This document shows positions 1-64,000 of a stretch of DNA of 64,000 nt, one piece after another. The stretch spans positions 21,721-85,720 of the forward strand of contig JACRNJ010000032.1 of assembly GCA_016219285.1 (NCBI GenBank), written 5' to 3'. The notes under the pieces are model-generated. The model searched no databases. It was given only the letters and a program-made list of their open reading frames with translations, and was not told where the DNA came from. Positions within the stretch are counted from its first letter, which is position 1; the number at the start of each line of letters is the position of its first letter. The position numbers and the translations under genes are program-made. This stretch comes from Deltaproteobacteria bacterium (lineage in GTDB: Bacteria; Desulfobacterota; GWC2-55-46; UBA9637).

Positions 1-36
1 TATCAATTGCCTGTCCTCTCCGTTCAGATTATATTT

Positions 37-732
37 ATGCTTATGATGATATTAAAAATTGCTATATCTCTTTTAATTGTTTCAGCCCTCTCAAGTAAGG
101 GTTATGCTGAGACTGATGTTAAAAAGATATACAATCTCAGGGAGAAAGAGGGGCTTTACAAAATTATAGATGGGGTTGAAAAGAAGATACATTCAGAGCC
201 TTCAGCTAAAGATAGCCTTAAAGTGCTGGGTATTGCATACCACAATTTAGCTGTCCTTGGGATGAAAGGGGCATCTGATAAGGCTGTGGAATACCTTGAA
301 AAGGCAAATCAATTATCACCAGAAGACTATGAAGTGATTGCCTATCTGGGCAGTGCGAAGACAATGGCTGCAAGGGATTCATGGAATTTATTTATCAAAC
401 TGAGTAAGGTGAATGATGGAATAAACATGATGGACAGGGCAGTAAGTAAATCACCTGATAATATTGCTATAAGGATGGTCAGGGCAAATAACAGCCTTAA
501 ACTGCCAAAGTTTTTTGGCAGGAGGGATATTGCAAATAAGGACTTCCTCCATATTGAGGGATTAATAAATGCCCAATCCGATATTGATTCAGATATAAAG
601 GCAGAGGTCTTTTATCATCTCGGTATGCTTTATAAAGAAGAGAATGAGGCATTATCAAAGGGGTATTTCAGGAAGACAATTGAGGCTTCTCCAAATTCAA
701 AATGGGGAGTCGAGGCAAGAAAGGGTTTATAA
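37..732 (+). CDS. secreted helical repeat (TPR-like) protein, function unknown; first gene of a putative exporter cluster
   Basis: ORF 7..732. The ATG at 37 gives a hydrophobic signal-peptide-like N-terminus (MLMMILKIAISLLIVSALSS). The protein is helical and repeat-rich. It is contiguous with the downstream ABC genes. Confidence 0.4.
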   Translation: MLMMILKIAISLLIVSALSSKGYAETDVKKIYNLREKEGLYKIIDGVEKKIHSEPSAKDSLKVLGIAYHNLAVLGMKGASDKAVEYLEKANQLSPEDYEVIAYLGSAKTMAARDSWNLFIKLSKVNDGINMMDRAVSKSPDNIAIRMVRANNSLKLPKFFGRRDIANKDFLHIEGLINAQSDIDSDIKAEVFYHLGMLYKEENEALSKGYFRKTIEASPNSKWGVEARKGL

Positions 733-1398
733 ATGATATCTCTAAAAGATGTAACAAAGGAATACAGGCTTGGTAAGTCCGTTATCAATGCCCTACGGGG
801 GATTGACCTTGAGATTAATGAGGGAGAGTTTATATCCCTTTGCGGACCATCGGGCAGTGGGAAATCTACGCTTCTCAATCTCATAGGGTGTTTAGATTTC
901 CCGACATCAGGAAAGATTATGGTGATGGATAAAGATGTGTCTGAATTATCGGATGCAGTGTTATCAAGATTAAGGAATAACACCATCGGTTTTATATTCC
1001 AGATGTTCAACCTTATCCCTGTTCTTACCGCCTATGAGAATACAGAGTATCCATTACTGATACTTGGCATGAATAGAAAGGAACGGCAGGCAAGGGTATC
1101 AAGGATGCTCGATGAGGTTGGACTTTCTAAATTTATTAAACATAAGCCTGATGAACTCTCCGGTGGGCAGAGACAGAGGGTTGCTATTGCAAGGGCGCTT
1201 GTTACAAACCCTAAAATTGTCCTTGCAGATGAGCCCACTGCAAATCTTGATTCACAAACAGGCATAGAAATACTTGAGCTTATGAAGATGATGAATGAGG
1301 AGCATAAAACCACATTTATCTTTTCAACCCACGATCAAAAAGTTGTGAGATATGCAAAAAAGGTATACAACATCACAGATGGGAGGATAAATAGTTGA
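733..1398 (+). CDS. ABC transporter ATP-binding protein (LolD/MacB/FtsE-like)
   Basis: Walker A GPSGSGKST, ABC signature LSGGQRQRVAIARAL, Walker B LADEPT. The stop overlaps the start of the permease gene. Confidence 0.9.
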   Translation: MISLKDVTKEYRLGKSVINALRGIDLEINEGEFISLCGPSGSGKSTLLNLIGCLDFPTSGKIMVMDKDVSELSDAVLSRLRNNTIGFIFQMFNLIPVLTAYENTEYPLLILGMNRKERQARVSRMLDEVGLSKFIKHKPDELSGGQRQRVAIARALVTNPKIVLADEPTANLDSQTGIEILELMKMMNEEHKTTFIFSTHDQKVVRYAKKVYNITDGRINS

Positions 1399-2618
1399 AG
1401 ACCATATTACTATCACTCCGTAATATATTCAGAAATAAGAGAAGGACTGCTATTACATTCATGGCAATTATCTCGGGTATGACAGGGATTATAGTCTTTG
1501 GCGGTTTTGTTAAATTTACCTATCAGGGCTTAAGGGAATCAACAATAAGGACTCAGCTCGGTCATGTCCAGATATATAAGAAGGGTTATTCGGAAAAGGG
1601 TGTTGCCAACCCAAACAAATACCTGATAAATAATCCGGAGGCTGTTGAAAAGGCATTATCAGTAATACCTGATATAAAGATGGTCAGCAGCAGGCTCACA
1701 TTTTCCGGTCTTATCAGCACAGGAGAAAAGACACTCACATGCAAGGGTATAGGTATTGCCGTAGAAAAGGAAGGAGAGATGAGCGACTTTGAAACCATTG
1801 TAGAGGGCGGACAACTTGAGCCGGATATGCCGGACGGCGGGGTAGTAGGCATCGAGCTCATGAAGGCGCTCGGTGCAAAGGTAGGGGATTATCTGACCAT
1901 CCTTACCACGACAACGGAGGGTGCTATAAATGCCTTAGATTTTAAAGTAGTCGGTGTGGCGCAGACAGGCTCACAAGATTATGACAGCGTATTCGTAAAA
2001 CTGCCGATTAAGCTCGTTCAGAGGGTTTTAGACACGGATTCTGCAGAAAAGATTATAGTTCTTTTAAATGATACTGATAATATCGGCAGGGTGTCCCTGG
2101 TATTGGAGGATATTATCAAAAAGAATGGATTCAATCTTGAGTATAAGCTATGGAGCGACCTTGCGATATTTTACAATAAGGTAGTTCAGCTCTATAACGG
2201 AATATTCGGTGTGATAAAAATCATTATAGGCGTTATTGTCCTTTTCAGCATAGCAAATACTATGAATATGTCCGTATTTGAGAGGGTGAGGGAGATAGGG
2301 ACATTAAGGGCAATCGGGACGACGAGGGCGGGTATTATGAGGTTGTTTATATCAGAGGGGATATTGGTCGGGATAATCGGCGGTTTGTTCGGTATTGCTG
2401 CCGGTATTTTAATAGCATACATCATCAACTTAAGCGGGGGGATATACATACCTCCGCCTCCTAACATGAACAAGGGATATATCGCACTTATATTGATTGT
2501 GCCGGAGGTAATACTCTATGCCTTTGTCTCAACAGTAATTGTATCCGCTCTATCATCAATCTATCCTGCATATAAGGCATCGAAACTAAAGGTAGTGGAG
2601 GCGCTGGGACATGTGTAA
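1395..2618 (+). CDS. ABC transporter permease, FtsX/MacB/LolCE family
   Basis: TTG start overlaps the upstream stop. An N-terminal transmembrane segment is followed by a large periplasmic domain and then three C-terminal transmembrane segments (FtsX fold). Length 407 aa. Confidence 0.85.
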   Translation: MKTILLSLRNIFRNKRRTAITFMAIISGMTGIIVFGGFVKFTYQGLRESTIRTQLGHVQIYKKGYSEKGVANPNKYLINNPEAVEKALSVIPDIKMVSSRLTFSGLISTGEKTLTCKGIGIAVEKEGEMSDFETIVEGGQLEPDMPDGGVVGIELMKALGAKVGDYLTILTTTTEGAINALDFKVVGVAQTGSQDYDSVFVKLPIKLVQRVLDTDSAEKIIVLLNDTDNIGRVSLVLEDIIKKNGFNLEYKLWSDLAIFYNKVVQLYNGIFGVIKIIIGVIVLFSIANTMNMSVFERVREIGTLRAIGTTRAGIMRLFISEGILVGIIGGLFGIAAGILIAYIINLSGGIYIPPPPNMNKGYIALILIVPEVILYAFVSTVIVSALSSIYPAYKASKLKVVEALGHV

Positions 2619-2628
2619 AAAAATCAAG

Positions 2629-3387
2629 ATGCAAGATTCAAGATGCAAGATTCAAGTTTTACATCTTAAGTTTCTACTCGCAACTATTTTCTTACAACTT
2701 GCAACTTGCAACCTGCAACTGTCTTTTGCCCTTACGCCGCAGGAGGTACTTGAAAAGGTAGATAATATAAGGGCGCCTGACAGGACATTCATCTTTAACT
2801 TAAAGGTAACTGTTAAAAAAGGGGATGATGAAGATGTTTCAGAATTTTCTGTAAGGGTCAAAGATGCAAAGAAAAGCCTTGTTGTCTTTAAATCACCCCC
2901 ATCAAATAAAGGACGGGTATTGCTTATGGTAGAAGATAATATGTGGATATACATACCAGGGACAAGAAACCCCATAAGAATATCGCCCCAGCAGCAGATT
3001 ATGGGGAGGGTATCAAACGGAGATGTTGCAAGGGTTGTATATAATCTCGATTACAACGTTGAATCATTGGAAAATGAAGGGGAAATTATAAAGATGACCC
3101 TCGCTGCAAAGACAAAGGGCGCAGCATATAAAAGTATAAATCTGTGGATAGAAAAGGAGACCTTTAAACCTATCAAGGCAGAATTTTTTGCCCTGTCTGG
3201 TAAACTTTTAAAAACAGGATATTACAAAGGCTACAAAGAGATACTTGGCAAAGAGAGACCAACCATCATAGAGATACATGATGGGATAAAGGAACCAGAG
3301 ATATCCATTATGGAATATAGCAACATAAAACTTGAAGACACTCCCGATGCACACTTTCAGAAGACATTTATGGAAAGGGTGAAATAA
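2629..3387 (+). CDS. LolA-like outer-membrane lipoprotein-sorting / periplasmic carrier-like protein
   Basis: About 250 aa periplasmic protein with a signal peptide (LLATIFLQLATCNLQLSFA). The N-terminal region is encoded by the tandem repeat at 2618-2735. The start could be 2611 or 2629. The gene sits in an ABC/FtsX operon, as expected for a LolA_like family member. Confidence 0.55.
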   Translation: MQDSRCKIQVLHLKFLLATIFLQLATCNLQLSFALTPQEVLEKVDNIRAPDRTFIFNLKVTVKKGDDEDVSEFSVRVKDAKKSLVVFKSPPSNKGRVLLMVEDNMWIYIPGTRNPIRISPQQQIMGRVSNGDVARVVYNLDYNVESLENEGEIIKMTLAAKTKGAAYKSINLWIEKETFKPIKAEFFALSGKLLKTGYYKGYKEILGKERPTIIEIHDGIKEPEISIMEYSNIKLEDTPDAHFQKTFMERVK

Positions 3388-3395
3388 AATGTAAA

Positions 3396-4673
3396 ATGCA
3401 AAATGTAAAATGCAAAATTAAGGTAACTTTTTTTGTCTTTTTTATTTTTCTCTCTTGCCTATCCCATGCGCAGGAATTTACCTATGAATTCAGCGGCAAG
3501 ATTATTGAACAGCCCGCATATTATTTTTTAAAAGATGATTATCTCCTGAACCCCAACGGAGAGATACTGGATTTTTCTCTCTCAAAAAACAGGTTTTATG
3601 GCGATATAAATTTCAACCTTGATTACCAGAATTTTAAATTCATCTCAAAATTTAGACCAACAGTTTTATCGGATAAAAAGGATACAAATATAAAAACCAT
3701 TATTGATGACGGGTATCTGGACATTGGTTTTAAAGATAGGTTTTTCCTCTATCTTGGCAAAAGGAATATAAGGGATGGGGTTGGGCTCGGCTCAAATCCT
3801 ACAGATTTCTTAGGTGAAGGAAAAGAGGTTGATATGGCAAAGAGGGAGGAGGAGAGGCGGGTGGAGAGGGAGGGTAATTACCTGATCGGTATGGATACCT
3901 ATTTTAAAGATATTACATTAACTGCAATATTTGCCCCCCATATAAAGGAACTACAGGATGAAAAGGATAGGGTCATTTTAAAGGCAGGTTTTCTGATGGA
4001 GCCGCTCAATACAGACATCTCTTTTCACTATTTTAACAGCAGCATACCGGGGGCGGGCATTAACATATCCACCACCATTGGAGAGAGTCTTGTTCTGCAC
4101 ACAGAGTCAGCCCTTCGATGGGGAAGCGATAGAAAGATAGTCAGGCTCATCCAGGAGGGAAGCCCAAACCTATACGAAATATATCATCCCGATGACAATC
4201 AAACAATCTATCCACATATAGCAGCAGGAGGACATTATACATTTAAAGACGGAACGAATGTTATATTAGAATACCTATATAATGGCGATGGATACAATAG
4301 CGAAGAATGGAATACTCTCAAAGGATTTATAAAATACAGCTATGACGAATACAAAACCGGCTTTTTAAAAGAGCTTATGAAAGGGAACCTACTGCAGGCA
4401 AACGAGATAATGAGATTCAGGGAGTTGAGGAGAAACTATATCTTTGCAAGGATAAGCAACTCCGGCATCACAGAAAAGATAGACGGGGCATTGGTCTTCC
4501 TTTTAAATACAGATGATAAGAGCTTTCTCATTTATCCATCCGTGGATTATAAGATCAAGGGCAATACTACCGTAGGATTTTCTGCCATAATATTTGTCGG
4601 TGAAAATGACACGGAATTTGGTATGACCCACTGGGGGAGCGAAGTTAGTATGGTATATAGGTATTTCTTTTGA
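3396..4673 (+). CDS. putative outer membrane beta-barrel protein
   Basis: Signal peptide ending SHAQEF. The sequence alternates amphipathic beta-like segments rich in Y and G. The C-terminus RYFF ends in an aromatic residue, typical of OMP beta-barrels. It is the last gene of the exporter cluster. Confidence 0.45.
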   Translation: MQNVKCKIKVTFFVFFIFLSCLSHAQEFTYEFSGKIIEQPAYYFLKDDYLLNPNGEILDFSLSKNRFYGDINFNLDYQNFKFISKFRPTVLSDKKDTNIKTIIDDGYLDIGFKDRFFLYLGKRNIRDGVGLGSNPTDFLGEGKEVDMAKREEERRVEREGNYLIGMDTYFKDITLTAIFAPHIKELQDEKDRVILKAGFLMEPLNTDISFHYFNSSIPGAGINISTTIGESLVLHTESALRWGSDRKIVRLIQEGSPNLYEIYHPDDNQTIYPHIAAGGHYTFKDGTNVILEYLYNGDGYNSEEWNTLKGFIKYSYDEYKTGFLKELMKGNLLQANEIMRFRELRRNYIFARISNSGITEKIDGALVFLLNTDDKSFLIYPSVDYKIKGNTTVGFSAIIFVGENDTEFGMTHWGSEVSMVYRYFF

Positions 4674-4707
4674 ATCTCCAAATGCGGGAGCCTTTATTTT
4701 CTTGATT

Positions 4708-6123
4708 TTATTTCTCTATACTTCCTGTCAGGGAATTCGGCGATGCCTTTATTATCCTGACCGGCACAATCCTTCCAATCATGTTTTTGTCAGCGGAAAG
4801 GTTTACCACCTTATTGCATGATGTCCTGCCTGTGAGCTGTGTTATTGCGTTTACAGCGTGATTGCGTTTTGCGTTATTTAATATGGCAGCTCCAACATCC
4901 TCTGCCTTGCTTTTCCCTTCTATTAAAATATCCACTGTCTTTCCTGCCATCTCTTGGTTTTTGCTATGGGTTATATTCATCTGCGTCTTCTGAAGTATTG
5001 CAAGTCTTTCCTCTTTTATTATATCAGGAATCTGTCTATCAAATGACGCAGCCATTGTCTCCTGTCTTGGAGAATACTTAAATGAAAATATATTGTCAAA
5101 CTCCAGTTCTTTTATTAAACTCATGGTATCTCTAAAATCAGCTTCTGTTTCTCCAGGAAAACCGACAATAATATCAGTTGTAATAGCCATGTCAGGATAT
5201 AGCATCTTCAGCTTTAATATTTTATTTGAATAACCTTCCCTTGTATATCCTCTATTCATTCTATTCAATATTGTATCGGAACCGGATTGAAGGGGCAGAT
5301 GAATATGTCTGCAAAGCCTGTCTTCCTCGTCAAACAATTTTATAAGCCCTTCAGACATATCCTTTGGATGCGAAGTTATAAATCTAACCCTTTCTATACC
5401 GTCCAGCCTGCATACCAGCTTAAGAAGTTCTGGAAATGAAATATCTGCGCCGTTATTGCCGTAGGAATTTACATTTTGCCCAAGAAGGGTTATCTCTTTC
5501 ACTCCTGCCTTTATCAGTTTTTTTGCCTCTTGAAGAATATCTGAGCTTTTCCTGCTCATTTCCCTTCCCCGCACATATGGGACTATACAGTATGAGCAGA
5601 AATTATCACATCCCCTCATTATAGTAATGGATGCCTTAACCATGCTGCCATGATTTTCCAATTTATTTTCCGGATATATATACTCCAAGGATTGCTCATC
5701 TTCAATAAAATTGAAGAATTCAGTAGCAGCAACCCTGCTTCTTGTGCTCTCAACCGTCTTAATCAAATCTGGCAGCCGATGAATATTGTGCGTGCCAAAT
5801 ACAACATCAAGATATGGAGCCCTCTTTAATAATCTATTCCCTTCTTGCTGCGCTACACAACCGCCTACACCAATAATTAAACCAGGCTTTTGTTTCTTAA
5901 GTTTTTTAAGCCTGCCCAATGCGCTATAAACCTTTTGTTCTGCCTTGTCCCTGATACTGCACGTATTGAGTATGACGATATCTGCCTTATCCGGACTATC
6001 GGTAGTTTTGCAGTTAAGGCGGTTCATCAGGCCAATTATCCTCTCTGAATCATTGTCATTCATCTGACAGCCAAAGGTTTCAATAAAAATGTATTTTTCT
6101 TTTTTATCTAATTGCGTTTCCAT
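4708..6123 (-). CDS. miaB: tRNA-i6A37 methylthiotransferase MiaB (radical SAM)
   Basis: N-terminal MTTase domain (ETFGCQMNDNDSE) and a radical SAM motif CDNFCSYCIVPYVRG. The ORF track starts at 6231, but the METQLDKK start at 6123 fits MiaB length better. Confidence 0.9.
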   Translation of the reverse strand: METQLDKKEKYIFIETFGCQMNDNDSERIIGLMNRLNCKTTDSPDKADIVILNTCSIRDKAEQKVYSALGRLKKLKKQKPGLIIGVGGCVAQQEGNRLLKRAPYLDVVFGTHNIHRLPDLIKTVESTRSRVAATEFFNFIEDEQSLEYIYPENKLENHGSMVKASITIMRGCDNFCSYCIVPYVRGREMSRKSSDILQEAKKLIKAGVKEITLLGQNVNSYGNNGADISFPELLKLVCRLDGIERVRFITSHPKDMSEGLIKLFDEEDRLCRHIHLPLQSGSDTILNRMNRGYTREGYSNKILKLKMLYPDMAITTDIIVGFPGETEADFRDTMSLIKELEFDNIFSFKYSPRQETMAASFDRQIPDIIKEERLAILQKTQMNITHSKNQEMAGKTVDILIEGKSKAEDVGAAILNNAKRNHAVNAITQLTGRTSCNKVVNLSADKNMIGRIVPVRIIKASPNSLTGSIEK

Positions 6124-6268
6124 AGCTGATGAGATTTGGTGATGGAAGATTATTAGAGGTAAGAAGTTAAGGGATGAGCAGGTCAGAGGCAAGAGATTTT
6201 TGCCTTCAACCTTCAAGCCTCCAACCTCCAACTTCGCTAATTATCTAATTCACTAATTAGACAATTCT

Positions 6269-6940
6269 CTAATTCATATGGTCCATTATCTCTTTTTTAA
6301 CAGGTCTAACCGGCCATATGCCATTTATATTGTAGCCGTTTGATATCTTCTGCCCTACAGCTCTTGCCTCGCTGGCCGAGGAATAAAACCCTATTCTGAG
6401 TCTATACCACTGCTTTCCTTTAAAGTCAAATTCCGTCACATATGCATTGTAATTATCCTGCTTAAATCTTTTTACCATAGCCTCTGCTTCTTCTCTTGAT
6501 ACATAAGATGCGATATGCACAACCCAAGGTTTATACGTCGTCTTCTTGCTGACAGATGGTTTTTGTTCCTCTTTCTTCACTGTTGTTTCCCTTTCAGGAG
6601 CAGATACTTTGTCCTGAGGTTTTTTCTCAATCATGGTTTTTACATCTTCTTTCTTTTTAACCTCAGGTTTCACAACACCAGGCTTGACAGGTGAAATTTC
6701 GGGTTTAGCCAATGCTGGCGCCTGCGCTTGAGCAGCGGCTGGTTTTGCTTCTTCTTTTTTTACTTCGGATGCCGCAGGAACCTCTATCTTCATCCTCTTG
6801 ACAATCTTCTCAGGCTCTGGAGGCGGAGTAACAGCCGTGCCGTGAAAAAATAAAAAATAGGCAATAATCCCTCCGCCTATTACTACAAGTGTAATAAGAA
6901 GCATGCTTGTTCTTTTGTTAAAACTATCGGCAATCCCCAT
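6269..6940 (-). CDS. SPOR-domain cell division protein (membrane anchored, Pro/Lys/Glu-rich linker)
   Basis: N-terminal transmembrane segment (LLITLVVIGGGIIAYFLFF), a low-complexity PEK-rich linker, and a C-terminal SPOR-like fold (HIASYVSREEAEAMVKRF ... YRLRIGFYSSASEARAV). Confidence 0.7.
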   Translation of the reverse strand: MGIADSFNKRTSMLLITLVVIGGGIIAYFLFFHGTAVTPPPEPEKIVKRMKIEVPAASEVKKEEAKPAAAQAQAPALAKPEISPVKPGVVKPEVKKKEDVKTMIEKKPQDKVSAPERETTVKKEEQKPSVSKKTTYKPWVVHIASYVSREEAEAMVKRFKQDNYNAYVTEFDFKGKQWYRLRIGFYSSASEARAVGQKISNGYNINGIWPVRPVKKEIMDHMN

Positions 6941-7065
6941 GGCCTCACCTCCCTAATGGTATTTGATTCACTCAGTCAAATGCTCTAAATTGGTTAGAGA
7001 TCATTATTTTATAACTTAGCAATGTACATCTCTCTAACATTTAACCTATTGATTTGTATAGACTC

Positions 7066-7128
7066 GCAGGGTGGGCTGTGCCCACCGCAAACATTGTCCT
7101 TTGTAATGGTGGGCAAAGCCCACCCTGC
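7066..7128. repeat. REPIN-like palindromic doublet (gggtgggcNNtgcccacc x2, inverted), copy 1 of 3
   Basis: gcagggtgggctgtgcccaccgcaaacattgtcctttgtaatggtgggcaaagcccaccctgc. Each half is itself a palindrome. Near-identical copies lie at 23151-23212 and 49400-49463. Confidence 0.85.
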
Positions 7129-7696
7129 TATTTTCATCCTCCTTTGTGAGCCAATGGCTCGTGAGGATTTGCCCCGAAAAATAAAAACTAAATGCATTTT
7201 TCGAGCAGGTTAACAAGCGCAGACCCAAAAATCAATTTTTGGAATAAGTATATCTTAAAAAAGAAACGTTTGAAAGGAGTTTTTCAGCAGCCTGCTGGAT
7301 TGCACAGATTAAAACTCCCTGGAATATCTGTGTCCTCGCTTTTCCTAATCTGCGCAATCAAGGCTGTTGGTGTCTTTTTCAACAATTTTTTCTTGTCTTT
7401 GGTTTCAACTCATCCTTGCTGTAAGAATAAAAATACATGCATTTTTATGGTTAACCCTTTGGCCATAGCAAAATGAAAAAGCAAATGGAAAAACGAAAAA
7501 AAGCATGTTGACCCTTAACAAATTATGTGTTTTACTTTTGTAAAATGTTTATCCATTTTTAACAAAGCAGCTGGTTTTGCGAGGCAAAATCAGCAAAAGA
7601 GGTTTAGGCATTGAATAAGCCGTCTAGTTGCATGCCTAACAGCATCTTGCACGGATGGCAGGTTGAATTTTATATGAATGGCTCTCTATAAATAAG

Positions 7697-8674
7697 ATGA
7701 AGATTAAGATTAAAATTTCACGCTGCGACCCTATGGGTAAAGGCTGGTGCGAGCCGTTTCTCCAAGCCTATGACATAGAGGTAAAAGAGGGTATGACTAT
7801 CCTTGATGCCATTCATCTTGTGAAGGATGTGCAGGATGGGACGTTGGCATTCAGACGGTCTTGCCGGAGCGCTATCTGCGGTTCCTGTGCTGTGAACATA
7901 AATGGTTTTCCAAAACTTGCTTGTAAGACACAGCTTATTACCGAATACAGGAAAAAAGAGTCAATGGTCATTGAACCCCTTTCAAACCACAGGGTGATAA
8001 AAGACCTTGTTGTTGATTTTAATCCATTCTGGGATAAGATAAATAAAGTGGAACCGTGGTTGAATCGTAAGTCGGCTATCAGCCATCAGCCATCAGCTGT
8101 CAGCAAAAAAGATGTTTTGAAGATAGATAATTCCAGCAAATGTATTATGTGCGGATGCTGTAATGGAGCCTGTAATACATTAGAGATTGATAAACATTTT
8201 ATTGCCCCGGCTGCTTTGGCAAAGGCATGGAGGTTTGTGGGTGATGTAAGGGAAGGGGAGAAGAAGAAAAGACTGGAAAAGCTCAGCGAGGCGCATGGTA
8301 TGTGGGATTGCGTAAGATGCGTAAACTGCACTCAGTATTGCCCAAAAGACGTAGCGCCACTTCAGGCAATAGAAAGATTAAGGGCAGAGGCAATAAATCA
8401 AGGAGTTATAGATAATCATGGCGCAAAACATGTAAAATCAATGGTTGATTCCGTGAAGAGGGTGGGCAGACTGGATGAGGCCGCAATGACTTTCAAGACG
8501 CTTGGTTTTTTGCGCTCTTTAGGCATGATACCCTTTGGGTTGAAAATGGAAATGCACGGAAAAATGCCTATGCCGCTCATATTTCCGCAGATTGAAAAAA
8601 TTGAAGAGGTGAAGAAAATATATGAGGAGATAGAGAAGAGAAAGGAGCAGGTTGAGGTTAAGGTAGAGAAGTAA
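7697..8674 (+). CDS. succinate dehydrogenase/fumarate reductase-type iron-sulfur subunit (FrdB/SdhB-like) with C-terminal extension
   Basis: 2Fe-2S ferredoxin motif CRSAICGSCAVNING plus two 4Fe-4S motifs CIMCGCCNGACN and CVRCVNCTQYCP. An in-frame simple-sequence insert lies at 8077-8104. A C-terminal extension of about 80 aa is present. Confidence 0.75.
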   Translation: MKIKIKISRCDPMGKGWCEPFLQAYDIEVKEGMTILDAIHLVKDVQDGTLAFRRSCRSAICGSCAVNINGFPKLACKTQLITEYRKKESMVIEPLSNHRVIKDLVVDFNPFWDKINKVEPWLNRKSAISHQPSAVSKKDVLKIDNSSKCIMCGCCNGACNTLEIDKHFIAPAALAKAWRFVGDVREGEKKKRLEKLSEAHGMWDCVRCVNCTQYCPKDVAPLQAIERLRAEAINQGVIDNHGAKHVKSMVDSVKRVGRLDEAAMTFKTLGFLRSLGMIPFGLKMEMHGKMPMPLIFPQIEKIEEVKKIYEEIEKRKEQVEVKVEK

Positions 8675-8748
8675 AACATAAAATCCTAATGTCTAATTTC
8701 TAATGAAATACCCACGAGCCTTTGGCTCACAAAGGGGCATGAAAATTA

Positions 8749-8836
8749 ACCCCACCCTCACCTTAATCCTCTCCCTGAGGGAGAGGAGACTTTTTTGTTC
8801 CCTCCCATTCAAGGGGAGGGTTAGGGTGGGGATGGG
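8749..8836. repeat. about 88 bp structured palindromic element (copy A), inverted partner at 9879-9963
   Basis: accccaccctcacc...ctccctgagggagagg...ccctcccattcaaggggaggg...gggtggggatggg. The ends are self-complementary and there are two internal mini-hairpins. Confidence 0.8.
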
Positions 8837-8948
8837 CTATTTTCGGAGCAAATACCCAATGACTGAATTTCTCATTTATGCTTTTTGTCATTTGATATTT
8901 TATTGGAAATTAGGATTTAGAAATTAGAAATTTTTAATTTAAATCGTT

Positions 8949-9839
8949 ATGGCCAAAACCTTGAAATACGCCTACTACCCCGGTTGTGCATCCCAGGCAG
9001 TAACAAAAGAGGCGAATTCAACAACCCGGAAGGTTGCCAAAATACTTGGTATAGAACTCCATGATATGCCAAAGGCAAACTGCTGCGGTGCTGGCCTCTT
9101 GACCGACTACGACTATGACCTTTCTGTCGCCCTGAATGCAAGGATCTTTGCGCAGGCAGAGGAGATAGGCATGGATATAATGACTATATGCTCCACATGC
9201 CTTATGGTGATGTCAACGGCAAACAGGGATTTAAAAAGCGACCCAAAGCTTTTAGAAAAGACAAATGCAATATTGGCAGCGGCAGGTTTACGATACAATG
9301 GCACTATAGAGGTAAAACAGCTTCTTTGGGTTTTAGCTGAAGATTATGGGTTGGAGAATTTGAAGAAGAAAGTGGCAATGCCGTTAAAGAATCTGAAAGT
9401 AGCTCCATTTTACGGATGCCATTCCTTAAGGCCGTCAGATGCATTGGGGTTTGATGACCCTGAAAGGACGTGGTCTCTGGAGGCGGTAATTACAATACTT
9501 GGGGCAGAGGTAGTAGAGTATGAAGGGAAAAACAAGTGCTGCGGATTTCAGGTGGATATGATAACAGAGGATACGGCAGTGGAGATGACAGGAAAGAGGC
9601 TTTTGGATGCTAAAAATGAAGGTGGAAATTGCATGGTTACACCGTGCCCTTTCTGTCATATAAACCTTGACAATTATCAGGGTATGGCAGAGAGAAAACT
9701 AAATATGAAGATAGGCATGCCGGTTTTTCATCTTGCTCAATTGGTTGGCCTTGCCATGGGTATGACAGCCGAGGATCTGGAGCTGTCAAGGCATCTTGTG
9801 TCAGCGAAGGATGTCCTGAAGGAGGCAAATCTTTTATAG
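8949..9839 (+). CDS. CCG-domain protein (HdrB / SdhE / GlpC-like cysteine-rich subunit)
   Basis: Two CCG-type cysteine-rich domains: CxnCCGAG ... CSTC, and CxnCCGF ... CPFC. It pairs with the upstream FrdB-like gene. Confidence 0.7.
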   Translation: MAKTLKYAYYPGCASQAVTKEANSTTRKVAKILGIELHDMPKANCCGAGLLTDYDYDLSVALNARIFAQAEEIGMDIMTICSTCLMVMSTANRDLKSDPKLLEKTNAILAAAGLRYNGTIEVKQLLWVLAEDYGLENLKKKVAMPLKNLKVAPFYGCHSLRPSDALGFDDPERTWSLEAVITILGAEVVEYEGKNKCCGFQVDMITEDTAVEMTGKRLLDAKNEGGNCMVTPCPFCHINLDNYQGMAERKLNMKIGMPVFHLAQLVGLAMGMTAEDLELSRHLVSAKDVLKEANLL

Positions 9840-9878
9840 CGTTCTAAATTGGAGGCTTTGAGGCAAAACCCATGAAAT

Positions 9879-9963
9879 CCCATCCCCACCTTTGTCCTCC
9901 CCTTGAAGGGGAGGAAACTATTTTCCTCTCCCTCAGGGAGAGGATGAAGGTGAGGGTGGGGTT
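9879..9963. repeat. about 88 bp structured palindromic element (copy B, reverse complement of copy A)
   Basis: cccatccccacc...ccccttgaaggggagg...ctccctcagggagagg...ggtgagggtggggtt. This is the reverse complement of 8749-8836, so the pair brackets the CCG gene in inverted orientation. Confidence 0.8.
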
Positions 9964-10025
9964 AAGGGATTTAATGTAAGGTCTCCTATTTTCTACGCTA
10001 CCAAATCTTTTATTAGGAGGTTAAT

Positions 10026-10679
10026 TTGAGCCTTTTTATCACATTTGAAGGAGTTGAGGGAAGCGGAAAAACAACGCAGATGGAGATGTTGAAAGAACAT
10101 CTGGAATGGAAAGGTTTCCATGTTGTTTCTACAAGGGAACCCGGTGGAACAGAACTGGGTGAAAAAATAAGAGGTGTGCTCTTAAATATGGAAGGCCAAA
10201 CTATTGCCCCATGGTCAGAACTTTTACTTTATGAAGTTTGCAGAGCGCAACTGGTTAGCGAGGTCATAAAGCCAGCGCTTCTTGATAAAAAAATAGTTTT
10301 ATGCGACAGATTTGCAGATTCTACTATAGTCTATCAAGGCTGTGTCAGAGGCCTAAACCTTGAGGCGATTGCCAGCCTTAATGAGTGGGTAAGTCAGGGT
10401 GTAATGCCAACCATTACATTTATTATAGATTGTCAGCCTGAAATTGGATTGAAACGCGCATTGGCACGGATAGACACCCGGCCAAACGGCAATAAGGAGG
10501 ATCGTTTTGAAAGGGAAAATATAGAGTTTCATAAACGTATACGGGACGGCTATCTGCAATTAGCTAAAGAATCGCCGGATAGAATTAAGGTTATAAACGG
10601 AAATAGAGATATTCCTGTAATTCACAAGGAGATATGTGGTATACTGGACACAAAATTTGAGGCGATGGGGGAGAAATAG
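10026..10679 (+). CDS. tmk: thymidylate kinase
   Basis: P-loop FEGVEGSGKTTQ, a DRF/DRY region, and a length of 217 aa. Gene order tmk-holB matches Bacillus. Confidence 0.9.
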   Translation: MSLFITFEGVEGSGKTTQMEMLKEHLEWKGFHVVSTREPGGTELGEKIRGVLLNMEGQTIAPWSELLLYEVCRAQLVSEVIKPALLDKKIVLCDRFADSTIVYQGCVRGLNLEAIASLNEWVSQGVMPTITFIIDCQPEIGLKRALARIDTRPNGNKEDRFERENIEFHKRIRDGYLQLAKESPDRIKVINGNRDIPVIHKEICGILDTKFEAMGEK

Positions 10680-10800
10680 GTATAATGCCAAATGTCAAAA
10701 TCCAAATTACAAATAAATTTCAAATGATAAATCTCAAATGACAAATTTAACGTTTGAATTTTGAAATTTGGGTTTTATTTGACATTTGGATTTTGATATT
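10680..10800. repeat. intergenic heptamer-type tandem/inverted simple repeat (caaatg/caaat units)
   Basis: aaatgtcaaaatccaaattacaaataaatttcaaatgataaatctcaaatgacaaattt ... followed by its near reverse complement, giving a long imperfect palindrome. Confidence 0.8.
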
Positions 10801-10820
10801 TGGATTTGTCTATCTATATT

Positions 10821-11882
10821 ATGTCATTCAAAGATATTTTAGGACATGATAGAGAAATAAGCATTTTGAAGAAAGCCATTTCAAATAATAGAGTTGCTCA
10901 TTCATTTTTATTTGCTGGGCATGAAGGGATAGGCAAACGGCTTGTTGCCATTTCCGTTGCAAAGGCGCTTAACTGCTCTGCTGCAAACAAGAGCCCCTCC
11001 TTATCGCCATTTAACAAAACAGGATGTGATGGAAGTAATAATGATTTTTGCGGGGTTTGTCAAAACTGCAAGGATATAGAGGCCTCTTCATACAGCGATG
11101 TCTTTCTGATTGAGCCGAGAGAGCCGGAATCCAAGGGCGGGAAAATAGACCATATAGCCGGCACAATAAAGATTGATGCTGTGAGAGATGTTCAGCAAAG
11201 GCTGTCTTACAGGGCAGCAAGAGGCGGCAAAAAGGTGTGTATAGTAGACTGCGCCGAGAAGATGAATAAAGAGGCTCAGAATGCATTCCTTAAAACACTT
11301 GAAGAGCCACCTTCTGATTCCATTATAATATTGGTTGTTAGCGATGGCGGAGCCATTTTGCCGACAATAACTTCTCGCTGCCAAAGGATCAATTTTACCC
11401 CGCTGCCGCAAAATGTTATGCTTGACATAGTCGGAGAACGATTGGGGGCAGCAAAAGAAACTGCTGTGCTGCTTGCTTGTTTGAGTGGAGGCAGCATAGG
11501 AAAGGCATTAAACTTGGATATGGATACCATGCTTGAACAAAGGAAAAAGATTGTTGAAGTATTATCACGGTTATCTTTGGATGATGCAGAAGGAATGTTC
11601 AAAGCAGCTGAAAAGATATCAAAAGGAGAGAGGCCTGTAGAGTCTCTGGAGTTTCTCAAAATATGGTATAGAGATATTGCGATATTAAAGGAAGGTGTGG
11701 AGGATATGGTTGTAAATTCAGACCTCCTGCCTGTTTTAAGACAGCATATGGAGCGCCAAACTTTTTCAAGGCTTATATCCGATTTTCAAATGGTGCTAAA
11801 TGCCCAATCTGATATTATGCCGCCAAGGTATGCAAATAAACAATTGACTATTGAAAATTTGCTTATGCAGCTTGCCACATAA
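10821..11882 (+). CDS. holB: DNA polymerase III subunit delta-prime
   Basis: AAA+ clamp-loader N-terminus (AHSFLFAGHEGIGKRLVA), a zinc-module-like CxxC...CxxC segment, and a SRC-like TSRCQ motif. Follows tmk. Confidence 0.8.
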   Translation: MSFKDILGHDREISILKKAISNNRVAHSFLFAGHEGIGKRLVAISVAKALNCSAANKSPSLSPFNKTGCDGSNNDFCGVCQNCKDIEASSYSDVFLIEPREPESKGGKIDHIAGTIKIDAVRDVQQRLSYRAARGGKKVCIVDCAEKMNKEAQNAFLKTLEEPPSDSIIILVVSDGGAILPTITSRCQRINFTPLPQNVMLDIVGERLGAAKETAVLLACLSGGSIGKALNLDMDTMLEQRKKIVEVLSRLSLDDAEGMFKAAEKISKGERPVESLEFLKIWYRDIAILKEGVEDMVVNSDLLPVLRQHMERQTFSRLISDFQMVLNAQSDIMPPRYANKQLTIENLLMQLAT

Positions 11883-12075
11883 TGATTTACGAATTACGAT
11901 TTACGAATTACGATTTTAAATACTTCACCTTACTTGCAAATCATAAATCTATACACAGCGACATAAATAGTTGCGCATACAGAGCGTCAGAACAAAGCAG
12001 ACCGAGGAGCAACACAGGTATGCGAAGTTATGACGCTCTGTATAAAATCGTAAATCATAATGGAGGATTGATATA

Positions 12076-12816
12076 ATGCCAAAGGTAGTAGGCGTAAGGT
12101 TTAAAAGGGCGTGCAAAATATATGATTTTGATGTCAATAATCTGGAGCTTAAAACTGGCGAACAGGTCGTTGTGGAGACACAAAAGGGGATGGGTCTGGG
12201 TTGGGTTGCGCGCAGCCCGCTTGACAAACCTGCCCCTGCAAGCAGTAAGCAGAGGGACGAGACAAACCTTGTTCAGCCGTTGAAAAAAGTAATAAGGAAG
12301 GCTACAGGTGGAGATAGGGAGCGGTTTGAATTCAACAAAGAGATGGAAGATGAAGCAGCTGCTGTATGCAGGAAAGAGATAGCCAAACACGGCCTTTCCA
12401 TGAAACTTGTAAATGTAGAATACCTTTTTGACTCAAGCAAGGTCATATTTTCATTTATTTCAGAAAACAGAGTTGATTTCAGGGATCTGGTCAAAGATAT
12501 GGCTAACGAGCTTCATACGAGAATAGAAATGCGTCAGATAGGGGTCAGGGATGAGGCTAAGATGTTAGGCGGTGTGGGCCCATGCGGAAGAATGCTCTGC
12601 TGTTCAACTCATCTTGTGGATTTTGAACCGGTAAGCGTTAAAATGGCAAAAGAGCAAAATATCTCTCTCAATCCTGCAAAGTTGTCAGGTGTTTGCGGCA
12701 GGCTTATGTGCTGTCTTTCGTATGAAGCATCGCAAGATGCCTGTGATTCAGGTTCAAATTGTTGCCATTCTCATAAGCCAGAACAAAGCCAACCATCCTC
12801 TTTACCAGGGGCATAA
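12076..12816 (+). CDS. PSP1 C-terminal domain protein (YaaT/RicT-like)
   Basis: Conserved PSP1 N-terminal region (VVGVRFKRACKIYDFD...) and a Cys-rich C-terminus (CGRMLCCSTH...CGRLMCCLSYE). Position after holB is as in Bacillus yaaT. Confidence 0.75.
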   Translation: MPKVVGVRFKRACKIYDFDVNNLELKTGEQVVVETQKGMGLGWVARSPLDKPAPASSKQRDETNLVQPLKKVIRKATGGDRERFEFNKEMEDEAAAVCRKEIAKHGLSMKLVNVEYLFDSSKVIFSFISENRVDFRDLVKDMANELHTRIEMRQIGVRDEAKMLGGVGPCGRMLCCSTHLVDFEPVSVKMAKEQNISLNPAKLSGVCGRLMCCLSYEASQDACDSGSNCCHSHKPEQSQPSSLPGA

Positions 12817-12822
12817 ATCCAG

Positions 12823-14367
12823 ATGCAGCAAAACAAGAAGGTATTTTACATAACAACGCCCATCTATTATGTCAATGATGTGCCGCATATCGGCCATGCT
12901 TATACCACCGTTGCAGCGGACTGCCTTGCAAGGTATAAAAGGCTCAAGGGGCGCAATGTCCTTTTTCTGACCGGCACGGATGAACATGGACAGAAGGTGG
13001 AGAAGGCCGCAAAGGACAGGGGAAGGACTCCAAAGGAACATGCAGACCTGATGGTGGATAATTTCAAGAACCTCTGGAAAACCTTAAATATAACCAACGA
13101 TGCATTCATACGGACGACAGATGATGGGCATAAAAATATTGTAAGAGAAGTTCTCCAGAAGCTGTGGGGCAAAGGAGAGATAGAGAAACGTTCATATCAA
13201 GGGCTCTACTGTACGCCGTGCGAGAGATTTTGGACAGAAAAGGATATTACGGAAGGCAGCTGTCCTGATTGCAAACGGCCTGTTGAACATATAGAAGAAG
13301 AGAATTATTTCTTCCTCATGTCAAAGTATCAGACGAGGCTTGTTGAACATATAGAAAAGAATCCCGGGTTTATACTTCCGGAGATGAGAAGAAATGAGGC
13401 GTTGGGCTTTCTCAAAAACAGAATCCTTGGAGACCTCTGCATATCACGGCCAAAGGCCAGACTTGCGTGGGGCATACCTCTTCCCTTTGATGAAAACTAC
13501 ACCACCTATGTCTGGTTTGACGCCCTGCTGAACTATTATTCCGCCACGAAATATCTTGCGCCCACAGATACAGAGTGGTGGCCTGCCGACCATCATCTTA
13601 TTGGAAAAGACATCCTTACTACCCATGCGGTTTATTGGTCTACCATGCTTATGGCCCTTGACATGAACCTGCCAAAGAATGTCTTTGCCCACGGCTGGTG
13701 GACCGTGGAAGGCCAGAAGATGAGCAAGTCTCTGGGAAATGTGGTTGACCCAAATGAGATAATTGATAAATACGGTGTTGACCAGTTCCGATATTTCTTA
13801 TTGCGTGAGGTTCCGTTCGGACTTGATGGAGATTTTTCAGTAAATGCATTGAAGGGAAGGATAAACGGGGATTTGGCCAATGATCTGGGGAATTTATTGA
13901 GCCGAGCGCTAACAATGATTGAAAAATATTGCGAGGGTAAAATTCCTGCTTATAGCTTTAATATTAGTACGGAACAGCAGAGTGAAGCCAATATCAAAAA
14001 CCGTTTTCCTATTGATATAGACCTTCACATGGGCAACCTTCAATTCCATCTGGTTTTGTTTGATATATGGTCTGTTATAAATAGTATGAACAGATATATT
14101 GAAGAAACTACGCCGTGGAAGGTATATAAACAAGGAAATAAAATAAAACTCAACGACATTCTTTACACCCTTGCCCAAGGTTTGAGAATAATTGCAATTT
14201 ATCTTTATCCCTTCATGCCATCCACTGCTGAAAAGATATGGCAACAGCTTGGCTTGGAAAAAAGTTTCAAAGGCATAGATTTTGATGAAGAAGTAACATG
14301 GGGCAAAGACATCAGCGGCACAAAGGTGTGTAAAGGAGATGTGCTGTTTCCTAAAGTAGAGACTTAA
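12823..14367 (+). CDS. metG: methionine--tRNA ligase
   Basis: HIGH motif (PHIGHAYT), a zinc knuckle CTPCERF...CPDCKRP, and KMSKS. Length 514 aa. Confidence 0.95.
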   Translation: MQQNKKVFYITTPIYYVNDVPHIGHAYTTVAADCLARYKRLKGRNVLFLTGTDEHGQKVEKAAKDRGRTPKEHADLMVDNFKNLWKTLNITNDAFIRTTDDGHKNIVREVLQKLWGKGEIEKRSYQGLYCTPCERFWTEKDITEGSCPDCKRPVEHIEEENYFFLMSKYQTRLVEHIEKNPGFILPEMRRNEALGFLKNRILGDLCISRPKARLAWGIPLPFDENYTTYVWFDALLNYYSATKYLAPTDTEWWPADHHLIGKDILTTHAVYWSTMLMALDMNLPKNVFAHGWWTVEGQKMSKSLGNVVDPNEIIDKYGVDQFRYFLLREVPFGLDGDFSVNALKGRINGDLANDLGNLLSRALTMIEKYCEGKIPAYSFNISTEQQSEANIKNRFPIDIDLHMGNLQFHLVLFDIWSVINSMNRYIEETTPWKVYKQGNKIKLNDILYTLAQGLRIIAIYLYPFMPSTAEKIWQQLGLEKSFKGIDFDEEVTWGKDISGTKVCKGDVLFPKVET

Positions 14368-14383
14368 AGATTTCAAACCTATA

Positions 14384-14622
14384 GTCAGCGACATAAATTT
14401 GTAGTATGCCGATTTACCCCGTTAGAAGCTTTTCAATTGAAGATTTTGATGAAACTTTATTAACATTAACTCCCTTAAAATGAACTTCTAACGGGGTTTA
14501 TCGGCGATTTTAAACTTGTCCCCGCAGGCTTTAAGCTGGGATACGCCCATGGGGGCACCCAACAGAAAGTTGGGTCGGGCAAACTACATCTACATTATTT
14601 TTATCGTCAACTATAAAGCCTT
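14384..14622. mobile_element. composite/nested MITE-like element (family: gtagtNtgcc...caaactac) directly after the metG stop
   Basis: Shares both ends (agcgacataaatttgtagt...ggcacccaacagaaNgttgggtcgggcaaactac...atttttNtcgtc) with the 45190-45312 copy. It carries an extra internal inverted-repeat insert (ccccgttagaag...cttctaacgggg). Confidence 0.8.
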
Positions 14623-14640
14623 GATAACACAGGAGATGCT

Positions 14641-15096
14641 ATGAAAAACTTACTGACTTTATTCACAATGCTTGCCTTTATTTCCAGTTGTTCAAAAGGA
14701 AACAATGCAGATGTGAAACCTGCTCAGGATAAGAAGCCTGCCAGAGTTGTGAAGTTGAATGTAGATATGACCGAGGAACAGAGACTTCAGAAGGCTGCGG
14801 ACAGTGGATATCAGTCATGGAGGAACAGCCCTGTAGATGTTGCGCAAGCCGCGCTTGTGAACGCAGGGGCAAATGTAAATATGGCGGACTGCAGATTATT
14901 GTCAGAGAAGGTAGACGAGGCAGTGGTTTCAGCAAGCAATAAAAAAGGCAGCTATAAGGTTATCTGTAAAAGAGTTGTAAAGGATGGAGGTATATGGACT
15001 GCAACAGAAGTTGAGGTCGGTGAATTATCAGGTGAAGCCGGCCATCAAATAGGTGGAGAAAATATGGAACATGAGCATAGGGAGCATGAACATTAA
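14641..15096 (+). CDS. lipoprotein with His-rich C-terminal tail, function unknown
   Basis: Signal peptide plus lipobox (FISSCSK). The C-terminus is GENMEHEHREHEH. Confidence 0.45.
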   Translation: MKNLLTLFTMLAFISSCSKGNNADVKPAQDKKPARVVKLNVDMTEEQRLQKAADSGYQSWRNSPVDVAQAALVNAGANVNMADCRLLSEKVDEAVVSASNKKGSYKVICKRVVKDGGIWTATEVEVGELSGEAGHQIGGENMEHEHREHEH

Positions 15097-15174
15097 AGAA
15101 AAGGTTAAGGCTGAGGTTAAGGTGAATGTATTTCTCAACCTTAACCTGTCTTTAGTATAGGTTAGGTTACCATA

Positions 15175-16599
15175 TTGTCAAACCAATATAAACTCATAGA
15201 CACCCATGCCCATCTTGACGACCCTAAATTTAAGAACGACCTGGATGACGTGATAAAAAGGGCAAAGGATGCAGGCGTTGGACATATAATCACTGTAGGC
15301 ACATGGCAAATTGAAAAAGGACTCAAGCATGTTGCAGAGCTTGCCGATGAATACGATTTTATCTATACTGCCCTTGGTGTTCATCCACATGATGCCAAAG
15401 ATGCAAATGATGACGCATTTAATGAAATCAAGGAACTGGCGCTCCATCCAAAGGTTATCGCCATTGGCGAAACAGGGCTTGATTATCATTACGAACACTC
15501 GCCGAGGGATGTTCAAAAAGCAGTATTTGCAAGGCAAATCCAAATAGCCCGTGAATTAAATCTGCCTCTTACCATTCACAGCAGGGAAGCACAGAACGAC
15601 ACTTTGGATATGCTTGCGCAGGAAGGTGTCAGAGACATCGGAGGTGTTTTGCATTGTTTTTCCGGCAGCTATGAAATGGCAAAGAAATGCCTTGATATGG
15701 GTCTCTATCTCTCCTTTACAGGTGTTGTCACATTTCCAAAGGCGGCAAATGTCCATGAGGTTGTAAAAAAGATTCCTATTGAAAGAATGCTCCTTGAAAC
15801 CGATTGCCCGTATCTGGCTCCTGAGCCGCACAGGGGCAAGAGGAATGAACCGGCATTTGTTGCAGAAACTGGAAAAAGGATTTCTGAGATAAAGGGATTA
15901 TCGTTTGACGATGTGGCAAGGATTACCACATTAAATGCAAAGGAACTATTCGGCATTGAGAAAGAAAATAAAGAAACCAGAATAGCGTATCCCATCAGGA
16001 ATTCACTTTACCTCAATATCACCAACCGATGCACCAACTACTGCACATTCTGCGCAAAGCATGCCCCCGCAGGCTTTAAGCGGGGGTCGAATGATTATAC
16101 TGTCAAGGGTCATTATTTGAGATTGAAGCAAGAGCCGGTCTTTCTTGATGTAATAATGGCTGTGGGCGACAGGCCTGCTGAAAAATATAACGAGATTGTA
16201 TTTTGCGGGTTTGGCGAGCCGCTTATAAGACTCGACCTTGTTAAAGAGGTTGGATTGTTTCTAAAAAAACAGGGTTGTAAGATACGGATAGATACAGACG
16301 GCCTTGCCAATCTTGTTCATGAAAGAAATATCCTGCCTGAACTTAAGTTTGTGGATACAATCTCCGTAAGTCTCAATGCCCCGGATTCAGCAACATATCA
16401 AAAACTCATCAAAACACCATTTGGCGACAAGGCATTTCCTGCCATAGTTTGGTTTTTGAAAGAGGCAAAAAAGCATATTTCAACGGTTGTTGCCACCGTA
16501 GTTGCTGTGCCAGAACTTGATATAGAGCCGTGCAGGAAATTGGCCGAAGATGAGCTCGGCGTTGGTTTCAGGGTGAGGGAGTATGATGAGGTGGGATAA
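15175..16599 (+). CDS. tatD: fusion protein: TatD-family metal-dependent hydrolase (N-terminal) plus TatD-associated radical SAM domain (C-terminal)
   Basis: TTG start. N-terminus DTHAHLDD ... GLDYHY ... ETDCPYL is a TatD fold. The C-terminal part of about 200 aa has CTNYCTFC (CxxxCxxC) and GFGEPL, a radical SAM core. It forms a single uninterrupted ORF of 474 aa downstream of metG, as Bacillus metS-yabD. Confidence 0.8.
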   Translation: MSNQYKLIDTHAHLDDPKFKNDLDDVIKRAKDAGVGHIITVGTWQIEKGLKHVAELADEYDFIYTALGVHPHDAKDANDDAFNEIKELALHPKVIAIGETGLDYHYEHSPRDVQKAVFARQIQIARELNLPLTIHSREAQNDTLDMLAQEGVRDIGGVLHCFSGSYEMAKKCLDMGLYLSFTGVVTFPKAANVHEVVKKIPIERMLLETDCPYLAPEPHRGKRNEPAFVAETGKRISEIKGLSFDDVARITTLNAKELFGIEKENKETRIAYPIRNSLYLNITNRCTNYCTFCAKHAPAGFKRGSNDYTVKGHYLRLKQEPVFLDVIMAVGDRPAEKYNEIVFCGFGEPLIRLDLVKEVGLFLKKQGCKIRIDTDGLANLVHERNILPELKFVDTISVSLNAPDSATYQKLIKTPFGDKAFPAIVWFLKEAKKHISTVVATVVAVPELDIEPCRKLAEDELGVGFRVREYDEVG

Positions 16600-16745
16600 A
16601 TACAAATTCCAAATTGCAAATCCCAAATAGCAAATAAATCTCAATCACCAATTCCCAATTTCCCAATCATATCCTTTGTTTGGCTATTGTAATTTGGTCA
16701 TTGGTTATTATTTGAATATTGATGCTTGCAATTTGGCGCTTATAT

Positions 16746-17831
16746 TTAATCCTTATATTTCTCAAATATCTCATCAAATGTTGAAGCAGGGAGTTCAATA
16801 AATGTCTTAAGCACTTCAGGGTCAAAGTGTTTCGGTTTTGTTCTTCCGTCACCCTCGGTTATTATTTTACAGGTTTCATTGTGGCTGAGAGGTTTTTTAT
16901 AAGGCCTTTTGCTCCTTAATGCGTCATACTGGTCAACGATTATAGTTATCCTGCCTTCTATTGGTATTCCCTCGCCTTTCAATCCTTGAGGGTATCCTGT
17001 GCCGTCCCATCTTTCGTGATGATTCAAGGCCACGGTTGCCGCCATCTGCAGATGAGGATGCATGGAATCTGCCATCATCTGCTTGCCTATGGTGGTATGC
17101 ATTTTCATAATATTGAACTCTTCCGGTGTGAGAGGGCCTGGCTTTAAGAGAATGTTATCAGAGATGCCTATCTTACCAATGTCATGCATGCTGCTTGCAA
17201 GGGTTATTGTCTCTATAAAATCTTTAGACATGCTCAACGTTTCTGCCAGTTTGCCGGAATACGCCCCTATCCTTTTAATATGCGCCCCGGTATCAATGTC
17301 CCTGTATTCAGATAGCACGGTCAGGCGGTGAACTACCTCTGTATTCATGCTCTTGACCATGATAAGGGCTTCAGCAAGTTCCTGTGTTCTTTCTTTTATA
17401 TCTTTTTCAAGTCTAAATTTATAATTTTTCTCCATCTGCATAAGCCTGTAATAGTCAACCGCCTTTTTTATGGAATGGGTAAGATAAGCAGTATCATAGG
17501 GTTTGAGAATAAAATCAGCCGCCCCTTTTTTAATGGCTTCAACTGCCATATTTAACTCTGCGTATCCGGTCATTAAAATTACCGGAATCTCCTTATTGAA
17601 GATGTGGATTTTTTCAAGAAGCTCAATGCCTGTCATCTCAGGCATGTTTATATCGCTCAGTACCACATCAAACTGTTTTTTTTGCAATTCAGCCAATGCC
17701 TCCCTGGCATTATCACAGGTAGCAACAAGATAACCTGACTCCCCGAAAATCAGAGAGGTGGCTTTAAGCACAGCAGGGTCATCGTCTACAATAATCATTG
17801 AAATCTGGTTTTCTATGTTTACAAGGGTCAT
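16746..17831 (-). CDS. response regulator with HD-GYP phosphodiesterase output domain
   Basis: REC domain (IVDDDP...DVVLSDINMPEMTG) followed by an HD-GYP domain (HDIGKIGI...HHERWDGTGYP). Confidence 0.85.
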   Translation of the reverse strand: MTLVNIENQISMIIVDDDPAVLKATSLIFGESGYLVATCDNAREALAELQKKQFDVVLSDINMPEMTGIELLEKIHIFNKEIPVILMTGYAELNMAVEAIKKGAADFILKPYDTAYLTHSIKKAVDYYRLMQMEKNYKFRLEKDIKERTQELAEALIMVKSMNTEVVHRLTVLSEYRDIDTGAHIKRIGAYSGKLAETLSMSKDFIETITLASSMHDIGKIGISDNILLKPGPLTPEEFNIMKMHTTIGKQMMADSMHPHLQMAATVALNHHERWDGTGYPQGLKGEGIPIEGRITIIVDQYDALRSKRPYKKPLSHNETCKIITEGDGRTKPKHFDPEVLKTFIELPASTFDEIFEKYKD

Positions 17832-20146
17832 TTATCCAGCGCCTCTCTTATCTTTGTTAAAAGCTCATTCGGCGCTATTGGTTTTGGAAGAAGAACAAAT
17901 CCTGGTTTAAGCAAATCTTTTGCCTTTATCACATCCGCTGTATATCCGCTTATAAAGATGGCCTTGATATTTAGGTCTAACTTTTTTATCCCTTCATAAG
18001 CCTGTCTGCCGTTTAGTCTTGGCATTATCATGTCAAGGATAAGGAGATTTATTTCATCTTTTTTATCAGTAAATTTGCTTATCGCATCTATTCCATCCAC
18101 AGCCTCTATAACCTTATAATTATATTCTTCAAGCACAGCTTTTATTGTTATTCTGCTGTCAGGGTCATCCTCTGCAACAAGAATGGTTTCCATATTGCCT
18201 TTTGGAGCGGCAGCCTCCGTCTCTTTCTTTTTACCCAAGACGCCTTTTTCTAACAGAGGCAAGTATATTTTAAATGCTGTGCCCTGCCCCGGTTCGCTGT
18301 AGACATTTATATAGCCGTTGTGTTGTTTAATAATACCATAGACCATTGACAGTCCAAGCCCTGTGCCTTTTCCAACCTCTTTGGTTGTGAAGAATGGCTC
18401 AAATATCCTTGATTGAATATTTTTATCAATGCCGATGCCTGTATCTGCAAAGGTTATAAGCGCATATTGTCCTTGAATACCGTAATCGTGGTTGTTTATA
18501 AGGTCATTGTCCAATTTCACACGGCTGACATCTATGGTTAATTTTCCCCCTTCCGGCATAGCATCTCTTGCGTTTGCGGCAAGATTTAAGAAAACCTGTT
18601 CAATCTGAGTGGTATCCATTTTCACTATCAGATTTTTATCTGCAAGGGTTACCTTAAGTTCAATGTGTTCGCCAATCACCCTTGCCAGAATCCTTTCAAC
18701 CATTTTTACAAGTTCATTCAAAAGAGCAGGCTGGGGGTTTATAGCATGTTTTCTGCTGAATGTAAGCAGATCCCTGGTAAGGACAGCCGCGCGGTTGGCC
18801 GAGGTTATTATCTCGCCTGTATATTCCTTTACAAGATTGTCGTCGGGTTTTTTTCTAATCAAAAGGGTTCCATATCCTATTATTGCAGTCAGGATATTGT
18901 TGAAATCATGGGCAATGCCGCTGGCAAGCTGGCCTATTGCCTCCATCTTCTGAGAATGTATTAATTGTTCTCCAAGCATCTTTTTTTCTGTGATGTCTCT
19001 GTATACCACCTGGATAGCTATAATTTTTCCATTCTTAAAAACAGGAGAACCATTTGCCTCTATAATGAAAGGATCCCCGTCTTTCCTTATTGCCTTAAGC
19101 TCTACCATCTCCAAAGTCTTGCTGCTCGCCATATCACAAAAGGCCTGTGAAGCCTTTGGGATATCAGTTTCAGCAATGAAATGCTTGAAGTGTTTTCCTA
19201 TAATTTCGTCGGGTTTGTATCCGGCAACCCTCTCCACCGCCGGGGAGGAGTAGATAAATATTCCATCCATATCTATAATATGTATCGCATCAAAGTTCCT
19301 CTCAACCATACTTCTAAACTTTTCCTCACTCTCCTTCAAACTGTCGGTCATGGTTTTGATATGATACGTCATAGTATTGAATGAGGTTGAGAGCATCCCT
19401 ATCTCGTCCCCGTATAATACCGGCACTGTCTGGGAAATGTCTCCTGAGGCCGCAGCCGTCACCGCCACGTTGAGCTTTTTGATTGGTTTAATGATAACAC
19501 TATAAAGAGCAATAAGGCTCCCCAATACAATGAGGCCGCTTAAAAATAAAAACGCAATTTGTAATTGGCGCAGCCTGTTAATCTTTTTCTCTGAAGGAAT
19601 CTTAAACAACATAACCAATCCATTTATATCATCAAGATATGTAAAAATCTCCTGCCTGTAGTCTTTTAATTTCCCTTTGATTCCCACTTTGTCAAAGGGG
19701 GATACAGGGGGATTATTTTCACTGCTTGATGCAAAAAGCATGTTTTGAAACATTGGCTTTACACTCTTATTCCATTTATCTATATTCTGATTAAGCTTGG
19801 CTATTATTTCAGGCGAGTCTTGCTTCTTAAGGTTATAGCTCTGATTACCGTCTCTGAGTCCGAAGAGGATATCTTCAAACAGATTTATCTCTTTATCAAG
19901 TTCGGTCTTTGCCCCTGCATCCTGTTCTATCCCCTCATCATAATTTTCTGCTAAAAACGCAATCTTCAATAATCTCACCCGCTCGGCACCAACCATATTT
20001 ATGATAACGGAGTTTCCCTTTAATGCAGCCACGGTATTTTCCCATATCATAAACAGCATGAGTTCAAGAAAACAGGCAGCAAACAAAACCACAGCAGTTT
20101 TGAAAAAAAGCGATTTTTTACCTTGGATATTAAACATATTTGTCAC
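17828..20146 (-). CDS. hybrid sensor histidine kinase (TM-sensor-HAMP-PAS-HisKA-HATPase-REC)
   Basis: HisKA H-box LASGIAHDFNNIL, an HATPase G-boxes region (DTGIGI...GTGLGLSMV), and a C-terminal receiver (ILVAEDDPD...LILDMIMPRLNG). Overlaps the downstream response regulator by 4 nt. Confidence 0.85.
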   Translation of the reverse strand: MTNMFNIQGKKSLFFKTAVVLFAACFLELMLFMIWENTVAALKGNSVIINMVGAERVRLLKIAFLAENYDEGIEQDAGAKTELDKEINLFEDILFGLRDGNQSYNLKKQDSPEIIAKLNQNIDKWNKSVKPMFQNMLFASSSENNPPVSPFDKVGIKGKLKDYRQEIFTYLDDINGLVMLFKIPSEKKINRLRQLQIAFLFLSGLIVLGSLIALYSVIIKPIKKLNVAVTAAASGDISQTVPVLYGDEIGMLSTSFNTMTYHIKTMTDSLKESEEKFRSMVERNFDAIHIIDMDGIFIYSSPAVERVAGYKPDEIIGKHFKHFIAETDIPKASQAFCDMASSKTLEMVELKAIRKDGDPFIIEANGSPVFKNGKIIAIQVVYRDITEKKMLGEQLIHSQKMEAIGQLASGIAHDFNNILTAIIGYGTLLIRKKPDDNLVKEYTGEIITSANRAAVLTRDLLTFSRKHAINPQPALLNELVKMVERILARVIGEHIELKVTLADKNLIVKMDTTQIEQVFLNLAANARDAMPEGGKLTIDVSRVKLDNDLINNHDYGIQGQYALITFADTGIGIDKNIQSRIFEPFFTTKEVGKGTGLGLSMVYGIIKQHNGYINVYSEPGQGTAFKIYLPLLEKGVLGKKKETEAAAPKGNMETILVAEDDPDSRITIKAVLEEYNYKVIEAVDGIDAISKFTDKKDEINLLILDMIMPRLNGRQAYEGIKKLDLNIKAIFISGYTADVIKAKDLLKPGFVLLPKPIAPNELLTKIREALDK

Positions 20147-20184
20147 AAAAATGGGATGAGGCCGCCCCTTGGTTAGGCACTGTT

Positions 20185-20218
20185 AAAACCGTGCCTACAA
20201 AAGTGTAGGCACGGTTTT
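20185..20218. promoter_or_regulatory. perfect 15-bp-stem palindrome in a divergent promoter region
   Basis: aaaaccgtgcctacaAAAGtgtaggcacggtttt, lying between the divergently transcribed histidine kinase gene and the cysteine desulfurase family gene. Confidence 0.4.
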
Positions 20219-20320
20219 ATTCGTGCTAAGAGCATAGCACAAACTTTATGAATTGCAAGGAGGGGCATTCTTTTCTTGAACAATCCATAGAAATTGATAT
20301 TATGATTGAGATTTTAGAAT

Positions 20321-20373
20321 GTAGTTTGCCCATTTATGGGCGTCTTAAAAATCGCCGATAAATCGGCAACTAC
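20321..20373. mobile_element. MITE-like palindromic element, canonical 53 bp copy
   Basis: gtagtt-tgcccatttatgggcg-tcttaaaaat-cgccgataaatcggca-actac. It has terminal inverted repeats and two internal perfect palindromes. Confidence 0.85.
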
Positions 20374-20392
20374 AACTTGAGGTTATAGAACC

Positions 20393-21523
20393 ATGATATA
20401 CTTAGACAATGCAGCCACATCATATCCAAAACCCGAATCGGTCTATCAAAGGATAGACCATATCTTGAGGCACACAGGCGGAAATCCGGGGAGGAGCGGC
20501 CACAGAATGGCCCTGGACGCAAGCCGTGTGATATTTGAGGCAAGGGAAAGCGCTGCCAGACTTTTTAACATCAAAAATGCCTCAAGGATTGTATTTACAA
20601 AGAATGCCACAGAGGCTATAAATATTGCGTTTAAGGGTATTTTAAGACAAGAAGAACATGTTGTTACGACATCCATTGAGCATAATGCGGTTGTAAAACC
20701 TCTAAAAAGACTGGAGGCGCGGGGGGTTCAAGTTACACAACTTAAGGTTGATAAAAACGGCTGGGTTGAGCCAAAGGATATTGAAAAGGCAATAAGAAAA
20801 GAGACAAAACTCATATCTGTTGTCCATGCCTCGAATGTGTTCGGCGCAATACTTCCTGTGGCAGAGATAGGCAGGATATGCAGAAAGAAAAATGTTTTAT
20901 TCATGGTTGATGCCGCTCAAACAGCAGGCGCAATGCCCATAGATATTGAGGCATTAAATGTGGATATATTCGCTGCCACAGGACACAAGAGCCTGTTTGG
21001 CCCGCAGGGCACAGGGTTATTGTATGTTAGGGAAGGGATTGAACCGTTGCCTTTTATTGACGGAGGCACAGGCGAGGATGATGAGCTGGTAGAAATCCCT
21101 GACAGGCTTGAATCAGGCACCATAAACACCCCAGGCATAGGAGGGCTTGGCGCAGGCATAGAATTTCTCTTAAAAGAGGGTGTTAAAAAGATAAGGCGGT
21201 ATGAAGAGGGGCTAATAAGGCAGATATTGGATGGTTTATCAGGCATAAAAGGCATAGAGATTATCGGGCCGCAGGATGAAAAAAAGAGAACACATCTTGT
21301 TTCGTTTAATATGCAAGGCAAAGACCCTTCGGATATCGGTTACAGACTGGATAATGAATTCGGCATTATGTTAAGATGCGGTCTTCACTGCGCCCCTTGC
21401 GCTCATAGGTCTGCCGGCACTTATCCATCAGGGGCTGTTAGGGTAAGCCCGGGATATTTTAATACGGCTGATGATATAGAGGAGTTTTTGAGGGGAGTGA
21501 GGGAGATAAGTTGCGGGTTTTAA
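20393..21523 (+). CDS. cysteine desulfurase family protein (aminotransferase class V, NifS/CsdA-like subgroup)
   Basis: PLP-dependent class V fold with a conserved lysine region (ATGHKSL) and a C-terminal Cys loop (RCGLHCAPCAH). Length 376 aa. Confidence 0.75.
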   Translation: MIYLDNAATSYPKPESVYQRIDHILRHTGGNPGRSGHRMALDASRVIFEARESAARLFNIKNASRIVFTKNATEAINIAFKGILRQEEHVVTTSIEHNAVVKPLKRLEARGVQVTQLKVDKNGWVEPKDIEKAIRKETKLISVVHASNVFGAILPVAEIGRICRKKNVLFMVDAAQTAGAMPIDIEALNVDIFAATGHKSLFGPQGTGLLYVREGIEPLPFIDGGTGEDDELVEIPDRLESGTINTPGIGGLGAGIEFLLKEGVKKIRRYEEGLIRQILDGLSGIKGIEIIGPQDEKKRTHLVSFNMQGKDPSDIGYRLDNEFGIMLRCGLHCAPCAHRSAGTYPSGAVRVSPGYFNTADDIEEFLRGVREISCGF

Positions 21524-21600
21524 GTTATTAAGATTTAAGTTGTAAGATTTAAGTCTTTTACTTACAACTTTCAACCTACAACTTGAATCTTTAATTTATT

Positions 21601-22716
21601 ATGTTAATCCTCGGTATTGAATCTTCATGCGATGATATGGCTGCTGCGGTTGTAAAAGACGGCAGGTATATCCTTTCCAATGTTGTGTCTTCTCAAGATG
21701 AGATACATAAAAAATATGGCGGTATTGTGCCTGAACTTGCGTCAAGAAGGCACCTTGAGACAGTTATACCGGTAGTAGAGGAGGCATTAAATCAGGCAAA
21801 AGTAACATTGGATGATATAGATGCCATTGGTGTCACGCAGGGTCCCGGGTTGGTTGGCTCCATACTTGTCGGTCTTTCATTTGCAAAGGCTATCTGCTAT
21901 GTAAAGGACATGTCATTTGTCGGAGTGAATCATATAACAGCGCATCCTATGGCAGTGTTTTTAGAGGCAGGGAGCAGGGAACAGGGAACAGGGAATGGAA
22001 ATGATAATATCCGACCCCCGATCCCTGATCCCCAATATCCGATTTTTCCCTTCATCGCCCTTGTTGTATCAGGCGGGCATACCACACTTTTTAAATTTAA
22101 AGACTTTGATAATTATGAAATCCTTGGCCAAACCAGAGACGACGCGGCAGGAGAGGCGTTTGACAAGGTTGCAAAACTTTTGGGGCTCGGCTATCCGGGC
22201 GGCGCTGTTATAGACAGGCTTGCAAAAAGCGGAAATGTTTCTGCAATAGAGTTTACACGGCCATATATATCAAAGGATACCCTTGATTTCAGCTTCAGCG
22301 GCATTAAGACAGCAGTTCTTAATTATCTTAAGGAAACTGAAAGTCATGGGTCAGGGGTCAGTGGTCAGGGGTCAGGGTTTAAATCGAAAATCGAAAATCG
22401 AAAATCGAAAATCAATATAAACGACCTTGCGGCCAGTTTTCAAGAGGCAATCGTTGATGTGCTGACAGACAAGGCTGTTTCGGCATGCAAGGCTAATAAC
22501 ATAGATAGCCTGGTAGTTTCCGGCGGAGTTGCCTGCAACAGCAGATTGAGAGAAAAAATGCGCATAAAATCTAAAGACAATAGCATAAAGATTTTTATCC
22601 CGGAGCCAGGACTGTGCAGCGATAACGGCGCTATGATTGCGGCGGCAGCGTATCATTTTTTAAAGAATGGAATCAGAGGCGGGCTTGATATGAATGCGAT
22701 ACCAAATATGGAATAA
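21601..22716 (+). CDS. tsaD: tRNA N6-adenosine threonylcarbamoyltransferase TsaD (Kae1/Gcp) carrying two in-frame repeat insertions
   Basis: Conserved motifs LGIESSCDD, GGIVPELASRRH, VSGGHT and GGVACN are present. There are two low-complexity inserts (EQGTGNGND..., HGSGVSGQGSGFKSKIENRKSKI), each encoded by DNA tandem repeats. Confidence 0.9.
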   Translation: MLILGIESSCDDMAAAVVKDGRYILSNVVSSQDEIHKKYGGIVPELASRRHLETVIPVVEEALNQAKVTLDDIDAIGVTQGPGLVGSILVGLSFAKAICYVKDMSFVGVNHITAHPMAVFLEAGSREQGTGNGNDNIRPPIPDPQYPIFPFIALVVSGGHTTLFKFKDFDNYEILGQTRDDAAGEAFDKVAKLLGLGYPGGAVIDRLAKSGNVSAIEFTRPYISKDTLDFSFSGIKTAVLNYLKETESHGSGVSGQGSGFKSKIENRKSKININDLAASFQEAIVDVLTDKAVSACKANNIDSLVVSGGVACNSRLREKMRIKSKDNSIKIFIPEPGLCSDNGAMIAAAAYHFLKNGIRGGLDMNAIPNME

Positions 22717-22721
22717 AGAAT

Positions 22722-22790
22722 GTAGTGTGCCCATTTATGGGCGTATTTAAAAACGTAGATAAACCGATAAGCTGCAAATCATTGACTACA
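22722..22790. mobile_element. MITE-like element, degenerate copy
   Basis: gtagtgtgcccatttatgggcg...cgtagataaaccgataagc...gactacaatc. Confidence 0.6.
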
Positions 22791-22797
22791 ATCAAGA

Positions 22798-23763
22798 TTG
22801 CCGATGTTAAACAAACCAAAGAAAAATTCTAAAACGCCGATAAATCGGCAACTACAATCTTACGGTTTTTCTCCCTTAAAAAGATTCAGCCAAAACTTTC
22901 TCACCGATGAACGGATTGCCGGCAAGATTATTGATGCGTTTGAACTGAAAGAGGACGATACGGTAATAGAAATAGGCCCCGGTCTTGGCATGCTGACAGA
23001 GCGGCTGTTGGACACAGGGGCAAAGGTTCTGGCAATAGAGATAGATAAGGGTTTTGCAGATATTCTTGATAAAAGATTCGGCAGCAGGGATAATTTTGAA
23101 AAAATAATATGTCAAGATGCATTAAAAATTTCGTATAAAGAATTGTTTTGTAGGGTGGGCTGCGCCCACCAAAAACAGACGGATAAAAATGGCGGGCAAA
23201 GCCCGCCCTACAACGATAACAAGAAGCTTGCCCCTGCGGGCATAAAACAGTGGTTTAAGGTTATTTCCAATCTCCCTTACAACATCTCAACACCCATTAT
23301 TTTTAAACTTCTTGAGGAGCGCGAGATATTTTCAATGTTCCTGCTTATGCTGCAAAAAGAGGTGGCCGAACGGATTGTATCGCAGCCTGACACAAAAGAG
23401 TACGGTGTTTTGTCTATATTTGTTCAACTGTTTGCAGATGTAAATATAGAGTTTGATGTGCCGCCATCTTCATTTTATCCAAAACCAAATGTCTATTCTT
23501 CTGTTGTTAGGTTCACTATATTGCAGAAACCGAGAGTTGAAATATATGACATCAGCTTTTTTAAAAGAGTTGTTAAGGCGTCTTTTGGGCAGAGGAGGAA
23601 AACCCTGCTAAATGCCTTAAAGGTTTTAAAACTGACAACCCAGGAGATTAGAAATGCCTTAGAGCAATCTGGTATAGAGCCGCAGGCAAGGGGGGAGACC
23701 CTTAGCCTTAAAGAATTTGGAATATTAAGCAATAACTTGAAGAAAATAGCAGAACATATTTAA
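22798..23763 (+). CDS. rsmA: 16S rRNA (adenine1518/1519-N6)-dimethyltransferase KsgA/RsmA with in-frame REPIN-derived insert
   Basis: Conserved motifs FSQNFL, IEIGPGLGMLT and NLPYNIST are present. A half-MITE (22832-22860) encodes part of the N-terminus. The full REPIN-like doublet at 23151-23212 is translated in frame as CRVGCAHQKQTDKNGGQSPPYN. Confidence 0.85.
   Translation: MPMLNKPKKNSKTPINRQLQSYGFSPLKRFSQNFLTDERIAGKIIDAFELKEDDTVIEIGPGLGMLTERLLDTGAKVLAIEIDKGFADILDKRFGSRDNFEKIICQDALKISYKELFCRVGCAHQKQTDKNGGQSPPYNDNKKLAPAGIKQWFKVISNLPYNISTPIIFKLLEEREIFSMFLLMLQKEVAERIVSQPDTKEYGVLSIFVQLFADVNIEFDVPPSSFYPKPNVYSSVVRFTILQKPRVEIYDISFFKRVVKASFGQRRKTLLNALKVLKLTTQEIRNALEQSGIEPQARGETLSLKEFGILSNNLKKIAEHI
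23151..23212. repeat. REPIN-like palindromic doublet, copy 2 of 3, located inside the rsmA coding sequence
   Basis: tagggtgggctgcgcccaccaaaaacagacggataaaaatggcgggcaaagcccgccctaca. Confidence 0.85.
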
Positions 23764-23830
23764 AAAGGCTTTTATAATTGGATATGACTTTAAAAATTTT
23801 AACAATGCGCAACTTGAAAGAGGAGACAAT

Positions 23831-24151
23831 ATGGAAAAATATATCATGGTTTTGATTGCTGCAGGCTCCTTGCAGGAGGGGGAGGAGATAGGGAGCGAAC
23901 TTGTGAAACATGGTTTGGCAGCCTGCTGCAATATCATACCTGAGATAAAATCCATGTTTAAGTGGAAGGGTGAAATATGCAAACAAACCGAGGTTCTGCT
24001 TTTGGTGAAAAGCAAGGCATCTCTCTTTAAAAAGCTGGAAAAACGGGTTAAAAAACTGCACAGTTACGAGGTGCCGGAGATTATAGCCTTTCCAATAGAG
24101 GCAGGGTTGCAGGATTACTTTAAATGGATGGATGAGGTATTGAAAACATAA
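23831..24151 (+). CDS. cutA: divalent-cation tolerance protein CutA
   Basis: Size 106 aa with the CutA1 pattern (HGLAACCNI...KWKGEI...SYEVPEI). Confidence 0.8.
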   Translation: MEKYIMVLIAAGSLQEGEEIGSELVKHGLAACCNIIPEIKSMFKWKGEICKQTEVLLLVKSKASLFKKLEKRVKKLHSYEVPEIIAFPIEAGLQDYFKWMDEVLKT

Positions 24152-24159
24152 AAACCGTG

Positions 24160-24230
24160 AGCCGTGACCGTTTCCAGTGTCCGTATTTGTATTTTACGGT
24201 CACGGTAAACGGACACTGACAACGATATTT
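24160..24230. repeat. long inverted repeat (ccgtgaccgt / acggacacgg family) in a 5' leader
   Basis: gtgaccgtttccagtgtccgta...tacggtcacggtaaacggacact. A related copy lies at 60395-60480. Confidence 0.7.
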
Positions 24231-24233
24231 TCT

Positions 24234-24899
24234 ATGTCCATTTCCGTCATAATTCCAACCTTGAATGAAGAAGATAATCTTGAACATACCTTGAAATCAG
24301 TTGGCCAAGATGCGGAGATTATTATTGCAGACGCCGGAAGCAGTGATTCCACAATCAAAATAGCCAATGGGTTCACAGACAAGATTATCATGTCGGAAAA
24401 AGGAAGAGGCGCTCAGATGGATAACGGGGCAAGAATGGCGACAGGCGATATATTCCTTTTCCTACATGCAGACACAAGGCTTCCTGATGGCTGGATGGAA
24501 AAAGTTGCAGAAGCGCTAAAAGATGCTAAAGTTGTTGGAGGGGGGTTCAGGTTAAAAATAAACTCAGGAAAATTCTCTTTTAGTATTATAGAGGCAATAG
24601 TTAATCTTCGGTCAAGACGCCTTGGCTTTATCTACGGGGACCAGGCTATATTTGTCAGAAGGGATGTCTTTTTATCGGTTGGAGGTTTTATGGGGCTTCC
24701 ACTGATGGAGGATGTGGACTTAATGAGAAGGCTCAAGAAGGTTGGCAAGGTTATTTTAGTGGATGCGCAGGCCTCTACATCTCCGAGGCGCTGGGAGAAG
24801 AGAGGTGTTTTGAGGACAACTTTAAGAAACTGGATGTTTTTGAGCCTTTATTATCTTGGTGTTTCTCCGCAAAAATTATATAAATGTTATTATCAGTAG
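24234..24899 (+). CDS. family 2 glycosyltransferase
   Basis: N-terminal pattern SVIIPTLNEE...IIADAGSSD...GRGAQMDNG...GDIFLFLHADT is a GT-A fold with a DxD region. The ATG at 24234 is preferred over the ORF-track start at 24177, which lies in the hairpin. Confidence 0.7.
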   Translation: MSISVIIPTLNEEDNLEHTLKSVGQDAEIIIADAGSSDSTIKIANGFTDKIIMSEKGRGAQMDNGARMATGDIFLFLHADTRLPDGWMEKVAEALKDAKVVGGGFRLKINSGKFSFSIIEAIVNLRSRRLGFIYGDQAIFVRRDVFLSVGGFMGLPLMEDVDLMRRLKKVGKVILVDAQASTSPRRWEKRGVLRTTLRNWMFLSLYYLGVSPQKLYKCYYQ

Positions 24900-25014
24900 T
24901 CTGCCGATTTATCGGCGATTGTAACTCAAACCTTCAGATTTGAGTTTTTCAAGGCTAAAGCCTTGAGTTACAAAATGCGCCCATAAATGGGCAGGCTGCA
25001 AAAATATTAACTAC
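24896..25014. mobile_element. MITE-like element, inverted orientation with nested internal hairpin insert
   Basis: gtagtctgccgatttatcggcg...(gtaactcaaa...ttgagttac insert)...cgcccataaatgggcag...aactac. Confidence 0.8.
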
Positions 25015-25062
25015 GTCCAATAAGATTAATCCTGCGGCTATAAAGCATTTACAGGTAATTTT

Positions 25063-25274
25063 ATGTGTAAAACTAAGATTGTTGCCACATTAGGACATTC
25101 TACTACGACTTTAGAAGGAATAAAAAACTTACCAGGACATGGCTTCTGAAAGACGGAAAACCAATAAGGCTTATTAAATCAGGAAACCATATTACCATAA
25201 CCACACGAGATATTTATGGCAAAGAAGGGCTTATTGCCGCATCGTATAATCAAAAATCAAAAAAAGATTCTTGA
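25063..25274 (+). pseudogene. pyk: pyruvate kinase remnant (severely deleted, frameshifted)
   Basis: MCKTKIVATLGHSTTTLEGIKNL matches the pyruvate kinase N-terminus (TKIVxTLGP). After a stop and frameshift, DGKPIRLIKSGNHITITT...GLIAASYNQ resembles the B-domain. Only about 0.2 kb of a roughly 1.4 kb gene remains. Confidence 0.5.
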
Positions 25275-25411
25275 AAAGGGGGGATGTGGTTGTTATAGTC
25301 TAGGGGGGCTTCACCGACAACGGGTGCAACAAATATGATGAAGGCGAGCAGGGTAGGGGAGTAAAAAGACTTTAAACTTCAAATTGAAATCCTAACAACA
25401 AGGAGGTTTTT

Positions 25412-26857
25412 ATGGAGCTTAAGAAAACGGTTTCGGATGTCTATGATTCCCTGAAAGGCGTTGTAAAGGTTGAAAAAGAAAAGGCAGATGTGCTGGATAT
25501 TAAAAGATTCAGGGATGCAGTGGATTGGCTTGTTTATAATGCAGTGTTTAATGACAGCAAAGAAATAAAGGCCAATTGCAGGTGGCTGATAAAATCTGCC
25601 GCATTATCTATGCAGACAGGCGCTGCATCAATCCAGAGGCTTTATGAGGCAATGGGGATGGGAGAGGTTTGCGGATTTACAGTTCCTGCCGTAAATGTAA
25701 GAGGCCTTGCCTATGATACTGCAAGGGCATTATTCCGTTCAGCAATTAAAAATAAGGCGGGAGCCTTTATCTTTGAGATAGCAAAAAGCGAGATGGGGTA
25801 TACAGACCAGAGCCCCTATGAATATGCAGCTGTGGTGCTTGCTGCTGCATTAAGAGAAGGTTACAAAGGCCCTGTATTTATTCAAGGAGACCATTTTCAG
25901 GTAAATCCTAAAAATTATGCGCAGGATAAGGAAAAAGAAATTGACGGCTTAAAAGACTTGATAACAAAGGCGGTTAATGCCGGTTTTTACAATATAGATA
26001 TTGATTCGTCAACAGTTGTGGATTTAAGCAAGCCGAATGTTGTGGATGAGCAGCGGCCTAATTTTGAGGTTACGGCGCAGCTTACTGAATTTATACGGGA
26101 TATTGAGCCTGATGAAACGCCGATATCAATAGGCGGAGAGATAGGCGAGGTAGGAGGCAAGAATTCAACCGAAGAGGATCTAATGGTATTTATGAACAAC
26201 TATCTTGCAACCCTCGCCGGCATGGGCAACAATATGAAAGGTATCAGCAAAATGAGCATCCAGACCGGCACAAGCCACGGCGGCGTTGTTTTGCCTGACG
26301 GCACAATCGCAAAGGTTAAGGTTGATTTTGACACCATTGAAAAACTTTCCAATCTGGCGCGCAAGGCTTACGGCCTTGCTGGCGTTGTCCAGCACGGCGC
26401 ATCAACCCTGCCTGATGATGCCTTTGACCTGTTTCAGAAAAAAGGGGCTGCGGAGGTTCATCTGGCCACAGGTTTTCAGAACATGATTTATGACAGCAGA
26501 TATCTTCCGGATAGCCTGAAACAGGAGATTTATAAATATCTGCGCGAGAATATGGCAAAAGAGAAAAAGCAAGGGGAAACAGATGAGCAGTTTATATACA
26601 AGACAAGGAAAAAGGGATTAGGGCCATTTAAAGAAAAATTATGGAATCTGCCGGTATCTGTCAGGCAAGGAATTGGAAAAGAGTTGGAGGAGAGGTTTGA
26701 CCTTCTATTTAAGAAATTAAAGGTAAACGATACATACAATCTGGTTCTCAAATGGGCAGTACCTGTAAGGTCAGGCTTAAAGCTTGAGAAGGAGATAGAG
26801 GGATCTGCCTCTGAAGCTAAAAAGGTAAAACAAGAAAAGGGAGACAGAGGAGAGTAG
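25412..26857 (+). CDS. class II fructose/ketose-bisphosphate aldolase family protein (long form)
   Basis: Aligns by eye to class II FBA motifs: IQGDHF (DHxx metal ligand), ISIGGEIGEVGG (ELG..GGEED), TSHGGV (NVHG) and VQHGAST (HGGSG). Length 481 aa. Confidence 0.55.
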   Translation: MELKKTVSDVYDSLKGVVKVEKEKADVLDIKRFRDAVDWLVYNAVFNDSKEIKANCRWLIKSAALSMQTGAASIQRLYEAMGMGEVCGFTVPAVNVRGLAYDTARALFRSAIKNKAGAFIFEIAKSEMGYTDQSPYEYAAVVLAAALREGYKGPVFIQGDHFQVNPKNYAQDKEKEIDGLKDLITKAVNAGFYNIDIDSSTVVDLSKPNVVDEQRPNFEVTAQLTEFIRDIEPDETPISIGGEIGEVGGKNSTEEDLMVFMNNYLATLAGMGNNMKGISKMSIQTGTSHGGVVLPDGTIAKVKVDFDTIEKLSNLARKAYGLAGVVQHGASTLPDDAFDLFQKKGAAEVHLATGFQNMIYDSRYLPDSLKQEIYKYLRENMAKEKKQGETDEQFIYKTRKKGLGPFKEKLWNLPVSVRQGIGKELEERFDLLFKKLKVNDTYNLVLKWAVPVRSGLKLEKEIEGSASEAKKVKQEKGDRGE

Positions 26858-26930
26858 TCTAATATTTAATCTTACTTTAATGTATCTTTTGGTAGTGTGG
26901 TATTGAAAAACAGCAAGGTGGAGATGGGAG

Positions 26931-27404
26931 ATGAAGAAAGGCAGAGTATTTTATATCGCACTATTTATTACGATTTTTGCGGCAGGCTGGTTCCTTTTTG
27001 GAAATGTTTTTTCTGGCGCAGAGATGGCTGATGATAAGAAGTTGTCAAAGGGTATATCCTACCACAGAGAAAAAGAAAAAATGGAGAACATAATGCAGCA
27101 GAATTTTGCACATGTCCATACAATGCTAAATGGGCTCATATATAGCAAATCCGATATTATCCTGGATGCAGCCCAGTTGTTAAGGAAACATGCATATGAA
27201 CTAAAACAATTAAAGCCCGATAAGAATCTGGGAAATATTAAAATATATCAATTTCTTGCAGAAGACTTGATTGCGCATACCGATAACATCATATTAGCTG
27301 CTAAAAATAATAATCTTGAACTTATTTCCACAGAGCTTGGAAAGATGGTAAACGAATGTGTTACATGTCATATAAAATTCAGAGATAAGCCTATTCAGAA
27401 ATAA
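26931..27404 (+). CDS. class II cytochrome c (cytochrome c-prime-like)
   Basis: Signal/anchor segment, a helical body, and a single CxxCH (CVTCH) six residues from the C-terminus, which is the cytochrome c-prime architecture. Confidence 0.55.
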   Translation: MKKGRVFYIALFITIFAAGWFLFGNVFSGAEMADDKKLSKGISYHREKEKMENIMQQNFAHVHTMLNGLIYSKSDIILDAAQLLRKHAYELKQLKPDKNLGNIKIYQFLAEDLIAHTDNIILAAKNNNLELISTELGKMVNECVTCHIKFRDKPIQK

Positions 27405-27453
27405 ACCTTGTCGGGAATGCATTTTCTGGGTGAAGCCGTAAAAGGAGATTTGG

Positions 27454-28122
27454 GTGGAAAATAATGAATATAAGGCAGTAAAGGTATGGGATTGGCAGAC
27501 AAGGATTTTGCACTGGTTTAATGCAATACTCATTATTACCCTTGCCATACTTGCATTTGGTTTTGAGATAGCAAAGGAGCTTGGCATGCCAAAACAGGGG
27601 AGAGGGGTCTTAAAGGAGATACATGCAATAATCGGCTACTTTTTTGTTGCCACCTTTACCTTGAGGATTTTATGGGGTTTTCTTGGGAATGAATATGCAA
27701 GATGGGGTGATATCATCCCTTACCATAGAGAGAAATGGCAGATGATAGGCTCTCATATAAAGTGGTATTTAAGCGGTTTTAAGGCAAAACCGCCGATTAT
27801 CCCAGGGCACAACCCCGTTGCTTCCCTTTTCTATATTTTTTTATTTATTATTCTAATCAGCCAGGTGATTACAGGCCTTACCCTTGCCGGCCTTGCATTT
27901 GATTTTTTCCCGGGCTCATTATTCTTTAGCGGATGGAGTGAAGGGGCAAAAGAGGCTTTGGAAGATGTTGCTGAAGAAATCCATGAATTTGGCTTTTTCT
28001 TCATTATATTATTTCTTGTTGCGCATATTGGCGGTCTGGTTGTTCATGAGATAGGTGAGAAAACAGGGCTTTTTTCCTCAATGATTCACGGAAGAAAGTA
28101 TTTGCCGAAGGATGGCGATTGA
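27454..28122 (+). CDS. cytochrome b561 / Ni-Fe hydrogenase b-type cytochrome family membrane protein
   Basis: Four transmembrane helices with conserved His residues in helices 1, 2 and 4 (HWFNAIL...HAIIGY...HIGGLVVH). Length 222 aa. Confidence 0.7.
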   Translation: MENNEYKAVKVWDWQTRILHWFNAILIITLAILAFGFEIAKELGMPKQGRGVLKEIHAIIGYFFVATFTLRILWGFLGNEYARWGDIIPYHREKWQMIGSHIKWYLSGFKAKPPIIPGHNPVASLFYIFLFIILISQVITGLTLAGLAFDFFPGSLFFSGWSEGAKEALEDVAEEIHEFGFFFIILFLVAHIGGLVVHEIGEKTGLFSSMIHGRKYLPKDGD

Positions 28123-28142
28123 ACATAGAGACAAGGGCGGCT

Positions 28143-29489
28143 TTATTTGGCGCTGACCGGTATTGTAAACCTAAAAGTGGTTCCTTTGTCCAGTTCACTT
28201 TCTATTGAAATAGTGCCGCCGTGCCTCTCAATTATATGCCTTGTCATGGCAAGGCCAAGACCTGTGCCTTTTGTTGTTTTTATAACATTACCAGCCCTGA
28301 AGAATTCTTCAAAGATGTGCGGCATGTCATTTGACGGTATGCCAATCCCTGTATCTTTTATCTCCGCAATAATGTAGCCATTTTTTCGTGAAACCTTTAT
28401 CCAGACATTTCCTCCATGTTGAGTATATTTGAACGCATTGGCAATGAGGTTTAGGAAGGCATAGGTTATTAATTCCCTGTCAGCCTTTATATCTGGCAAC
28501 TGCGCATCAATTTCTATGTTTAACTGTATATCCTTTTCTCCCATCTTCGACGATGCAATCTCCACAGCGGTATCTATAGCCTCTTTTATATTAAATATCT
28601 TCAGATTAAGATTTTTCTCCGCCCTTATTCTGGAGAGATCAAGAAGGTCTTTTGCATAATGATGGAGAAATTCTGTTTTTTTCTGAATTCTCTGCAAAAC
28701 CTCTTTTACCTTTTCATCAAGGGTACCGGCAAACCCGCCTATCACTACCTCCAAAAGGCTCTGAATGGAGGCAAGGGGAGACTTTAAATCATGGCTGACC
28801 ATCTTTACATATTCATCTTTAAGTCTATCCTTTTCCAATAATTTCAGGTGAGCCTCCTCTAACTCTTTTTCCCTGTTTTTAAGCTTTTCTGCCAGGGATG
28901 CAGTGAAAAAGGTGGCGATGAAAATGGTGGATGTCAATACGAATGATATAGCTGCCGTATATATCTTATTTTTGTAAAGGTCTATGCCCAAAAATCCATT
29001 TACAGAGTGGTGAGGTAGAGTGTTTAGATATTCAAGCGTAAAGAGGCCGACTGTCAGAATAGAAATAATGCATGCCTGGATATAGGCCTCTTTTTTTGAG
29101 AGGAGCATGCTCGTAAGTATAGTATGGAAGATGAAATAAAATATAAATGGGTTTTCAGCGCCGCCTGTAAAGTGTATGAGAACAGTCAGGCTCAAAATGT
29201 CCAGCATACTCTGAAGAATCGCAAATCTCCGTATGGTCTTATGCAGATTGCCGGCAGATCTCTTGTTTATATAAAACTTAAAAATGGCATTATAAAGAGC
29301 TATGAATATGGCGATGAGATATACAGGAAGGTCAGGAAAGGAGACATTGAATAGATAGATAGACGTAAACGTTGCGGCAATAATAAATATCACAGCAGCC
29401 CAGCGTATATTTATGAGCCACTTTAGTCTTTCTACGAGTTCTTCTTGCCACAGATCTGTCTTATGCACATTTGTTTGCAGTTGCCGCAT
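28143..29489 (-). CDS. membrane sensor histidine kinase
   Basis: N-terminal 5-6 transmembrane segments, HisKA H-box MVSHDLKSPL, and an HATPase (DTGIGIP...GTGLGLAM). Confidence 0.85.
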   Translation of the reverse strand: MRQLQTNVHKTDLWQEELVERLKWLINIRWAAVIFIIAATFTSIYLFNVSFPDLPVYLIAIFIALYNAIFKFYINKRSAGNLHKTIRRFAILQSMLDILSLTVLIHFTGGAENPFIFYFIFHTILTSMLLSKKEAYIQACIISILTVGLFTLEYLNTLPHHSVNGFLGIDLYKNKIYTAAISFVLTSTIFIATFFTASLAEKLKNREKELEEAHLKLLEKDRLKDEYVKMVSHDLKSPLASIQSLLEVVIGGFAGTLDEKVKEVLQRIQKKTEFLHHYAKDLLDLSRIRAEKNLNLKIFNIKEAIDTAVEIASSKMGEKDIQLNIEIDAQLPDIKADRELITYAFLNLIANAFKYTQHGGNVWIKVSRKNGYIIAEIKDTGIGIPSNDMPHIFEEFFRAGNVIKTTKGTGLGLAMTRHIIERHGGTISIESELDKGTTFRFTIPVSAK

Positions 29490-29530
29490 TTATTGGGCTT
29501 ATTAAAGGCGCCGATAAATCGGCACACTAC
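29476..29530. mobile_element. MITE-like element, degenerate copy
   Basis: gcagttgccgcatttattgggc...ggcgccgataaatcggcacactac. Confidence 0.55.
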
Positions 29531-29913
29531 TTTTTCCTAAGAAGTTTTTCAACTTTTACAAGCAGGTCTTTTGGTTTTATGGGTTTTTCAACCAATTCAT
29601 CCACTGGCAGATAATCTTCGTCGGTTTCTTTGCTGAATTTAAAACCAGTCTCTTTGCCTATAGATGTAAGCATAAGTATTGGTATCTTGGAAAGCTCCGC
29701 ATGGTTTTTTAATTTGTAGCTTGTTTGAAAGCCCTGATCCTTGGTTTTCATTACAACATCAAGGATTATGAGGTCTGGCTTCTCCGCCTCCGCTTTTTTA
29801 TAGCCAGCGTCGCCTTCACTGGCAGATATGACTTTATAACCCTTACTTTCAAGCACTATCTTGATTGCTTCAACTATATCAGCGTCATCGTCAATAATTA
29901 GGATTTTGGACAT
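29527..29913 (-). CDS. single-domain response regulator (CheY-like receiver)
   Basis: ILIIDDD...DLIILDVVM...LMLTS with Asp and Lys at canonical positions. Length 128 aa with no output domain. Confidence 0.85.
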   Translation of the reverse strand: MSKILIIDDDADIVEAIKIVLESKGYKVISASEGDAGYKKAEAEKPDLIILDVVMKTKDQGFQTSYKLKNHAELSKIPILMLTSIGKETGFKFSKETDEDYLPVDELVEKPIKPKDLLVKVEKLLRKK

Positions 29914-29996
29914 AATTCCTCCGCACTTAAAACAGGTTGGGGTTTAGGCTAAGTATTTTTTCCTCAGCCTTAACCTTGACCTTAATCTTTATGCTT

Positions 29997-31298
29997 TTAT
30001 ACAAACCTTACATCCATTATATGCGTAGAGCACGAAATACACGGGTCATACGCCCTGACCAGTGTCTCAATATTTCTCACTATCTCATGCTTTGGCTTAT
30101 CTAAAATTGTCGGCACAAAACCCCTTAAATCTTCTTCTATCATGCGCAGGTTTTGGGCAGTCGGTATAATGCAGTTTGCATCTGTTACAATGCCGTTCTT
30201 GTCAATAGTATATTCATGATACAGGGTTCCCCTCGGCGCCTCAACAATGCCTACGCCTGTGCTGCGCCCGGAGTGCGGCAGCTTTGGTTTTTTTAATTCT
30301 TCTTTTTTAAGGCCGCTTGATAAGAGTTTATCTATCAGCTTTATGGCATCCTCTGTGCAGTGGAATGACTCCACAAGTTGTGCGGTATTATTCATAAACG
30401 GGTTGAAGCAGAGGGGAGTAAGGCCCAGTTCTTTTGCAGCCTTTTTTGCCTTTGGAGAAAGCTGTTTAAAGTTATTGCATACCCTCGCAAGGGCGCCTAC
30501 CATATAAATACCTTTCTTACTTTTTGTATGTTTTGCGGTGGAGTAAGGGACAATGCTCTCTTTTATAAGTTTTCTGTAGTCCCTTGGTTTAGTGCTGTAT
30601 TTCAGGTTTGAAACCATATTGCCGTCATAGAAGGCAAACTCCCCCTCTTGTTTCAGCGACAGATATTCTCTTTCTTTAGAATATTCCAATGTCTTAAAGC
30701 CTTTGAAAAGTTCAAGCGTGGCCTCCAAATCTTCAAATGAATCTTCAAGTTTTTTCTTCAAGGTTTTCAACTCGCTGATTTTCGGCAGATGGGCAACGCC
30801 TCCTGGAAAAAGGGAAATAGGATGTATGTGTCTCCCTGCAATGATTTCGCATATCTCATTGCCAAGTTTTTTAAGTCGCAGTCCGCGTGTTACAGCATCA
30901 GGATTGGTCTTTGTCAAAGGCACGACACTGCCAACCTTGAAAAAATCCGGCAAGACAAGAAAATAGAGATGAAGGATGTGGCTCTGGAGTATTTCTCCAT
31001 GAAAGGCGAGTTTTCGCAATAAAGTTGCCTGCTTTGAAATGGTTATGCCGAGGGCATCCTCAATCGCCTTGAGCGATGCCGATGTATGGCTTACAGCGCA
31101 TATCCCGCATATCCTTGACATGATATGCTGAGCCTCATCATACTTTCTGCCTCTGAGCATTGCCTCATAAAACCGTGGAGACTCCACAATCTCAAGCTTC
31201 AGCTCTTTTATGACGCCCTTCTTAATATCAATAACCACATTCCCGTGTCCTTCAACACGGGTGATGTGGTGGATGTCTATTTTAATGTTTTTGTGCAT
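29997..31298 (-). CDS. [NiFe] hydrogenase large subunit (group 3-like, cytoplasmic)
   Basis: L1 motif RICGICAVSH near the N-terminus and L2 motif DPCISCSTH near the C-terminus. Only 7 residues follow the His. Length 433 aa. Confidence 0.9.
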   Translation of the reverse strand: MHKNIKIDIHHITRVEGHGNVVIDIKKGVIKELKLEIVESPRFYEAMLRGRKYDEAQHIMSRICGICAVSHTSASLKAIEDALGITISKQATLLRKLAFHGEILQSHILHLYFLVLPDFFKVGSVVPLTKTNPDAVTRGLRLKKLGNEICEIIAGRHIHPISLFPGGVAHLPKISELKTLKKKLEDSFEDLEATLELFKGFKTLEYSKEREYLSLKQEGEFAFYDGNMVSNLKYSTKPRDYRKLIKESIVPYSTAKHTKSKKGIYMVGALARVCNNFKQLSPKAKKAAKELGLTPLCFNPFMNNTAQLVESFHCTEDAIKLIDKLLSSGLKKEELKKPKLPHSGRSTGVGIVEAPRGTLYHEYTIDKNGIVTDANCIIPTAQNLRMIEEDLRGFVPTILDKPKHEIVRNIETLVRAYDPCISCSTHIMDVRFV

Positions 31299-31362
31299 AA
31301 GAGGTTTATATGAGTATTGAATGACTCTGTTTGTTCTGCCTGTAAGGGTCTGAAGGCAGCCA

Positions 31363-31554
31363 TCATGTCTTTTCGTATGCCTTTATGAAATCGTCTCTTG
31401 AAATGCCAGCTTGTGTGCAAATTGTTCTTAATGTGGAAGCCTTTATTTTGGGATGATTTGGCATGGTCAAAGGAGTTTTACTACCATCAGGGTTCTCCCG
31501 CACCATTGAGATATGTTCTTTTTCACGAACGATACGGAAACCTAAGATTTCCAA
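31363..31554 (-). CDS. hicA: HicA-family toxin (mRNA interferase)
   Basis: 63 aa with the pattern GF...E..HI.M....DGSKTPLTMPNHPKIKASTLRTICTQAGIS, typical of HicA/YcfA. Immediately downstream of hicB. Confidence 0.6.
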   Translation of the reverse strand: MEILGFRIVREKEHISMVRENPDGSKTPLTMPNHPKIKASTLRTICTQAGISRDDFIKAYEKT

Positions 31555-31602
31555 TGCCTTTACTACTTTCCGCTTTGTGGCGTCAACTGGAAACTTAGGT
31601 AT

Positions 31603-31827
31603 TTAAGCATCTACCCCTGTTTCGGCAACAAATGCCTCAAGGATAGGTGGTTCAATATCAAGGCCTTCTTCTCCAAAAGTCTCTATATGAAAACGGATTG
31701 CGGATTTAACATCCGCCAACGCCTCTTCGTATGTATCACCTTGGCCAACTACAATACTCTTGATTCCTAAAGGATATGCAACATAGCCATCAGTATGTTT
31801 TTCCACTATTATTTTATACTGTTTCAT
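31603..31827 (-). CDS. hicB: HicB-family antitoxin
   Basis: 74 aa with YKIIVEKHTDGYVAYPLGIKSIVVGQGDTYEEALADVKSAI, typical of the HicB N-domain (UPF0150). Confidence 0.65.
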   Translation of the reverse strand: MKQYKIIVEKHTDGYVAYPLGIKSIVVGQGDTYEEALADVKSAIRFHIETFGEEGLDIEPPILEAFVAETGVDA

Positions 31828-31890
31828 ACCATCTCCTTTGATTTTCTTTTGATTGAATTATATAACAAAAAAATGATTTGTTCATCATTT

Positions 31891-32100
31891 TTAAATGTTG
31901 CCTAACGTGATTGGTCTTTGTGAAGTCCCGCCCTTGGCGGGATTTGGGCGAATGAAGTGAGTCACAAACACCCTGTTATCTGCCGTTGCAGGCAATCTTA
32001 AAGTAAATCCATCCAATTTTTCTTCAAATGCTAAAAAGCAAGACCTGACCCCCATGCCCTCTGCTGGCACAGATACCAATCTTTCGCGTGACAATTTAGA
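31891..32100 (-). pseudogene. vapC: C-terminal half of a PIN-domain (VapC) toxin gene, displaced by the RAYT element insertion
   Basis: ...LDGFTLRLPATADNRVFVTHFIRP resembles the PIN C-terminal D..IAATA...LVT.N..DF region. It lies immediately outside the left inverted repeat of the RAYT element, while the N-terminal half lies outside the right inverted repeat. Confidence 0.45.
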
Positions 32101-32101
32101 G

Positions 32102-32723
32102 GTAGGTTGGGTTGAGCAAAGCGAAACCCAACAATTCATTCATACCCTACATCCTCATCAAATTGAATCTCACAACCTGCCCCCCAATCGCTCTTGTAAA
32201 TGCCCTGTTTAACATAACGATGAAAACTTGAATATGCCCAGTCGCGTGGCAATGTTACCAGACTATGTTTAACAGGATTGTAATGGATGTAATTACAATG
32301 CGCCTCAAAATCTTTCTCGTCTCTAATCTGATGCTCCCAAAACCGCCTCTGCCAAACCGCTTGTTCTCCCTTACTTAATTTTGAGGCAGATCTAAAGCCT
32401 TTATATCCATCCTGACATTGTCTGCTAAAATAGCTTTTTATAAGCCCCCATCGCAGAGAAAAATCATTATCGTTGTGCGGCAATGTCCAGATACAGTGAA
32501 TATGATCGGGCAGCAAAACAAATGCGTCAATCCGAAAGGTGTGTCTGTTGATAACATACTGAAACGCTTCTTTTATCAACCGTATGTTTGCTTCATGGCA
32601 TAAAATCCTTTTCCTCCCGTGCGTTACCACCGTAAAGAAAAATGCCGCCCCTTTTGCCTTTGACCTGCGATAACGCATTGCTTTTTATGATTATGTTGGG
32701 TTTCGTTCCTCAACCCAACCTAC
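32102..32723. mobile_element. RAYT (REP-associated tyrosine transposase) unit bounded by hairpin inverted repeats
   Basis: Left end is gtaggttgggttgagcaaagcgaaacccaaca. Right end is tgttgggtttcgttcctcaacccaacctac, its inverse, and each end is an 8-bp-stem hairpin. The unit encloses one transposase gene. Confidence 0.8.
32136..32678 (-). CDS. REP-associated tyrosine transposase (IS200/IS605 TnpA-like, Y1 HUH family)
   Basis: HuH motif LPDHIHCIW and catalytic Tyr region NYIHYNPVKH. Length 180 aa, which is longer than IS200 TnpA and typical of RAYTs. Confidence 0.8.
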   Translation of the reverse strand: MRYRRSKAKGAAFFFTVVTHGRKRILCHEANIRLIKEAFQYVINRHTFRIDAFVLLPDHIHCIWTLPHNDNDFSLRWGLIKSYFSRQCQDGYKGFRSASKLSKGEQAVWQRRFWEHQIRDEKDFEAHCNYIHYNPVKHSLVTLPRDWAYSSFHRYVKQGIYKSDWGAGCEIQFDEDVGYE

Positions 32724-32898
32724 CAACTTCAGTAAGGGTTATGACAGAAGAAAAAGCGCTCAATCTCTCTGACTGAAAAGAATCAACCACTTCTTTGGCA
32801 ATTGATCCAAACTGAGGATTAGCTTCGATGTAATAAATGATGGGCGCTGTATCTATGAAAATAGTATTTATTTGATCAAGTTCATCCGAGAGGGTCAT
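32710..32898 (-). pseudogene. vapC: N-terminal half of PIN-domain (VapC) toxin gene truncated at the RAYT element boundary
   Basis: IFIDTAPIIYYIE has the first PIN Asp and ITLTEV has the second acidic residue. The ORF ends inside the right inverted repeat of the RAYT unit. Confidence 0.5.
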
Positions 32899-33119
32899 AT
32901 CCGATCCTCTCTCAAACGATTAACATACTCTTGAGCATCTTCACCTTTCCATAACCCTTTCCCAAGGCCATAGAGTTTATTCCAGTCAAGTTCCTTTTTC
33001 ATAGCAAGTCCTGTCTTGCCTAATTGATGAACAAGCCTTTCTACTAATTTTAACTGTTCCTGAGGCGTAAGTTTTCCTATCTCTTTTCCAATCTTTTCTA
33101 AGGTAACTCCTTTTTTCAT
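32895..33119 (-). CDS. putative antitoxin partner of the disrupted PIN toxin
   Basis: 74 aa, 4-nt overlap with the vapC fragment, positioned upstream as antitoxins usually are. Family not recognised with confidence. Confidence 0.35.
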   Translation of the reverse strand: MKKGVTLEKIGKEIGKLTPQEQLKLVERLVHQLGKTGLAMKKELDWNKLYGLGKGLWKGEDAQEYVNRLREDRI

Positions 33120-33577
33120 TTTAACCCCCTTTCTTTAATTTATTATCATTCTCCAAGGTAAACAAATATGTCTGTATTATAATATCAACACAAAAGTTTT
33201 GCTATATTATTAAAGCGCCCCAAAAATAGATATTGATTTTTTGAGAAACCTGCAAGTCCTTGACAGACGTTTCACCTGTCAAGGGCAAGTTGGCTGTTAG
33301 ACAACACACCCCTAAATCCCCTCTCGAGAGGGGACTAAAGGGGCGTGTTATTTACAACGAGCCCTCCCCCTTTATCCCCCTCATGGAGGGGGACAGGGGG
33401 AGGATACGGTGAGGAGCAAAGATGTGCCGATAACGAAGTATGGCAGGCAAATCGCAGGTTTGTAAAATAGCGAGGTTTTTAATCGCTATTTTACGGAAGT
33501 GCTTAATGGTGTCTGACGTGTTCATAGGCGAATAATTCGCTTTTTTATTTGGGAACAGTCTCCTTGGAAGTCTTTTC

Positions 33578-34342
33578 TCATTTGCCTTCCCCATGCCTCT
33601 CCCACCCTCCATACAAATCAAATTTGTTTACTACCCCTTCTGCTGTCAATCCGTATCGTTTCAAGGTTTCCTCATGCGCCTCTATATTCGGGTCATCAAC
33701 CAGTCCTCTACATCCCCAGCATACACAGCCGTAGGTAACACATATTGCGGAGCAGCCTGCGCGTGTAACCGGGCCCACGCATGTCATGCCTTTTTCAAAT
33801 ACACAGATATTTCCTGCCATCTTGCAGTCAACACATACAGGGTAATTGGGTATTTCCGGTTTTTTGCCAAGAAGCAGAGACTTGAGCACATCCAGGAATT
33901 CTGATTTTGTTATGGGACAGCCGTGGATGTAGTAGTCTACAGGGATTACAGCATCAATCGGCCTTGCAGGTATGGTATCAAGGTGTTTGTATTTTTTAGC
34001 CTTGTCGCCATAAACGACTCTTTGCACCTCTTCCATGGGGAATCTATTTTTAAGGCAATTCAGCCCTCCGGTTGCAGAACATGCGCCTAAGGCCACAATA
34101 ATCTTTGCCTTTTCCCGTATCTTTTTAACCTCTTCTATCTCATGGTTTCTGCTAACGCTTCCTTCAATGAAGGCAATGTCATAGTCATCCCGTTTTTCAT
34201 CAATGGCCTCTCTGAAGTTTACGATGTCAACAAGGCTTAATATATCGGGGAGTTCGTCCTCGCATGCAAGGACCTGAAGCTGGCAGCCTTCACAGCAGGT
34301 GAAGGAGAAAAAGGCGAACTTGGGTTTGTGTTTGGTTTTCAT
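33578..34342 (-). CDS. [NiFe] hydrogenase small subunit (group 3-like, no Tat signal)
   Basis: N-terminal proximal-cluster motif FTCCEGCQLQV, as in group 3 delta/MvhG/FrhG small subunits. There are additional C-terminal Cys clusters. No twin-arginine leader is present. Confidence 0.85.
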   Translation of the reverse strand: MKTKHKPKFAFFSFTCCEGCQLQVLACEDELPDILSLVDIVNFREAIDEKRDDYDIAFIEGSVSRNHEIEEVKKIREKAKIIVALGACSATGGLNCLKNRFPMEEVQRVVYGDKAKKYKHLDTIPARPIDAVIPVDYYIHGCPITKSEFLDVLKSLLLGKKPEIPNYPVCVDCKMAGNICVFEKGMTCVGPVTRAGCSAICVTYGCVCWGCRGLVDDPNIEAHEETLKRYGLTAEGVVNKFDLYGGWERHGEGK

Positions 34343-34732
34343 GGTTCAATATAGACAAAAGTCCATATGAATGGGTAATCTGTCAAGTGCAAATAGTTTC
34401 TGCCCTCATCAATATTTTGAGGGATATCACAAAACAATAAGGAATACAAATAAAAAGAAAGAAAATGTTCCTTTATCAAACACATCGTCTGTCAAGATTG
34501 TATTGATTTTTAGGTTTAGTTTTGGTAAAAGGCAGAAAATATATTATATAGAGTGTGCTATAGCATCTCACTTTGGACATTTGAAACGATTCACGTTGCA
34601 AAATAGTGATGACGCTTCAAATGCGGAACCAAGAAGTAGAATCTATCGCTGCCTTGCCTGGCATAATAAACAATGTGGAGGTAATATCGTCCACTTTATA
34701 AATTTAGGTGTAGCAAGTTGGAATAGCGGTAG

Positions 34733-34969
34733 TTACATCTTTTTTGCGGGTTCTTCAGGTTTTGTTGCAGACGTAGGTTTTGTTCCTGCGGCAGATTCCA
34801 ATTTTTCCTTTTGGGGAGTTACATCTATCTCTTCTTCGGAAGATGACTTTTTAAAGTTTCTGATAGCCTCGCCAAGACCGCTGCCTATACTGGGCAGTTT
34901 CCCAACGCCAAATATTATCAGGATGATTACAAGGATAATTATAAGTTCAGTTGTTCCTATGCCAAACAT
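34733..34969 (-). CDS. tatA: twin-arginine translocase subunit TatA/E
   Basis: [26 protein letters not shown]...G.G.AIRNFKK is the canonical TatA transmembrane helix plus amphipathic helix. Confidence 0.8.
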
Positions 34970-35021
34970 ATAAAAATATACCTCCCAACGAGGCTTTTAT
35001 TATTGCAAGATTGTTTTATAT

Positions 35022-35873
35022 ATGTCAATAAAAATCTTATCTCTGGATAAAGGTCAGCTCTTTGTTTTTTTGATAATTTCCATTCTTCTCCATATTGGGA
35101 TTATTTTGATTGTTCCACATGCAAGAGAAGACAAAAAGGTTTTGCCAAGGTTGATACCTGTTGATGTAATAGAATTGCCGCAGCCAAAAAAGATAGAAGA
35201 AGGCAAGACGGTGGAGAAGGTTCAGGGTGGGGAACAAAAAAAAGAAATATTACCTGTGCCACCGCCGGCAAAAGAGGAAGAAACAGCAAACCATATTCCT
35301 ATTAAGGGGCATCCTGTAGAACCAGAACAAGCCCTGCCTCTAGAGACAAAAAATTCACTAAAAGAAGAAGAGCAGGAGATTCAAAGCCAGAAGTCAGAAA
35401 AAAACAAAGAAACACCTCAGTCACCAGAGGCATTAAAACAAGAAAAGCCTTTAAGTCTCTATCCCACAGGAGAACGTCTTTCAGAGTTATCAGAGAAATA
35501 TGAAAAGGAAACCCCTGTGGCAGAGGAGAATAAAAGCCTTTCCCTTGAGGCAAGCGACCCTAAATCTATTTCCTATCTTCAAGGGCTCAAAGGCAAAATT
35601 TATCACAAATGGGAATATCCTGAAGCTGCTGCAAGAACGGGACAGACAGGCAGGCTTTGGGTTCGGTTTATTATTAAGAAAGACGGGGAATTAGAAGAAG
35701 TAATAGTTATAAAATCCTCTGGCTATCCAATGCTTGACGATGCGGCGCTCTCTGCTATACGATTGGCAGCGCCCTATTATCCCTTTCCAAATGGCTTTGG
35801 CAGCCTTGAAAGGATTACCATTAATGCCTCTTTCGAATACATGATAGAATTTCTACCGCGTGTGAAGAGATAA
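35022..35873 (+). CDS. TonB-family energy transducer
   Basis: N-terminal transmembrane anchor, a Pro/Glu/Lys-rich spacer, and a C-terminal TonB fold (KIYHKWEYPEAAARTGQTGRLWVRFIIKKDGEL...SSGYPMLDDAAL). Confidence 0.75.
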   Translation: MSIKILSLDKGQLFVFLIISILLHIGIILIVPHAREDKKVLPRLIPVDVIELPQPKKIEEGKTVEKVQGGEQKKEILPVPPPAKEEETANHIPIKGHPVEPEQALPLETKNSLKEEEQEIQSQKSEKNKETPQSPEALKQEKPLSLYPTGERLSELSEKYEKETPVAEENKSLSLEASDPKSISYLQGLKGKIYHKWEYPEAAARTGQTGRLWVRFIIKKDGELEEVIVIKSSGYPMLDDAALSAIRLAAPYYPFPNGFGSLERITINASFEYMIEFLPRVKR

Positions 35874-35904
35874 TTTTACAGGATAATAAAGGAGTTTATT
35901 TATC

Positions 35905-36543
35905 GTGAAGATGTCCGAGATATTCTTAAGCATTCAAGGCGAGTCAAGCTACACAGGGCTTCCCTGTATATTTATCAGGCTTGCAGGCTGCAACCTGCGC
36001 TGTAGCTGGTGCGATACCACATATGCCCAGACTTCTGAGCAGGGTGAGAATCTTTCCATTGAACAGATAATCGGCGAGCTAAAAAAAATCAATTGCAAGT
36101 TGGTGGAGATTACCGGCGGCGAACCGCTGTTTCAGAAAGAGACACCTGTACTGGTAAACAGGCTGTTGAAACTGGGCTATGAAGTGCTCCTTGAAACCAA
36201 TGGCAGCATCAATCTTGAGCCAGTTAATACAAATGCAGTAAAGATAGTGGATGTCAAGTGCCCCTCCAGCGGTCATGACGGAAGCTTCTTCATGGAAAAT
36301 CTCAGATTTATTACATTGAAGGATGAGGTAAAATTTGTTATAGCGGACCGGAAAGATTACGAGTTTGCCTGCGATTTTTTGGAGACATGCATTAAAGATA
36401 AAGCCACAAAGATTCTTTTTGCTCCGGTGTATCCCGATATGCCTTCTCAGGAGCTTGCCAAATGGATACTTGCAGACGGGATTAAGGTAAGGCTTCAACT
36501 TCAGATGCATAAATTGATTTGGGGAGAAGAAAAAGGAAGGTAA
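35905..36543 (+). CDS. queE: 7-carboxy-7-deazaguanine synthase
   Basis: EIFLSIQGES...RLAGCNLRCSWCDT (QueE-type CxxxCxxC after a Gly-rich cap). Length 212 aa. Confidence 0.85.
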   Translation: MKMSEIFLSIQGESSYTGLPCIFIRLAGCNLRCSWCDTTYAQTSEQGENLSIEQIIGELKKINCKLVEITGGEPLFQKETPVLVNRLLKLGYEVLLETNGSINLEPVNTNAVKIVDVKCPSSGHDGSFFMENLRFITLKDEVKFVIADRKDYEFACDFLETCIKDKATKILFAPVYPDMPSQELAKWILADGIKVRLQLQMHKLIWGEEKGR

Positions 36544-37341
36544 ATGAGGTTATTTGTTTTCAGCGCTTTAATTCTATACATTTTAACTTTTCTGCTTGTT
36601 ATCTTCTATCACATAACAAAAAAAGAGAGCATTGAAACCCTTTCCAAATCTGCCGTCATAATCGGGCTTATCACCCATACCATTGCTTTATCTATAAGGA
36701 CATATGAATCAGGCCATGCGCCCATGATGGCCATGTATGAAACACTGCTTTTTTATAGCTGGTCAACTATTCTTGTAAGCGCCATTGTGATATTCCGATA
36801 CAATGAAAGACTTACAGAGCTTATAACCATCCCTGTTGCCATACTGGCAATGGTCTTCGCTCAACTCAATGAAACGTCTGCAAAACCATTAACGTTGATA
36901 TTAAAGACACGTTGGTTTGAAACCCATGTAATAGCGTCATTTGCAGCATACGCCATGTTTACACTATCATTTTCAGGAGCGCTGTTATATTTACTCTCTG
37001 AACTCCGCGTCAGTTCTGCGGGCGCCCAAAACGCTGAACTTAAAAAAGATTTCCAGGACATTGCCAATAGAAGCATCCTCTGGGGGTTTTTCTTCTTTTC
37101 CGCTTCCATGTTTGCAGGCGCGATATGGGCATACCTTGCATGGGGCACATACTGGCTTTGGGAGCCGAAGGTCATCTGGTCATTCATCGTCTGGTTTTAC
37201 TATGCAGGCGCAATGCATGCATATTATGTAAAGGAGTGGAGGGGCAGAGGCTTGGTAATTGCAACTGTGCTCGGATTTTTTGTGGTGCTGTTTACATATC
37301 TTGGGGTGAGTCTCTTAATGAAGAGTAGCCACAGTTTTTGA
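36544..37341 (+). CDS. ccsA: cytochrome c assembly protein CcsA/ResC family (heme handling)
   Basis: Polytopic membrane protein with a tryptophan-rich WWD-type segment (WAYLAWGTYWLWEPKVIWSFIVW) and conserved His residues. Confidence 0.7.
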   Translation: MRLFVFSALILYILTFLLVIFYHITKKESIETLSKSAVIIGLITHTIALSIRTYESGHAPMMAMYETLLFYSWSTILVSAIVIFRYNERLTELITIPVAILAMVFAQLNETSAKPLTLILKTRWFETHVIASFAAYAMFTLSFSGALLYLLSELRVSSAGAQNAELKKDFQDIANRSILWGFFFFSASMFAGAIWAYLAWGTYWLWEPKVIWSFIVWFYYAGAMHAYYVKEWRGRGLVIATVLGFFVVLFTYLGVSLLMKSSHSF

Positions 37342-37428
37342 CGGCTTTGTAAAAAGTCCATCTGTGGAGCCTGTTCCGAGCAAAGTGAGAAATCTTGGTC
37401 TTCGCTGCGGCTTCTGCGTTCAACACCT

Positions 37429-37483
37429 GTAGTTTGCCCATTTATGGGCGTTTTTTAAAAGCGCCGATAAATCGGCAGACTAC
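37429..37483. mobile_element. MITE-like element, canonical copy
   Basis: gtagtttgcccatttatgggcgttttttaaaagcgccgataaatcggcagactac. Confidence 0.85.
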
Positions 37484-37530
37484 ACCCATATTCTATAGAT
37501 ACAGAAGAAAGAAAAACCATTTTATTATTC

Positions 37531-37830
37531 ATGGCGATACTTAGTATTGTTTTGTCTTGGAGTTTTTATAATGTAATTAACAGTTATCAAATTATTTTGC
37601 CTTGGTGGGTTGAAAGTCCTTCTGTGTTGTTTTTCTATGGATTACTTTTTGTTGTCTTTGATAAATGGGCTTGGAAATATTTTAGGAAGATCGGTATTGT
37701 AAGAACTCCTAATCTAAATAGGGAGCGGAACGGACATTTAAAATTTTCTTTTGATGAGCATTCATCAGAAATAAAAGCAACTTTACGAATTTTTCAAACT
37801 TGGACAAAAATAAAAACTTTATATCTCTAA
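37531..37830 (+). CDS. small two-transmembrane-helix membrane protein, function unknown
   Basis: ORF only, with two hydrophobic helices. No recognisable family. Confidence 0.3.
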   Translation: MAILSIVLSWSFYNVINSYQIILPWWVESPSVLFFYGLLFVVFDKWAWKYFRKIGIVRTPNLNRERNGHLKFSFDEHSSEIKATLRIFQTWTKIKTLYL

Positions 37831-37943
37831 AAATTAGTCAGACTACCATCAAACACCGCATTGAACAGCGAACTCTATAACGTTGAGGAAAATAGAGGGA
37901 ACAGCAACCATTTAAATTGCCTTTGTCTGTAAGAATATATGGA

Positions 37944-38007
37944 AATAAAATCAGGACAGGCATTTTTCTTCTGTATTGCAAAAGTGGGAAACGCCACAGG
38001 CGCATTA
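37944..38007. repeat. direct repeat DR-left bracketing a toxin-antitoxin islet
   Basis: aatcaggacaggcatttttcttctgtattgcaa...gccacagg. A 35 bp near-identical core is repeated at 39497-39530. Confidence 0.8.
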
Positions 38008-38071
38008 TCTTTCAGAACAAAATGTAAGAGATTGCAATTGTGAAGGGGAAAGGGTAAAATGGAGAAAATCA

Positions 38072-38266
38072 ATGAAAGTGCGTGATATTATAAAGCTGAT
38101 AGAGGCTGATGGATGGTATAGAGTGGACACAAAGGGCAGTCATAGGCAATACAAACATGCATGGAAAACTGGCAGGGTTACTATTGCTGGACATCCGAAC
38201 TACGATTTAGCCCCTGGCACTCTGAACAGCATCTTAAAACAATCTAAGTTAAAGGAGGTAAAGTAG
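38072..38266 (+). CDS. hicA: HicA-family toxin
   Basis: MKVRDIIKLIEADGWYRVDTKGSHRQYKH...GRVTIAGHPNYDLAPGTLNSILKQ is the canonical HicA motif. A GGAG ribosome-binding site lies upstream. Confidence 0.75.
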   Translation: MKVRDIIKLIEADGWYRVDTKGSHRQYKHAWKTGRVTIAGHPNYDLAPGTLNSILKQSKLKEVK

Positions 38267-38479
38267 ATGCATCGTTTTCTTATTGTAATTGAAAAAGCCG
38301 AGGGTAACTACTCGGCATATTCTCCAGATTTGCCGGGTTGCATTGCAACAGGCGCAAGCAGGGAAGAAACGGAACGCAACATGCATGAAGCAATTGAAAT
38401 GCATGTGCGCGGTTTGATAGAGGATAATCTGCCTGTCCCTGTGTCAACATCTTTTGCTGAATATGTGGCAGTTCCCTGA
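38267..38479 (+). CDS. hicB: HicB-family antitoxin
   Basis: FLIVIEKAEGNYSAYSPDLPGCIATGASREETERNMHEAIEMHV is a HicB/UPF0150 fold. Confidence 0.7.
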   Translation: MHRFLIVIEKAEGNYSAYSPDLPGCIATGASREETERNMHEAIEMHVRGLIEDNLPVPVSTSFAEYVAVP

Positions 38480-38506
38480 ACCGGACTTGTATGAAACCAC
38501 GGTAAG

Positions 38507-38707
38507 TTGTCCCTCGCTGCTCAAATCCTCGCCGCCAAAAAGCAACACACCCCTCAATCCCCTCTTGATAGAGGGGAATTACCCAACGCCGATACCTCCG
38601 CCTTTGAGCGTCAGATTGATGAAATGGTTTATAAACTCTACGACCTCACACCGGAGGAGATTGCAATTGTGGAGGGGTTGGATATTGATGTTGACAAATT
38701 ACAATAA
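38507..38707 (+). pseudogene. C-terminal tail remnant of a DNA methyltransferase/restriction-modification type gene
   Basis: ERQIDEMVYKLYDLTPEEIAIVEG is the conserved C-terminal helix of many N6-adenine methyltransferase and type IIG restriction-modification proteins. Only about 66 aa are present. Confidence 0.35.
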
Positions 38708-38778
38708 GCCTATTGATACAACAGTCTGTTTCTGTTATGATAGTCTTAATTCTGGTCAACCAGAAAGGAGGTTAAAAA

Positions 38779-39039
38779 ATGAAAACATTGTCGCTCTCTG
38801 AGGCAAAGATGAAACTAAGCAGCCTTGTGGATTCGGTATATAAAACTGACGAGGAGGTCATCATTACAAAAAACGGCTCACCTGCTGCAGTCCTGATAAG
38901 CCCTGATGAATTTGAAGGATGGAAGGAGACTATTGCCATACGTTCTGATGCTGCCTTTATGGAGGAAATAAAGAAGGGGTTGGCATCCCTGAAAAAAGGC
39001 AGGGCAAAGTTCTATACACTCGAGGAGCTGTTCAGATAG
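38779..39039 (+). CDS. Phd/YefM-family antitoxin
   Basis: MKTLSLSEAKMKLSSLVD...EEVIITKNGSPAAVLISPDEFE is the Phd/YefM signature. Confidence 0.8.
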   Translation: MKTLSLSEAKMKLSSLVDSVYKTDEEVIITKNGSPAAVLISPDEFEGWKETIAIRSDAAFMEEIKKGLASLKKGRAKFYTLEELFR

Positions 39040-39330
39040 ATGAGCATTCTCAGGCTGAAAATGTCTGATGAGATGGCGGACTTAATCCGCTCCCTTCACC
39101 CTGATATAAAACGAAAGATTAAGGCCGCATTACAAACTGTTTTAAGTGACCCCCTGTCAGGCAAGGCATTAAAAGATGAACTTGAGGGACTGCAAAGTTT
39201 TAAAGTGGGGAAGTTCAGGGTGATTTATAAAACAACAAAAGACAAAGGAGTTATTGAAGTTGTAACCATTGGACCTCGAAAAACTATATATGAAGAAACT
39301 TTGAGGCTTTTAAAAAGGGGAAAATTATAA
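39040..39330 (+). CDS. relE: RelE/ParE-family toxin
   Basis: 96 aa. The 1-nt junction with the antitoxin and the pattern ...KVGKFRVIYKTTKDKGVIEVVTIGPRK is the RelE/ParE fold. Confidence 0.75.
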   Translation: MSILRLKMSDEMADLIRSLHPDIKRKIKAALQTVLSDPLSGKALKDELEGLQSFKVGKFRVIYKTTKDKGVIEVVTIGPRKTIYEETLRLLKRGKL

Positions 39331-39490
39331 GACAAGAATTTAGTCTTCTCTGAAGACAGCCTTATCGAACAACCAGCCATTTAGATTTTCAGGTCTCTCG
39401 CCTATGCACATCTGGACTGCTATAACGAAACCTTTGGCGAGACCGGCACTCTCGGCAGAGAGACTTCAACTGATGCTGTTTTAAAACCAG

Positions 39491-39568
39491 AATAAAAATC
39501 AGGACAGGCATTTTTCTTCTGTCTTGCAATCTGTCTTGCAATAGAGAAAAGCCACAGACATATAATGA
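39491..39568. repeat. direct repeat DR-right bracketing the toxin-antitoxin islet
   Basis: aatcaggacaggcatttttcttctgtcttgcaatctgtcttgcaa...gccacagac. The ttgcaa unit is duplicated relative to DR-left. Confidence 0.8.
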
Positions 39569-39613
39569 GTGCATTAATATTCGCAATGTGCTAATCAGTG
39601 CTTGCCAAAATAC

Positions 39614-39642
39614 TTGACAAAATTATTAAGGTATATTAGAAT
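39614..39642 (+). promoter_or_regulatory. sigma70-type promoter for the isc operon
   Basis: TTGACA, then a 17 bp spacer, then TAGAAT, lying 31 nt upstream of the iscR start. Confidence 0.55.
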
Positions 39643-39672
39643 TTTTGCAATTGATTAAACAGTATCAATACT

Positions 39673-40119
39673 ATGAGGTTATCTACCAAAGGGCAATATG
39701 CAGTAAGGGCGATGGTCAGCCTTGTTTGCCATGAAAATGGAGGGCCTATTACACTGAAAGATATATCTGAGAGCGAGGGTATATCACTGGCTTATCTTGA
39801 GCAGCTGTTTGTTAAGCTCAGGAAGGGCAATATTGTAAAGAGTGTAAGGGGGCCTGGCGGCGGATATGTGTTGGCGAGGCCGGCAAGCGAGATAAAAGTT
39901 GGAGAGGTTATAACCGTGGTAGAAGAGTCTTTAAACCCGGTTGCATGTCTTGATGGTGACATTTCCATGTGCACAAGGACAAATAAGTGCGTAACCCAAC
40001 GTGTTTGGAAAGGGCTGGGCGATAAGATGAAGGAGTTCTTGGATTCAATAACAATAGAAGATTTAAGCCGAGAGGCAAATGAGTTAAAGAGTGCTGGAGT
40101 TAAGGAGTTTAGGAGTTAA
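39673..40119 (+). CDS. iscR: Rrf2-family Fe-S cluster regulator IscR
   Basis: Rrf2 helix-turn-helix (LSTKGQYAVRAMVSL) and three Cys ligands (C...C....C) at IscR spacing. Sits upstream of iscS-iscU. Confidence 0.85.
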   Translation: MRLSTKGQYAVRAMVSLVCHENGGPITLKDISESEGISLAYLEQLFVKLRKGNIVKSVRGPGGGYVLARPASEIKVGEVITVVEESLNPVACLDGDISMCTRTNKCVTQRVWKGLGDKMKEFLDSITIEDLSREANELKSAGVKEFRS

Positions 40120-40164
40120 CTCCTAAACTCCTTAACTCTCAACTTAAAAAATAAGGAGGTTGTT

Positions 40165-41376
40165 TTGAAGAGAATATACCTTGATAACAATGCAACAACA
40201 CCAATCCACCCTGAGGTTTTTGATGCGATGCTTCCATATCTGAAACATGAATTTGGAAATCCATCCAGCATCCATTGGGCAGGGAGGAATCCCAGAAGGG
40301 TTGTTGATGATGCGAGAGAGAAAGTGACGAAGCTTCTCAATTGTGATGCAAATGAAATCATTTTCACAAGCTGCGGGTCAGAAAGTAACAATCTTGCTAT
40401 AAAGGGAGTTGCCGAATCAAAAAAAGATAAAGGCAACCATATTATTACTACTAAAGTGGAGCATCCAGCCGTTTTGAGTACTTGCAAATACCTTGCAAAA
40501 AACGGTTTTGATGTAACCTTTCTTGATGTTGATAATCATGGCATGCTGGATTTAGACCAGCTTAAAAAGGCAATAACTCCAAAGACAATACTTATTACGA
40601 TAATGTTTTCAAATAATGAGACGGGAGTGATATTTCCCATAGAGGAGATAGGCAAGATTGCAAAAGAGCATAATATTCCTTTCCATACCGATGCTGTTCA
40701 GGGTGTGGGAAAGGTTCCTATAGATGTAAAGAAAATGAATGTAGACCTGTTGACGCTTTCAGGCCATAAGCTCTATGCGCCAAAGGGGATTGGCGCACTC
40801 TATGTCAAAAGAGGTGTAAGGTTGGTGCCATTAATTCATGGCGGTCATCAGGAGCGGAACAGAAGGGGCGGCACAGAAAATGTCGCCGGTATTGTTGCAC
40901 TTGGAAAGGCGTGCGAGATTGCCGCCAGAGACATGGAGCAAGAGATAAAACATATTACAGCTTTAAGAGACAGACTTGAAAAAGGACTGATGCAAAGGGT
41001 AACGCATGTGCGGCTTAATGGCCATCCAATAGAGAGGATTCCTAACACGGTAAACCTAAGTTTTGAATTTGCAGAGGGAGAGTCGCTGCTTTTAAACCTT
41101 GATATGAAGGGGATAGCTGCATCGTCTGGTTCGGCATGCACATCCGGAACATTGGAGCCGTCCCATGTGCTTGTGGCTATGGGTGTTCCGATGGAGGCAT
41201 CTCACAGTTCTGTGCGATTTAGCCTTGGGCGTGGGAATACGATAGAGGATATTGACTATGTTATAGATGTCTTGCCGGCAATGGTGGAAAGGATGAGGAG
41301 CATGTCGCCGCTTTATTCTACGATTACCGGAAAAGGTGAGAATATAACGTTCAGTGAAAGCAATTGCAGCCATTAA
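40165..41376 (+). CDS. iscS: cysteine desulfurase IscS/NifS
   Basis: PLP Lys motif SGHKLYAPKGIGALYV and active-site Cys loop SSGSACTSG. Length 403 aa. Confidence 0.9.
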   Translation: MKRIYLDNNATTPIHPEVFDAMLPYLKHEFGNPSSIHWAGRNPRRVVDDAREKVTKLLNCDANEIIFTSCGSESNNLAIKGVAESKKDKGNHIITTKVEHPAVLSTCKYLAKNGFDVTFLDVDNHGMLDLDQLKKAITPKTILITIMFSNNETGVIFPIEEIGKIAKEHNIPFHTDAVQGVGKVPIDVKKMNVDLLTLSGHKLYAPKGIGALYVKRGVRLVPLIHGGHQERNRRGGTENVAGIVALGKACEIAARDMEQEIKHITALRDRLEKGLMQRVTHVRLNGHPIERIPNTVNLSFEFAEGESLLLNLDMKGIAASSGSACTSGTLEPSHVLVAMGVPMEASHSSVRFSLGRGNTIEDIDYVIDVLPAMVERMRSMSPLYSTITGKGENITFSESNCSH

Positions 41377-41509
41377 GAAAGATTCAAGATTTAAGATACA
41401 AGATTTAAGATACAAGATGCAATATGCAAGATTCAATATTTATAATTATTTTTGGCTGCAATCTGAAACTTGTAACTTGCAACCATATTCATTGAAAGGA
41501 GATTGAGAT
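41377..41509. repeat. intergenic tandem simple repeat (aagatttaagatacaagat units) plus tgcaa-type tail
   Basis: gattcaagatttaagatacaagatttaagatacaagatgcaatatgcaagattcaa...ctgcaatctgaaacttgtaacttgcaacc. Confidence 0.8.
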
Positions 41510-41881
41510 ATGTATAGCGAAAAGGTAATGGATCATTTCAGCAACCCACGTAATGTAGGAGAGATAGATAATGCCGATGGTGTAGGTACGGTTGGAAACC
41601 CTGCCTGTGGTGATATCATGAAGCTTTCTATCAAAATAGAAGACGATGTTATTAAGGATGTCAAATTCAAGACATTCGGATGCGGCGCTGCCATTGCAAC
41701 AAGTTCAATGGTGACAGAGCTTGTAAAGGGAAAGCACCTCGCTGAGGCGGAGACAATATCCAATGCGACTGTTGCAGAGGCGCTTGATGGGCTTCCGCCA
41801 GTCAAGCAGCACTGTTCAAACCTGGCAGCAGATGCGCTTCATGCTGCGATTGAGGATTATAAGAAAAAGCATACAAAATAG
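41510..41881 (+). CDS. iscU: Fe-S cluster scaffold IscU/NifU
   Basis: Contains the conserved segments GNPACGD, FKTFGCGAAIATSS and LPPVKQHCS, giving three Cys ligands. Confidence 0.9.
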   Translation: MYSEKVMDHFSNPRNVGEIDNADGVGTVGNPACGDIMKLSIKIEDDVIKDVKFKTFGCGAAIATSSMVTELVKGKHLAEAETISNATVAEALDGLPPVKQHCSNLAADALHAAIEDYKKKHTK

Positions 41882-41941
41882 TTTTTAGCTGATAGTTATT
41901 AAGTTAAAAATAAAAATCAACAGCTAAAAGCTGTATTGCTT

Positions 41942-41972
41942 GGCGGACTTTTTGTCCGCCACTTTTTATTTA
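41942..41972 (+). terminator. rho-independent terminator-like hairpin after iscU
   Basis: ggcggactttttgtccgcc (7-bp GC-rich stem) followed by the T-rich tract actttttattta. Confidence 0.55.
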
Positions 41973-41992
41973 TGGATGCAGTTTCTAATACA

Positions 41993-43087
41993 ATGGTCCG
42001 AAAAAAGTCAAGGGTAGTTATTGCCATGAGCGGTGGCGTGGATTCATCCACTGCCGCAGCGCTGCTCAAGGAGCAGGGTTATGATGTAATCGGCATATCC
42101 ATGCAGTTATGGGATTATACGGATGGAGAGAGAGACAGGTTTGGAAGCTGTTGTTCTCTGGATGACCTCTATGATGCGAGGAGGGTTGCGGATAAGTTAG
42201 ATATACCGTTTTATGTGGTCAATTTTGAAGAGGCATTTTCGAAATCAGTTGTGAATTACTTTGTAGAAGGTTACCTCAATGGAGAGACCCCAAATCCTTG
42301 CCTTAAATGTAATCAGATTTTAAAATTTGAGGCGCTTTTAAAAAGGGCATTGGAATTGGAGGCAGATTATCTTGCCACAGGCCATTATGCAAGGGTTGCC
42401 TATGATGACAAAAGCGGCAGATATCTTCTCTTAAGAGGAAAGGATGCGTCAAAAGATCAGTCTTATTTCCTTTTTACCATGACGCAGGAGCAGCTTGCAA
42501 AGACCATTTTCCCTCTGGGAGATTTAACAAAACCTGAAGTCAGAAAGCTTGCAGCAAGATTCAACCTGAATGTTGCCGATAAAAAAGACAGCCAGGAGAT
42601 ATGTTTTGCGCCGGAGGATTATCCATCTTTTATCATGCAGCGCGCAGGTAACGCTATTACTGCAAAAGGTGAGATAGTTGATATAAGCGGCAATGTCCTT
42701 GGAATGCATAACGGGCTTTATAAATACACAATTGGCCAGAGAAAGGGTATAGGGGTAGCTAATGGAGGGCCTCTTTATGTGCTTAAGATAGATAGTAAAA
42801 GGAATAGGCTTGTGGTTGGCGCTGAGGAAGGTTTATTATCAAATGGTCTTGTCGCAAAAGAAACGAATTGGTTCGGGATTTCTTTTCCAAAGGATGAGAT
42901 AGAGGTTATTGCCAAAATAAGATACAGACATAAGGGTATGGAGGCTAAAGTTGTGCCTTTGGACAACAAAAGGGTTGATGTTCGTTTTAAAAGGCCTGAA
43001 AAATCTGTAACACCCGGGCAGGCAGTCGTGTTTTATAATGGAGATGAGGTGATTGGAGGAGGATGGATTGAAAAATATAACTCCTAA
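41993..43087 (+). CDS. mnmA: tRNA-specific 2-thiouridylase MnmA
   Basis: PP-loop VIAMSGGVDSS, catalytic Cys region, and an OB-fold C-terminus. The start at 41993 is preferred because the ORF-track start at 41936 lies inside the terminator hairpin. Confidence 0.9.
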   Translation: MVRKKSRVVIAMSGGVDSSTAAALLKEQGYDVIGISMQLWDYTDGERDRFGSCCSLDDLYDARRVADKLDIPFYVVNFEEAFSKSVVNYFVEGYLNGETPNPCLKCNQILKFEALLKRALELEADYLATGHYARVAYDDKSGRYLLLRGKDASKDQSYFLFTMTQEQLAKTIFPLGDLTKPEVRKLAARFNLNVADKKDSQEICFAPEDYPSFIMQRAGNAITAKGEIVDISGNVLGMHNGLYKYTIGQRKGIGVANGGPLYVLKIDSKRNRLVVGAEEGLLSNGLVAKETNWFGISFPKDEIEVIAKIRYRHKGMEAKVVPLDNKRVDVRFKRPEKSVTPGQAVVFYNGDEVIGGGWIEKYNS

Positions 43088-43154
43088 TTTCTAATTACAA
43101 ATTCCAAATGCGGTTGGGGAATTAAGTATTCCATTGGAAACTTATCATTAGAAA

Positions 43155-44489
43155 TTGGAAATTGATCCGGAGGTTTTCTTGCGGGCTTCCATAACAACAC
43201 TTGGCTGCAAATCCAACCAGTATGATTCGGCTGCCATAGAGGATATTTTAAAGGAAAATAACTTTAATATAACCGCGTCCAAAGGGCGTCAGTCTGAGCC
43301 GGCAGATGTCTGTATAATAAATACATGCACTGTTACAGGCAATACAGACTACCAATCACGTCAGCTTATAAGAAAGGCGGTGGCGGCAAACCCGGACGCT
43401 ATTATCCTGGTAACCGGTTGTTATGCCCAGGTTTCATCACAGGAGATTGCCGATATAGAAGGTGTTGATTATGTAGTGGGAAATCTGGAAAAGGAAAGGG
43501 TTTTGCACTACATACTTGAAGGGAAGAGAAAACATCCAAAAATAGATATAAACGGGGCAGTTCAAGACAGGCCTTTGACCCTTAGGGCAAAAGGTTCTTC
43601 CAATAGAACGCGGGCATATATCAAGGTGCAGGATGGCTGCAACAATTCATGCTCCTACTGCATCATCCCTGCGGCAAGAGGCATATCTAGAAGTTTATCG
43701 CTATCTAGTATTCTTAAAGAGATAGACATCCTTATTGCAAATGGATATAAAGAGATTATACTTACAGGCATACATCTTGGCGCATATGGGTTGGATTTGG
43801 ATTCAAAGGTTAATATTACAGGCCTTATAAAGGCTATCGCAGATAAAGATTATCCGTGCAGATTCAGGATTAGTTCGTTAGACCCTGACGAGGTGTCAGA
43901 TGAACTGATTGAGATAATGGCCGATTCCAAAACCATTTGCAACCATCTCCATTTGCCGTTGCAAAGCGGGGATGATGATATTGTAAAGATGATGAACAGG
44001 CGATATACAGGAAGGTTATTTGCGGAGCTGATAGAAAAGATAGTAAAGGCAGTCCCTGAAATTTCTATAGGTGTGGATGTGATTGCCGGTTTTCCGGGAG
44101 AAGGAGAAAAAGAATTTTTAAATACATACAACCTGCTCAGAGATTTGCCTATTGCCTATATGCACGTTTTTCCATTTTCAAGGAGAAAGGGAACGTTTGC
44201 GGCAGAATTTTCAAATCAGGTAGATGCAAAAATTGCAAAACAAAGATGTGAAATGCTTAAGAATCTGGATAAGATAAAGAGGAGGAATTTCTATGAAGGT
44301 TTTATTGGGAAAAGGGTCTCTGTTTTGGTTGAAGCCTCACGGGATAAAGACACAGGGTTTTTCACAGGCAGATCCAGAAATTATATTCCATTTCTTATAA
44401 AAAACCATAACGGCCTTAAAAATGTTGAGATAGATTTCATTTGCAGCGCAATTGATGGAGACAGGGCGGTGGGCTATGCAGGCAGCTAA
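43155..44489 (+). CDS. MiaB/RimO/MtaB-family radical SAM methylthiotransferase (MtaB-like)
   Basis: MTTase N-domain (TLGCKSNQYDS), radical SAM CNNSCSYCIIPAARG, and a C-terminal TRAM-like domain. Length 444 aa. Confidence 0.8.
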   Translation: MEIDPEVFLRASITTLGCKSNQYDSAAIEDILKENNFNITASKGRQSEPADVCIINTCTVTGNTDYQSRQLIRKAVAANPDAIILVTGCYAQVSSQEIADIEGVDYVVGNLEKERVLHYILEGKRKHPKIDINGAVQDRPLTLRAKGSSNRTRAYIKVQDGCNNSCSYCIIPAARGISRSLSLSSILKEIDILIANGYKEIILTGIHLGAYGLDLDSKVNITGLIKAIADKDYPCRFRISSLDPDEVSDELIEIMADSKTICNHLHLPLQSGDDDIVKMMNRRYTGRLFAELIEKIVKAVPEISIGVDVIAGFPGEGEKEFLNTYNLLRDLPIAYMHVFPFSRRKGTFAAEFSNQVDAKIAKQRCEMLKNLDKIKRRNFYEGFIGKRVSVLVEASRDKDTGFFTGRSRNYIPFLIKNHNGLKNVEIDFICSAIDGDRAVGYAGS

Positions 44490-44493
44490 TAAG

Positions 44494-45183
44494 ATGGATT
44501 TGGAAGAGTTGGCTTTAAAGCTTTCCTACACATTCAATAATCTTAACATCCTTGAGCAAGCCCTTATACACCGTTCTTTTCTTAATGAAAAGAGCGACCA
44601 GAATAGAAAAAACAACGAGAGATTGGAATTTATGGGCGACGCCGTTCTTTCTGCCGCTATAAGCCATCTTCTTATTAACAAGTTTCCTGATGCAGATGAA
44701 GGAATACTTTCCAAATTCAGGGCAAGATTGGTAAACGAGAATACACTGGCCAAACTTGCAATGGATATTGAATTGGGAAAGTATCTTTTGCTTGGCAAGG
44801 GTGAATATCTTACTGGCGGCAGAGAAAAGCCATCTATACTTTCTGACGCATACGAAGCAGTGATAGCGGCTGTATATCTGGACGGAGGATTTGAAAAGGC
44901 GTTTTCTCTGGTATCAAGGCAGTTTTCCGTTATTATGGAAGATGTCTCTATGGCAGAGAGTTCCAGAGATTATAAGACAGAGCTGCAGGAGCAGACCCAG
45001 GAATTATTTAAGGTTGCGCCAATATATGAACTCATTAGCGAAAAAGGGCCGGAGCATAACAAAATTTTTGAGGTTGAGGTTTTAATTAAAGGTGAAAGAT
45101 TTGGAAAAGGGCATGGAAAGGCAAAGAAAGAGGCTGAACAGCGGGCCGCGATGGAGACACTGAGGATATTAAAAGAGCCATAG
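44494..45183 (+). CDS. rnc: ribonuclease III
   Basis: RNase III signature ERLEFMGDAVL and a C-terminal dsRBD (KTELQEQTQ...GPEHNKIFEVEV...GKGHGKAKKEAEQRAA). Confidence 0.9.
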   Translation: MDLEELALKLSYTFNNLNILEQALIHRSFLNEKSDQNRKNNERLEFMGDAVLSAAISHLLINKFPDADEGILSKFRARLVNENTLAKLAMDIELGKYLLLGKGEYLTGGREKPSILSDAYEAVIAAVYLDGGFEKAFSLVSRQFSVIMEDVSMAESSRDYKTELQEQTQELFKVAPIYELISEKGPEHNKIFEVEVLIKGERFGKGHGKAKKEAEQRAAMETLRILKEP

Positions 45184-45189
45184 ATTATA

Positions 45190-45312
45190 GGCAGCGACAT
45201 AAATTTGTAGTCTGCCGATTTATCGGCGGTTTTAAAATACGCCCATGGGGCACCCAACAGAAGGTTGGGTCGGGCAAACTACAGCTACTTATTTTTGTCG
45301 TCCACTATAGAA
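45190..45312. mobile_element. MITE-like element (long form) directly after the rnc stop
   Basis: agcgacataaatttgtagtctgccgatttatcggcgg...cgcccatggggcacccaacagaaggttgggtcgggcaaactacagctac...atttttgtcgtc. It is the un-nested counterpart of 14384-14622. Confidence 0.8.
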
Positions 45313-45398
45313 GTTAGAGATTAGATATTGCCCATTAAGCTGGCAGAAAGCAGAGTTTGACGCCAGAAGAATGGAAATGATGAGTTTGAAAAATGTTT

Positions 45399-45890
45399 TT
45401 ATATCTTTCCACATTCTTCCTGGCTTCCCTTTATCTTTTCTATAGTATGACTTATGGTTGGCAAAACAACAGTCAGGTTTTCTCTGACAGCCTTCGGGCT
45501 CCCTGGAAGATTTATGATAAGAGAGTTTTTCCTGATACCGCATACAGCCCTTGATATCATTGCATTTGGCGTCTTCTTAAGCGACTCAAATCTCATTGCC
45601 TCTGACATGCCTGGGAGTTCTCTTTCAATGACCGCCTTTGTAGCCTCTGGCGTAACATCTCGGGGGGTAACACCTGTCCCGCCTGTTGTTACGATTAAAT
45701 CAAGTTTTTTATCATCAACGTATTCAATTAGTTTTTTAGAAATTATTTCTGACTCATCAGGGATTATCTCATAAGCCTTTACCTCTGCAGGAAGGGCTTT
45801 TATCATCCTCTCTATTTCCTTTCCGCTAAGGTCTTCCCGTTCACCACGAAAGCCTTTATCACTCATTGTAAGTATGCCGACTGTTATCAT
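45399..45890 (-). CDS. mogA: molybdenum cofactor biosynthesis protein MogA/MoaB family
   Basis: ITVGILTMSDKG ... TTGGTGVTPRDVTPEA (the GGTG motif). The start at 45890 gives an ATGA overlap with the moaE stop. Confidence 0.8.
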   Translation of the reverse strand: MITVGILTMSDKGFRGEREDLSGKEIERMIKALPAEVKAYEIIPDESEIISKKLIEYVDDKKLDLIVTTGGTGVTPRDVTPEATKAVIERELPGMSEAMRFESLKKTPNAMISRAVCGIRKNSLIINLPGSPKAVRENLTVVLPTISHTIEKIKGSQEECGKI

Positions 45891-46309
45891 GGGCGCTCCT
45901 CCACCCATACATCGCCCTTTTTCGTTGTCTCTTTCTTCCATATGGGCGTTATCCTCTTTAGTTCTGATATTGCCCACTCGCAAGCCATGAACGCATCGTT
46001 TCTGTGTCTTGCAGCAGCAATGATGAGGACAATATTTTCGCCAATGGCAATCTTCCCAATCCGGTGAATCAAAGCCATCTCAATTATATTAAAGTTCTTA
46101 ATCGCCCTCTCTCTTATATCATTAAGTTTTTTCTCCGCCATCTCAGGATAACTTTCAAACTCAAGTTCAATTATGTCCTCTCCCTTTGATACATCTCTTG
46201 CGGTACCAAGAAATACAACAACACCCCCGATGCTCATGGAGGATGCCTTTACCATTTCAACTTCTTCTGAAACTGAAAAATCCTTTTTCTGTATTCTGAC
46301 AAGACTCAT
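45887..46309 (-). CDS. moaE: molybdopterin synthase catalytic subunit MoaE
   Basis: 140 aa with the MoaE pattern (GAVVTFLG..R...G ... HRIG.L.IGE) and a conserved Lys region. Confidence 0.8.
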   Translation of the reverse strand: MSLVRIQKKDFSVSEEVEMVKASSMSIGGVVVFLGTARDVSKGEDIIELEFESYPEMAEKKLNDIRERAIKNFNIIEMALIHRIGKIAIGENIVLIIAAARHRNDAFMACEWAISELKRITPIWKKETTKKGDVWVEERP

Positions 46310-46342
46310 TGTTATAACCCCTCTCTAATGTTCTTGAACGGA

Positions 46343-46588
46343 TTAGCCTCCTGAAAAAGGCGGCAGTAGCGCAACTTCGTCGCCATCTTTAATGATTGTG
46401 CCTGATGCGGCAAATTCCTGATTAACTGAAATCAGTACACTTTTATCTATAAATCCGCTTATGCATGGAAATTCTTTTTTAAGAATGTCCTTAAATTCCA
46501 TAAGGGTAATCTGACCAGGGATTGATATAGCGGCTTCGTCCCTGCCAACCTTATTCTTCAGCATGGCAAAAAACTTGATTGTAATCAT
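46343..46588 (-). CDS. moaD: molybdopterin synthase sulfur-carrier subunit MoaD
   Basis: 81 aa ThiS/MoaD fold ending in Gly-Gly (PPFSGG). Confidence 0.8.
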   Translation of the reverse strand: MITIKFFAMLKNKVGRDEAAISIPGQITLMEFKDILKKEFPCISGFIDKSVLISVNQEFAASGTIIKDGDEVALLPPFSGG

Positions 46589-46870
46589 TAAGTGAAAAAA
46601 TAGCAGAAGAGAATAGAAAAGTCAATCAGGCGTTATAGGTAATGTCAATCATTACCGGTATTAGCACAAAACTTGCCTTTTCTAATATATTGATATATCC
46701 TTTGTAAAAATGAAGATATGCACTTGAAGAGCCGCACAGCTTGCCAGGAACAGAAATTGCAGCACTCTGTTTAGAAATCAAAATACAAAAAGAAAAATTT
46801 AAAAAACTATTCATCAGATTTTAATTTCGACATTTCATTTTACATTTTCTCATTCACCGGAGGCCTTTGT

Positions 46871-48256
46871 ATGCGCAAGTTTGATGTCCTGATAATCGGC
46901 TCTGGGCCAGGGGGGCAAAGGGCTGCCTTCCAGGCATCAAAACTCAGGAAAAAGGTTGCAGTCATAGAGCGGCAGCCGTATATCGGCGGCGCAGGCATTC
47001 ACACAGGCACGTTGCCTAGCAAGACCTTAAGAGAGGCTGCGCTTTTTCTCGCAGGCTTTAAACAGAGGGCTGTCTTCGGCTTCCAGCTCGCAATCGGCAG
47101 GGAAGTAACCTTGCAAGAGCTAATGCACAGAAAGATGGATGTCATAAAAAGACAGATGGAGGTCATCATAGAGCAGTTCAGCAGAAACAATGTAGAGATA
47201 ATCTATGGAGAGGCTTCATTCATAGACGGGCATAAGTTAACTGTAAAAGGCGCAACCACCTCAGAACAAATCTATGCAGAGGTTATAATAATAGCAACAG
47301 GCACAAGGCCGCTTCGGCCAAGAGATGTTCCGTTTGATGAAGCGCATATATACGATACAGACACGATTCTGAAGATAGATAATATCCCATCAACACTTAC
47401 TATAATCGGCGGCGGCGTAATAGGCTGCGAATATGCATGTATATTTGCATCTCTGGGAGTAAAAGTTACGCTTATAGAAAAAAAGCCAAGGCTATTGCCA
47501 TTTGCAGATGAGGAGATTGTAAACAATCTGAGCTACTGGATGAGGCAGAGCGGAATTACACTGAGACTTAGCGAAGAGGTAGTAAAGATAACTGTAGAGA
47601 CAAAGAATAGAGTTGTTACAACATTAAAAAGCGGCAAACAGGCTGCTTCTGAAAAGCTGCTCTATACCATGGGACGGGTTGGGAATACGGATATGCTCAA
47701 TCTTGAGGCTATAGGAATTAAGCCAAATGAACGCGGCGGCCTGAATGTGAATGAAAATTTTCAAACTACCCTGCCGCATATCTATGCAATCGGAGATGTT
47801 ATAGGATTTCCAGCCCTTGCATCCACCTCAATGGATCAGGGCAGAAGGGCAGTTTGCAACGCATTTCATACAGAAGGCGTTACCTGCGAGGTTGTATCCC
47901 ATCTTCCTTTTGGGATATACACAATACCGGAAATTTCCATGGTTGGGGCAACAGAAGAAGAATTGACTAAAAAAAGAGCGCCTTATGAAATCGGATGCGC
48001 GCTCTTTCAGGAAGTTGCAAAGGGACAAATAATAGGCGATACCCACGGCATGTTAAAGCTTTTGTTTAATAGAGAAAACAGGGGGCTTTTAGGCGTTCAT
48101 ATAATTGGAGAAAGGGCTACAGAACTGATTCATATAGGCCAGGCGGTCATGAGCTTTGGCGGAACAATAGATTATTTCAAGGATACGGTATTTAATTATC
48201 CCACCCTTTCTGACGCATACAAGGTTGCGGCATTGAACGGATTGAACAGGCTATAG
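46871..48256 (+). CDS. FAD/NAD(P)-binding pyridine nucleotide-disulfide oxidoreductase family protein (SthA/Lpd-like, lacking redox-active CxxxxC)
   Basis: FAD site VLIIGSGPGG, NAD site TIIGGGVIGCEYA, and a C-terminal dimerisation domain with HxxxxE-like region. The usual GGxCxxxGCxP disulfide is replaced by GGAGIHTGTLP. Confidence 0.75.
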   Translation: MRKFDVLIIGSGPGGQRAAFQASKLRKKVAVIERQPYIGGAGIHTGTLPSKTLREAALFLAGFKQRAVFGFQLAIGREVTLQELMHRKMDVIKRQMEVIIEQFSRNNVEIIYGEASFIDGHKLTVKGATTSEQIYAEVIIIATGTRPLRPRDVPFDEAHIYDTDTILKIDNIPSTLTIIGGGVIGCEYACIFASLGVKVTLIEKKPRLLPFADEEIVNNLSYWMRQSGITLRLSEEVVKITVETKNRVVTTLKSGKQAASEKLLYTMGRVGNTDMLNLEAIGIKPNERGGLNVNENFQTTLPHIYAIGDVIGFPALASTSMDQGRRAVCNAFHTEGVTCEVVSHLPFGIYTIPEISMVGATEEELTKKRAPYEIGCALFQEVAKGQIIGDTHGMLKLLFNRENRGLLGVHIIGERATELIHIGQAVMSFGGTIDYFKDTVFNYPTLSDAYKVAALNGLNRL

Positions 48257-48268
48257 GGCGCTGCCTAA

Positions 48269-48979
48269 TTATCTGCCTAACCGGAGATATTTTTTTCTTC
48301 TTTCTTCAGGAAACTTTTTTATTGCGTACCGCAACATAGTACGGGGCATAGCCTTGTAATGTTTTTTTAAAAAACCCTCTTCTGCTCTGATATTTAGTTT
48401 CCCTATCTCCCTGAGCATCCAACCAACAGCTTTATGAATTAAATCTTCTTTATCATGTAATAAAATCTCTGAAACCTTCAATGACTCAATAAATTCATTA
48501 TTTTTTATAAAATGGAAAGTAGACATTATTGAAATTCTACGTTCCCATAAACTTTTGGAAACAGCAAGATTATAAATCGGCTGCTTATTGCGTTCCCGCA
48601 GATAAGCGCCAACAATATGTTCGGCAGAACAGTCAACAATATCCCAATTGTTAATAAATTTTGTGTTATTGAGATACAGGGTGTAAATGAGTTCTTTGTC
48701 TTCCTCATTTGTCTTTTTGAAGATATTTATAAGCATAAGAAGGGACAACAATCGTTCTTCGTGGAATTGAGATTTAAGCAGCCGAGAGGCTTCTTCAATG
48801 GATACTCCTTGATACTTCCTTGCCAATTTCCTTAATACAGGAACCCGAACTCCCAAAAATCTATCTCCTTCACCATACCCTCCCTCTCCTGTTCTAAAGA
48901 ATCTTTGAGAATGTTCTGCTATTTTTTTATTGCCTAACTTTCTTAGTTCATTCTGAATGCTTAGTAGTTTACCGTTCAT
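48269..48979 (-). CDS. DNA alkylation repair protein (AlkD/AlkC-like HEAT-repeat glycosylase family)
   Basis: N-terminus L..L...G....A.....FF.TG.G.YGEGD.FLG..VP.LR is characteristic of the DNA_alkylation family. Length 236 aa. Confidence 0.7.
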   Translation of the reverse strand: MNGKLLSIQNELRKLGNKKIAEHSQRFFRTGEGGYGEGDRFLGVRVPVLRKLARKYQGVSIEEASRLLKSQFHEERLLSLLMLINIFKKTNEEDKELIYTLYLNNTKFINNWDIVDCSAEHIVGAYLRERNKQPIYNLAVSKSLWERRISIMSTFHFIKNNEFIESLKVSEILLHDKEDLIHKAVGWMLREIGKLNIRAEEGFLKKHYKAMPRTMLRYAIKKFPEERRKKYLRLGR

Positions 48980-49047
48980 TGGGAGGTATTAATTATTTAA
49001 CGCTGGAACTGTGCGGCAGGCAACAGCCTGTCCGCATAAGTGAAATG

Positions 49048-49269
49048 TTATGCCATTACCAGTTCTAATTTTTCTTTTGTAGCAGTAGGTAGCCTTACAG
49101 GAGCAAAAAAACTTTCAGGATATAAATAATCCTCCCCTGATTCATCAATAACTCTTATTTGGTGATGTTTTTCAGCCATCCTGTCCGTCAACACCTCATA
49201 TAGTTTTCTTGCCTCCAATGACGATTCGTAGCCACGATTATCTACACATATCATGAAATGCTTTCTCAT
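49048..49269 (-). CDS. small hypothetical protein
   Basis: ORF only, 73 aa. Sits in a decayed region next to a small ORF disrupted by a REP-like element. Confidence 0.3.
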   Translation of the reverse strand: MRKHFMICVDNRGYESSLEARKLYEVLTDRMAEKHHQIRVIDESGEDYLYPESFFAPVRLPTATKEKLELVMA

Positions 49270-49399
49270 AGTTACCTCCTCATAAATACCTTTTGATTTT
49301 TATTTCTTTCTTACCTATGCCGTGTCCTTCATACCAGTGAACTTCCGCCTTCAAAACAGCGCCATCTTCCAGTTCTACATTGCAAATGCCTTTGATCTG

Positions 49400-49463
49400 G
49401 TAGGGTGGGCTATGCCCACCTTTTTGATTGTGCCGCAATTTTGGTGGGCATAGCCCACCCTAC
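49400..49463. repeat. REPIN-like palindromic doublet, copy 3 of 3, interrupting a small ORF
   Basis: gtagggtgggctatgcccacctttttgattgtgccgcaattttggtgggcatagcccaccctac. The minus-strand ORF 49375-49566 reads through it and is then frameshifted. Confidence 0.85.
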
Positions 49464-49583
49464 TACCTTTTCCATGCACCTTGTTTAAGCGATTCAAATT
49501 CTTTATTCCATGCCCTGTTGCAATAATTTCAATCTCCAGAATTTCCCCTTTTATCTTAAAAGGCATATCTCATTTAACCATTT

Positions 49584-49928
49584 TTATGAATTTTTGCATA
49601 GGTATAACAAAGAGCTCAAAAGCGGAAGATTAGCGCCGCCCTTGCCGCCTGCCGCAAAAAATCCCAAATCCTTTTCTATCCCCTTTATCCCCTCCTTTAC
49701 AGCGCCGCAGACCGTTGTAGTAACACCACTGCTGTGCCAGTCAAAACCCAATGCACAGCCAAAGGCCTGAAACCAGTGGGGGTCTGACAATCGTTTTAAA
49801 GTCTCTTCTGGCCCAAACTCCTGTATGATGATTATAATAATCTCCCTCGCAAGCCTCGTCATCCTCTCAAAAAGCCAGCGAGGGGCTTTGCCGCCATGAA
49901 GCGGCAGGTGAGCAATACCAGTTTTCAT
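49584..49928 (-). pseudogene. N-terminal fragment of a DUF763-like protein (truncated)
   Basis: KTGIAHLPLHGGKAPRWLFERMTRLAREI...GPEETLKRLSDPHWFQAFGCALGFDWHSSGVTT matches, from memory, the conserved DUF763 N-terminus. Only 114 aa remain of a family that is usually about 400 aa. Confidence 0.4.
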
Positions 49929-49978
49929 AGGACATAATTATAGCAACAATATGGGGATTATGATATAGATTTGCCCTT

Positions 49979-52900
49979 ATGCTAAAAAACCCATTACATA
50001 TGCAAGAAAATACAGCCTTGCTTCATGTAAAAGGTTTAGGCTTTTCTGAAGAGGCAAAGACGCTCCAGAACCTAAGGCTTTTAAATGAAACACCTTTTAA
50101 AGAACATATTGAAGAGCTGATAAATCTTATTCTAACCGCACCCTCTCCTGATGATGCCATGAATAATATGGAGAGAGTAGTTTCACAGCTTTACGTAAAA
50201 AGCATAAATGCATTTATAGCTGATAGAGAAAAACTTAAAAATCTCGTCATTATATGCGGCTCATCTAATCTTTTATCAAATACTATTGTAACCAATCTTA
50301 TCTATGCAGAGCAGCTTTTTTTAGAACAAGGCCTTTATAAGAAAAAGGATATAACACTTTTTCTCAAAGAATTAGAAATGGAGGCTCAAAACCTCTCCAA
50401 TCTTAACTCTGCTGCCACGGCGCTTCGTCTTTACAAACAAAAGGAGTATCTGAGGATAGGGACAAGAGATATTCTTGGACTGGCGTCCATGCAAGAAACA
50501 ACATTGGAACTGTCCGACCTTGCAAGCGCATGCCTTGAGATTGCATACAGATTTTGCCTCAAACAACTCAAGGCAGAATACGGGACGCCTCTCTACAAAG
50601 ATATTGACGACAAAGATGTGGAATCAGAATTTGCAGTCATAGGAATGGGAAAGCTGGGCGGCAGGGAGTTAAACTTTAACTCAGATATTGATATTATCTA
50701 TATATATTCCTCTGACAAGGGGGAAACATCCGGAATAGAAAATCCTCCCTCACCCCCCTTTACTAAAGGGGGGATGGGGGGATTTAATAACAAAATATCA
50801 CTCCATGCCTTTTATGTAAAACTCTCAGAGATGATAACAAAAATCATAGGTAATGTGACAGAGGATGGAATTGTATTCAGGGTTGATTTGAATCTCAGGC
50901 CTGAGGGAAAGGGCGGCGACCTTGCCAACTCTATCAGAAGCGCAGAGATTTATTACGAATCATGGGGGCAGGCATGGGAGCGGGCAGCTATGATAAAGGC
51001 AAGGGTTGTTGCAGGAAGCTTAAAACTCGGAGAGGCATTTTTAAGTATGATTGAGCCCTTTGTCTACCGCAGATATCTTGACTTTACGGCTATTGAAGAG
51101 ATACGGGGCATGAAGGAAAAGATTGACGTAAGCCTGCTGCGGGCAGCCCCCGATGCAGTTGATGTCAAATTAGGGGTTGGAGGAATACGAGAGATAGAAT
51201 TCTTTGTTCAGGCTATTCAACTTATAAACGGAGGAAAGGATAAGGCTATCAGGGAGAAGAACAGCCTCCGTGCTATAGAGTTACTAAAACAAAAGGGATA
51301 CATTAATGAACAAGATGCATCTGCAATAAGCAATGCATATATATTTTTAAGAAATTTAGAGCACAGGATTCAGATTGTGGAAGGGAGGCAGACACAGGTA
51401 ATTCCATCAAAGGCAGGGGAGATAGAAAGGCTTGCCAGAATGCTTGGATTTGAAGATACCGCTTCGCCCACTCCACTTGAAGCAGGGGGAAAGATAAGCG
51501 CGGCGGAACAATTCCGGGACGAATATAAAAAACAGACCAACATTGTGCATGAGATATACAACACGCTTTTTTTCAAGGCTTCAAAGGATCTGGATGAAAA
51601 AATATCAAAATATGTGATCCTTATCCTTGGCGAAAGTTTAGATAAGCAGGAAGTGGTCTCAAGATTATCTCAATCCGGCTTCCATGAGCCGGAAGCTGCC
51701 TATGAAAACCTTAAGCTCTTAAAAGACGGGCCTCCCTTTGCACACTTTCCTGTCAGGACAAAGATGCTTTTAAAAAAGATAGCCCCGTTTCTCCTGACCT
51801 GCATTATGGAGTCCCCTGCCCCGGACATGGCACTTAATCACCTTGAACGATTTCTTTCCGCCATCGGCGCAAGAACCACCTTCTATTCGCTCCTTGCAGA
51901 AAACAGGAAGGTAATGGAGCTGCTCGTCAAATTATTTGGCACAAGCATATTTTTGTCAATGGCAATCATTGAGCATCCTGAAAATATTGATACCCTTCTC
52001 TCGCCTGAATTAAACAAGCCATTCAAGAATAAACAAGAGCTTCTGCAAGAACTTTCAGCAATGCTTGATGCGGCTGCAGACCATGAAGAACATCTGGATT
52101 GTATAAGGAGGTTCAGAAATGGCGAGATATTAAGGATAGGGATACATGACATATTTGAAGAACTAAAACCGGCAGAGGTCTCGAGGCAGATTACCTGTCT
52201 CGCAGACGTTTGTCTGATCAAGGCATATGAGATTTCATTGCTGGAGTTGAAAAAAAGATTCGGCACTCCCGGACAAGACGATGGTGAAAATGCTCAGTTT
52301 GCCGTCCTTGCCCTTGGCAAGATGGGCAGCGAGGAACTCATCTACAGCTCGGACCTTGATATAATCTTTATCTATTCAAAAGGCGGAGAAACTTCAGGGC
52401 CGAAGGTCATATCAAATCACGAGTTTTTTGCAAAGTTGTCGCAGCGCATTATATCAACCCTGTCAATCATTACCAGGGAAGGGGTTGCCTTTAAAATTGA
52501 TGCGCGGCTCAGGCCATCCGGCAGCTCAGGCCCCCTTGTCATATCCGAGGATACCTTTATAAAATACCATAAGGAAACCGCTCATATGTGGGAAAAGCAG
52601 GCCATGCTCAAGGCAAAATTTGCTGCAGGGGACGATAAGTTCGGGGCTAAGGTGTTAGATGAAATACAAAAACATATATACGCAGCAGCGCCAAATCATG
52701 AGGATTTGAAAGAACTTTATCGGATTAGGAAACGGATGGAGGCGGAGATTGCTAAAGAAGATTTTGGAAAGTATAATATCAAATTTGGAAAGGGAGGGCT
52801 TGTAGATGTGGAGTTTGCTGTTCAGGTTCTTCAGTTAAAGTTCGGCAGGCAAAAACTATCTATAAGAAAACCAAACACTGCTGATGCAATACATGCATTA

Positions 52901-53209
52901 AAAGATATTGACATAATCTCAAAAACGGATTATGAGATTCTCATAAATGCTTATAATTTCTACAGACTGCTGGAAAACCGCTTGAGGATTGTGCAAAACA
53001 GGGCAGAAGGCGAGATTGTAAAGGATTCCAGAGAACTTCTTATCCTTGCGAAAAGGCTTGGTTACAAAGGTGAGGGTGCCGGCGCAAAACTTCTTGAAGA
53101 TTATCTGAGCCATGCAGCCAAGGTAAGGAATTTATACGAGAGGGTAATGAATTTTTTGGTGAACTGTGATTTTACACCTCATAGCAGAATCGGATGGAGT
53201 GCGCAATAA
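49979..53209 (+). CDS. glnE: bifunctional glutamine synthetase adenylyltransferase/deadenylyltransferase
   Basis: Two nucleotidyltransferase cores (GKLGGRELNFNSDIDIIYIYS and GKMGSEELIYSSDLDIIFIYS). Length 1076 aa. A palindrome-encoded insert lies at 50747-50784. Confidence 0.9.
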   Translation: MLKNPLHMQENTALLHVKGLGFSEEAKTLQNLRLLNETPFKEHIEELINLILTAPSPDDAMNNMERVVSQLYVKSINAFIADREKLKNLVIICGSSNLLSNTIVTNLIYAEQLFLEQGLYKKKDITLFLKELEMEAQNLSNLNSAATALRLYKQKEYLRIGTRDILGLASMQETTLELSDLASACLEIAYRFCLKQLKAEYGTPLYKDIDDKDVESEFAVIGMGKLGGRELNFNSDIDIIYIYSSDKGETSGIENPPSPPFTKGGMGGFNNKISLHAFYVKLSEMITKIIGNVTEDGIVFRVDLNLRPEGKGGDLANSIRSAEIYYESWGQAWERAAMIKARVVAGSLKLGEAFLSMIEPFVYRRYLDFTAIEEIRGMKEKIDVSLLRAAPDAVDVKLGVGGIREIEFFVQAIQLINGGKDKAIREKNSLRAIELLKQKGYINEQDASAISNAYIFLRNLEHRIQIVEGRQTQVIPSKAGEIERLARMLGFEDTASPTPLEAGGKISAAEQFRDEYKKQTNIVHEIYNTLFFKASKDLDEKISKYVILILGESLDKQEVVSRLSQSGFHEPEAAYENLKLLKDGPPFAHFPVRTKMLLKKIAPFLLTCIMESPAPDMALNHLERFLSAIGARTTFYSLLAENRKVMELLVKLFGTSIFLSMAIIEHPENIDTLLSPELNKPFKNKQELLQELSAMLDAAADHEEHLDCIRRFRNGEILRIGIHDIFEELKPAEVSRQITCLADVCLIKAYEISLLELKKRFGTPGQDDGENAQFAVLALGKMGSEELIYSSDLDIIFIYSKGGETSGPKVISNHEFFAKLSQRIISTLSIITREGVAFKIDARLRPSGSSGPLVISEDTFIKYHKETAHMWEKQAMLKAKFAAGDDKFGAKVLDEIQKHIYAAAPNHEDLKELYRIRKRMEAEIAKEDFGKYNIKFGKGGLVDVEFAVQVLQLKFGRQKLSIRKPNTADAIHALKDIDIISKTDYEILINAYNFYRLLENRLRIVQNRAEGEIVKDSRELLILAKRLGYKGEGAGAKLLEDYLSHAAKVRNLYERVMNFLVNCDFTPHSRIGWSAQ

Positions 53210-53397
53210 CTTAAAAAAACAGACTTTGTTTTTATATGGTGATATTGAGTATCATTTTCAATATTTGTCAAGTTTTTTTAGAACGTGAAAAACATGGGAT
53301 TTGTGTTTTGTCATAAAACAACATGCAAGATATAAAAATATATCCGAGCATGGATAGAGGGGCGGAATGTATAAGAAGATAAATTTACCTTAAGCCA

Positions 53398-54513
53398 TCA
53401 GCCTTTCGCCTGCCTTTCAGGTATTATCCAGATACTCTCTTTTTTCAAAGATACTGTTATGGTTTTGCCTTTGCTGAGTTTAAGCTTTCTATATGCGAAG
53501 TTTGGGATTTCTATCTTAATGGTTGCGTCTCTGTCTCTTACCTTAAAATAAATGGTATGGCTCGCCCCTTTACCAAGGGTTGTCAATACCTCGCCTTCCA
53601 ACAGATTATCCTGCACCTTTTTGTCTATCGGCTTGTCGGGTCTTATAATCATAATCTCTTCAGGCCTTATTCCAAATGTCACCTTTTCTCCAACAGTCAT
53701 GCGCTGCTCTTCATGGTGGAGCAATGCCTTAATCTCTCCAATATCGGGGTTTTCTATTGCCACTGCTTTTTCATACAGAGAAACAATTATGCCGCTAAAG
53801 ATATTCCTTGCCCCCAAAAACCTTGCGACATTTTTAGTCTTTGGCTTATAAAATACATCTTCCCTTGCGCCGAACTGTTCAAGCCTGCCGTTGTTTATTA
53901 TGGCTATATTTTCCCCCATAACAAATGACTCCTCAAGGTCGTGGGTAACAAAGAGTGTTGTTATCGGGTATTTCTGATGTATGAGCAACAGGTCTGCCCT
54001 GAGCTTTTCCCTGACCTGATAGTCAAGGGCTGAAAACGGTTCATCCAGAAGCAGTATACTTGGTTCTGCTGCAAGCGTTCTTGCAAGGGCTGCCCTCTGT
54101 TTTTGCCCGCCCGACAGCTCCTTTGGAAATCTGTGTTCAAGCCCGCCAAGCCGCATGAGGTCAAGAAGTTCTTCTACTTTTGTCTTGCTCTTATTTTTAG
54201 GTTCATGGCTTATGCCGTAAGCTATATTCTCAAAAACAGTCATGTGCGGGAAAAGGGCATAATCCTGAAAAAGATAGCCTATCTTTCTCTCTCTTATGGG
54301 AATATTTATTCCGGTTGCAGAATTAAAAATTTCCCTGCCTTCAATTCTCACAAAACCTTCATCAGGTTTTATAATGCCAGAGATTAAATTTAACAAGAGG
54401 CTCTTGCCGGCGCCTGATGGGCCAAACACAACAGCCATGTTTTCCTCAATGGAAAACGCTATATCAATTGAAAAGTCGCGGAAATGCTTTTTGAGATGAA
54501 AGGAAAGAGACAT
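53398..54513 (-). CDS. modC: molybdate/tungstate ABC transporter ATP-binding protein with C-terminal TOBE/Mop domain
   Basis: Walker A GPSGAGKS and signature LSGGQKQRAALAR, with a TOBE-like C-terminal domain of about 130 aa. Operon with modB and modA. Confidence 0.85.
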   Translation of the reverse strand: MSLSFHLKKHFRDFSIDIAFSIEENMAVVFGPSGAGKSLLLNLISGIIKPDEGFVRIEGREIFNSATGINIPIRERKIGYLFQDYALFPHMTVFENIAYGISHEPKNKSKTKVEELLDLMRLGGLEHRFPKELSGGQKQRAALARTLAAEPSILLLDEPFSALDYQVREKLRADLLLIHQKYPITTLFVTHDLEESFVMGENIAIINNGRLEQFGAREDVFYKPKTKNVARFLGARNIFSGIIVSLYEKAVAIENPDIGEIKALLHHEEQRMTVGEKVTFGIRPEEIMIIRPDKPIDKKVQDNLLEGEVLTTLGKGASHTIYFKVRDRDATIKIEIPNFAYRKLKLSKGKTITVSLKKESIWIIPERQAKG

Positions 54514-54586
54514 AAAAAAATTGTAGATTTACGAATTACGAATTACGATTTAAAATCTAAAATCATAAATCTAAAATAGTAAATCC
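54514..54586. repeat. intergenic tandem simple repeat (attacga / aaatcta units)
   Basis: gtagatttacgaattacgaattacgatttaaaatctaaaatcataaatctaaaatagtaaatc. Confidence 0.8.
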
Positions 54587-55246
54587 CTAATACCTGCCTT
54601 TGGTAAATCTATTTACAAAATAAATAACTGAAAACGAAAACAGCGTTATAATTCCTACAAGGATGTTTGCCAAACTTGTATTTCCCATTTGAACCGCATC
54701 GTATATGGCAATAGGGATGGTCTGGGTCATGCCTGGGATATTTCCTGCAACCATAAGTGTTGCGCCGAACTCGCCTGTCGCCCTTGCAAATGCTATGATG
54801 CTGCCCGCCGCTATTCCTCTCCAGGCCAGAGGAATTGTTATGGTCTTCAATACCGCCCACTCTGTTTTGCCCAGAAGCCTTGCCGCATTTTCCAGATTTT
54901 TATCCACCCCTTCAATTGCAGCCCTTGCCGGTCTCACAAATAGCGGCAGAGAGGCTACAAATGCCGCAACTACGGCCGCCTTCCATGTAAATACAAGGGT
55001 TATGCCTAATGTATCTTCAAGAATCCTTCCGAACGGGCTTGACCTTCCAAGAAGCACAAGAAGGTAATATCCAAGAACAGTCGGTGGAATAACAATGGGC
55101 TGCATAACAAGGGCATCCAGAATTCCTTTTCCAAAAAATTCCTTTCTCGCCATGAGCCATGCCAGACAAAGCCCTATAATTATGGAAAAAAAGGTGGCAA
55201 CAAAAGAAACCTTTAAGGTAAGGTATAGTGGGAATAAGTCTATCAT
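54587..55246 (-). CDS. modB: molybdate ABC transporter permease
   Basis: Five transmembrane helices with the MetI-type EAA loop (ARLLGKTEWAVLKTITIPL). Length 219 aa. Confidence 0.85.
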   Translation of the reverse strand: MIDLFPLYLTLKVSFVATFFSIIIGLCLAWLMARKEFFGKGILDALVMQPIVIPPTVLGYYLLVLLGRSSPFGRILEDTLGITLVFTWKAAVVAAFVASLPLFVRPARAAIEGVDKNLENAARLLGKTEWAVLKTITIPLAWRGIAAGSIIAFARATGEFGATLMVAGNIPGMTQTIPIAIYDAVQMGNTSLANILVGIITLFSFSVIYFVNRFTKGRY

Positions 55247-56067
55247 TAAAATTCTCCCGGCAGAAGAAAACCGTATTTTTTCATGATTGGCCTGCCTATA
55301 GGGCTGGTTACATAGTGTATAAATTCCCTTGCCTCTTTTTCAGCCTTTGTCTTTTTTATCACAGCCGCCGCCTGATTGATAGGGTTATGAAGGATATTAT
55401 CAATAGGTGTATAGGTTATTTCAGGCACATTGGCAACCGATAATGCAATAATGCCAACAGGCACATCTCCTGTCTGGAGATACTGCAATGCCTGTCTTAT
55501 AATTTCGCCATAAACAAGTTTGGGTTTAAGTTTATCCCATAATTCAAGTTTTAGCAGTGCCTCTTTTGCGGCAATGCCATAAGGCGCATGGTCTGGATTG
55601 GCAATAGAAATCTTTTTAATAGACGGGTCAAGGAGGTCTTCAAGTTTTTTTGCGTTTATCCCATATGTTTTATTCGCAGCCAGAACGATCCTGCCCTGGG
55701 CATACAGTTTTTGTGTATCTGGAATAATGAGCCCGCCGTTTTTTAATTCATCAATATATTTTTCGTTGGCAGCAAAAAAAATATCAAATGGGGCGCCGTT
55801 TTCTATTTGCCTGGCAAGCATGCCTGTGGAACCGAATGACAGTACAACCCTCGTGCCGGTATTTATCTCAAATTGTTTGGCTATTTCCTTTAATGCAAAA
55901 GAAAGGTCGCTGGCGGCGGCAATAGTGAGAGATTTTTGTTCCGCAAAAATAGCAGCAGGCAGTAGGCAGTAGGCAGTAAGCAGTAACAGGATTTTAGATT
56001 TTAGATTTACGATTTTAGATTTATGATTTTTTAATTCGTAATTCGTAATTCGTAATTCGTAAATCAT
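55246..56067 (-). CDS. modA: molybdate-binding periplasmic protein ModA; N-terminus and start codon encoded by an intergenic-type tandem repeat
   Basis: Mature part LTIAAASDLSFALKEIAKQFE...GTRVVLSFGSTGMLARQIENGAPFDIFFAA is the ModA fold. The only in-frame canonical start is the ATG at 56067, inside the repeat atgatttacgaattacgaattacg. Confidence 0.8.
   Translation of the reverse strand: MIYELRITNYELKNHKSKIVNLKSKILLLLTAYCLLPAAIFAEQKSLTIAAASDLSFALKEIAKQFEINTGTRVVLSFGSTGMLARQIENGAPFDIFFAANEKYIDELKNGGLIIPDTQKLYAQGRIVLAANKTYGINAKKLEDLLDPSIKKISIANPDHAPYGIAAKEALLKLELWDKLKPKLVYGEIIRQALQYLQTGDVPVGIIALSVANVPEITYTPIDNILHNPINQAAAVIKKTKAEKEAREFIHYVTSPIGRPIMKKYGFLLPGEF
55985..56066. repeat. tandem simple repeat (gattttagat and aattcgt units) spanning the gpsA-modA junction
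   Basis: gattttagattttagatttacgattttagatttatgattttttaattcgtaattcgtaattcgtaattcgtaaatcat. Confidence 0.85.
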
Positions 56068-56068
56068 A

Positions 56069-57067
56069 TCACTCTTCCTTCAATCTCCTTGTCATCAAAT
56101 CCATAACTGCATGCTTTGGCGATTTATTTTCATACAGGACGCGGTATACCTGCTCTGTAATCGGCATTTCCACACCATGCTTTTTAGCAAGCGCATACGC
56201 CGCTTCTGCGGTTTTTACGCCTTCTGCCACCATTTTCATCTCCGACAGAATGTCAGGAAGTTTTATCCCCTTTCCTATCAATATGCCGACAGACCTGTTT
56301 CTGCTAAGTTCGCCTGTGCATGTCAGAACAAGGTCGCCAAGCCCGGATAACCCTGCAAATGTTGCGGCGTCAGCGCCCATGCTTATGCCAAGCCTTGACA
56401 TCTCAGCAAGCCCTCTGGTTATTAGCGCCGCCCTTGCATTCATGCCCAACCCCAGCCCATCGGATATGCCGGCCGATATGGCGATGACATTTTTTAACGC
56501 GCCGCCGAGTTCTACGCCGAGCATGTCGTTGTTGGTGTAAACCCTGAAGGAGCTGGTGTTGAAGAGCTTCTGCACCTTTTCCGCCGCCGCCTTTTTATTA
56601 GATGCAACACAAATAGCGGTCGGGAGTTTCCGGCTTACCTCTTTTGCAAAGGTCGGCCCTGAAAGCACGGATAGATTTTTATGCATTGCCTTCGGAAGGG
56701 TTTGTTTTAAAATCTGAGATACGGTTAGCAGGGTTTCCTGCTCAATCCCCTTTGATGCGTTCACGACTATTGCATCTTTAGGCAAGATAACGGCTGCTTT
56801 TTGGAATACGTCTCTTACGCCGTGAGACGGAACCACGCATACGACAACAGCCCTGCCTTTTACAGCCTCTTCTATAGAATTTGCAGGTGTTATATTTTGG
56901 GCAAGCTTTATACCGGGCAGAAAAAAGGCATTCTCTCTCGTTTTCAGTACGATATGATATAATTCTTCTTCCCTTATCCAGAGGCTTATATCAAAACCTT
57001 TCTCAGCCAGTATATTGGCAAGGGTTGTTCCCCAGCTTCCGGCGCCAAGAACGCAAATCTTTTCCAT
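56069..57067 (-). CDS. gpsA: NAD(P)H-dependent glycerol-3-phosphate dehydrogenase
   Basis: Rossmann N-terminus ICVLGAGSWGT plus the catalytic domain, 332 aa. The conserved GxxKN (GGALKNV) region is present. Confidence 0.9.
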   Translation of the reverse strand: MEKICVLGAGSWGTTLANILAEKGFDISLWIREEELYHIVLKTRENAFFLPGIKLAQNITPANSIEEAVKGRAVVVCVVPSHGVRDVFQKAAVILPKDAIVVNASKGIEQETLLTVSQILKQTLPKAMHKNLSVLSGPTFAKEVSRKLPTAICVASNKKAAAEKVQKLFNTSSFRVYTNNDMLGVELGGALKNVIAISAGISDGLGLGMNARAALITRGLAEMSRLGISMGADAATFAGLSGLGDLVLTCTGELSRNRSVGILIGKGIKLPDILSEMKMVAEGVKTAEAAYALAKKHGVEMPITEQVYRVLYENKSPKHAVMDLMTRRLKEE

Positions 57068-57068
57068 G

Positions 57069-57944
57069 TCAATTCTCCTTAAGCGCCATCGGCGTATTCT
57101 TTTTCTCTCTTGCCTCTATTGCATCTAATCTTATCTTTATGACACCAGGGTTGGGATAGCTTTTTTCCAATGCCTTATAAAGCCCTATTGCCTCTGCAAG
57201 GTTTCCTGTTTCTTCAATGCAGACGGCCTTGCCGAGTTGCGCCTCATAAGCGTATTGGCTGTTTGGATATGATGAAAATACCAGTTCGTATGCCTTTATA
57301 GCCTCTTTGTAATTACCCTCCATGTAATAGGTGTTTGCCATCTCATAATAAACATTAGGGCCAAGCTCAGAAGACGGAGAGTTTTTGATAATTTCCTGAA
57401 GTTCAATCCTTGCCTGTTTGATGTCAGTGAGTTTAAGATATGCCATTGCTATCTGATATTGAAAATTGTCGCTCAGGGCCCCGCCTGTATTTTTTATAAG
57501 CCATTGATATTCCCCTATTGCCTTTCTATAATTGCCACTTTTAACATATATCTCCGCTATATCCTGCCTTGCCAGTACTATTTCTTTGCTGTTTGGATAC
57601 AACAGCATCAATGTCGCATATGCATTCATGGCCTTTTTAACATCCTTTAGATAAAGGTTATAGATAAGGCCAATCTTATACTGGCTTGCAGAGGCATACT
57701 GGCTTTCCGGATATTTGGTTACAATATTACTGTACCTCGCAATAGCCTTTACATATGCGCGTTGGCCGAAAAGTTCTTCTGCCTTTTCATAAGCAGGAAG
57801 GGTGTGGTCCTGGGAGCAGGATAAAAGAAAAATACATATTGCAAGTTGTAAAATGCAAAGGGGAAAATGCAAATTTAAAGGAAAAGACTTTAAGTTTTGT
57901 AATTTACAATTTACAATTTGCAATTTGCAATTTGCATTTTGCAT
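57069..57944 (-). CDS. TPR-repeat lipoprotein (BamD/YbgF-like)
   Basis: Lipobox LLSCSQ and multiple TPRs (AYEKAEELFGQRAYVKAIARY...). The N-terminal 17 aa are encoded by a tgcaaat tandem repeat, and an internal TTG is a plausible alternative start. Confidence 0.5.
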   Translation of the reverse strand: MQNANCKLQIVNCKLQNLKSFPLNLHFPLCILQLAICIFLLSCSQDHTLPAYEKAEELFGQRAYVKAIARYSNIVTKYPESQYASASQYKIGLIYNLYLKDVKKAMNAYATLMLLYPNSKEIVLARQDIAEIYVKSGNYRKAIGEYQWLIKNTGGALSDNFQYQIAMAYLKLTDIKQARIELQEIIKNSPSSELGPNVYYEMANTYYMEGNYKEAIKAYELVFSSYPNSQYAYEAQLGKAVCIEETGNLAEAIGLYKALEKSYPNPGVIKIRLDAIEAREKKNTPMALKEN

Positions 57945-60383
57945 TTAAGATTCCTCCTCCTCTTCCTCTTTCTCCGCAATCGGCGCGATGCCTGTTACCC
58001 GTTCTTCTTTTTCAACATCTATCAGCTTCACGCCCTGCGTATTTCTGCCGATGACCGATACGCCCTTCATGGCGATTCTGATGATCTTGCCTATATCGGT
58101 AGTAATCATGAGTTCATCTTCAGAAGTTACCTGTGCAATGCCGACCACAGGGCCGTTCTTTTCCGTAACCTTGATATTTATTATGCCCATGCCCCCGCGG
58201 AGTTGGCTCCTGTATTCTTCTGTTTCCGTCCTCTTGCCATATCCCCTCTCGGTTACGGTCAGGATGGTTCTGTTTTCCTCAAGCGCCTCCATTGCCACAA
58301 CCGCATCTCCTTTGCCGAGTTTTATTGCCCGCACCCCTCTTGCAATCCTTCCCATGTCTCTTACCTGCGATTCATTGAATCTTATTGCCTGGCCATCTCT
58401 TGTGCCGAGGAATATTTCTTTAGAGCCGTCGGTAAGCCGCGTTGCGATGAGCTCATCCCCTTCATCCAATCCAAGCGCAATCAGGCCGCCGGAGCGGATA
58501 TTGGCAAAGACTGTCAAATCCGTCTTTTTTATTACACCGTGCTTAGTGGCCATAACAATAAATTTACCTTCGGTAAATTCCTTGACCGAAAGAAATGCAG
58601 TCATTTTTTCGCCTTGAGAAAGATTTAAGAGATTTACAATGGCCTTGCCCTTTGCGGCGGGGCCTGCCTGAGGGATGTCATAGACCTTGAGTGAATACGC
58701 CTTGCCCTTGTCTGTAAAGAAGAGTATGTAACTGTGGGTAGAGGCAACAAACATATTTTCCACAAAGTCTTCTTCCTTTGTCGTCATGCCTGTCCTGCCT
58801 TTGCCTCCGCGTCTCTGTGTTCTGAACAGGCTTGTCGGATTTCTCTTGATGTATCCGCCGTGGCTGATGTTCACCATCATGTCCTCTTCGGCAATGATGT
58901 CTTCCATGGTTATCTCTCCGGTCTTTTCAATAATCTCTGTTCGCCTTTCATCGCCAAATTGTTTTTTAATCTCCTTAAGCTCATTGACAATGACCTCTAT
59001 AAGAAGTTTTTCACTTGCCAGTATTTCCTCAAGCCTTTTTATCAGATTTAAAACTTCCTTATATTCCTCAACTATTTTTTCTCTCTCAAGCGCAGTGAGC
59101 CTCTGTAGTCTCATATCAAGGATTGCCTGTGCCTGAATCTCGGAGAGCTTAAACTTATTCATCAGGCCTTCTTTGGCCTCTTGCGGACCCTTGCTCTTTC
59201 GTATCAGGGTTATGACAGCATCAAGATTGTCTAATGCAATCTTCAATCCCTCTAATATGTGCACCCTTTCCCTGGCCTTTTTAAGTTCAAAGATTGTCCT
59301 GCGTGTTACAACCTCTTTTCTGAACCGCACAAATTGCTGAAGAAGTTGCTTGAGGTTTAAAACACGCGGCTGGCCATCCACAATGGCAAGATTTATTATG
59401 CCGAAGGTGCCTTGCATCTGAGTATGCAAAAACAGATTGTTGAGGACAACCTCTCCAACTTCATCCCTTTTTAAATCAACAACAATTCTCATTCCGTCCC
59501 TGTCAGACTCATCCCTTATATCTGAAATGCCTTCAATCTTCTTATCCCTTACCAGTTCGGCAATCTTTTCAATCAGCTTTGCCTTATTGACCTGATAGGG
59601 GATTTCGGTGATGACAATTGCCTGCCTGTTTGTCCTCGGATTTTTTTCAATTGATGCCCTTGCACGCATCTGTATAATGCCCCTGCCTGTTTCATACGCG
59701 GCCTTAATCCCTTCCCTTCCGTGGATAAAACCTGCGGTCGGGAAATCAGGGCCTGGAATAAATTTCATCAGTTCTTTGATGGTTGCGTCGGGTTTATTTA
59801 TGATATGTATGATGCCGTCTATTACCTCTGAAAGGTTATGAGGGGGCATGTTCGTTGCCATGCCCACGGCAATGCCTGATGAGCCGTTCACCAGCAGATT
59901 GGGGAAGGCGGCAGGCATGACAAGCGGTTCTTTTAAAGAGTCATCATAGTTTGGACCCCAGTCAACGGTTTCTTTTTCTATATCAGCCAGAAGCCCGCCG
60001 GCAAGCCTTGACATTCTGACTTCCGTATATCGCATAGCAGCAGGCGAATCTCCGTCAACAGAGCCAAAGTTGCCCTGACCGTCTATGAGAGGATATCTAA
60101 GGGAGAAATCCTGCACCATCCTTGTTATTGCATCATATACTGCTGTATCTCCGTGCGGATGATATTTGCCGATTACATCTCCAACCACACGGGCAGATTT
60201 TTTGTATGGCTTATTCCATTCAACGCCCATCTCATGCATGGCATAAAGAATTCGCCGGTGAACAGGTTTTAAGCCGTCCCGCACATCAGGCAATGCCCTT
60301 CCCACAATGACGCTCATTGCATAGCCAAGATATGATTTTTTCATCTCGTCTTCAATATAAACCGGAATCTTTTCCTGTGACAT
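57945..60383 (-). CDS. gyrA: DNA gyrase subunit A
   Basis: [29 protein letters not shown] with active-site Tyr region. A C-terminal beta-pinwheel is followed by an acidic tail. The start at 60383 ([14 protein letters not shown]) is preferred. Confidence 0.95.
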
Positions 60384-60394
60384 TGAACCTCCAA

Positions 60395-60480
60395 AAATAC
60401 CGTGTTTCGTGTCCGTTGTCCGTGTCCGTATAAAAGCTGCATTTGTTTCTACGGACACGGGATACGGTCACGGATAACGT
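60395..60480. repeat. long inverted repeat (cgtgtccgt / acggacacg family) between gyrA and rarA
   Basis: cgtgtccgttgtccgtgtccgta ... tacggacacgggatacggtcacgg. Related to 24160-24230. Confidence 0.7.
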
Positions 60481-60644
60481 TTTTTATCTCCGATATAATA
60501 AGGTGGAATTATAGGGCTGTCAAGATTATAAAGAAGATTATAAAGGAGCCCCAAAAATCAATGTCTATCTTGTGGAGAAGGCCAAAAACCTGATAGGATT
60601 CAGGAAGTATTACCTATTTGCCCTCTTTTTGATTCTATAGTATA

Positions 60645-61952
60645 TTGAAAGCTATTATGGAACTTTTTGAAAAAAAGATTAAGAGGGAAGAAAGCAAAAC
60701 AAGCCCTCTGGCAGACAGAATGAGGCCAAGGAATAGAGAAGAGGTTGTTGGCCAGAGGCATTTGCTGGGAGCAGGAAGGTTTATAACAAGGCTTATAGAT
60801 AAAAAGGGACTCATATCTTTAATCCTCTGGGGGCCTCCGGGTACCGGCAAGACAACCCTCGCCAATATTATTGCTGAGGCATCGGGCGTAAATTTTGTAT
60901 CTTTTTCGGCAGTGCTTTCAGGGGTAAAGGATATAAGGGCGGTAATAGATGAGGCAAAGGGTGAGTTAAGGCTCCGCAACCGCAGGACAATCCTTTTTGT
61001 AGATGAGATACATAGGTTTAACAAGGCACAGCAGGATGCATTTCTCCATTATGTGGAGGATGGCACCATAACCTTAATCGGCGCTACAACAGAAAACCCT
61101 TCCTTCGAGGTTAATGCCCCGCTTTTGTCCAGATGCAAGGTTCTGGTCCTTGAACAGCTTGTGTCCGAGGATCTAAAAATTATCATCAAAAGGGCCATTG
61201 AGGATAAGGAAAGGGGCATGGGAAATCTCAATGTCTCGTTTGGTGAAGACGCCCTTGATTTTCTGGCCGATTATTCCCAGGGTGATGCAAGGGCTGCGCT
61301 CAATGGATTGGAGGCCTCTGTTATGATAACCCCCGATAGAGGCATTCGGGGGCAGGCTCAGCCGGATAAGGATAACAGCCGCAGGATTACCCTGGAGATA
61401 ATGCAGGAAGCTGTTCAGAAGATGGCCATTTTGTATGATAAAGGCGGCGAGGATCACTACAATATAATATCTGCATTTATAAAATCCATGAGGGGAAGCG
61501 ACCCTGATGCAGCCCTTTACTGGCTTGCAAGGATGTTAGAGGCAGGTGAAGCTCCTTTGTTTATTGTCAGAAGAATGGTTATATTTGCCTCAGAGGATAT
61601 TGGCAATGCAGACCCCAATGCCATATCTGTTGCCGTTGCTGTAAAAGATGCAGTGGATTTTGTGGGTATGCCTGAGGCATGGATTCCCCTTGCCCAGGGC
61701 GTTACCTATCTTGCAACAGCGCCCAAGAGCAATGCTTCATATCTGGCATATCTTGAAGCCTTGGAGGATGTGAAGAAAAAAGGCGCTTTGCCGGTTCCCC
61801 ATCATATAAGAAATGCGCCCACAGGGCTTATGAAAGAACTTGGATATGGAAAAGGCTATAAGTATCCCCATAATTATGAAGGCGCAAAGATAGAGCAGGA
61901 GTATCTGCCGGAGGCCTTGAAAGGAAGGAAATATTATAAAAAGAAAGGATAA
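60645..61952 (+). CDS. rarA: replication-associated recombination protein A (AAA+ ATPase)
   Basis: Walker A GPPGTGKTT, Walker B/sensor VDEIHRFNKAQQDAFL, and a MgsA C-terminal domain. Length 435 aa. Confidence 0.9.
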   Translation: MKAIMELFEKKIKREESKTSPLADRMRPRNREEVVGQRHLLGAGRFITRLIDKKGLISLILWGPPGTGKTTLANIIAEASGVNFVSFSAVLSGVKDIRAVIDEAKGELRLRNRRTILFVDEIHRFNKAQQDAFLHYVEDGTITLIGATTENPSFEVNAPLLSRCKVLVLEQLVSEDLKIIIKRAIEDKERGMGNLNVSFGEDALDFLADYSQGDARAALNGLEASVMITPDRGIRGQAQPDKDNSRRITLEIMQEAVQKMAILYDKGGEDHYNIISAFIKSMRGSDPDAALYWLARMLEAGEAPLFIVRRMVIFASEDIGNADPNAISVAVAVKDAVDFVGMPEAWIPLAQGVTYLATAPKSNASYLAYLEALEDVKKKGALPVPHHIRNAPTGLMKELGYGKGYKYPHNYEGAKIEQEYLPEALKGRKYYKKKG

Positions 61953-62207
61953 TTTTGTTCCCTGTTTTCTTTAAATTTTACCGCCGCTATACCAACCATC
62001 TGCCTCAATCAATTTTGTAATATCACGAATCTTCATTACAACTCTTTTATTCGGGCATTTCCGCTAACGGTTTGGGGCTTGCCGCTGTGTGGGATTAACT
62101 GCTACGGAATTGTCCCACGAAAAAAACTCTGGAAACCGCACCAACTGTCGCATTGCTTGGCAGCCCGCATAATAGCAAGCCATTGTTATTTGCTGCGCTT
62201 TTTATTT

Positions 62208-63209
62208 TTAAATCTTCCACCCTCTAAGTTTGTTTGCTTCTCTGATGAAATTAATATTCGGTCTGTCGTTCACTGCTGGCGGAACATTTATGATTGGTCG
62301 TAGGTCTTTCATAAACCTGTCCATTCCACCATCAAAGCCAATTTTTTTGAGCTTTTTCATTTCGTTTGTATTCACGATGATTTGATATTGCTCATTGAAA
62401 GTTACAAGTCCTTTGTCGTATGCACGATGATATAAAGCCGAAAGTGATATGCCGTTCGCTGTGTCATCAGTTGAATCATTGTAGTTAACAGGAACGATGT
62501 GAGCAGCGTCAACAAGTTTCAACTGCATTCCGCTAAATGCACATTTGTTGCTGTATGCTGTCAAAACTCTTGTCTTGAAACTTGTATCGCGAAGTTTTTT
62601 GCTTAACTGAATAACCGCTGTCTGCCTTTGCTTGCTTACTTGCTGAATAAGTTCTGCGTTTAATTCAAGAGGCTGGTCTGAAACTTCCGCTAAAACCTTG
62701 AAGTCTTTTGTGGAAACTCCGAAGCTGTGTAGTTGTTCTAAACTCTGAACATAGTTCACAAAAAAATCAGGACGAAATGCAGTTGCAATTTCTCCATTGC
62801 CTTTGTCGCAAGGGGAGAAACCATTGATGAGGGCTTTACGCAGAAATTCCTCTCTGATTTGCATTGATGGCGAAAAGCCAAGTTTTCCAGTGTGTTTCGT
62901 ATAATCAAAACCCGCGAAAACGCCAACTTCACTCCACCAGCCAAGTATTAATGTTTTCTCACCTTCTTTTTGTTCAAAATGGTCAGCGCCCGTAATTTGA
63001 ATACGATACTCGTCTTTTGGTCTTGCTGTACCACCCCCGTGAGTTAAATTCCAAATATAAATTCGGAGTAAATAACTTTCTTCATTGTTGTAAATTTTGA
63101 TGACAAAAGGATGGTTTGAAATGTCGCCAACATATAGCACATTCCAACCGCTATCGTTTATTGATTGAACGATAATATCAAGTAAGTCATACTTTCTGTG
63201 CTTTGTCAT
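62208..63209 (-). CDS. putative type II restriction endonuclease with C-terminal HNH nuclease motif
   Basis: C-terminal HNH core (CAFSGMQLKLVDAAHIVPV...NGISLSALYHRAYDKGL). Overlaps the upstream methyltransferase gene by 23 nt on the same strand. The segment is compositionally distinct. Confidence 0.5.
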   Translation of the reverse strand: MTKHRKYDLLDIIVQSINDSGWNVLYVGDISNHPFVIKIYNNEESYLLRIYIWNLTHGGGTARPKDEYRIQITGADHFEQKEGEKTLILGWWSEVGVFAGFDYTKHTGKLGFSPSMQIREEFLRKALINGFSPCDKGNGEIATAFRPDFFVNYVQSLEQLHSFGVSTKDFKVLAEVSDQPLELNAELIQQVSKQRQTAVIQLSKKLRDTSFKTRVLTAYSNKCAFSGMQLKLVDAAHIVPVNYNDSTDDTANGISLSALYHRAYDKGLVTFNEQYQIIVNTNEMKKLKKIGFDGGMDRFMKDLRPIINVPPAVNDRPNINFIREANKLRGWKI

Positions 63210-64000
63210 TTAGTTTATGCTCTGAATAGAAAAGGTCATGTTCTTCTTCAAAACGGATTTTACTTCCTTCTAAATATGGTTCGTTTATTTCTATTGCTAT
63301 CCATTTCCGATTAAGCAACTCAGCGACATAGCCAGTCGTATTGCTACCGGCAAAAGGGTCAAGGACTAAATCCCCCCTGTTTGTTGTGAACTTGATAAAG
63401 AAGTCCGCAAAGTCCTTCGGAAATCTTGCGGGGTGTGATTTTATTTCTAATTCTTTACAACGCCTCATATATTGGCTGTTGCTCTCAGTGTTTGCAAGTC
63501 CCAAAAGGTTTGGTGGAATTGCCCCGCCATTATCCGTTTTAAATTTTTCAGAAATGTCGTGCCCGCTTGGACGCATTTGTGCTTTGTAGCCATTTTTCAA
63601 AAGAGCTTTCATGCTGTCGCTGTATGGCTTCAAAACTTTTCTGTTGTCCGATTTTGGATATTCCGATTTTGAAAGCCACCAAACAACATTAACACTGTCC
63701 TTAACTCTTATTCTGCGAACTGTTACCCACTCGGCGGGTGTTGGTAGCCGTGCAGGGTTGTAATGAAAAAACTCTTGTGCAAGAAAAAAGTTTTGCTCTC
63801 GGCAAAGTCGCACAAGTAATTCATATTGATAAATGCTTCTTACAGGATGTCCAGGTAAATATGCACCCCCTAAGTCAATTACAAGTGAGCCATCATTTTT
63901 AAGCAGACGATGAAACTCTTTTGAGAACTGTAAAAACCAGCCAATGTAATGTTCTTCCAGTTTGTTGCCGTATTCCTTTTGTCGTGTCAGTGCAAAAGGT
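63187..64000 (-). CDS. DNA methyltransferase, N4/N6 beta-class (5' end beyond window)
   Basis: C-terminal motif I DPFAGSNTT preceded by the HPARFP (HPtxKP-like) motif. The reading frame stays open to position 64000 (…KNDGSLVIDLGG…), so the N-terminus with the DPPY motif lies outside the window. Confidence 0.8.
   Translation of the reverse strand, partial: PFALTRQKEYGNKLEEHYIGWFLQFSKEFHRLLKNDGSLVIDLGGAYLPGHPVRSIYQYELLVRLCREQNFFLAQEFFHYNPARLPTPAEWVTVRRIRVKDSVNVVWWLSKSEYPKSDNRKVLKPYSDSMKALLKNGYKAQMRPSGHDISEKFKTDNGGAIPPNLLGLANTESNSQYMRRCKELEIKSHPARFPKDFADFFIKFTTNRGDLVLDPFAGSNTTGYVAELLNRKWIAIEINEPYLEGSKIRFEEEHDLFYSEHKLNDKAQKV

Follow-up and report, generated by a model that had tools for sequence, protein, structure and literature searches.

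Two direct repeats (DRs) of about 40 bp enclose a group of toxin-antitoxin (TA) genes between ccsA (36544-37341) and iscR (39673-40119), the left and right neighbours of the islet, within a 64-kb window (the whole stretch of DNA that was analysed). An earlier note on this DNA had placed the islet between ccsA and the isc operon, in agreement with these coordinates, and had interpreted it as a cassette, either integron-like or a small recombination-delimited defence/addiction islet. Considered in isolation, the islet is a variable TA hot spot of an ordinary kind. The question it raises is what the repeats represent: boundaries of a mobile unit, sites of a recombinase, expression signals or homology at which arrays of small defence genes are rearranged.

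Gene content of the islet

All islet features are given in window coordinates and lie on the + strand. Downstream of ccsA, a terminator-like intergenic repeat (37425..37484; hairpin and T-run at 37435-37450) was detected, with more copies elsewhere in the window and in L006, the closest relative (CcsA 89%). The homology between the window and L006 stops at 37484, so that the left limit of the variable region is set by this repeat. It is followed by a truncated gene for a CBASS effector (Cap15/2TM; 37531..37830; Pfam Cap15_TM, 1.4e-8), which matches positions 18-115 of 204 of the PADLOC 2TM effector profile (E 1e-34) and is located within the variable region but outside the DR bracket. The remnant does not constitute a CBASS system, as the effector is partial and the interval 37341-37947 offers no space for a cyclase gene. 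Both features, situated between ccsA and DR-left, were absent from the earlier note.

Inside the bracket, Pfam agreed with the initial assignment of hicA (38072..38266; HicA_toxin PF07927, 1.3e-20) and hicB (38267..38479; HicB_lk_antitox PF15919, 4.4e-12), whose adjacent domains and intact ORFs identify them as a predicted type II TA system of the HicAB type. A remnant termed MT3 (38507..38707), left from the 3'-terminal ~66 codons of a type IIG restriction-methylase gene, separates this pair from phd/yefM (38779..39039; Pfam PhdYeFM PF02604, 1.4e-18) and parE (39040..39330; Pfam ParE_toxin PF05016, 2.1e-8), which, again judging from adjacent domains and intact ORFs, form a predicted type II Phd/YefM-ParE system. 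Of the original designation phd/yefM-relE/parE, phd/yefM and parE were borne out by Pfam and relE was dropped, the toxin being of the ParE type. A promoter-like site 5' of phd (38713..38741; TTGATA-17-TATGAT with a TG) was recognised by consensus match only. An hsdR pseudogene fragment (39337..39495), matching the N-terminal part of a type I restriction R subunit and containing an in-frame stop, follows parE. The order of the islet is Cap15', DR core plus methylase tail, hicAB, MT3, phd-parE, hsdR' and a chimeric DR.

For the region 39360-39490, a structured RNA had been suggested. The mutually complementary segments underlying this suggestion are present at 39393-39464, but their fold was no better than that of shuffled sequences (z -1.07 on the + strand, +0.02 on the - strand), none of the 40 predicted pairs was compensatory while four were broken, and the complementary region had no match in Rfam at E<=1. 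The RNA candidate was rejected on the basis of this weak fold, the lack of covariation and the Rfam result, and the region was identified as the decayed 5' end of hsdR. The 49-aa hsdR' peptide was not named by Pfam, NCBIfam, PADLOC, PDB or BLASTP against L045. A large protein search retrieved a homologue (P0122) with 67% identity over 94% of the fragment that carries the Pfam domain HSDR_N. Moreover, hsdR' travels with parE in L006 and L026-L034.

Structure and occurrence of the direct repeats

The repeats are real and pair 37942-37981 with 39490-39529 (40 nt, 93% identity), with none expected by chance. Their spacing from DR-left to DR-right is 1548 nt, consistent with the ~1.5 kb thought to be enclosed. 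A 33-nt core starts at 37949 and 39497; the previously reported right position was correct, and the left one (37948) was shifted by one nucleotide. The 26-mer AATCAGGACAGGCATTTTTCTTCTGT is exact at both of these starts and occurs twice in 64 kb at <=3 mismatches, with 0 occurrences expected (100 shuffles).

Both repeats belong to a family of non-coding junction elements of ~65 nt. The left copy is part of a unit of ~110 nt (37947-38057), longer than initially described, which consists of DR-left (37947..38009), the core of the element with a short hairpin (nine pairs including two G-U in single-copy folds), and a leader (38010..38057) that connects the core with hicA and holds a 21-nt methylase tail. 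The right copy, DR-right (39495..39601), is a chimeric junction element. A stretch of 12 nt is duplicated in tandem within it (39518-39541), its right half has diverged, and the islet ends here on the right, at a breakpoint of synteny. The core is 85-100% conserved over 65 nt and contains three ACAG/CTGT motifs, with ACAG(G/A)CA present as an inverted pair and one direct copy. A protein-coding function was excluded because the copies differ by 2-nt indels.

In total, 17 distinct copies of the junction element were found, distributed over the window and 25 of 28 related array contigs that had been retrieved through these same elements (including L001-L006, L025-L034 and L038). All copies are located in the spacers of TA/defence arrays and oriented like most genes, and not at unrelated intergenic loci, as would be the case for a common repeat. 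The DR is missing from 18 of the 19 ccsA loci of relatives, no copy was found in phage, viral and plasmid collections, and the exact 26-mer is absent from representative genomes; the element is restricted to this groundwater Deltaproteobacteria/Thermodesulfobacteriota lineage. REP, BIME and MITE elements do not fit either, given the two copies in the 64-kb window, the location of all other copies in cassette arrays and the lack of terminal inverted repeats in the DR. It is extremely improbable that the two repeats reflect a single local duplication or a chance match without broader meaning. Only two copies are indeed present within the 64-kb window, but chance matches are not expected, the distinct copies recur across other arrays and the same DR pair also flanks phd-parE in a different species (L006).

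The methylase-derived spacer

MT3 is a more widespread spacer than the DR and represents the final ~55-65 codons of a gene for a type IIG restriction-methylase. The 66-aa ORF in the islet had been attributed to the C-terminus of a methyltransferase or restriction-modification (RM) protein, and it matches the C-terminal end of the PADLOC profile REase_MTase_IIG (positions 1114-1144 of 1148, E 2e-9). It contains no Pfam domain and neither the catalytic nor the recognition domain of a methylase, so that it is classified from its sequence as a 3'-end remnant and not as an enzyme. MT3 aligns with the ends of intact genes in L004, L038 and L044, has 164 short homologues and shows sharp, recurrent boundaries, extending from QQPF... 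up to the stop codon. In L044, an intact type IIG gene ends in MT3 and is followed by four cassettes, each of which is preceded by an MT3 copy of 150-230 nt. Arrays spaced by MT3 are also found in Nitrospirae and Thermodesulfovibrionales. Overall, MT3-type arrays occur in at least three lineages, with identical cassettes recurring across arrays.

The final 21 nt of MT3 encode ..EEIAIVEG and contain GGAGG. In the islet, this methylase tail (GAGATTGCAATTGTGAAGGGG) is found at 38028-38048, ending 23 nt 5' of the hicA start, a spacing that was also observed in six further array contexts. A second copy (38657-38677) is located in the MT3 remnant between hicAB and phd-parE. Among the cassette starts examined, 25 of 41 have the tail <=130 nt upstream, and in many cassettes its GGAGG lies 4-41 nt before the start codon. 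The DR element seems to stand where the central part of the older, more widespread MT3 spacer used to be. No description of TA arrays spaced by methylase tails was found in the literature searched, and MT3-spaced arrays may be undescribed so far.

Comparison with related loci

A comparison of the ccsA-iscR synteny in relatives had been suggested. A conserved frame formed by the two genes was not supported, as they are adjacent in none of the 19 relatives; in L008, the islet is lacking and ccsA abuts ubiB. The closest relative has the order ccsA - type III RM - DR - phd/parE - hsdR' - DR, with the type III RM cluster in the place of the Cap15 remnant of the window and without hicAB. Its Phd and ParE are 100% and 95% identical, respectively, to those of the window. 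The two ends of the 629-nt hicAB indel between these loci lie at the 21-nt tails (38028 and 38657) and not at the DRs; the indel repeat is single-copy in L006, exact over just 21 nt and not associated with a mobility gene. Because the sole indel observed relative to L006 is bounded by methylase tails, the notion that the 40-bp repeats are the cassette boundaries was discarded. In addition, the variable region (37485-39601) exceeds the DR-bracketed segment.

Identical HicB was found in at least four different array contexts and identical Phd on 23 contigs, at sites that include larB...larC, type IIG MTase...clpB-like, kinase-TPR and ccsA loci. L031 is a clean recombinant between two array types, with the crossover within hicAB. 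The comparison showed that cassettes and cassette blocks re-assort between arrays at different chromosomal sites, with breakpoints located in repeated spacers or inside shared cassettes. In its left half, DR-right corresponds to the DR found after hsdR' in relatives, and in its right half to their DR beyond a lipoprotein gene; in L027, the two DRs mixed in DR-right flank a lipoprotein gene. The chimeric nature of DR-right implies that two DRs recombined with loss of the DNA between them (DR x DR deletion), and the sequence indicates that one product of such a deletion is present in the window itself. In this metagenome-assembled source, the DR-right junction, with its chimera, 12-nt duplication and synteny break, could have been created by the assembly. 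Many genes in the arrays are truncated (Cap15', hsdR', res', HEPN' and DUF4258 pieces), and this gene debris, together with the variable breakpoints, argues against precise site-specific excision.

Site-specific recombination as an unlikely alternative

With its small cassettes in the same orientation and similar repeats between them, the islet shares a trait with integrons. If it were a degenerate integron cassette array (CALIN) with the repeats as attC sites, this would account for the same-strand arrangement, for the ~100-nt repeats between the cassettes and for the TA cargo, which is described as typical of chromosomal integrons. This interpretation is nevertheless highly unlikely. In attC sites, an inverse core (RYYYAAC) and a core (GTTRRRY) spaced by 50-150 nt form an imperfect palindrome at the 3' end of each cassette. 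No IntI or other tyrosine recombinase was detected in the 64-kb window, either by Pfam (Phage_integrase, 30 ORFs >=150 aa) or by phmmer with a XerD-like integrase against six-frame ORFs >=80 aa (nothing at E<=10), and a pattern scan gave no RYYYAAC...GTTRRRY core pair at either DR. Furthermore, the repeat is located 5' of the cassettes and forms no imperfect palindrome, and the spacers come from coding sequence, namely the type IIG methylase gene. The lone attC-like core pair (38581/38683) is part of the methylase remnant, and at least as many pairs arose in 99 of 500 shuffles. The integron-like variant proposed in the earlier note was therefore abandoned, and its other variant, a small addiction/defence islet shaped by recombination, was retained, with DR copies found only in TA/defence cassette arrays.

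Alternatively, the DR core or the palindromic tail may be the site of a dedicated recombinase of the tyrosine, serine or HUH type that is encoded elsewhere and acts in trans, by analogy with integron attC, Tn3-family res and pdif sites. Several observations favour this idea: the uniform orientation of all 17 DR copies, the sharp and recurrent MT3 boundaries with the tail directly abutting cassette starts, the perfect 8-bp palindrome ATTGCAAT in the tail, the inverted pair and direct copy of ACAG(G/A)CA in the DR, the occurrence of blocks at unrelated chromosomal sites and the description of a res-I-flanked ParE/RelE system in Photorhabdus (PMC13617665). The palindrome or the ACAG/CTGT motifs could, as judged from their sequence, be a protein-binding site. 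However, no recombinase was found in the window or beside the DR-rich arrays, and the sole integrase near any array (L035-L039; XerD-like) is two unrelated genes away. In the tail variants GATTGAGATTG and GATTGCGGTTG, moreover, the palindrome is broken while the position is unchanged, some crossovers lie inside cassettes, the arrays are rich in truncated genes and the DR hairpin shows nearly no covariation. Taken together, a recombinase acting in trans is unlikely. Judged by eye, a dif/res-like site in the DR is limited to a weak resemblance, with GGCGCATTAT being weakly similar to a XerC arm and lacking a XerD arm (the lineage's own dif may differ). Mobilisation by a HUH (IS200/RAYT) system was rejected, as the RAYT-like gene at 32136-32678 has its own, unrelated flanking hairpins.

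The junction element as a possible expression signal

The DR unit may also act mainly as a leader, promoter, insulator or RNA-processing hairpin with a ribosome-binding site that is co-amplified with the cassettes, in which case its repetition would be a by-product and DR-right the orphan leader of a lost cassette. Consistent with such a role, the DR is always located 5' of a cassette in the sense orientation and runs into the tail with its GGAGG, the hexamers TTGCAA and CATTAT are the best-conserved parts of the core and the hairpin is stronger on the sense strand because of G-U pairs. On the other hand, the hexamers are spaced by 19-21 nt, beyond the sigma-70 range, whereas the nearby iscR and phd promoters are canonical with a 17-nt spacing. 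Promoter-like sites in the region are no commoner than in shuffles, the hairpin is not followed by a terminator-type T-run, its consensus fold energy amounts to only -2.6 kcal/mol and Rfam gave no match. A primary function in expression is thus improbable, even though it can coexist with rearrangement by homologous recombination. Three specific candidates were rejected: a sigma-70 promoter, based on the hexamer spacing and the scan, which was not enriched over shuffles; a sigma-54 promoter, whose spacing was unfit by eye; and a conserved RNA structure in the core, which would comprise 7-9 pairs with the consensus energy given above and one compensatory change.

Discussion

The region 37485-39601 is probably a small, partly decayed TA/defence cassette array in a variable hot spot 3' of ccsA, which has been rearranged by homologous recombination between repeated spacers. 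General homologous recombination would drive these rearrangements, helped by illegitimate recombination and possibly preceded by DNA uptake, and a dedicated integrase would take no part. The methylase tail may have been kept for the ribosome-binding site that it would provide to the following gene. As recombination would run between repeated spacers, the DRs would act as portable homology and not as the ends of a transposable unit. Homologous recombination alone leaves unaccounted for the founding of arrays at new chromosomal sites, the sharp MT3 boundaries and the 85-100% conservation of the DR core.

A more far-reaching interpretation, which we regard as possible but rather doubtful, is that TA/abortive-infection genes travel as cassettes carrying the type IIG methylase 3' end as a homing or recombination handle and, without the help of an integron integrase, build up integron-like arrays both 3' of RM genes and at secondary chromosomal sites. 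This would be an undescribed capture system, and the 65-nt DR, possibly bound by a protein, would have arisen from its spacer in a single lineage. The candidate system would span several anaerobic phyla of groundwater and sediment, with Thermodesulfobacteriota, Nitrospirota and one Brocadia-labelled MAG ORF (the ORF alone). In these arrays, small defence/addiction genes are strung together by the end of a single gene, the C-terminal ~60 codons of the type IIG methylase. If this reflected a real capture mechanism and not accumulated recombination scars, it would be the equivalent of an integron for defence genes that works without an integrase and would explain the clustering of TA genes beside RM genes, and MT3 would provide a simple sequence handle for finding small defence cassettes in metagenomes. 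Caution is also needed in annotation, as hundreds of 'hypothetical proteins' of 40-100 aa are methylase-tail remnants.

Among known systems, integron arrays, sedentary chromosomal integrons and CALINs likewise consist of small same-strand TA/defence cassettes with repeats of ~60-200 nt that undergo combinatorial re-assortment. In contrast to them, the islet lacks IntI, attC core sites and attC-type palindromes, its spacers originate from either the 3'-terminal part of a methylase gene or a lineage-specific 65-nt element and are located 5' of the cassettes with a putative ribosome-binding site, and its breakpoints are imprecise, with truncated genes being common. The pdif modules of Acinetobacter plasmids are non-integron modules that often carry TA pairs and are bounded by short recombination sites. 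These plasmid-borne XerC/XerD sites measure 28 bp and alternate between inverted orientations. By contrast, the DRs are direct, chromosomal, ~65 nt long and without convincing XerC/D half-sites.

In the orphan modules of CDI and Rhs systems, each module starts with a fragment of the conserved region of the main gene, at which homologous recombination re-assorts the modules; a new toxin tip continues the reading frame of the fragment, so that recombination alters the main protein. These polymorphic-toxin cassettes (CDI cdiA-CT/cdiI, Rhs; Zhang et al. 2012, PMC3482391) are similarly tandem modules 3' of a full-length gene, but here the fragment comes from the very 3' end of the gene and independent genes make up the cargo. 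Furuta, Abe & Kobayashi 2010 (PMC2853133) described RM-linked insertion with long target duplication as well as the substitution of type IIG target-recognition domains, and they reported direct repeats of >30 bp with a single copy at the empty site, the lack of a mobility gene and conserved sequence flanking type IIG recognition domains as a recombination substrate. The islet is similar in that genes appear to have been inserted beside RM genes, with direct repeats and no mobility gene. It differs from these single events with an RM system as cargo in that TA/abortive-infection genes have accumulated in arrays through repeated events, with one and the same methylase 3' end duplicated each time, and in that the exact repeat at hicAB is only 21 nt long. 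Finally, the TA islets of Photorhabdus (PMC13617665) are very small, contain TA genes only, lack mobility genes, vary between close relatives and decay by erosion, and homologous recombination at flanking core genes or Tn3 res-I sites has been proposed for their movement. Unlike in these islets, the homology described here is located inside the array, in the form of repeated spacers.

Direct repeats and gene content of the islet

The ~40-bp direct repeats that the earlier note had placed around a toxin-antitoxin (TA) segment between ccsA (36544-37341) and iscR (39673-40119) are real: a repeat search aligned 37942-37981 with 39490-39529 (40 nt, 93% identity). The exact 26-mer AATCAGGACAGGCATTTTTCTTCTGT occurs just twice in the 64-kb window, with up to three mismatches allowed, and its chance expectation is 0 (100 dinucleotide shuffles). 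Alignment of both copies extends further than reported: the left copy (DR-left) belongs to a unit of ~110 nt (37947-38057), whereas the right copy (DR-right, 39495-39601) has diverged in its right half and contains 12 nt duplicated in tandem (39518-39541).

The proposed gene content was confirmed. HicA, HicB, Phd and ParE are supported by Pfam, and the 66-aa ORF at 38507-38707, for which Pfam gave no match, aligns with the very end of the PADLOC profiles for type IIG REase-MTases (final ~30 positions, 1114-1144 of 1148; E 2e-9), as expected of a methyltransferase or restriction-modification (RM) type C-terminus. A truncated CBASS Cap15/2TM effector gene (37531-37830), located between ccsA and DR-left, had been overlooked. 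No tRNA gene and no anomaly in G+C content were found.

The stretch upstream of DR-right had been suggested to encode a structured RNA. However, 39331-39495 folds no better than shuffled sequences (z = -1.07 on the plus and +0.02 on the minus strand), has no Rfam match, and among four related sequences shows 0 of 40 predicted pairs compensatory and 4 broken. Its translation reads ..SEDSLIEQPAI, stop, IFRSLAYAHLDCYNETFGETGTLGRETSTDAVLKPE, stop, and a homologue (P0122, 67% identity) extends into a Pfam HSDR_N domain, which identifies the segment as the 5' end, now decayed, of a gene for a type I restriction R subunit (hsdR).

The repeat as a spacer of small-gene arrays

Five contigs carrying the 26-mer were retrieved by a metagenome scan and ~20 further ones by look-ups of identical Phd and HicB proteins. 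Together, they contain 17 distinct DR copies, all of which lie in spacers of small-gene arrays and not, as a common repeat might, at unrelated loci without cassette cargo. All 17 are oriented like the majority of array genes, one DR-flanked lipoprotein gene being on the opposite strand. Besides TA pairs of many families, the arrays hold, among others, a PDC-S04-like protein and a fragment of an OLD/AAA ATPase. The DR was not found in viral or plasmid collections, in the loci of the other 18 relatives or in arrays of other phyla, nor was the exact 26-mer found in representative genomes.

The highly conserved DR core of ~65 nt (AAAATCRGGACAGGCAYTTTTCTTCTGTCTTGCAA..GGGAAAMGSCACAGGCRCATTATC) is usually followed by a 21-nt tail and the next start codon. 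Two-nucleotide indels among the copies exclude it as coding sequence. Most copies are predicted to form a short hairpin, of 9 pairs when each is folded on its own and of 7 pairs in the consensus, whose fold is weak (-2.6 kcal/mol, one compensatory change). The DR may have a regulatory role.

The methylase gene end as a wider spacer

The intact type IIG genes of three contigs (L004, L038 and L044) terminate in ..QQPFITLVDQILAAK..ADTSALERQIDEMVYxLYGLTxEEIAIVEG... The last ~55-65 codons of this gene, termed MT3, have sharp boundaries. A typical array cassette has the last ~21-30 nt of MT3 upstream, and its first 30-40 nt, or a whole copy, downstream. The tail (the final 21 nt, ..EEIAIVEG) lies within 130 nt upstream in 25 of the 41 cassette starts examined and 4-41 nt upstream of many, a distance at which its GGAGG could act as ribosome-binding site of the next cassette. 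In the archetype, L044, an intact type IIG gene with MT3 at its end is followed by zeta-like, AIPR, HicB-like and hicAB cassettes with an MT3 copy before each, and the tail-hicAB-MT3 block is 85% identical to that of the window over 585 nt. MT3-spaced arrays also occur among housekeeping genes in one MAG each of Nitrospirae (L045) and Thermodesulfovibrionales (L046/47); these arrays across phyla are what most deserves follow-up.

Since the DR core sits inside methylase remnants in place of the 'LYGLTPEE' part (L038, 3250-3445; L006, 8560-8725), it is read as a putative lineage-specific derivative of the MT3 spacer. In L006 (8510-8580), an 11-nt unit, GGAAATAGAGG, is repeated six times in tandem just before a methylase remnant and DR; the window has a single copy (37885-37899).

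An exhaustive profile-free protein search with the 66-aa remnant matched 1015 50%-identity clusters. Among the best 150 matches ~130 were shorter than 140 aa, and in long proteins the match was always at the extreme C-terminus. Contig ends may have truncated the genes behind some of the short matches; all three inspected on long contigs were internal standalone copies. Standalone C-terminal tails of type IIG methylases account for hundreds of 40-100-aa 'hypothetical proteins' in MAGs of Deltaproteobacteria, Nitrospirae, Thermodesulfovibrionales and Brocadia, several beginning at one shared point, MNQQPFITLVDQIL. A G+C-rich palindromic mini-element, CACCCCTCAATCCCCTCTTGATAGAGGGG (translated ..PQSPLDRGE..), inside the methylase tail (38543-38576) varies in copy number in tails of other taxa (P0004, P0019, P0027).

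Comparison with related loci and rearrangement

The window originates from an uncultured groundwater Deltaproteobacteria/Thermodesulfobacteriota MAG. A synteny check showed iscR within 10 kb of ccsA in 0 of 19 related ccsA loci, and the gene after ccsA varies even between close relatives (ubiB in L008, with the islet absent; rsmE in L009; ilvC in L010). The closest relative, L006 (CcsA 89%), is collinear with the window to 37484, and then carries, where the window has the truncated Cap15 gene, a type III RM cluster, followed by a DR, a methylase tail, phd-parE, an hsdR remnant common to both, another DR, a lipoprotein gene and, instead of iscR, ubiB. Phd is 100% and ParE 95% identical. Relative to L006, hicAB and the methylase remnant form a 629-nt indel that ends at 21-nt repeats (GAGATTGCAATTGTGRAGGGG, 38028 and 38657), not at the DRs previously taken as cassette boundaries, and homology stops within or directly after DR-right. 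By this comparison, the DR pair flanking phd-parE is older than the split of the two species, and DR-right is a synteny breakpoint.

Array contexts at different chromosomal sites, at least four of them, share identical cassettes. In L031, the left part is identical to one array type and the right part to another, and the crossover falls within hicAB (1438-2105; L035 type until ~+410 of hicAB, L026 type from ~+235 on). DR-right is itself a chimera: in its left half and upstream flank it matches the L027 DR located after the truncated hsdR, and in its right half (..ATAATGAGTGCATTAATATTCGCAATGTGCTAATCAGTG) the L027 DR beyond the lipoprotein gene, which implies that this gene was lost through a putative DR x DR deletion. 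The source being a MAG, this junction could also be an assembly chimera.

Truncated genes and gene pieces are numerous in the arrays. No tyrosine recombinase was found in the 64-kb window and no attC-type core pair at the DRs (simple core-site scan), which speaks against an integron-like cassette and, together with the hicAB-internal crossover and the truncated genes, against precise site-specific exchange; less probably, a trans-acting recombinase may act on the arrays. As judged from comparative structure, on which all mechanistic statements here are based, these observations point to general homologous recombination, at shared cassettes as well as at repeated spacers, with illegitimate events in addition, as the probable mechanism. 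The islet is a repeat-spaced TA/defence islet shuffled by recombination. The earlier observation stands, and so does its reading as a recombination-shaped islet, but not as an integron-like cassette or structured RNA.

Other features of the window and related loci

A ~55-nt intergenic repeat family with a terminator-like hairpin and T-run is present at 37425-37484, 20320-20375, 22721-22766, 24896-24917 (minus strand), 29481-29530 and 45205-45246 (minus strand); the first copy bounds the variable region on its left and is kept after ccsA in L006 (2586-2645). A second TA islet (31363-33119, minus strand) separates the genes for the large and small subunits of a NiFe-hydrogenase. It comprises hicA-like, hicB-like and vapB-like genes, a PIN gene that is truncated (32710-32898) and, with inverted REP-like hairpins on either side (~32108-32135, 32697-32722), a RAYT-like Y1 transposase (32136-32678; Pfam Y1_Tnp, 1e-7). 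Relatives of the mini-element lie in this islet (33302-33400). A more distant relative, L010 (12353-15170), offers a further example of defence/TA genes wedged into a core operon: ilvC and ilvN are separated by a DNA methylase and a restriction-enzyme-like gene, ilvN and ilvB by a hicAB pair. A perfect 21+21-nt palindrome without spacer (40097-40138) is located exactly at the iscR stop/iscS start junction. At the window end (62208-63813, minus strand), an MTaX1+HNH protein beside an N6/N4 DNA methylase is probably an RM-like pair.

Comparison with known systems

A literature search found no description of methylase-tail-spaced TA/defence arrays, but its incomplete coverage makes this weak evidence of novelty. 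In Photorhabdus, small TA-only islets without mobility genes and a ParE/RelE system with res-I copies on its flanks have been described (PMC13617665). The arrays here work similarly to Rhs/CDI orphan-cassette arrays (PMC3482391) and to integron arrays, but are set apart from the latter by the recombinase and attC results. Among described rearrangements, the closest class comprises RM-linked 'insertion with long target duplication' and recombination at the conserved sequence on the flanks of type IIG recognition domains (PMC2853133).

Follow-up and report, generated by a model that had tools for sequence, protein, structure and literature searches.

The glnE gene of this Deltaproteobacteria bacterium carries an in-frame, 46-nt nested palindrome, which we regard, with a probability of roughly 0.78, as a copy of a small dispersed repeat that is tolerated as passenger DNA in a permissive loop of the encoded enzyme. 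The gene lies within a window of 64,000 nucleotides, the whole stretch of DNA that was analysed, in which an earlier note made from the sequence alone had described the hairpin.

Structure of the glnE element

The host ORF contains two matches each to the Pfam domains PF03710 (GlnE) and PF08335 (GlnD_UR_UTase), and its frame is unbroken across all 1076 codons, element included; the public annotation of the gene, MBI5327676.1, places the start at codon 8. The gene and the parts of the element are positioned as follows:

49979-53209, forward strand: glnE (glutamine synthetase adenylyltransferase/adenylyl-removing enzyme), an ORF of 1076 codons identified by Pfam, 100% match to P0001
50735-50791, forward strand: inserted 57-nt (19-codon) segment IENPPSPPFTKGGMGGFNN, which contains the element; delimited by codon alignments and missing from the "empty-site" alleles (TTG-K-ISLH)
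50740-50749, forward strand: outer left arm AAATCCTCCC (family consensus AAATCCCCCC), paired with 50776-50785 in the MFE fold
50750-50752, forward strand: left spacer TCA, an internal loop; same spacer in the near-identical L152 copy
50753-50773, forward strand: perfect inner hairpin CCCCCCTTT-act-AAAGGGGGG, the family core used for searching
50774-50775, forward strand: right spacer AT, identical in L152
50776-50785, forward strand: outer right arm GGGGGGATTT, paired with the left arm; family consensus
51461-51493, forward strand: decayed second element ("site C") in the inter-domain linker, GCT TCG CCC ACT CCA CTT GAA GCA GGG GGA AAG = ASPTPLEAGGK

The complete element, AAATCCTCCC-tca-CCCCCCTTT-act-AAAGGGGGG-at-GGGGGGATTT (50740-50785), is read in frame as NPPSPPFTKGGMGGF, and peptides predicted from the translated segment include GETSGIENPPSPPFTK and GGMGGFNNK. 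The inner hairpin is a perfect 10-bp palindrome if the loop is taken as 1 nt, while the outer left arm is one C>T change from the family consensus. A 56-nt stretch folds into a single two-tier hairpin both as RNA (-31.5 kcal/mol, z -3.3, equalled by 0 of 200 shuffles) and as DNA (-17.3 kcal/mol, z -4.0). The sequence that the earlier note gave for 50747-50784 reads exactly as quoted, and the hairpin that it claimed corresponds to the inner palindrome nested in its outer arms; the Pfam domains bear out its assignment of the gene to glnE, and the peptide GIENPPSPPFTKGGMGGFNNK is as it stated. Its placement of the element directly after DIDIIYIYS requires correction, as the element begins nine residues beyond this motif.

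Insertion into a surface loop of GlnE

The segment was said to be absent from E. coli GlnE, and the alignment to PDB 1v4a is gapped by 13 + 4 residues exactly there. Alignment of GlnE orthologues, proposed in the earlier note as a check for an ancestral linker, found the segment in none of about 100 orthologues at ≤60% identity; in distant orthologues the loop at this position is uniformly about 13 residues long. In relatives that are 55-86% identical, the same loop either is empty or contains a variant of the hairpin, another palindrome or a heptanucleotide array. Within the GlnE orthologues the element is patchy and confined to a close clade (the window, L009, L001/P0014 and L004/P0018), of which the members P0009, P0010, P0013 and P0015 have just "K" at the site. 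A clean 57-nt indel at exactly this position separates the filled allele of L009 from the empty one of L328, the two proteins being 86% identical in amino acid sequence. Given this indel and the absence of the segment from E. coli and the distant orthologues, sequence comparison shows that the segment is an insertion.

That this GlnE clade instead inherited the segment as an ancestral linker, palindromic by chance and lost in others, is very unlikely. A hairpin occupies the same codon position in four lineages that are 68-75% identical, and in three of these its length is the same; the empty alleles are shorter than the loop of every distant orthologue, probably as a result of secondary deletions between GGN-A repeats. 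An ancestral linker is, however, at odds with the lack of the segment in every distant orthologue, with its non-monophyletic distribution on the GlnE tree and with a subclade (L009/P0010/P0009/P0013/P0015) in which L009 alone carries the element. The occurrence of the same arms and spacers in unrelated genes, intergenic DNA and many organisms, described below, has already largely refuted it.

An artefact introduced by sequencing or assembly where homopolymers occur would also account for a C/G-rich palindrome, G/C homopolymers being error-prone and several family matches sitting at contig ends. A real dispersed repeat would itself yield contig ends at repeats, however, and orthologous in-frame copies are found at the same codon in independent NCBI, ENA, Logan and JGI assemblies, which together with the intact frame makes this explanation extremely improbable. 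A suspected frameshift at the element in split glnE genes of the P0014 cluster proved wrong, as the split is at residue 828.

The AlphaFold (AF2) model of GlnE has a mean pLDDT of 90.9, and its internal low-confidence blocks are limited to the insert (blocks 251-260 and 261-270, pLDDT 76 and 58) and the site-C remnant (residues 491-510, pLDDT 77), with values elsewhere above 85. The insert is predicted to form a flexible surface loop just after the catalytic DIDII strand, in a position tolerant of insertion.

Turnover at the GlnE loop and in MurB

The loop that receives the element (site B) varies among relatives: it is empty or holds hairpins, other palindromes, (CAGAAGT)n or (CAGGGGT)4, and the distribution of these states is not congruent with the GlnE tree. 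Relatives also carry elements at no fewer than three additional glnE sites (A, C and D). At site C the window element has lost a good palindrome, L002 has a still more decayed version, and most relatives align without about nine residues; better-preserved versions are found in P0017 (PSPLIPLPPEKGD) and in P0023 (PSPYPLPSGER), the latter having a stem of 12 bp at 1760-1786 of L006. In a Burkholderiales lineage, MurB is empty or carries a single hairpin, a tandem double hairpin or inverted heptamer arrays, the arrays in the MurB loop of relatives being (CAGAAGG)4...(CATCCTT)4. The glnE loop is a recurrent hotspot shared by hairpins and heptanucleotide arrays, and MurB of the Burkholderiales lineage a second hotspot with the same turnover.

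A dispersed family of nested palindromes

The family consensus is AAATCCCCCC-n2-4-CCCCCCTTT-nnn-AAAGGGGGG-n2-4-GGGGGGATTT, about 44-46 nt in length, and the glnE copy fits it, having an inner stem with a 3-nt loop and outer arms 2-4 unpaired nt away. A pattern consisting of the inner stem only matched at least 120 stretches in metagenome contigs and at least 120 in viral contigs. Among the matches listed, contigs span GC 0.31-0.70, the loop is 3 nt in 115 of 132 metagenome copies, one or both of the outer arms (AAATCCCCCC/GGGGGGATTT), which were not part of the search pattern, are present in 114 of the 128 metagenome copies with readable flanks, and the pooled flank consensus is AAAT-C6. The L152 copy, in a GH57 enzyme gene, is nearly identical to that in glnE, both spacers included. 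Because the unsearched arms recur and the L152 copy shares the spacers, the glnE hairpin can be placed, at the level of sequence, in a conserved family present in at least two phyla. A GlnE-alignment scan of the genome collection, covering 1.57 Mb of mostly distant GlnE loci, gave strict copies only in the close lineage (among the matches listed).

Rfam covariance models applied to the whole window gave nothing at gathering score and chance-level hairpin matches (E ≥0.27) at 50740-50785, the element peptide had no Pfam or NCBIfam match at E≤10, and a plasmid search for an isolate-derived match found nothing. A literature search by element sequence words returned unrelated papers only. With neither a database model nor a paper found for it, the family is apparently undescribed.

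In principle, C/G runs could have given rise to the palindrome locally, by slippage or template switching and without any mobility, and the lookalikes would be convergent GC-rich, terminator-like hairpins. Quasi-palindrome correction is an established mutational mechanism, and some family matches are half-elements beside genes, e.g., in a SuMu-like prophage of Pasteurellaceae, which could be plain terminators. Yet convergence fails to predict the conserved unsearched arms, the fixed 3-nt loop or the sharing of non-pairing spacers by near-identical copies in different genes, and we consider a local origin highly improbable.

The window contains eight perfect hairpins whose stems reach 9 bp or more, five of them of the C-run/G-run type (2.2 and 0.0 in shuffles). 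The related loci are:

8749-8836, intergenic: compound C-run/G-run nested hairpins; inner hairpin 8767-8787 followed by TTTTTT, terminator-like
9880-9962, intergenic: hairpin pair 9895-9915 and 9924-9944 within outer arms; 9895-9915 terminator-like
33305-33410, intergenic: nested hairpin pair, ACACACCCCT-AAATCCCCTCTC/GAGAGGGGA.. and TCCCCCTC-atg-GAGGGGGA
38553-38580, forward strand: hairpin AATCCCCTCT-tgat-AGAGGGGAATT, read in frame (HTPQSPLDRGELP) in an N-6 DNA methylase remnant

The earlier note had regarded 8749-8836, 33305-33410 and 38553-38580 as hairpins of the same style as the glnE element. These loci exist, have the nested C-run/G-run design in common and open with AATCC(Y)n, but their stem sequences differ (TCCCCTCT/AGAGGGGA types). 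The hairpin at 38553-38580 is contained in a 66-codon remnant of an N-6 DNA methylase C-terminus (38507-38707), of which 51 residues align by tblastn with 40 of a Microcystis plasmid "N-6 DNA methylase", leaving about 11 extra; a PDB search with the remnant gave no match.

In-frame copies in other genes

In the census, copies were scored as coding by their position in long open frames rather than by gene calls. In contigs with GC ≤0.50, stop-free frames of at least 150 aa hold 15 of 46 metagenome copies and 10 of 29 viral copies among the matches listed, and 66% of random positions. About two-thirds of the listed copies in low-GC contigs are therefore outside long ORFs, which, with the intergenic location of related hairpins in the window, accords with the earlier description of intergenic-type palindromes inside a conserved enzyme. 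All 15 of the listed metagenome copies within ORFs are read in the PPF.KGG or PPL.KGG frame and never in the third. The C6/G6 runs and T3/A3 of the element leave it stop-free in two of three frames on either strand, and this composition accounts both for the open frames and for the Pro-Pro...Lys-Gly-Gly peptides. Hosts confirmed by Pfam are GT4, CarA, MetH-like, HisF, GH57, RsmE, radical SAM, TatD, IspD, AroC, MurB, QueA, CysJ-like and E2 acyltransferase proteins, in which the element is positioned in linkers or splits domains. Heptamer arrays share sites with copies or adjoin them, as in AroC of L199 and in glnE.

Preservation of the hairpin in glnE

Outside the element, glnE uses CCC for 24% of its Pro codons and GGG for 23% of its Gly codons, and this minority usage points to a non-coding origin of the element. 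In the hairpin-bearing orthologues the inner stem is perfect or near-perfect, though 4-fold sites are only 40-48% identical gene-wide. Retention of the stem despite this divergence is less easily reconciled with pure neutral decay than with conversion, re-insertion or selection at the nucleotide level. The hairpin might be kept in glnE as a co-opted regulator at the nucleic acid level (of translation, transcription or mRNA decay) or as a protein-binding DNA site, and a very stable RNA hairpin of about -31 kcal/mol with PP motifs could slow or tune glnE expression. The inner stem in the window, L009 and L001 reads CCC CCC TTT ... AAA GGG GGG (11/12 Pro/Gly codons), with CCC and GGG both minority codons, and a rough model gives p ~0.03; L004 has a different stem, again a perfect 10 bp, at the same place, and related intergenic hairpins are terminator-like. 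We nonetheless judge a regulatory role unlikely. Many close relatives either lack the hairpin or have unrelated inserts at this site, the closest, L002 (82%), being hairpin-free, and the outer left arm decays differently in each glnE lineage. Identical elements occur in many unrelated genes that have no regulation in common. The codon signal is weak, and recent re-insertion or allelic recombination would explain it equally well (P0011 looks chimeric). An intragenic terminator was rejected, as the terminator scan did not flag the glnE hairpin, which is followed by ATTTAATAAC and has no U-tract; the intergenic hairpins at 8767 and 9895 do combine a hairpin with a U-tract.

Proposed origin and significance

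In the preferred reading, that of a dispersed repeat tolerated as passenger DNA, a repeat copy would have entered, by landing or by recombination, a surface loop that is permissive to insertion in the GlnE N-terminal nucleotidyltransferase domain, between the catalytic-DxD strand and the next helix. Ribosomes would read through the element, giving GlnE a flexible Pro/Gly-rich loop of 15-19 residues, and the element would be tolerated because it is stop-free and codes for such a loop. The repeat is then probably selfish or roughly neutral passenger DNA and no adaptation of GlnE, with selection merely filtering the survivable places: loops, inter-domain linkers and open frames. At a hotspot loop, hairpin copies, tandem heptanucleotide arrays and deletions would replace each other.

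Past or present mobility of the family seems probable. Neither a transposase nor a target-site rule nor a donor copy was identified for it, and in 36 full copies the longest word shared by the flanks averaged 3.4 nt, compared with 2.95 +/- 0.24 in mismatched controls, L136 being the sole copy with a 9-nt flanking direct repeat. Conservation over GC 0.31-0.70 and at least two phyla without conserved machinery or function is hard to explain. As a tentative and rather doubtful extension, cross-phylum "coding-compatible" palindromes of ~46 nt, together with heptanucleotide arrays, may enter and leave the same loops of GlnE, MurB and other housekeeping enzymes time and again. If so, the conservation, site recurrence and missing target duplications would point to a conserved insertion or conversion machinery acting on hairpin DNA or RNA, and the palindromes would rank with the smallest known mobile elements and, quite generally, supply bacterial proteins with new loops.

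The in-frame presence of "selfish" palindromes within essential genes was previously seen as a Rickettsia peculiarity with scattered MITE cases; here a much smaller element appears to do likewise in free-living groundwater bacteria, a Burkholderiales lineage and phage-like contigs. The family consensus is tight enough for searching, and at the hotspots alleles that are filled, empty or replaced form natural series, so that the movement of tiny repeats, their co-occurrence with heptanucleotide arrays and the repeat-derived share of protein-loop variation in uncultured bacteria can now be tested. PPxPPFxKGG-type segments in MAG proteins should be read as repeat insertions and not as lineage-specific functional motifs.

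Comparison with known repeat systems

The DHEs of Allomyces are double-hairpin elements with a two-hairpin architecture like that of the glnE element. Mitochondrial GC-rich clusters of fungi, sponges and algae are likewise GC-rich hairpins in AT-richer genomes and are sometimes coding, but these clusters and the DHEs are organellar, unrelated in sequence and mostly intergenic (PMC2800124, PMC4524435). MITEs such as ERIC, Coxiella QMITE and Correia resemble the family as non-autonomous inverted repeats capable of in-frame ORF fusions, but typically exceed 100 bp, have a parent IS and show both terminal inverted repeats and target-site duplications (PMC10969869, PMC5896051); at 46 nt and with no consistent target-site duplication in the 36 full copies, the glnE family was not assigned to them. 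Betaproteobacterial repeat elements (BRE; ~90 bp, PMC3110155) were considered for the Burkholderiales MurB hosts and set aside, as no motif word was present in the paper's sequence supplements.

REP/REPIN-RAYT systems share short, GC-rich, imperfect palindromes of high copy number, and single-stranded-hairpin mobilisation would suit the missing target-site duplications (PMC3733652, PMC3116915, PMC2817692). REP elements are extragenic, whereas the glnE copy and about one-third of the listed low-GC-contig copies are inside ORFs, and membership was rejected because GTAG, CGTC, CTAC and GACG are all absent from the 46-nt element. A RAYT-like Y1_Tnp ORF is present in the window at 32136-32678 (Pfam E 1e-7), flanked by GTAG-GTTGGGTT...AACCCAAC hairpins, that of L002 is flanked by GGGTCAGGTCTTGAAATAT repeats, and a homologue occurs in only one pattern-scan locus (L088 onward; among the matches listed). 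As the Y1_Tnp genes are flanked by these other repeats and not by C6/G6 hairpins, a RAYT link is likewise not supported.

Cyanobacterial small dispersed repeats (SDR), attributed to Elhai et al. (2008, Genome Res 18:1484), are reportedly 21-27 nt and restricted essentially to one cyanobacterial subgroup. By that description they would resemble the glnE family in being tiny hairpin repeats that encode no protein, use heptanucleotide-array sites and form nested or tandem copies; here the inner hairpin is 21 nt and the whole unit 46 nt, and MurB has a tandem/nested double copy. The glnE family would differ in its two-tier ~46-nt structure, non-cyanobacterial lineages and many in-frame copies. For the Rickettsia palindromic elements (RPE), NCBIfam includes a model of the RPE1 domain; the glnE element was rejected as an RPE on its length and on the absence of an NCBIfam or Pfam match to its peptide. 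Other differences are its C6/G6 runs and, with at least two phyla represented, its spread over contigs of GC 0.31-0.70. RPE, described by Ogata et al. (2000/2002), comprise ten families of ~100-150 bp in Rickettsia only, and are similar in being palindromic repeats found between genes and in frame in unrelated housekeeping genes, with a large intragenic fraction and an extra translated peptide at fold-compatible positions (PMC10969869, PMC3184786). Heptanucleotide x4 elements, known within and between genes as GGACCGG x4 in Geobacter metallireducens (PMC2700814) and as GGGNATC x4 in Xanthomonas/Nostoc (PMC4692102), are tandem direct repeats as opposed to palindromes, and are companions of the glnE element at the same hotspots.

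Sequence and fold of the glnE element

The hairpin sequence quoted by the earlier note at 50747–50784 is present as claimed, and forms the core of a larger nested palindrome:

50740–50785, within glnE, nested palindrome of 46 nt, AAATCCTCCC-tca-CCCCCCTTT-act-AAAGGGGGG-at-GGGGGGATTT

Pairing in the inner stem is perfect (10 bp when the loop is taken as 1 nt), and the element contains no GTAG/CGTC tag. The stretch is predicted to fold into a single two-tier hairpin, with an RNA fold of −31.5 kcal/mol (z = −3.3; 0 of 200 shuffles equally stable) and a DNA fold of −17.3 kcal/mol (z = −4.0). Eight perfect hairpins with a stem of at least 9 bp were found in the 64-kb window, as compared with 2.2 in composition-preserving shuffles, and five of the eight have a pyrimidine C-run arm (0.0 in the shuffles). 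Fold stability and the excess over shuffles therefore establish the glnE hairpin as real and no chance event.

Position of the insert in GlnE

The ORF at 49979–53209 encodes GlnE, composed of two GlnE nucleotidyltransferase domains and two GlnD_UR_UTase domains, and its product is 100% identical to the MAG protein MBI5327676.1. The element is read in frame as NPPSPPFTKGGMGGF, and the peptides predicted from the insert region are GETSGIENPPSPPFTK and GGMGGFNNK. The segment had been placed directly after the first nucleotidyltransferase core, DIDIIYIYS; it does lie in frame downstream of that core, but it starts 9 residues beyond it. E. coli GlnE lacks the segment, as had been proposed, the solved N-terminal domain (1v4a chain) being gapped by 13 + 4 residues exactly there. 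The insert occupies a disordered surface loop (site B): in an AlphaFold2 model of the window GlnE (89 homologues; mean pLDDT 90.9) it is positioned between strand 237–243 and helix 275–291 without regular secondary structure, and its two 10-residue blocks have pLDDT values of 76 and 58. The sole other soft internal region is residues 491–510 (pLDDT 77). The window GlnE also ends in a 14-residue C-terminal tail (..NCDFTPHSRIGWSAQ; residues 1063–1076, nt 53165–53206; pLDDT <50) present in no relative, for which displacement or loss of the stop codon may be responsible.

Site B in related GlnE proteins

Across 120 GlnE homologues, those at ≤60% identity have a uniform loop of ~13 residues (TTGV-EGRxxxSR-ISLH) from which the segment is missing, making it an insertion and not an ancestral linker, the outcome that would have overturned the earlier reading. 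Within the close clade (55–86% identity) the loop is hypervariable and forms a hotspot.

Table. State of the site B loop in close relatives (fetched loci; amino acid identity to the window GlnE)
L002, 82%, closest relative: decayed G-rich heptamer array
L009, 74%: hairpin, length and frame as in the window, CCCCCCTTT-cat-AAAGGGGGG
L005, 74%: (CAGAAGT)n heptamers
L007, 73%: unrelated small palindromes
L003 and L328, 71% and 74%: empty, ACA GGC AAA ATA
L001, 70%: hairpin, length and frame as in the window, CCTCCCTTT-atg-AAAGGGGGG
L004, 68%: perfect 10-bp stem of other sequence, CCCCCTCTTT-ggc-AAAGAGGGGG
L006, 57%: (CAGGGGT)x4

L009 differs from P0010/L328 (86% identical) by a clean 57-nt indel. 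The loop states are discordant with a neighbour-joining tree built from the rest of GlnE, and the history of the loop therefore probably includes recurrent insertions, replacements and deletions and/or recombination between alleles. In the empty alleles (TTG-K-ISLH) the loop is shorter than in any distant orthologue; such alleles could plausibly have arisen secondarily, by deletion between the GGN-A repeats on either side of the insert. The database protein P0011 is a visible chimera, with an N-terminal third identical to the P0014 cluster and a remainder resembling P0007/P0012. Either the assembly created it or co-occurring populations recombined naturally, and this bears on how the patchy distribution of loop alleles is read.

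The main alternative is that the hairpin has a nucleic-acid function in situ in glnE. Synonymous positions of the inner stem are conserved among the window, L009 and L001, where 4-fold sites are 40–48% identical gene-wide (rough p ~0.03), and L004 retains a perfect stem despite its different sequence; recent re-insertion or recombination would account equally well for the synonymous-site pattern, however. Since the hairpin is also missing from the closest relative and many others, is followed by no U-tract and has identical counterparts in unrelated genes, we consider such a function improbable.

The glnE segment is an insertion, a copy of a dispersed family that is in frame and stop-free, and glnE itself has further such sites. 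At site A (~residue 138), empty in the window, L003, L009 and P0019 carry a complete element, CAAATCCCCCC-tca-CCCCCCTTT-gga-AAAGGGGGG-actaa-GGGGGGATTT, translated as IPPHPPLEKGGLRGD. Site C (window residues 495–505, nt 51461–51493) is occupied in the window and L002 by a copy that has decayed; P0017 and P0023/L006 preserve it better. In the second nucleotidyltransferase domain, the corresponding loop (site D) has inserts in P0023 and P0025. In-frame C-run/G-run hairpins, including TTCCCTCTCCCC-ctt-GGGGAGAGGGGA, are also observed in close relatives in the cytidylate kinase gene cmk (L002 914–940) and in a PrpD/MmgE gene, prpD (L008 16145–16171 and 17381–17405), whose PrpD Pfam match is broken into two stretches.

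Extent of the C6/G6 family

Scans with the inner stem alone (CCCCCCTTT-N1-5-AAAGGGGGG), flanks being excluded from the pattern, matched at least 120 stretches among JGI metagenome contigs and at least 120 among IMG/VR viral contigs, the contigs together spanning GC 0.31–0.70; these are minimum counts, and the taxonomic range is given in outline. Among the matches listed, metagenome copies with readable flanks have both outer arms in 40, one in 74 and none in 14 of 128 cases, and the pooled flank profile of the listed copies shows AAAT-C6, conserved though outside the search pattern. Alignment of 35 full copies among the matches listed gave the consensus nAAATCCCCCCCnnCCCCCCTTTAnnAAAGGGGGGnnnGGGGGGATTTn, and the loop measures 3 nt in 115 of 132 listed metagenome copies. 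Between the L152 and glnE copies the only differences are the loop, one base of an arm and the opening base of the AAAT motif; the non-pairing spacers TCA and AT are common to both.

By their named relatives, the hosts span at least two phyla: the window lineage ('Deltaproteobacteria bacterium GWC2_42...', 'uncultured Thermodesulfobacteriota') and Burkholderiales. A half-element, CCCCCCTTT-gaa-AAAGGGGGG-cta-GGGGGGATTTT, adjoins terminase and portal genes, beside an uptake-signal-like ACAAGCGGT, in SuMu-like Mu prophages of Pasteurellaceae (L211, L215, L230, L244; IMG/VR, isolate-derived), where its role may be no more than that of a terminator.

Copies inside genes and a possible route of spread

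Coding status was assigned by long open frames (stop-free frame ≥150 aa, ≥20 aa on each side) on contigs of GC ≤0.50, because long stop-free frames are meaningful there. Among the matches listed, 15 of 46 metagenome copies and 10 of 29 copies on viral contigs lie in such frames, compared with 66% of random positions on the same contigs; copies are thus about two-fold depleted from genes, yet far from excluded. Pfam-confirmed hosts are a GT4 glycosyltransferase, CarA, a MetH-like protein, HisF, a GH57 branching enzyme, RsmE, a radical-SAM protein, TatD, IspD and AroC on low-GC contigs, and MurB, QueA, a CysJ-like flavoprotein and an E2 acyltransferase on high-GC contigs. The element lies in an inter-domain linker in CarA, MetH, GH57, MurB, CysJ and E2, and interrupts a domain, with the match lengthened or split accordingly, in HisF, TatD, IspD, AroC and RsmE.

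All 15 listed metagenome copies within ORFs are read in the frames PPF.KGG or PPL.KGG, and none in the third frame. On each strand, two frames of the C6/G6 and T3/A3 composition give Pro-Pro-Phe/Leu ... Lys-Gly-Gly. Such residues are typical of flexible loops, and the composition accounts for the in-frame tolerance. In the rest of glnE, CCC (24%) and GGG (23%) are minority codons, which fits a non-coding origin of the element. The glnE segment is probably translated and roughly neutral.

The family also appears to be, or to have been, mobile. No consistent target-site duplication was found in the 36 full copies among the matches listed, the only clear candidate being a 9-nt direct repeat, CAGATGAAG, that brackets the element in a MetH-like gene (L136 927–1003) and duplicates DEE in the protein. 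Spread by a single-strand hairpin-based or a template-switch/conversion mechanism, a speculative proposal, would suit the missing duplications.

MurB offers a second hotspot. In a dense Burkholderiales series (75–100% identity) its loop between YRxVxLK and EEWF is empty or contains one hairpin (EIPPNPPLAKGGVRGDL), a tandem double (EIPPNPPLAKGG-EIPPNPPLTKGGVRGDL; DNA in L119), an acidic insert or heptamer-derived sequence. In L330 this loop is (NCAGAAG)x4 followed by (CATCCTT)x4, an inverted pair of heptamer arrays, and in AroC (L199) the hairpin is directly beside a heptamer-derived SQESEVRSQE segment. At least three genes thus have sites used by both hairpin copies and heptanucleotide arrays. 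An inverted heptamer-array structure of the same kind as the L330 loop is found in the window as a perfect 42-nt palindrome (40097–40138; 21-nt arms of the units GAGTTAA GGAGTTT AGGAGTT, then the inverse), which spans the end of ORF 39673–40119 and the gap before ORF 40165–41376, a cysteine desulfurase by the look of its sequence.

Other hairpins and RAYT-like genes

Further hairpin elements of the window are as follows:

8749–8836, C-run/G-run element, intergenic
9880–9962, C-run/G-run element, intergenic
33305–33410, C-run/G-run element, intergenic
38553–38580, element in frame (HTPQSPLDRGELP) in a 66-codon remnant of an N-6 DNA methylase C-terminus
32103–32132, GTAG-tagged hairpin, GTAGGTTGGGTT-gagcaaagcga-AACCCAAC
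32136–32678, minus strand, RAYT-like Y1 transposase ORF (Pfam Y1_Tnp, E 1e-7)
32695–32723, GTAG-tagged hairpin, GTTGGGTT-tcgttcctc-AACCCAACCTAC

The earlier note had described three of these (8749–8836, 33305–33410 and 38553–38580) as hairpins of the same style as that in glnE. The first four elements listed do share the nested design and the AATCC(Y)n start with the glnE element, but not its stem sequence, and a looser superfamily is the most fitting name for them. Two hairpins, at 8767 and 9895, are each followed by a T-run downstream of plus-strand genes and score as terminator-like. A Microcystis homologue of the methylase remnant lacks ~11 residues at the 38553–38580 element. The remnant (38507–38707) is situated between a HicA/HicB pair (37976–38479) and a Phd/ParE pair (38779–39330), in a small island (37976–39330) of toxin-antitoxin modules and gene debris.

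The RAYT-like ORF is flanked by inverted GTAG-tagged hairpins of other sequence than the C6/G6 family, and the layout of 32103–32723 is the classical one of REP/RAYT, separate from that family. Having no GTAG/CGTC tag, and with different hairpins flanking this ORF, the glnE element is therefore not its cognate REP. In L002, a 281-aa Y1_Tnp gene (6150–7152) lies 2 kb upstream of glnE; the perfect inverted repeat on its two sides (19 nt, GGGTCAGGTCTTGAAATAT) likewise has no relation to the C6/G6 hairpins. In the window, the stretches 49400–49468 and 49584–49928 mark a region in which the DUF763 gene upstream of glnE is reduced to 114 codons (profile positions 1–97 of 319), its counterparts in L001, L002 and L007 having 357–368; a GTAG-tagged, REPIN-like inverted doublet (GGTAGGGTGGGCTATGCCCACC ... 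GGTGGGCATAGCCCACCCTAC) lies there.

Comparison with known repeats

The glnE element does not qualify as REP/REPIN (by tag, RAYT association and extragenic location) or as a MITE (by size and target duplication), nor as a BRE or an intrinsic terminator (U-tract). None of the Rfam families fits the element, its peptide matched no Pfam or NCBIfam model, and a full-text literature search by motif words returned no relevant paper on it. We therefore rate it as probable in-frame palindromic selfish DNA. In architecture and context it is closest to the cyanobacterial SDR elements, reportedly described by Elhai et al. in 2008 as very small hairpins set within heptamer arrays. Four-unit heptanucleotide elements occur within genes in Geobacter (PMC2700814), and G-rich GGGNATC x4 arrays in Xanthomonas and Nostoc (PMC4692102). 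The closest functional parallel is provided by the Rickettsia palindromic elements, which are 100–150 bp long and genus-restricted (PMC10969869, PMC3184786).
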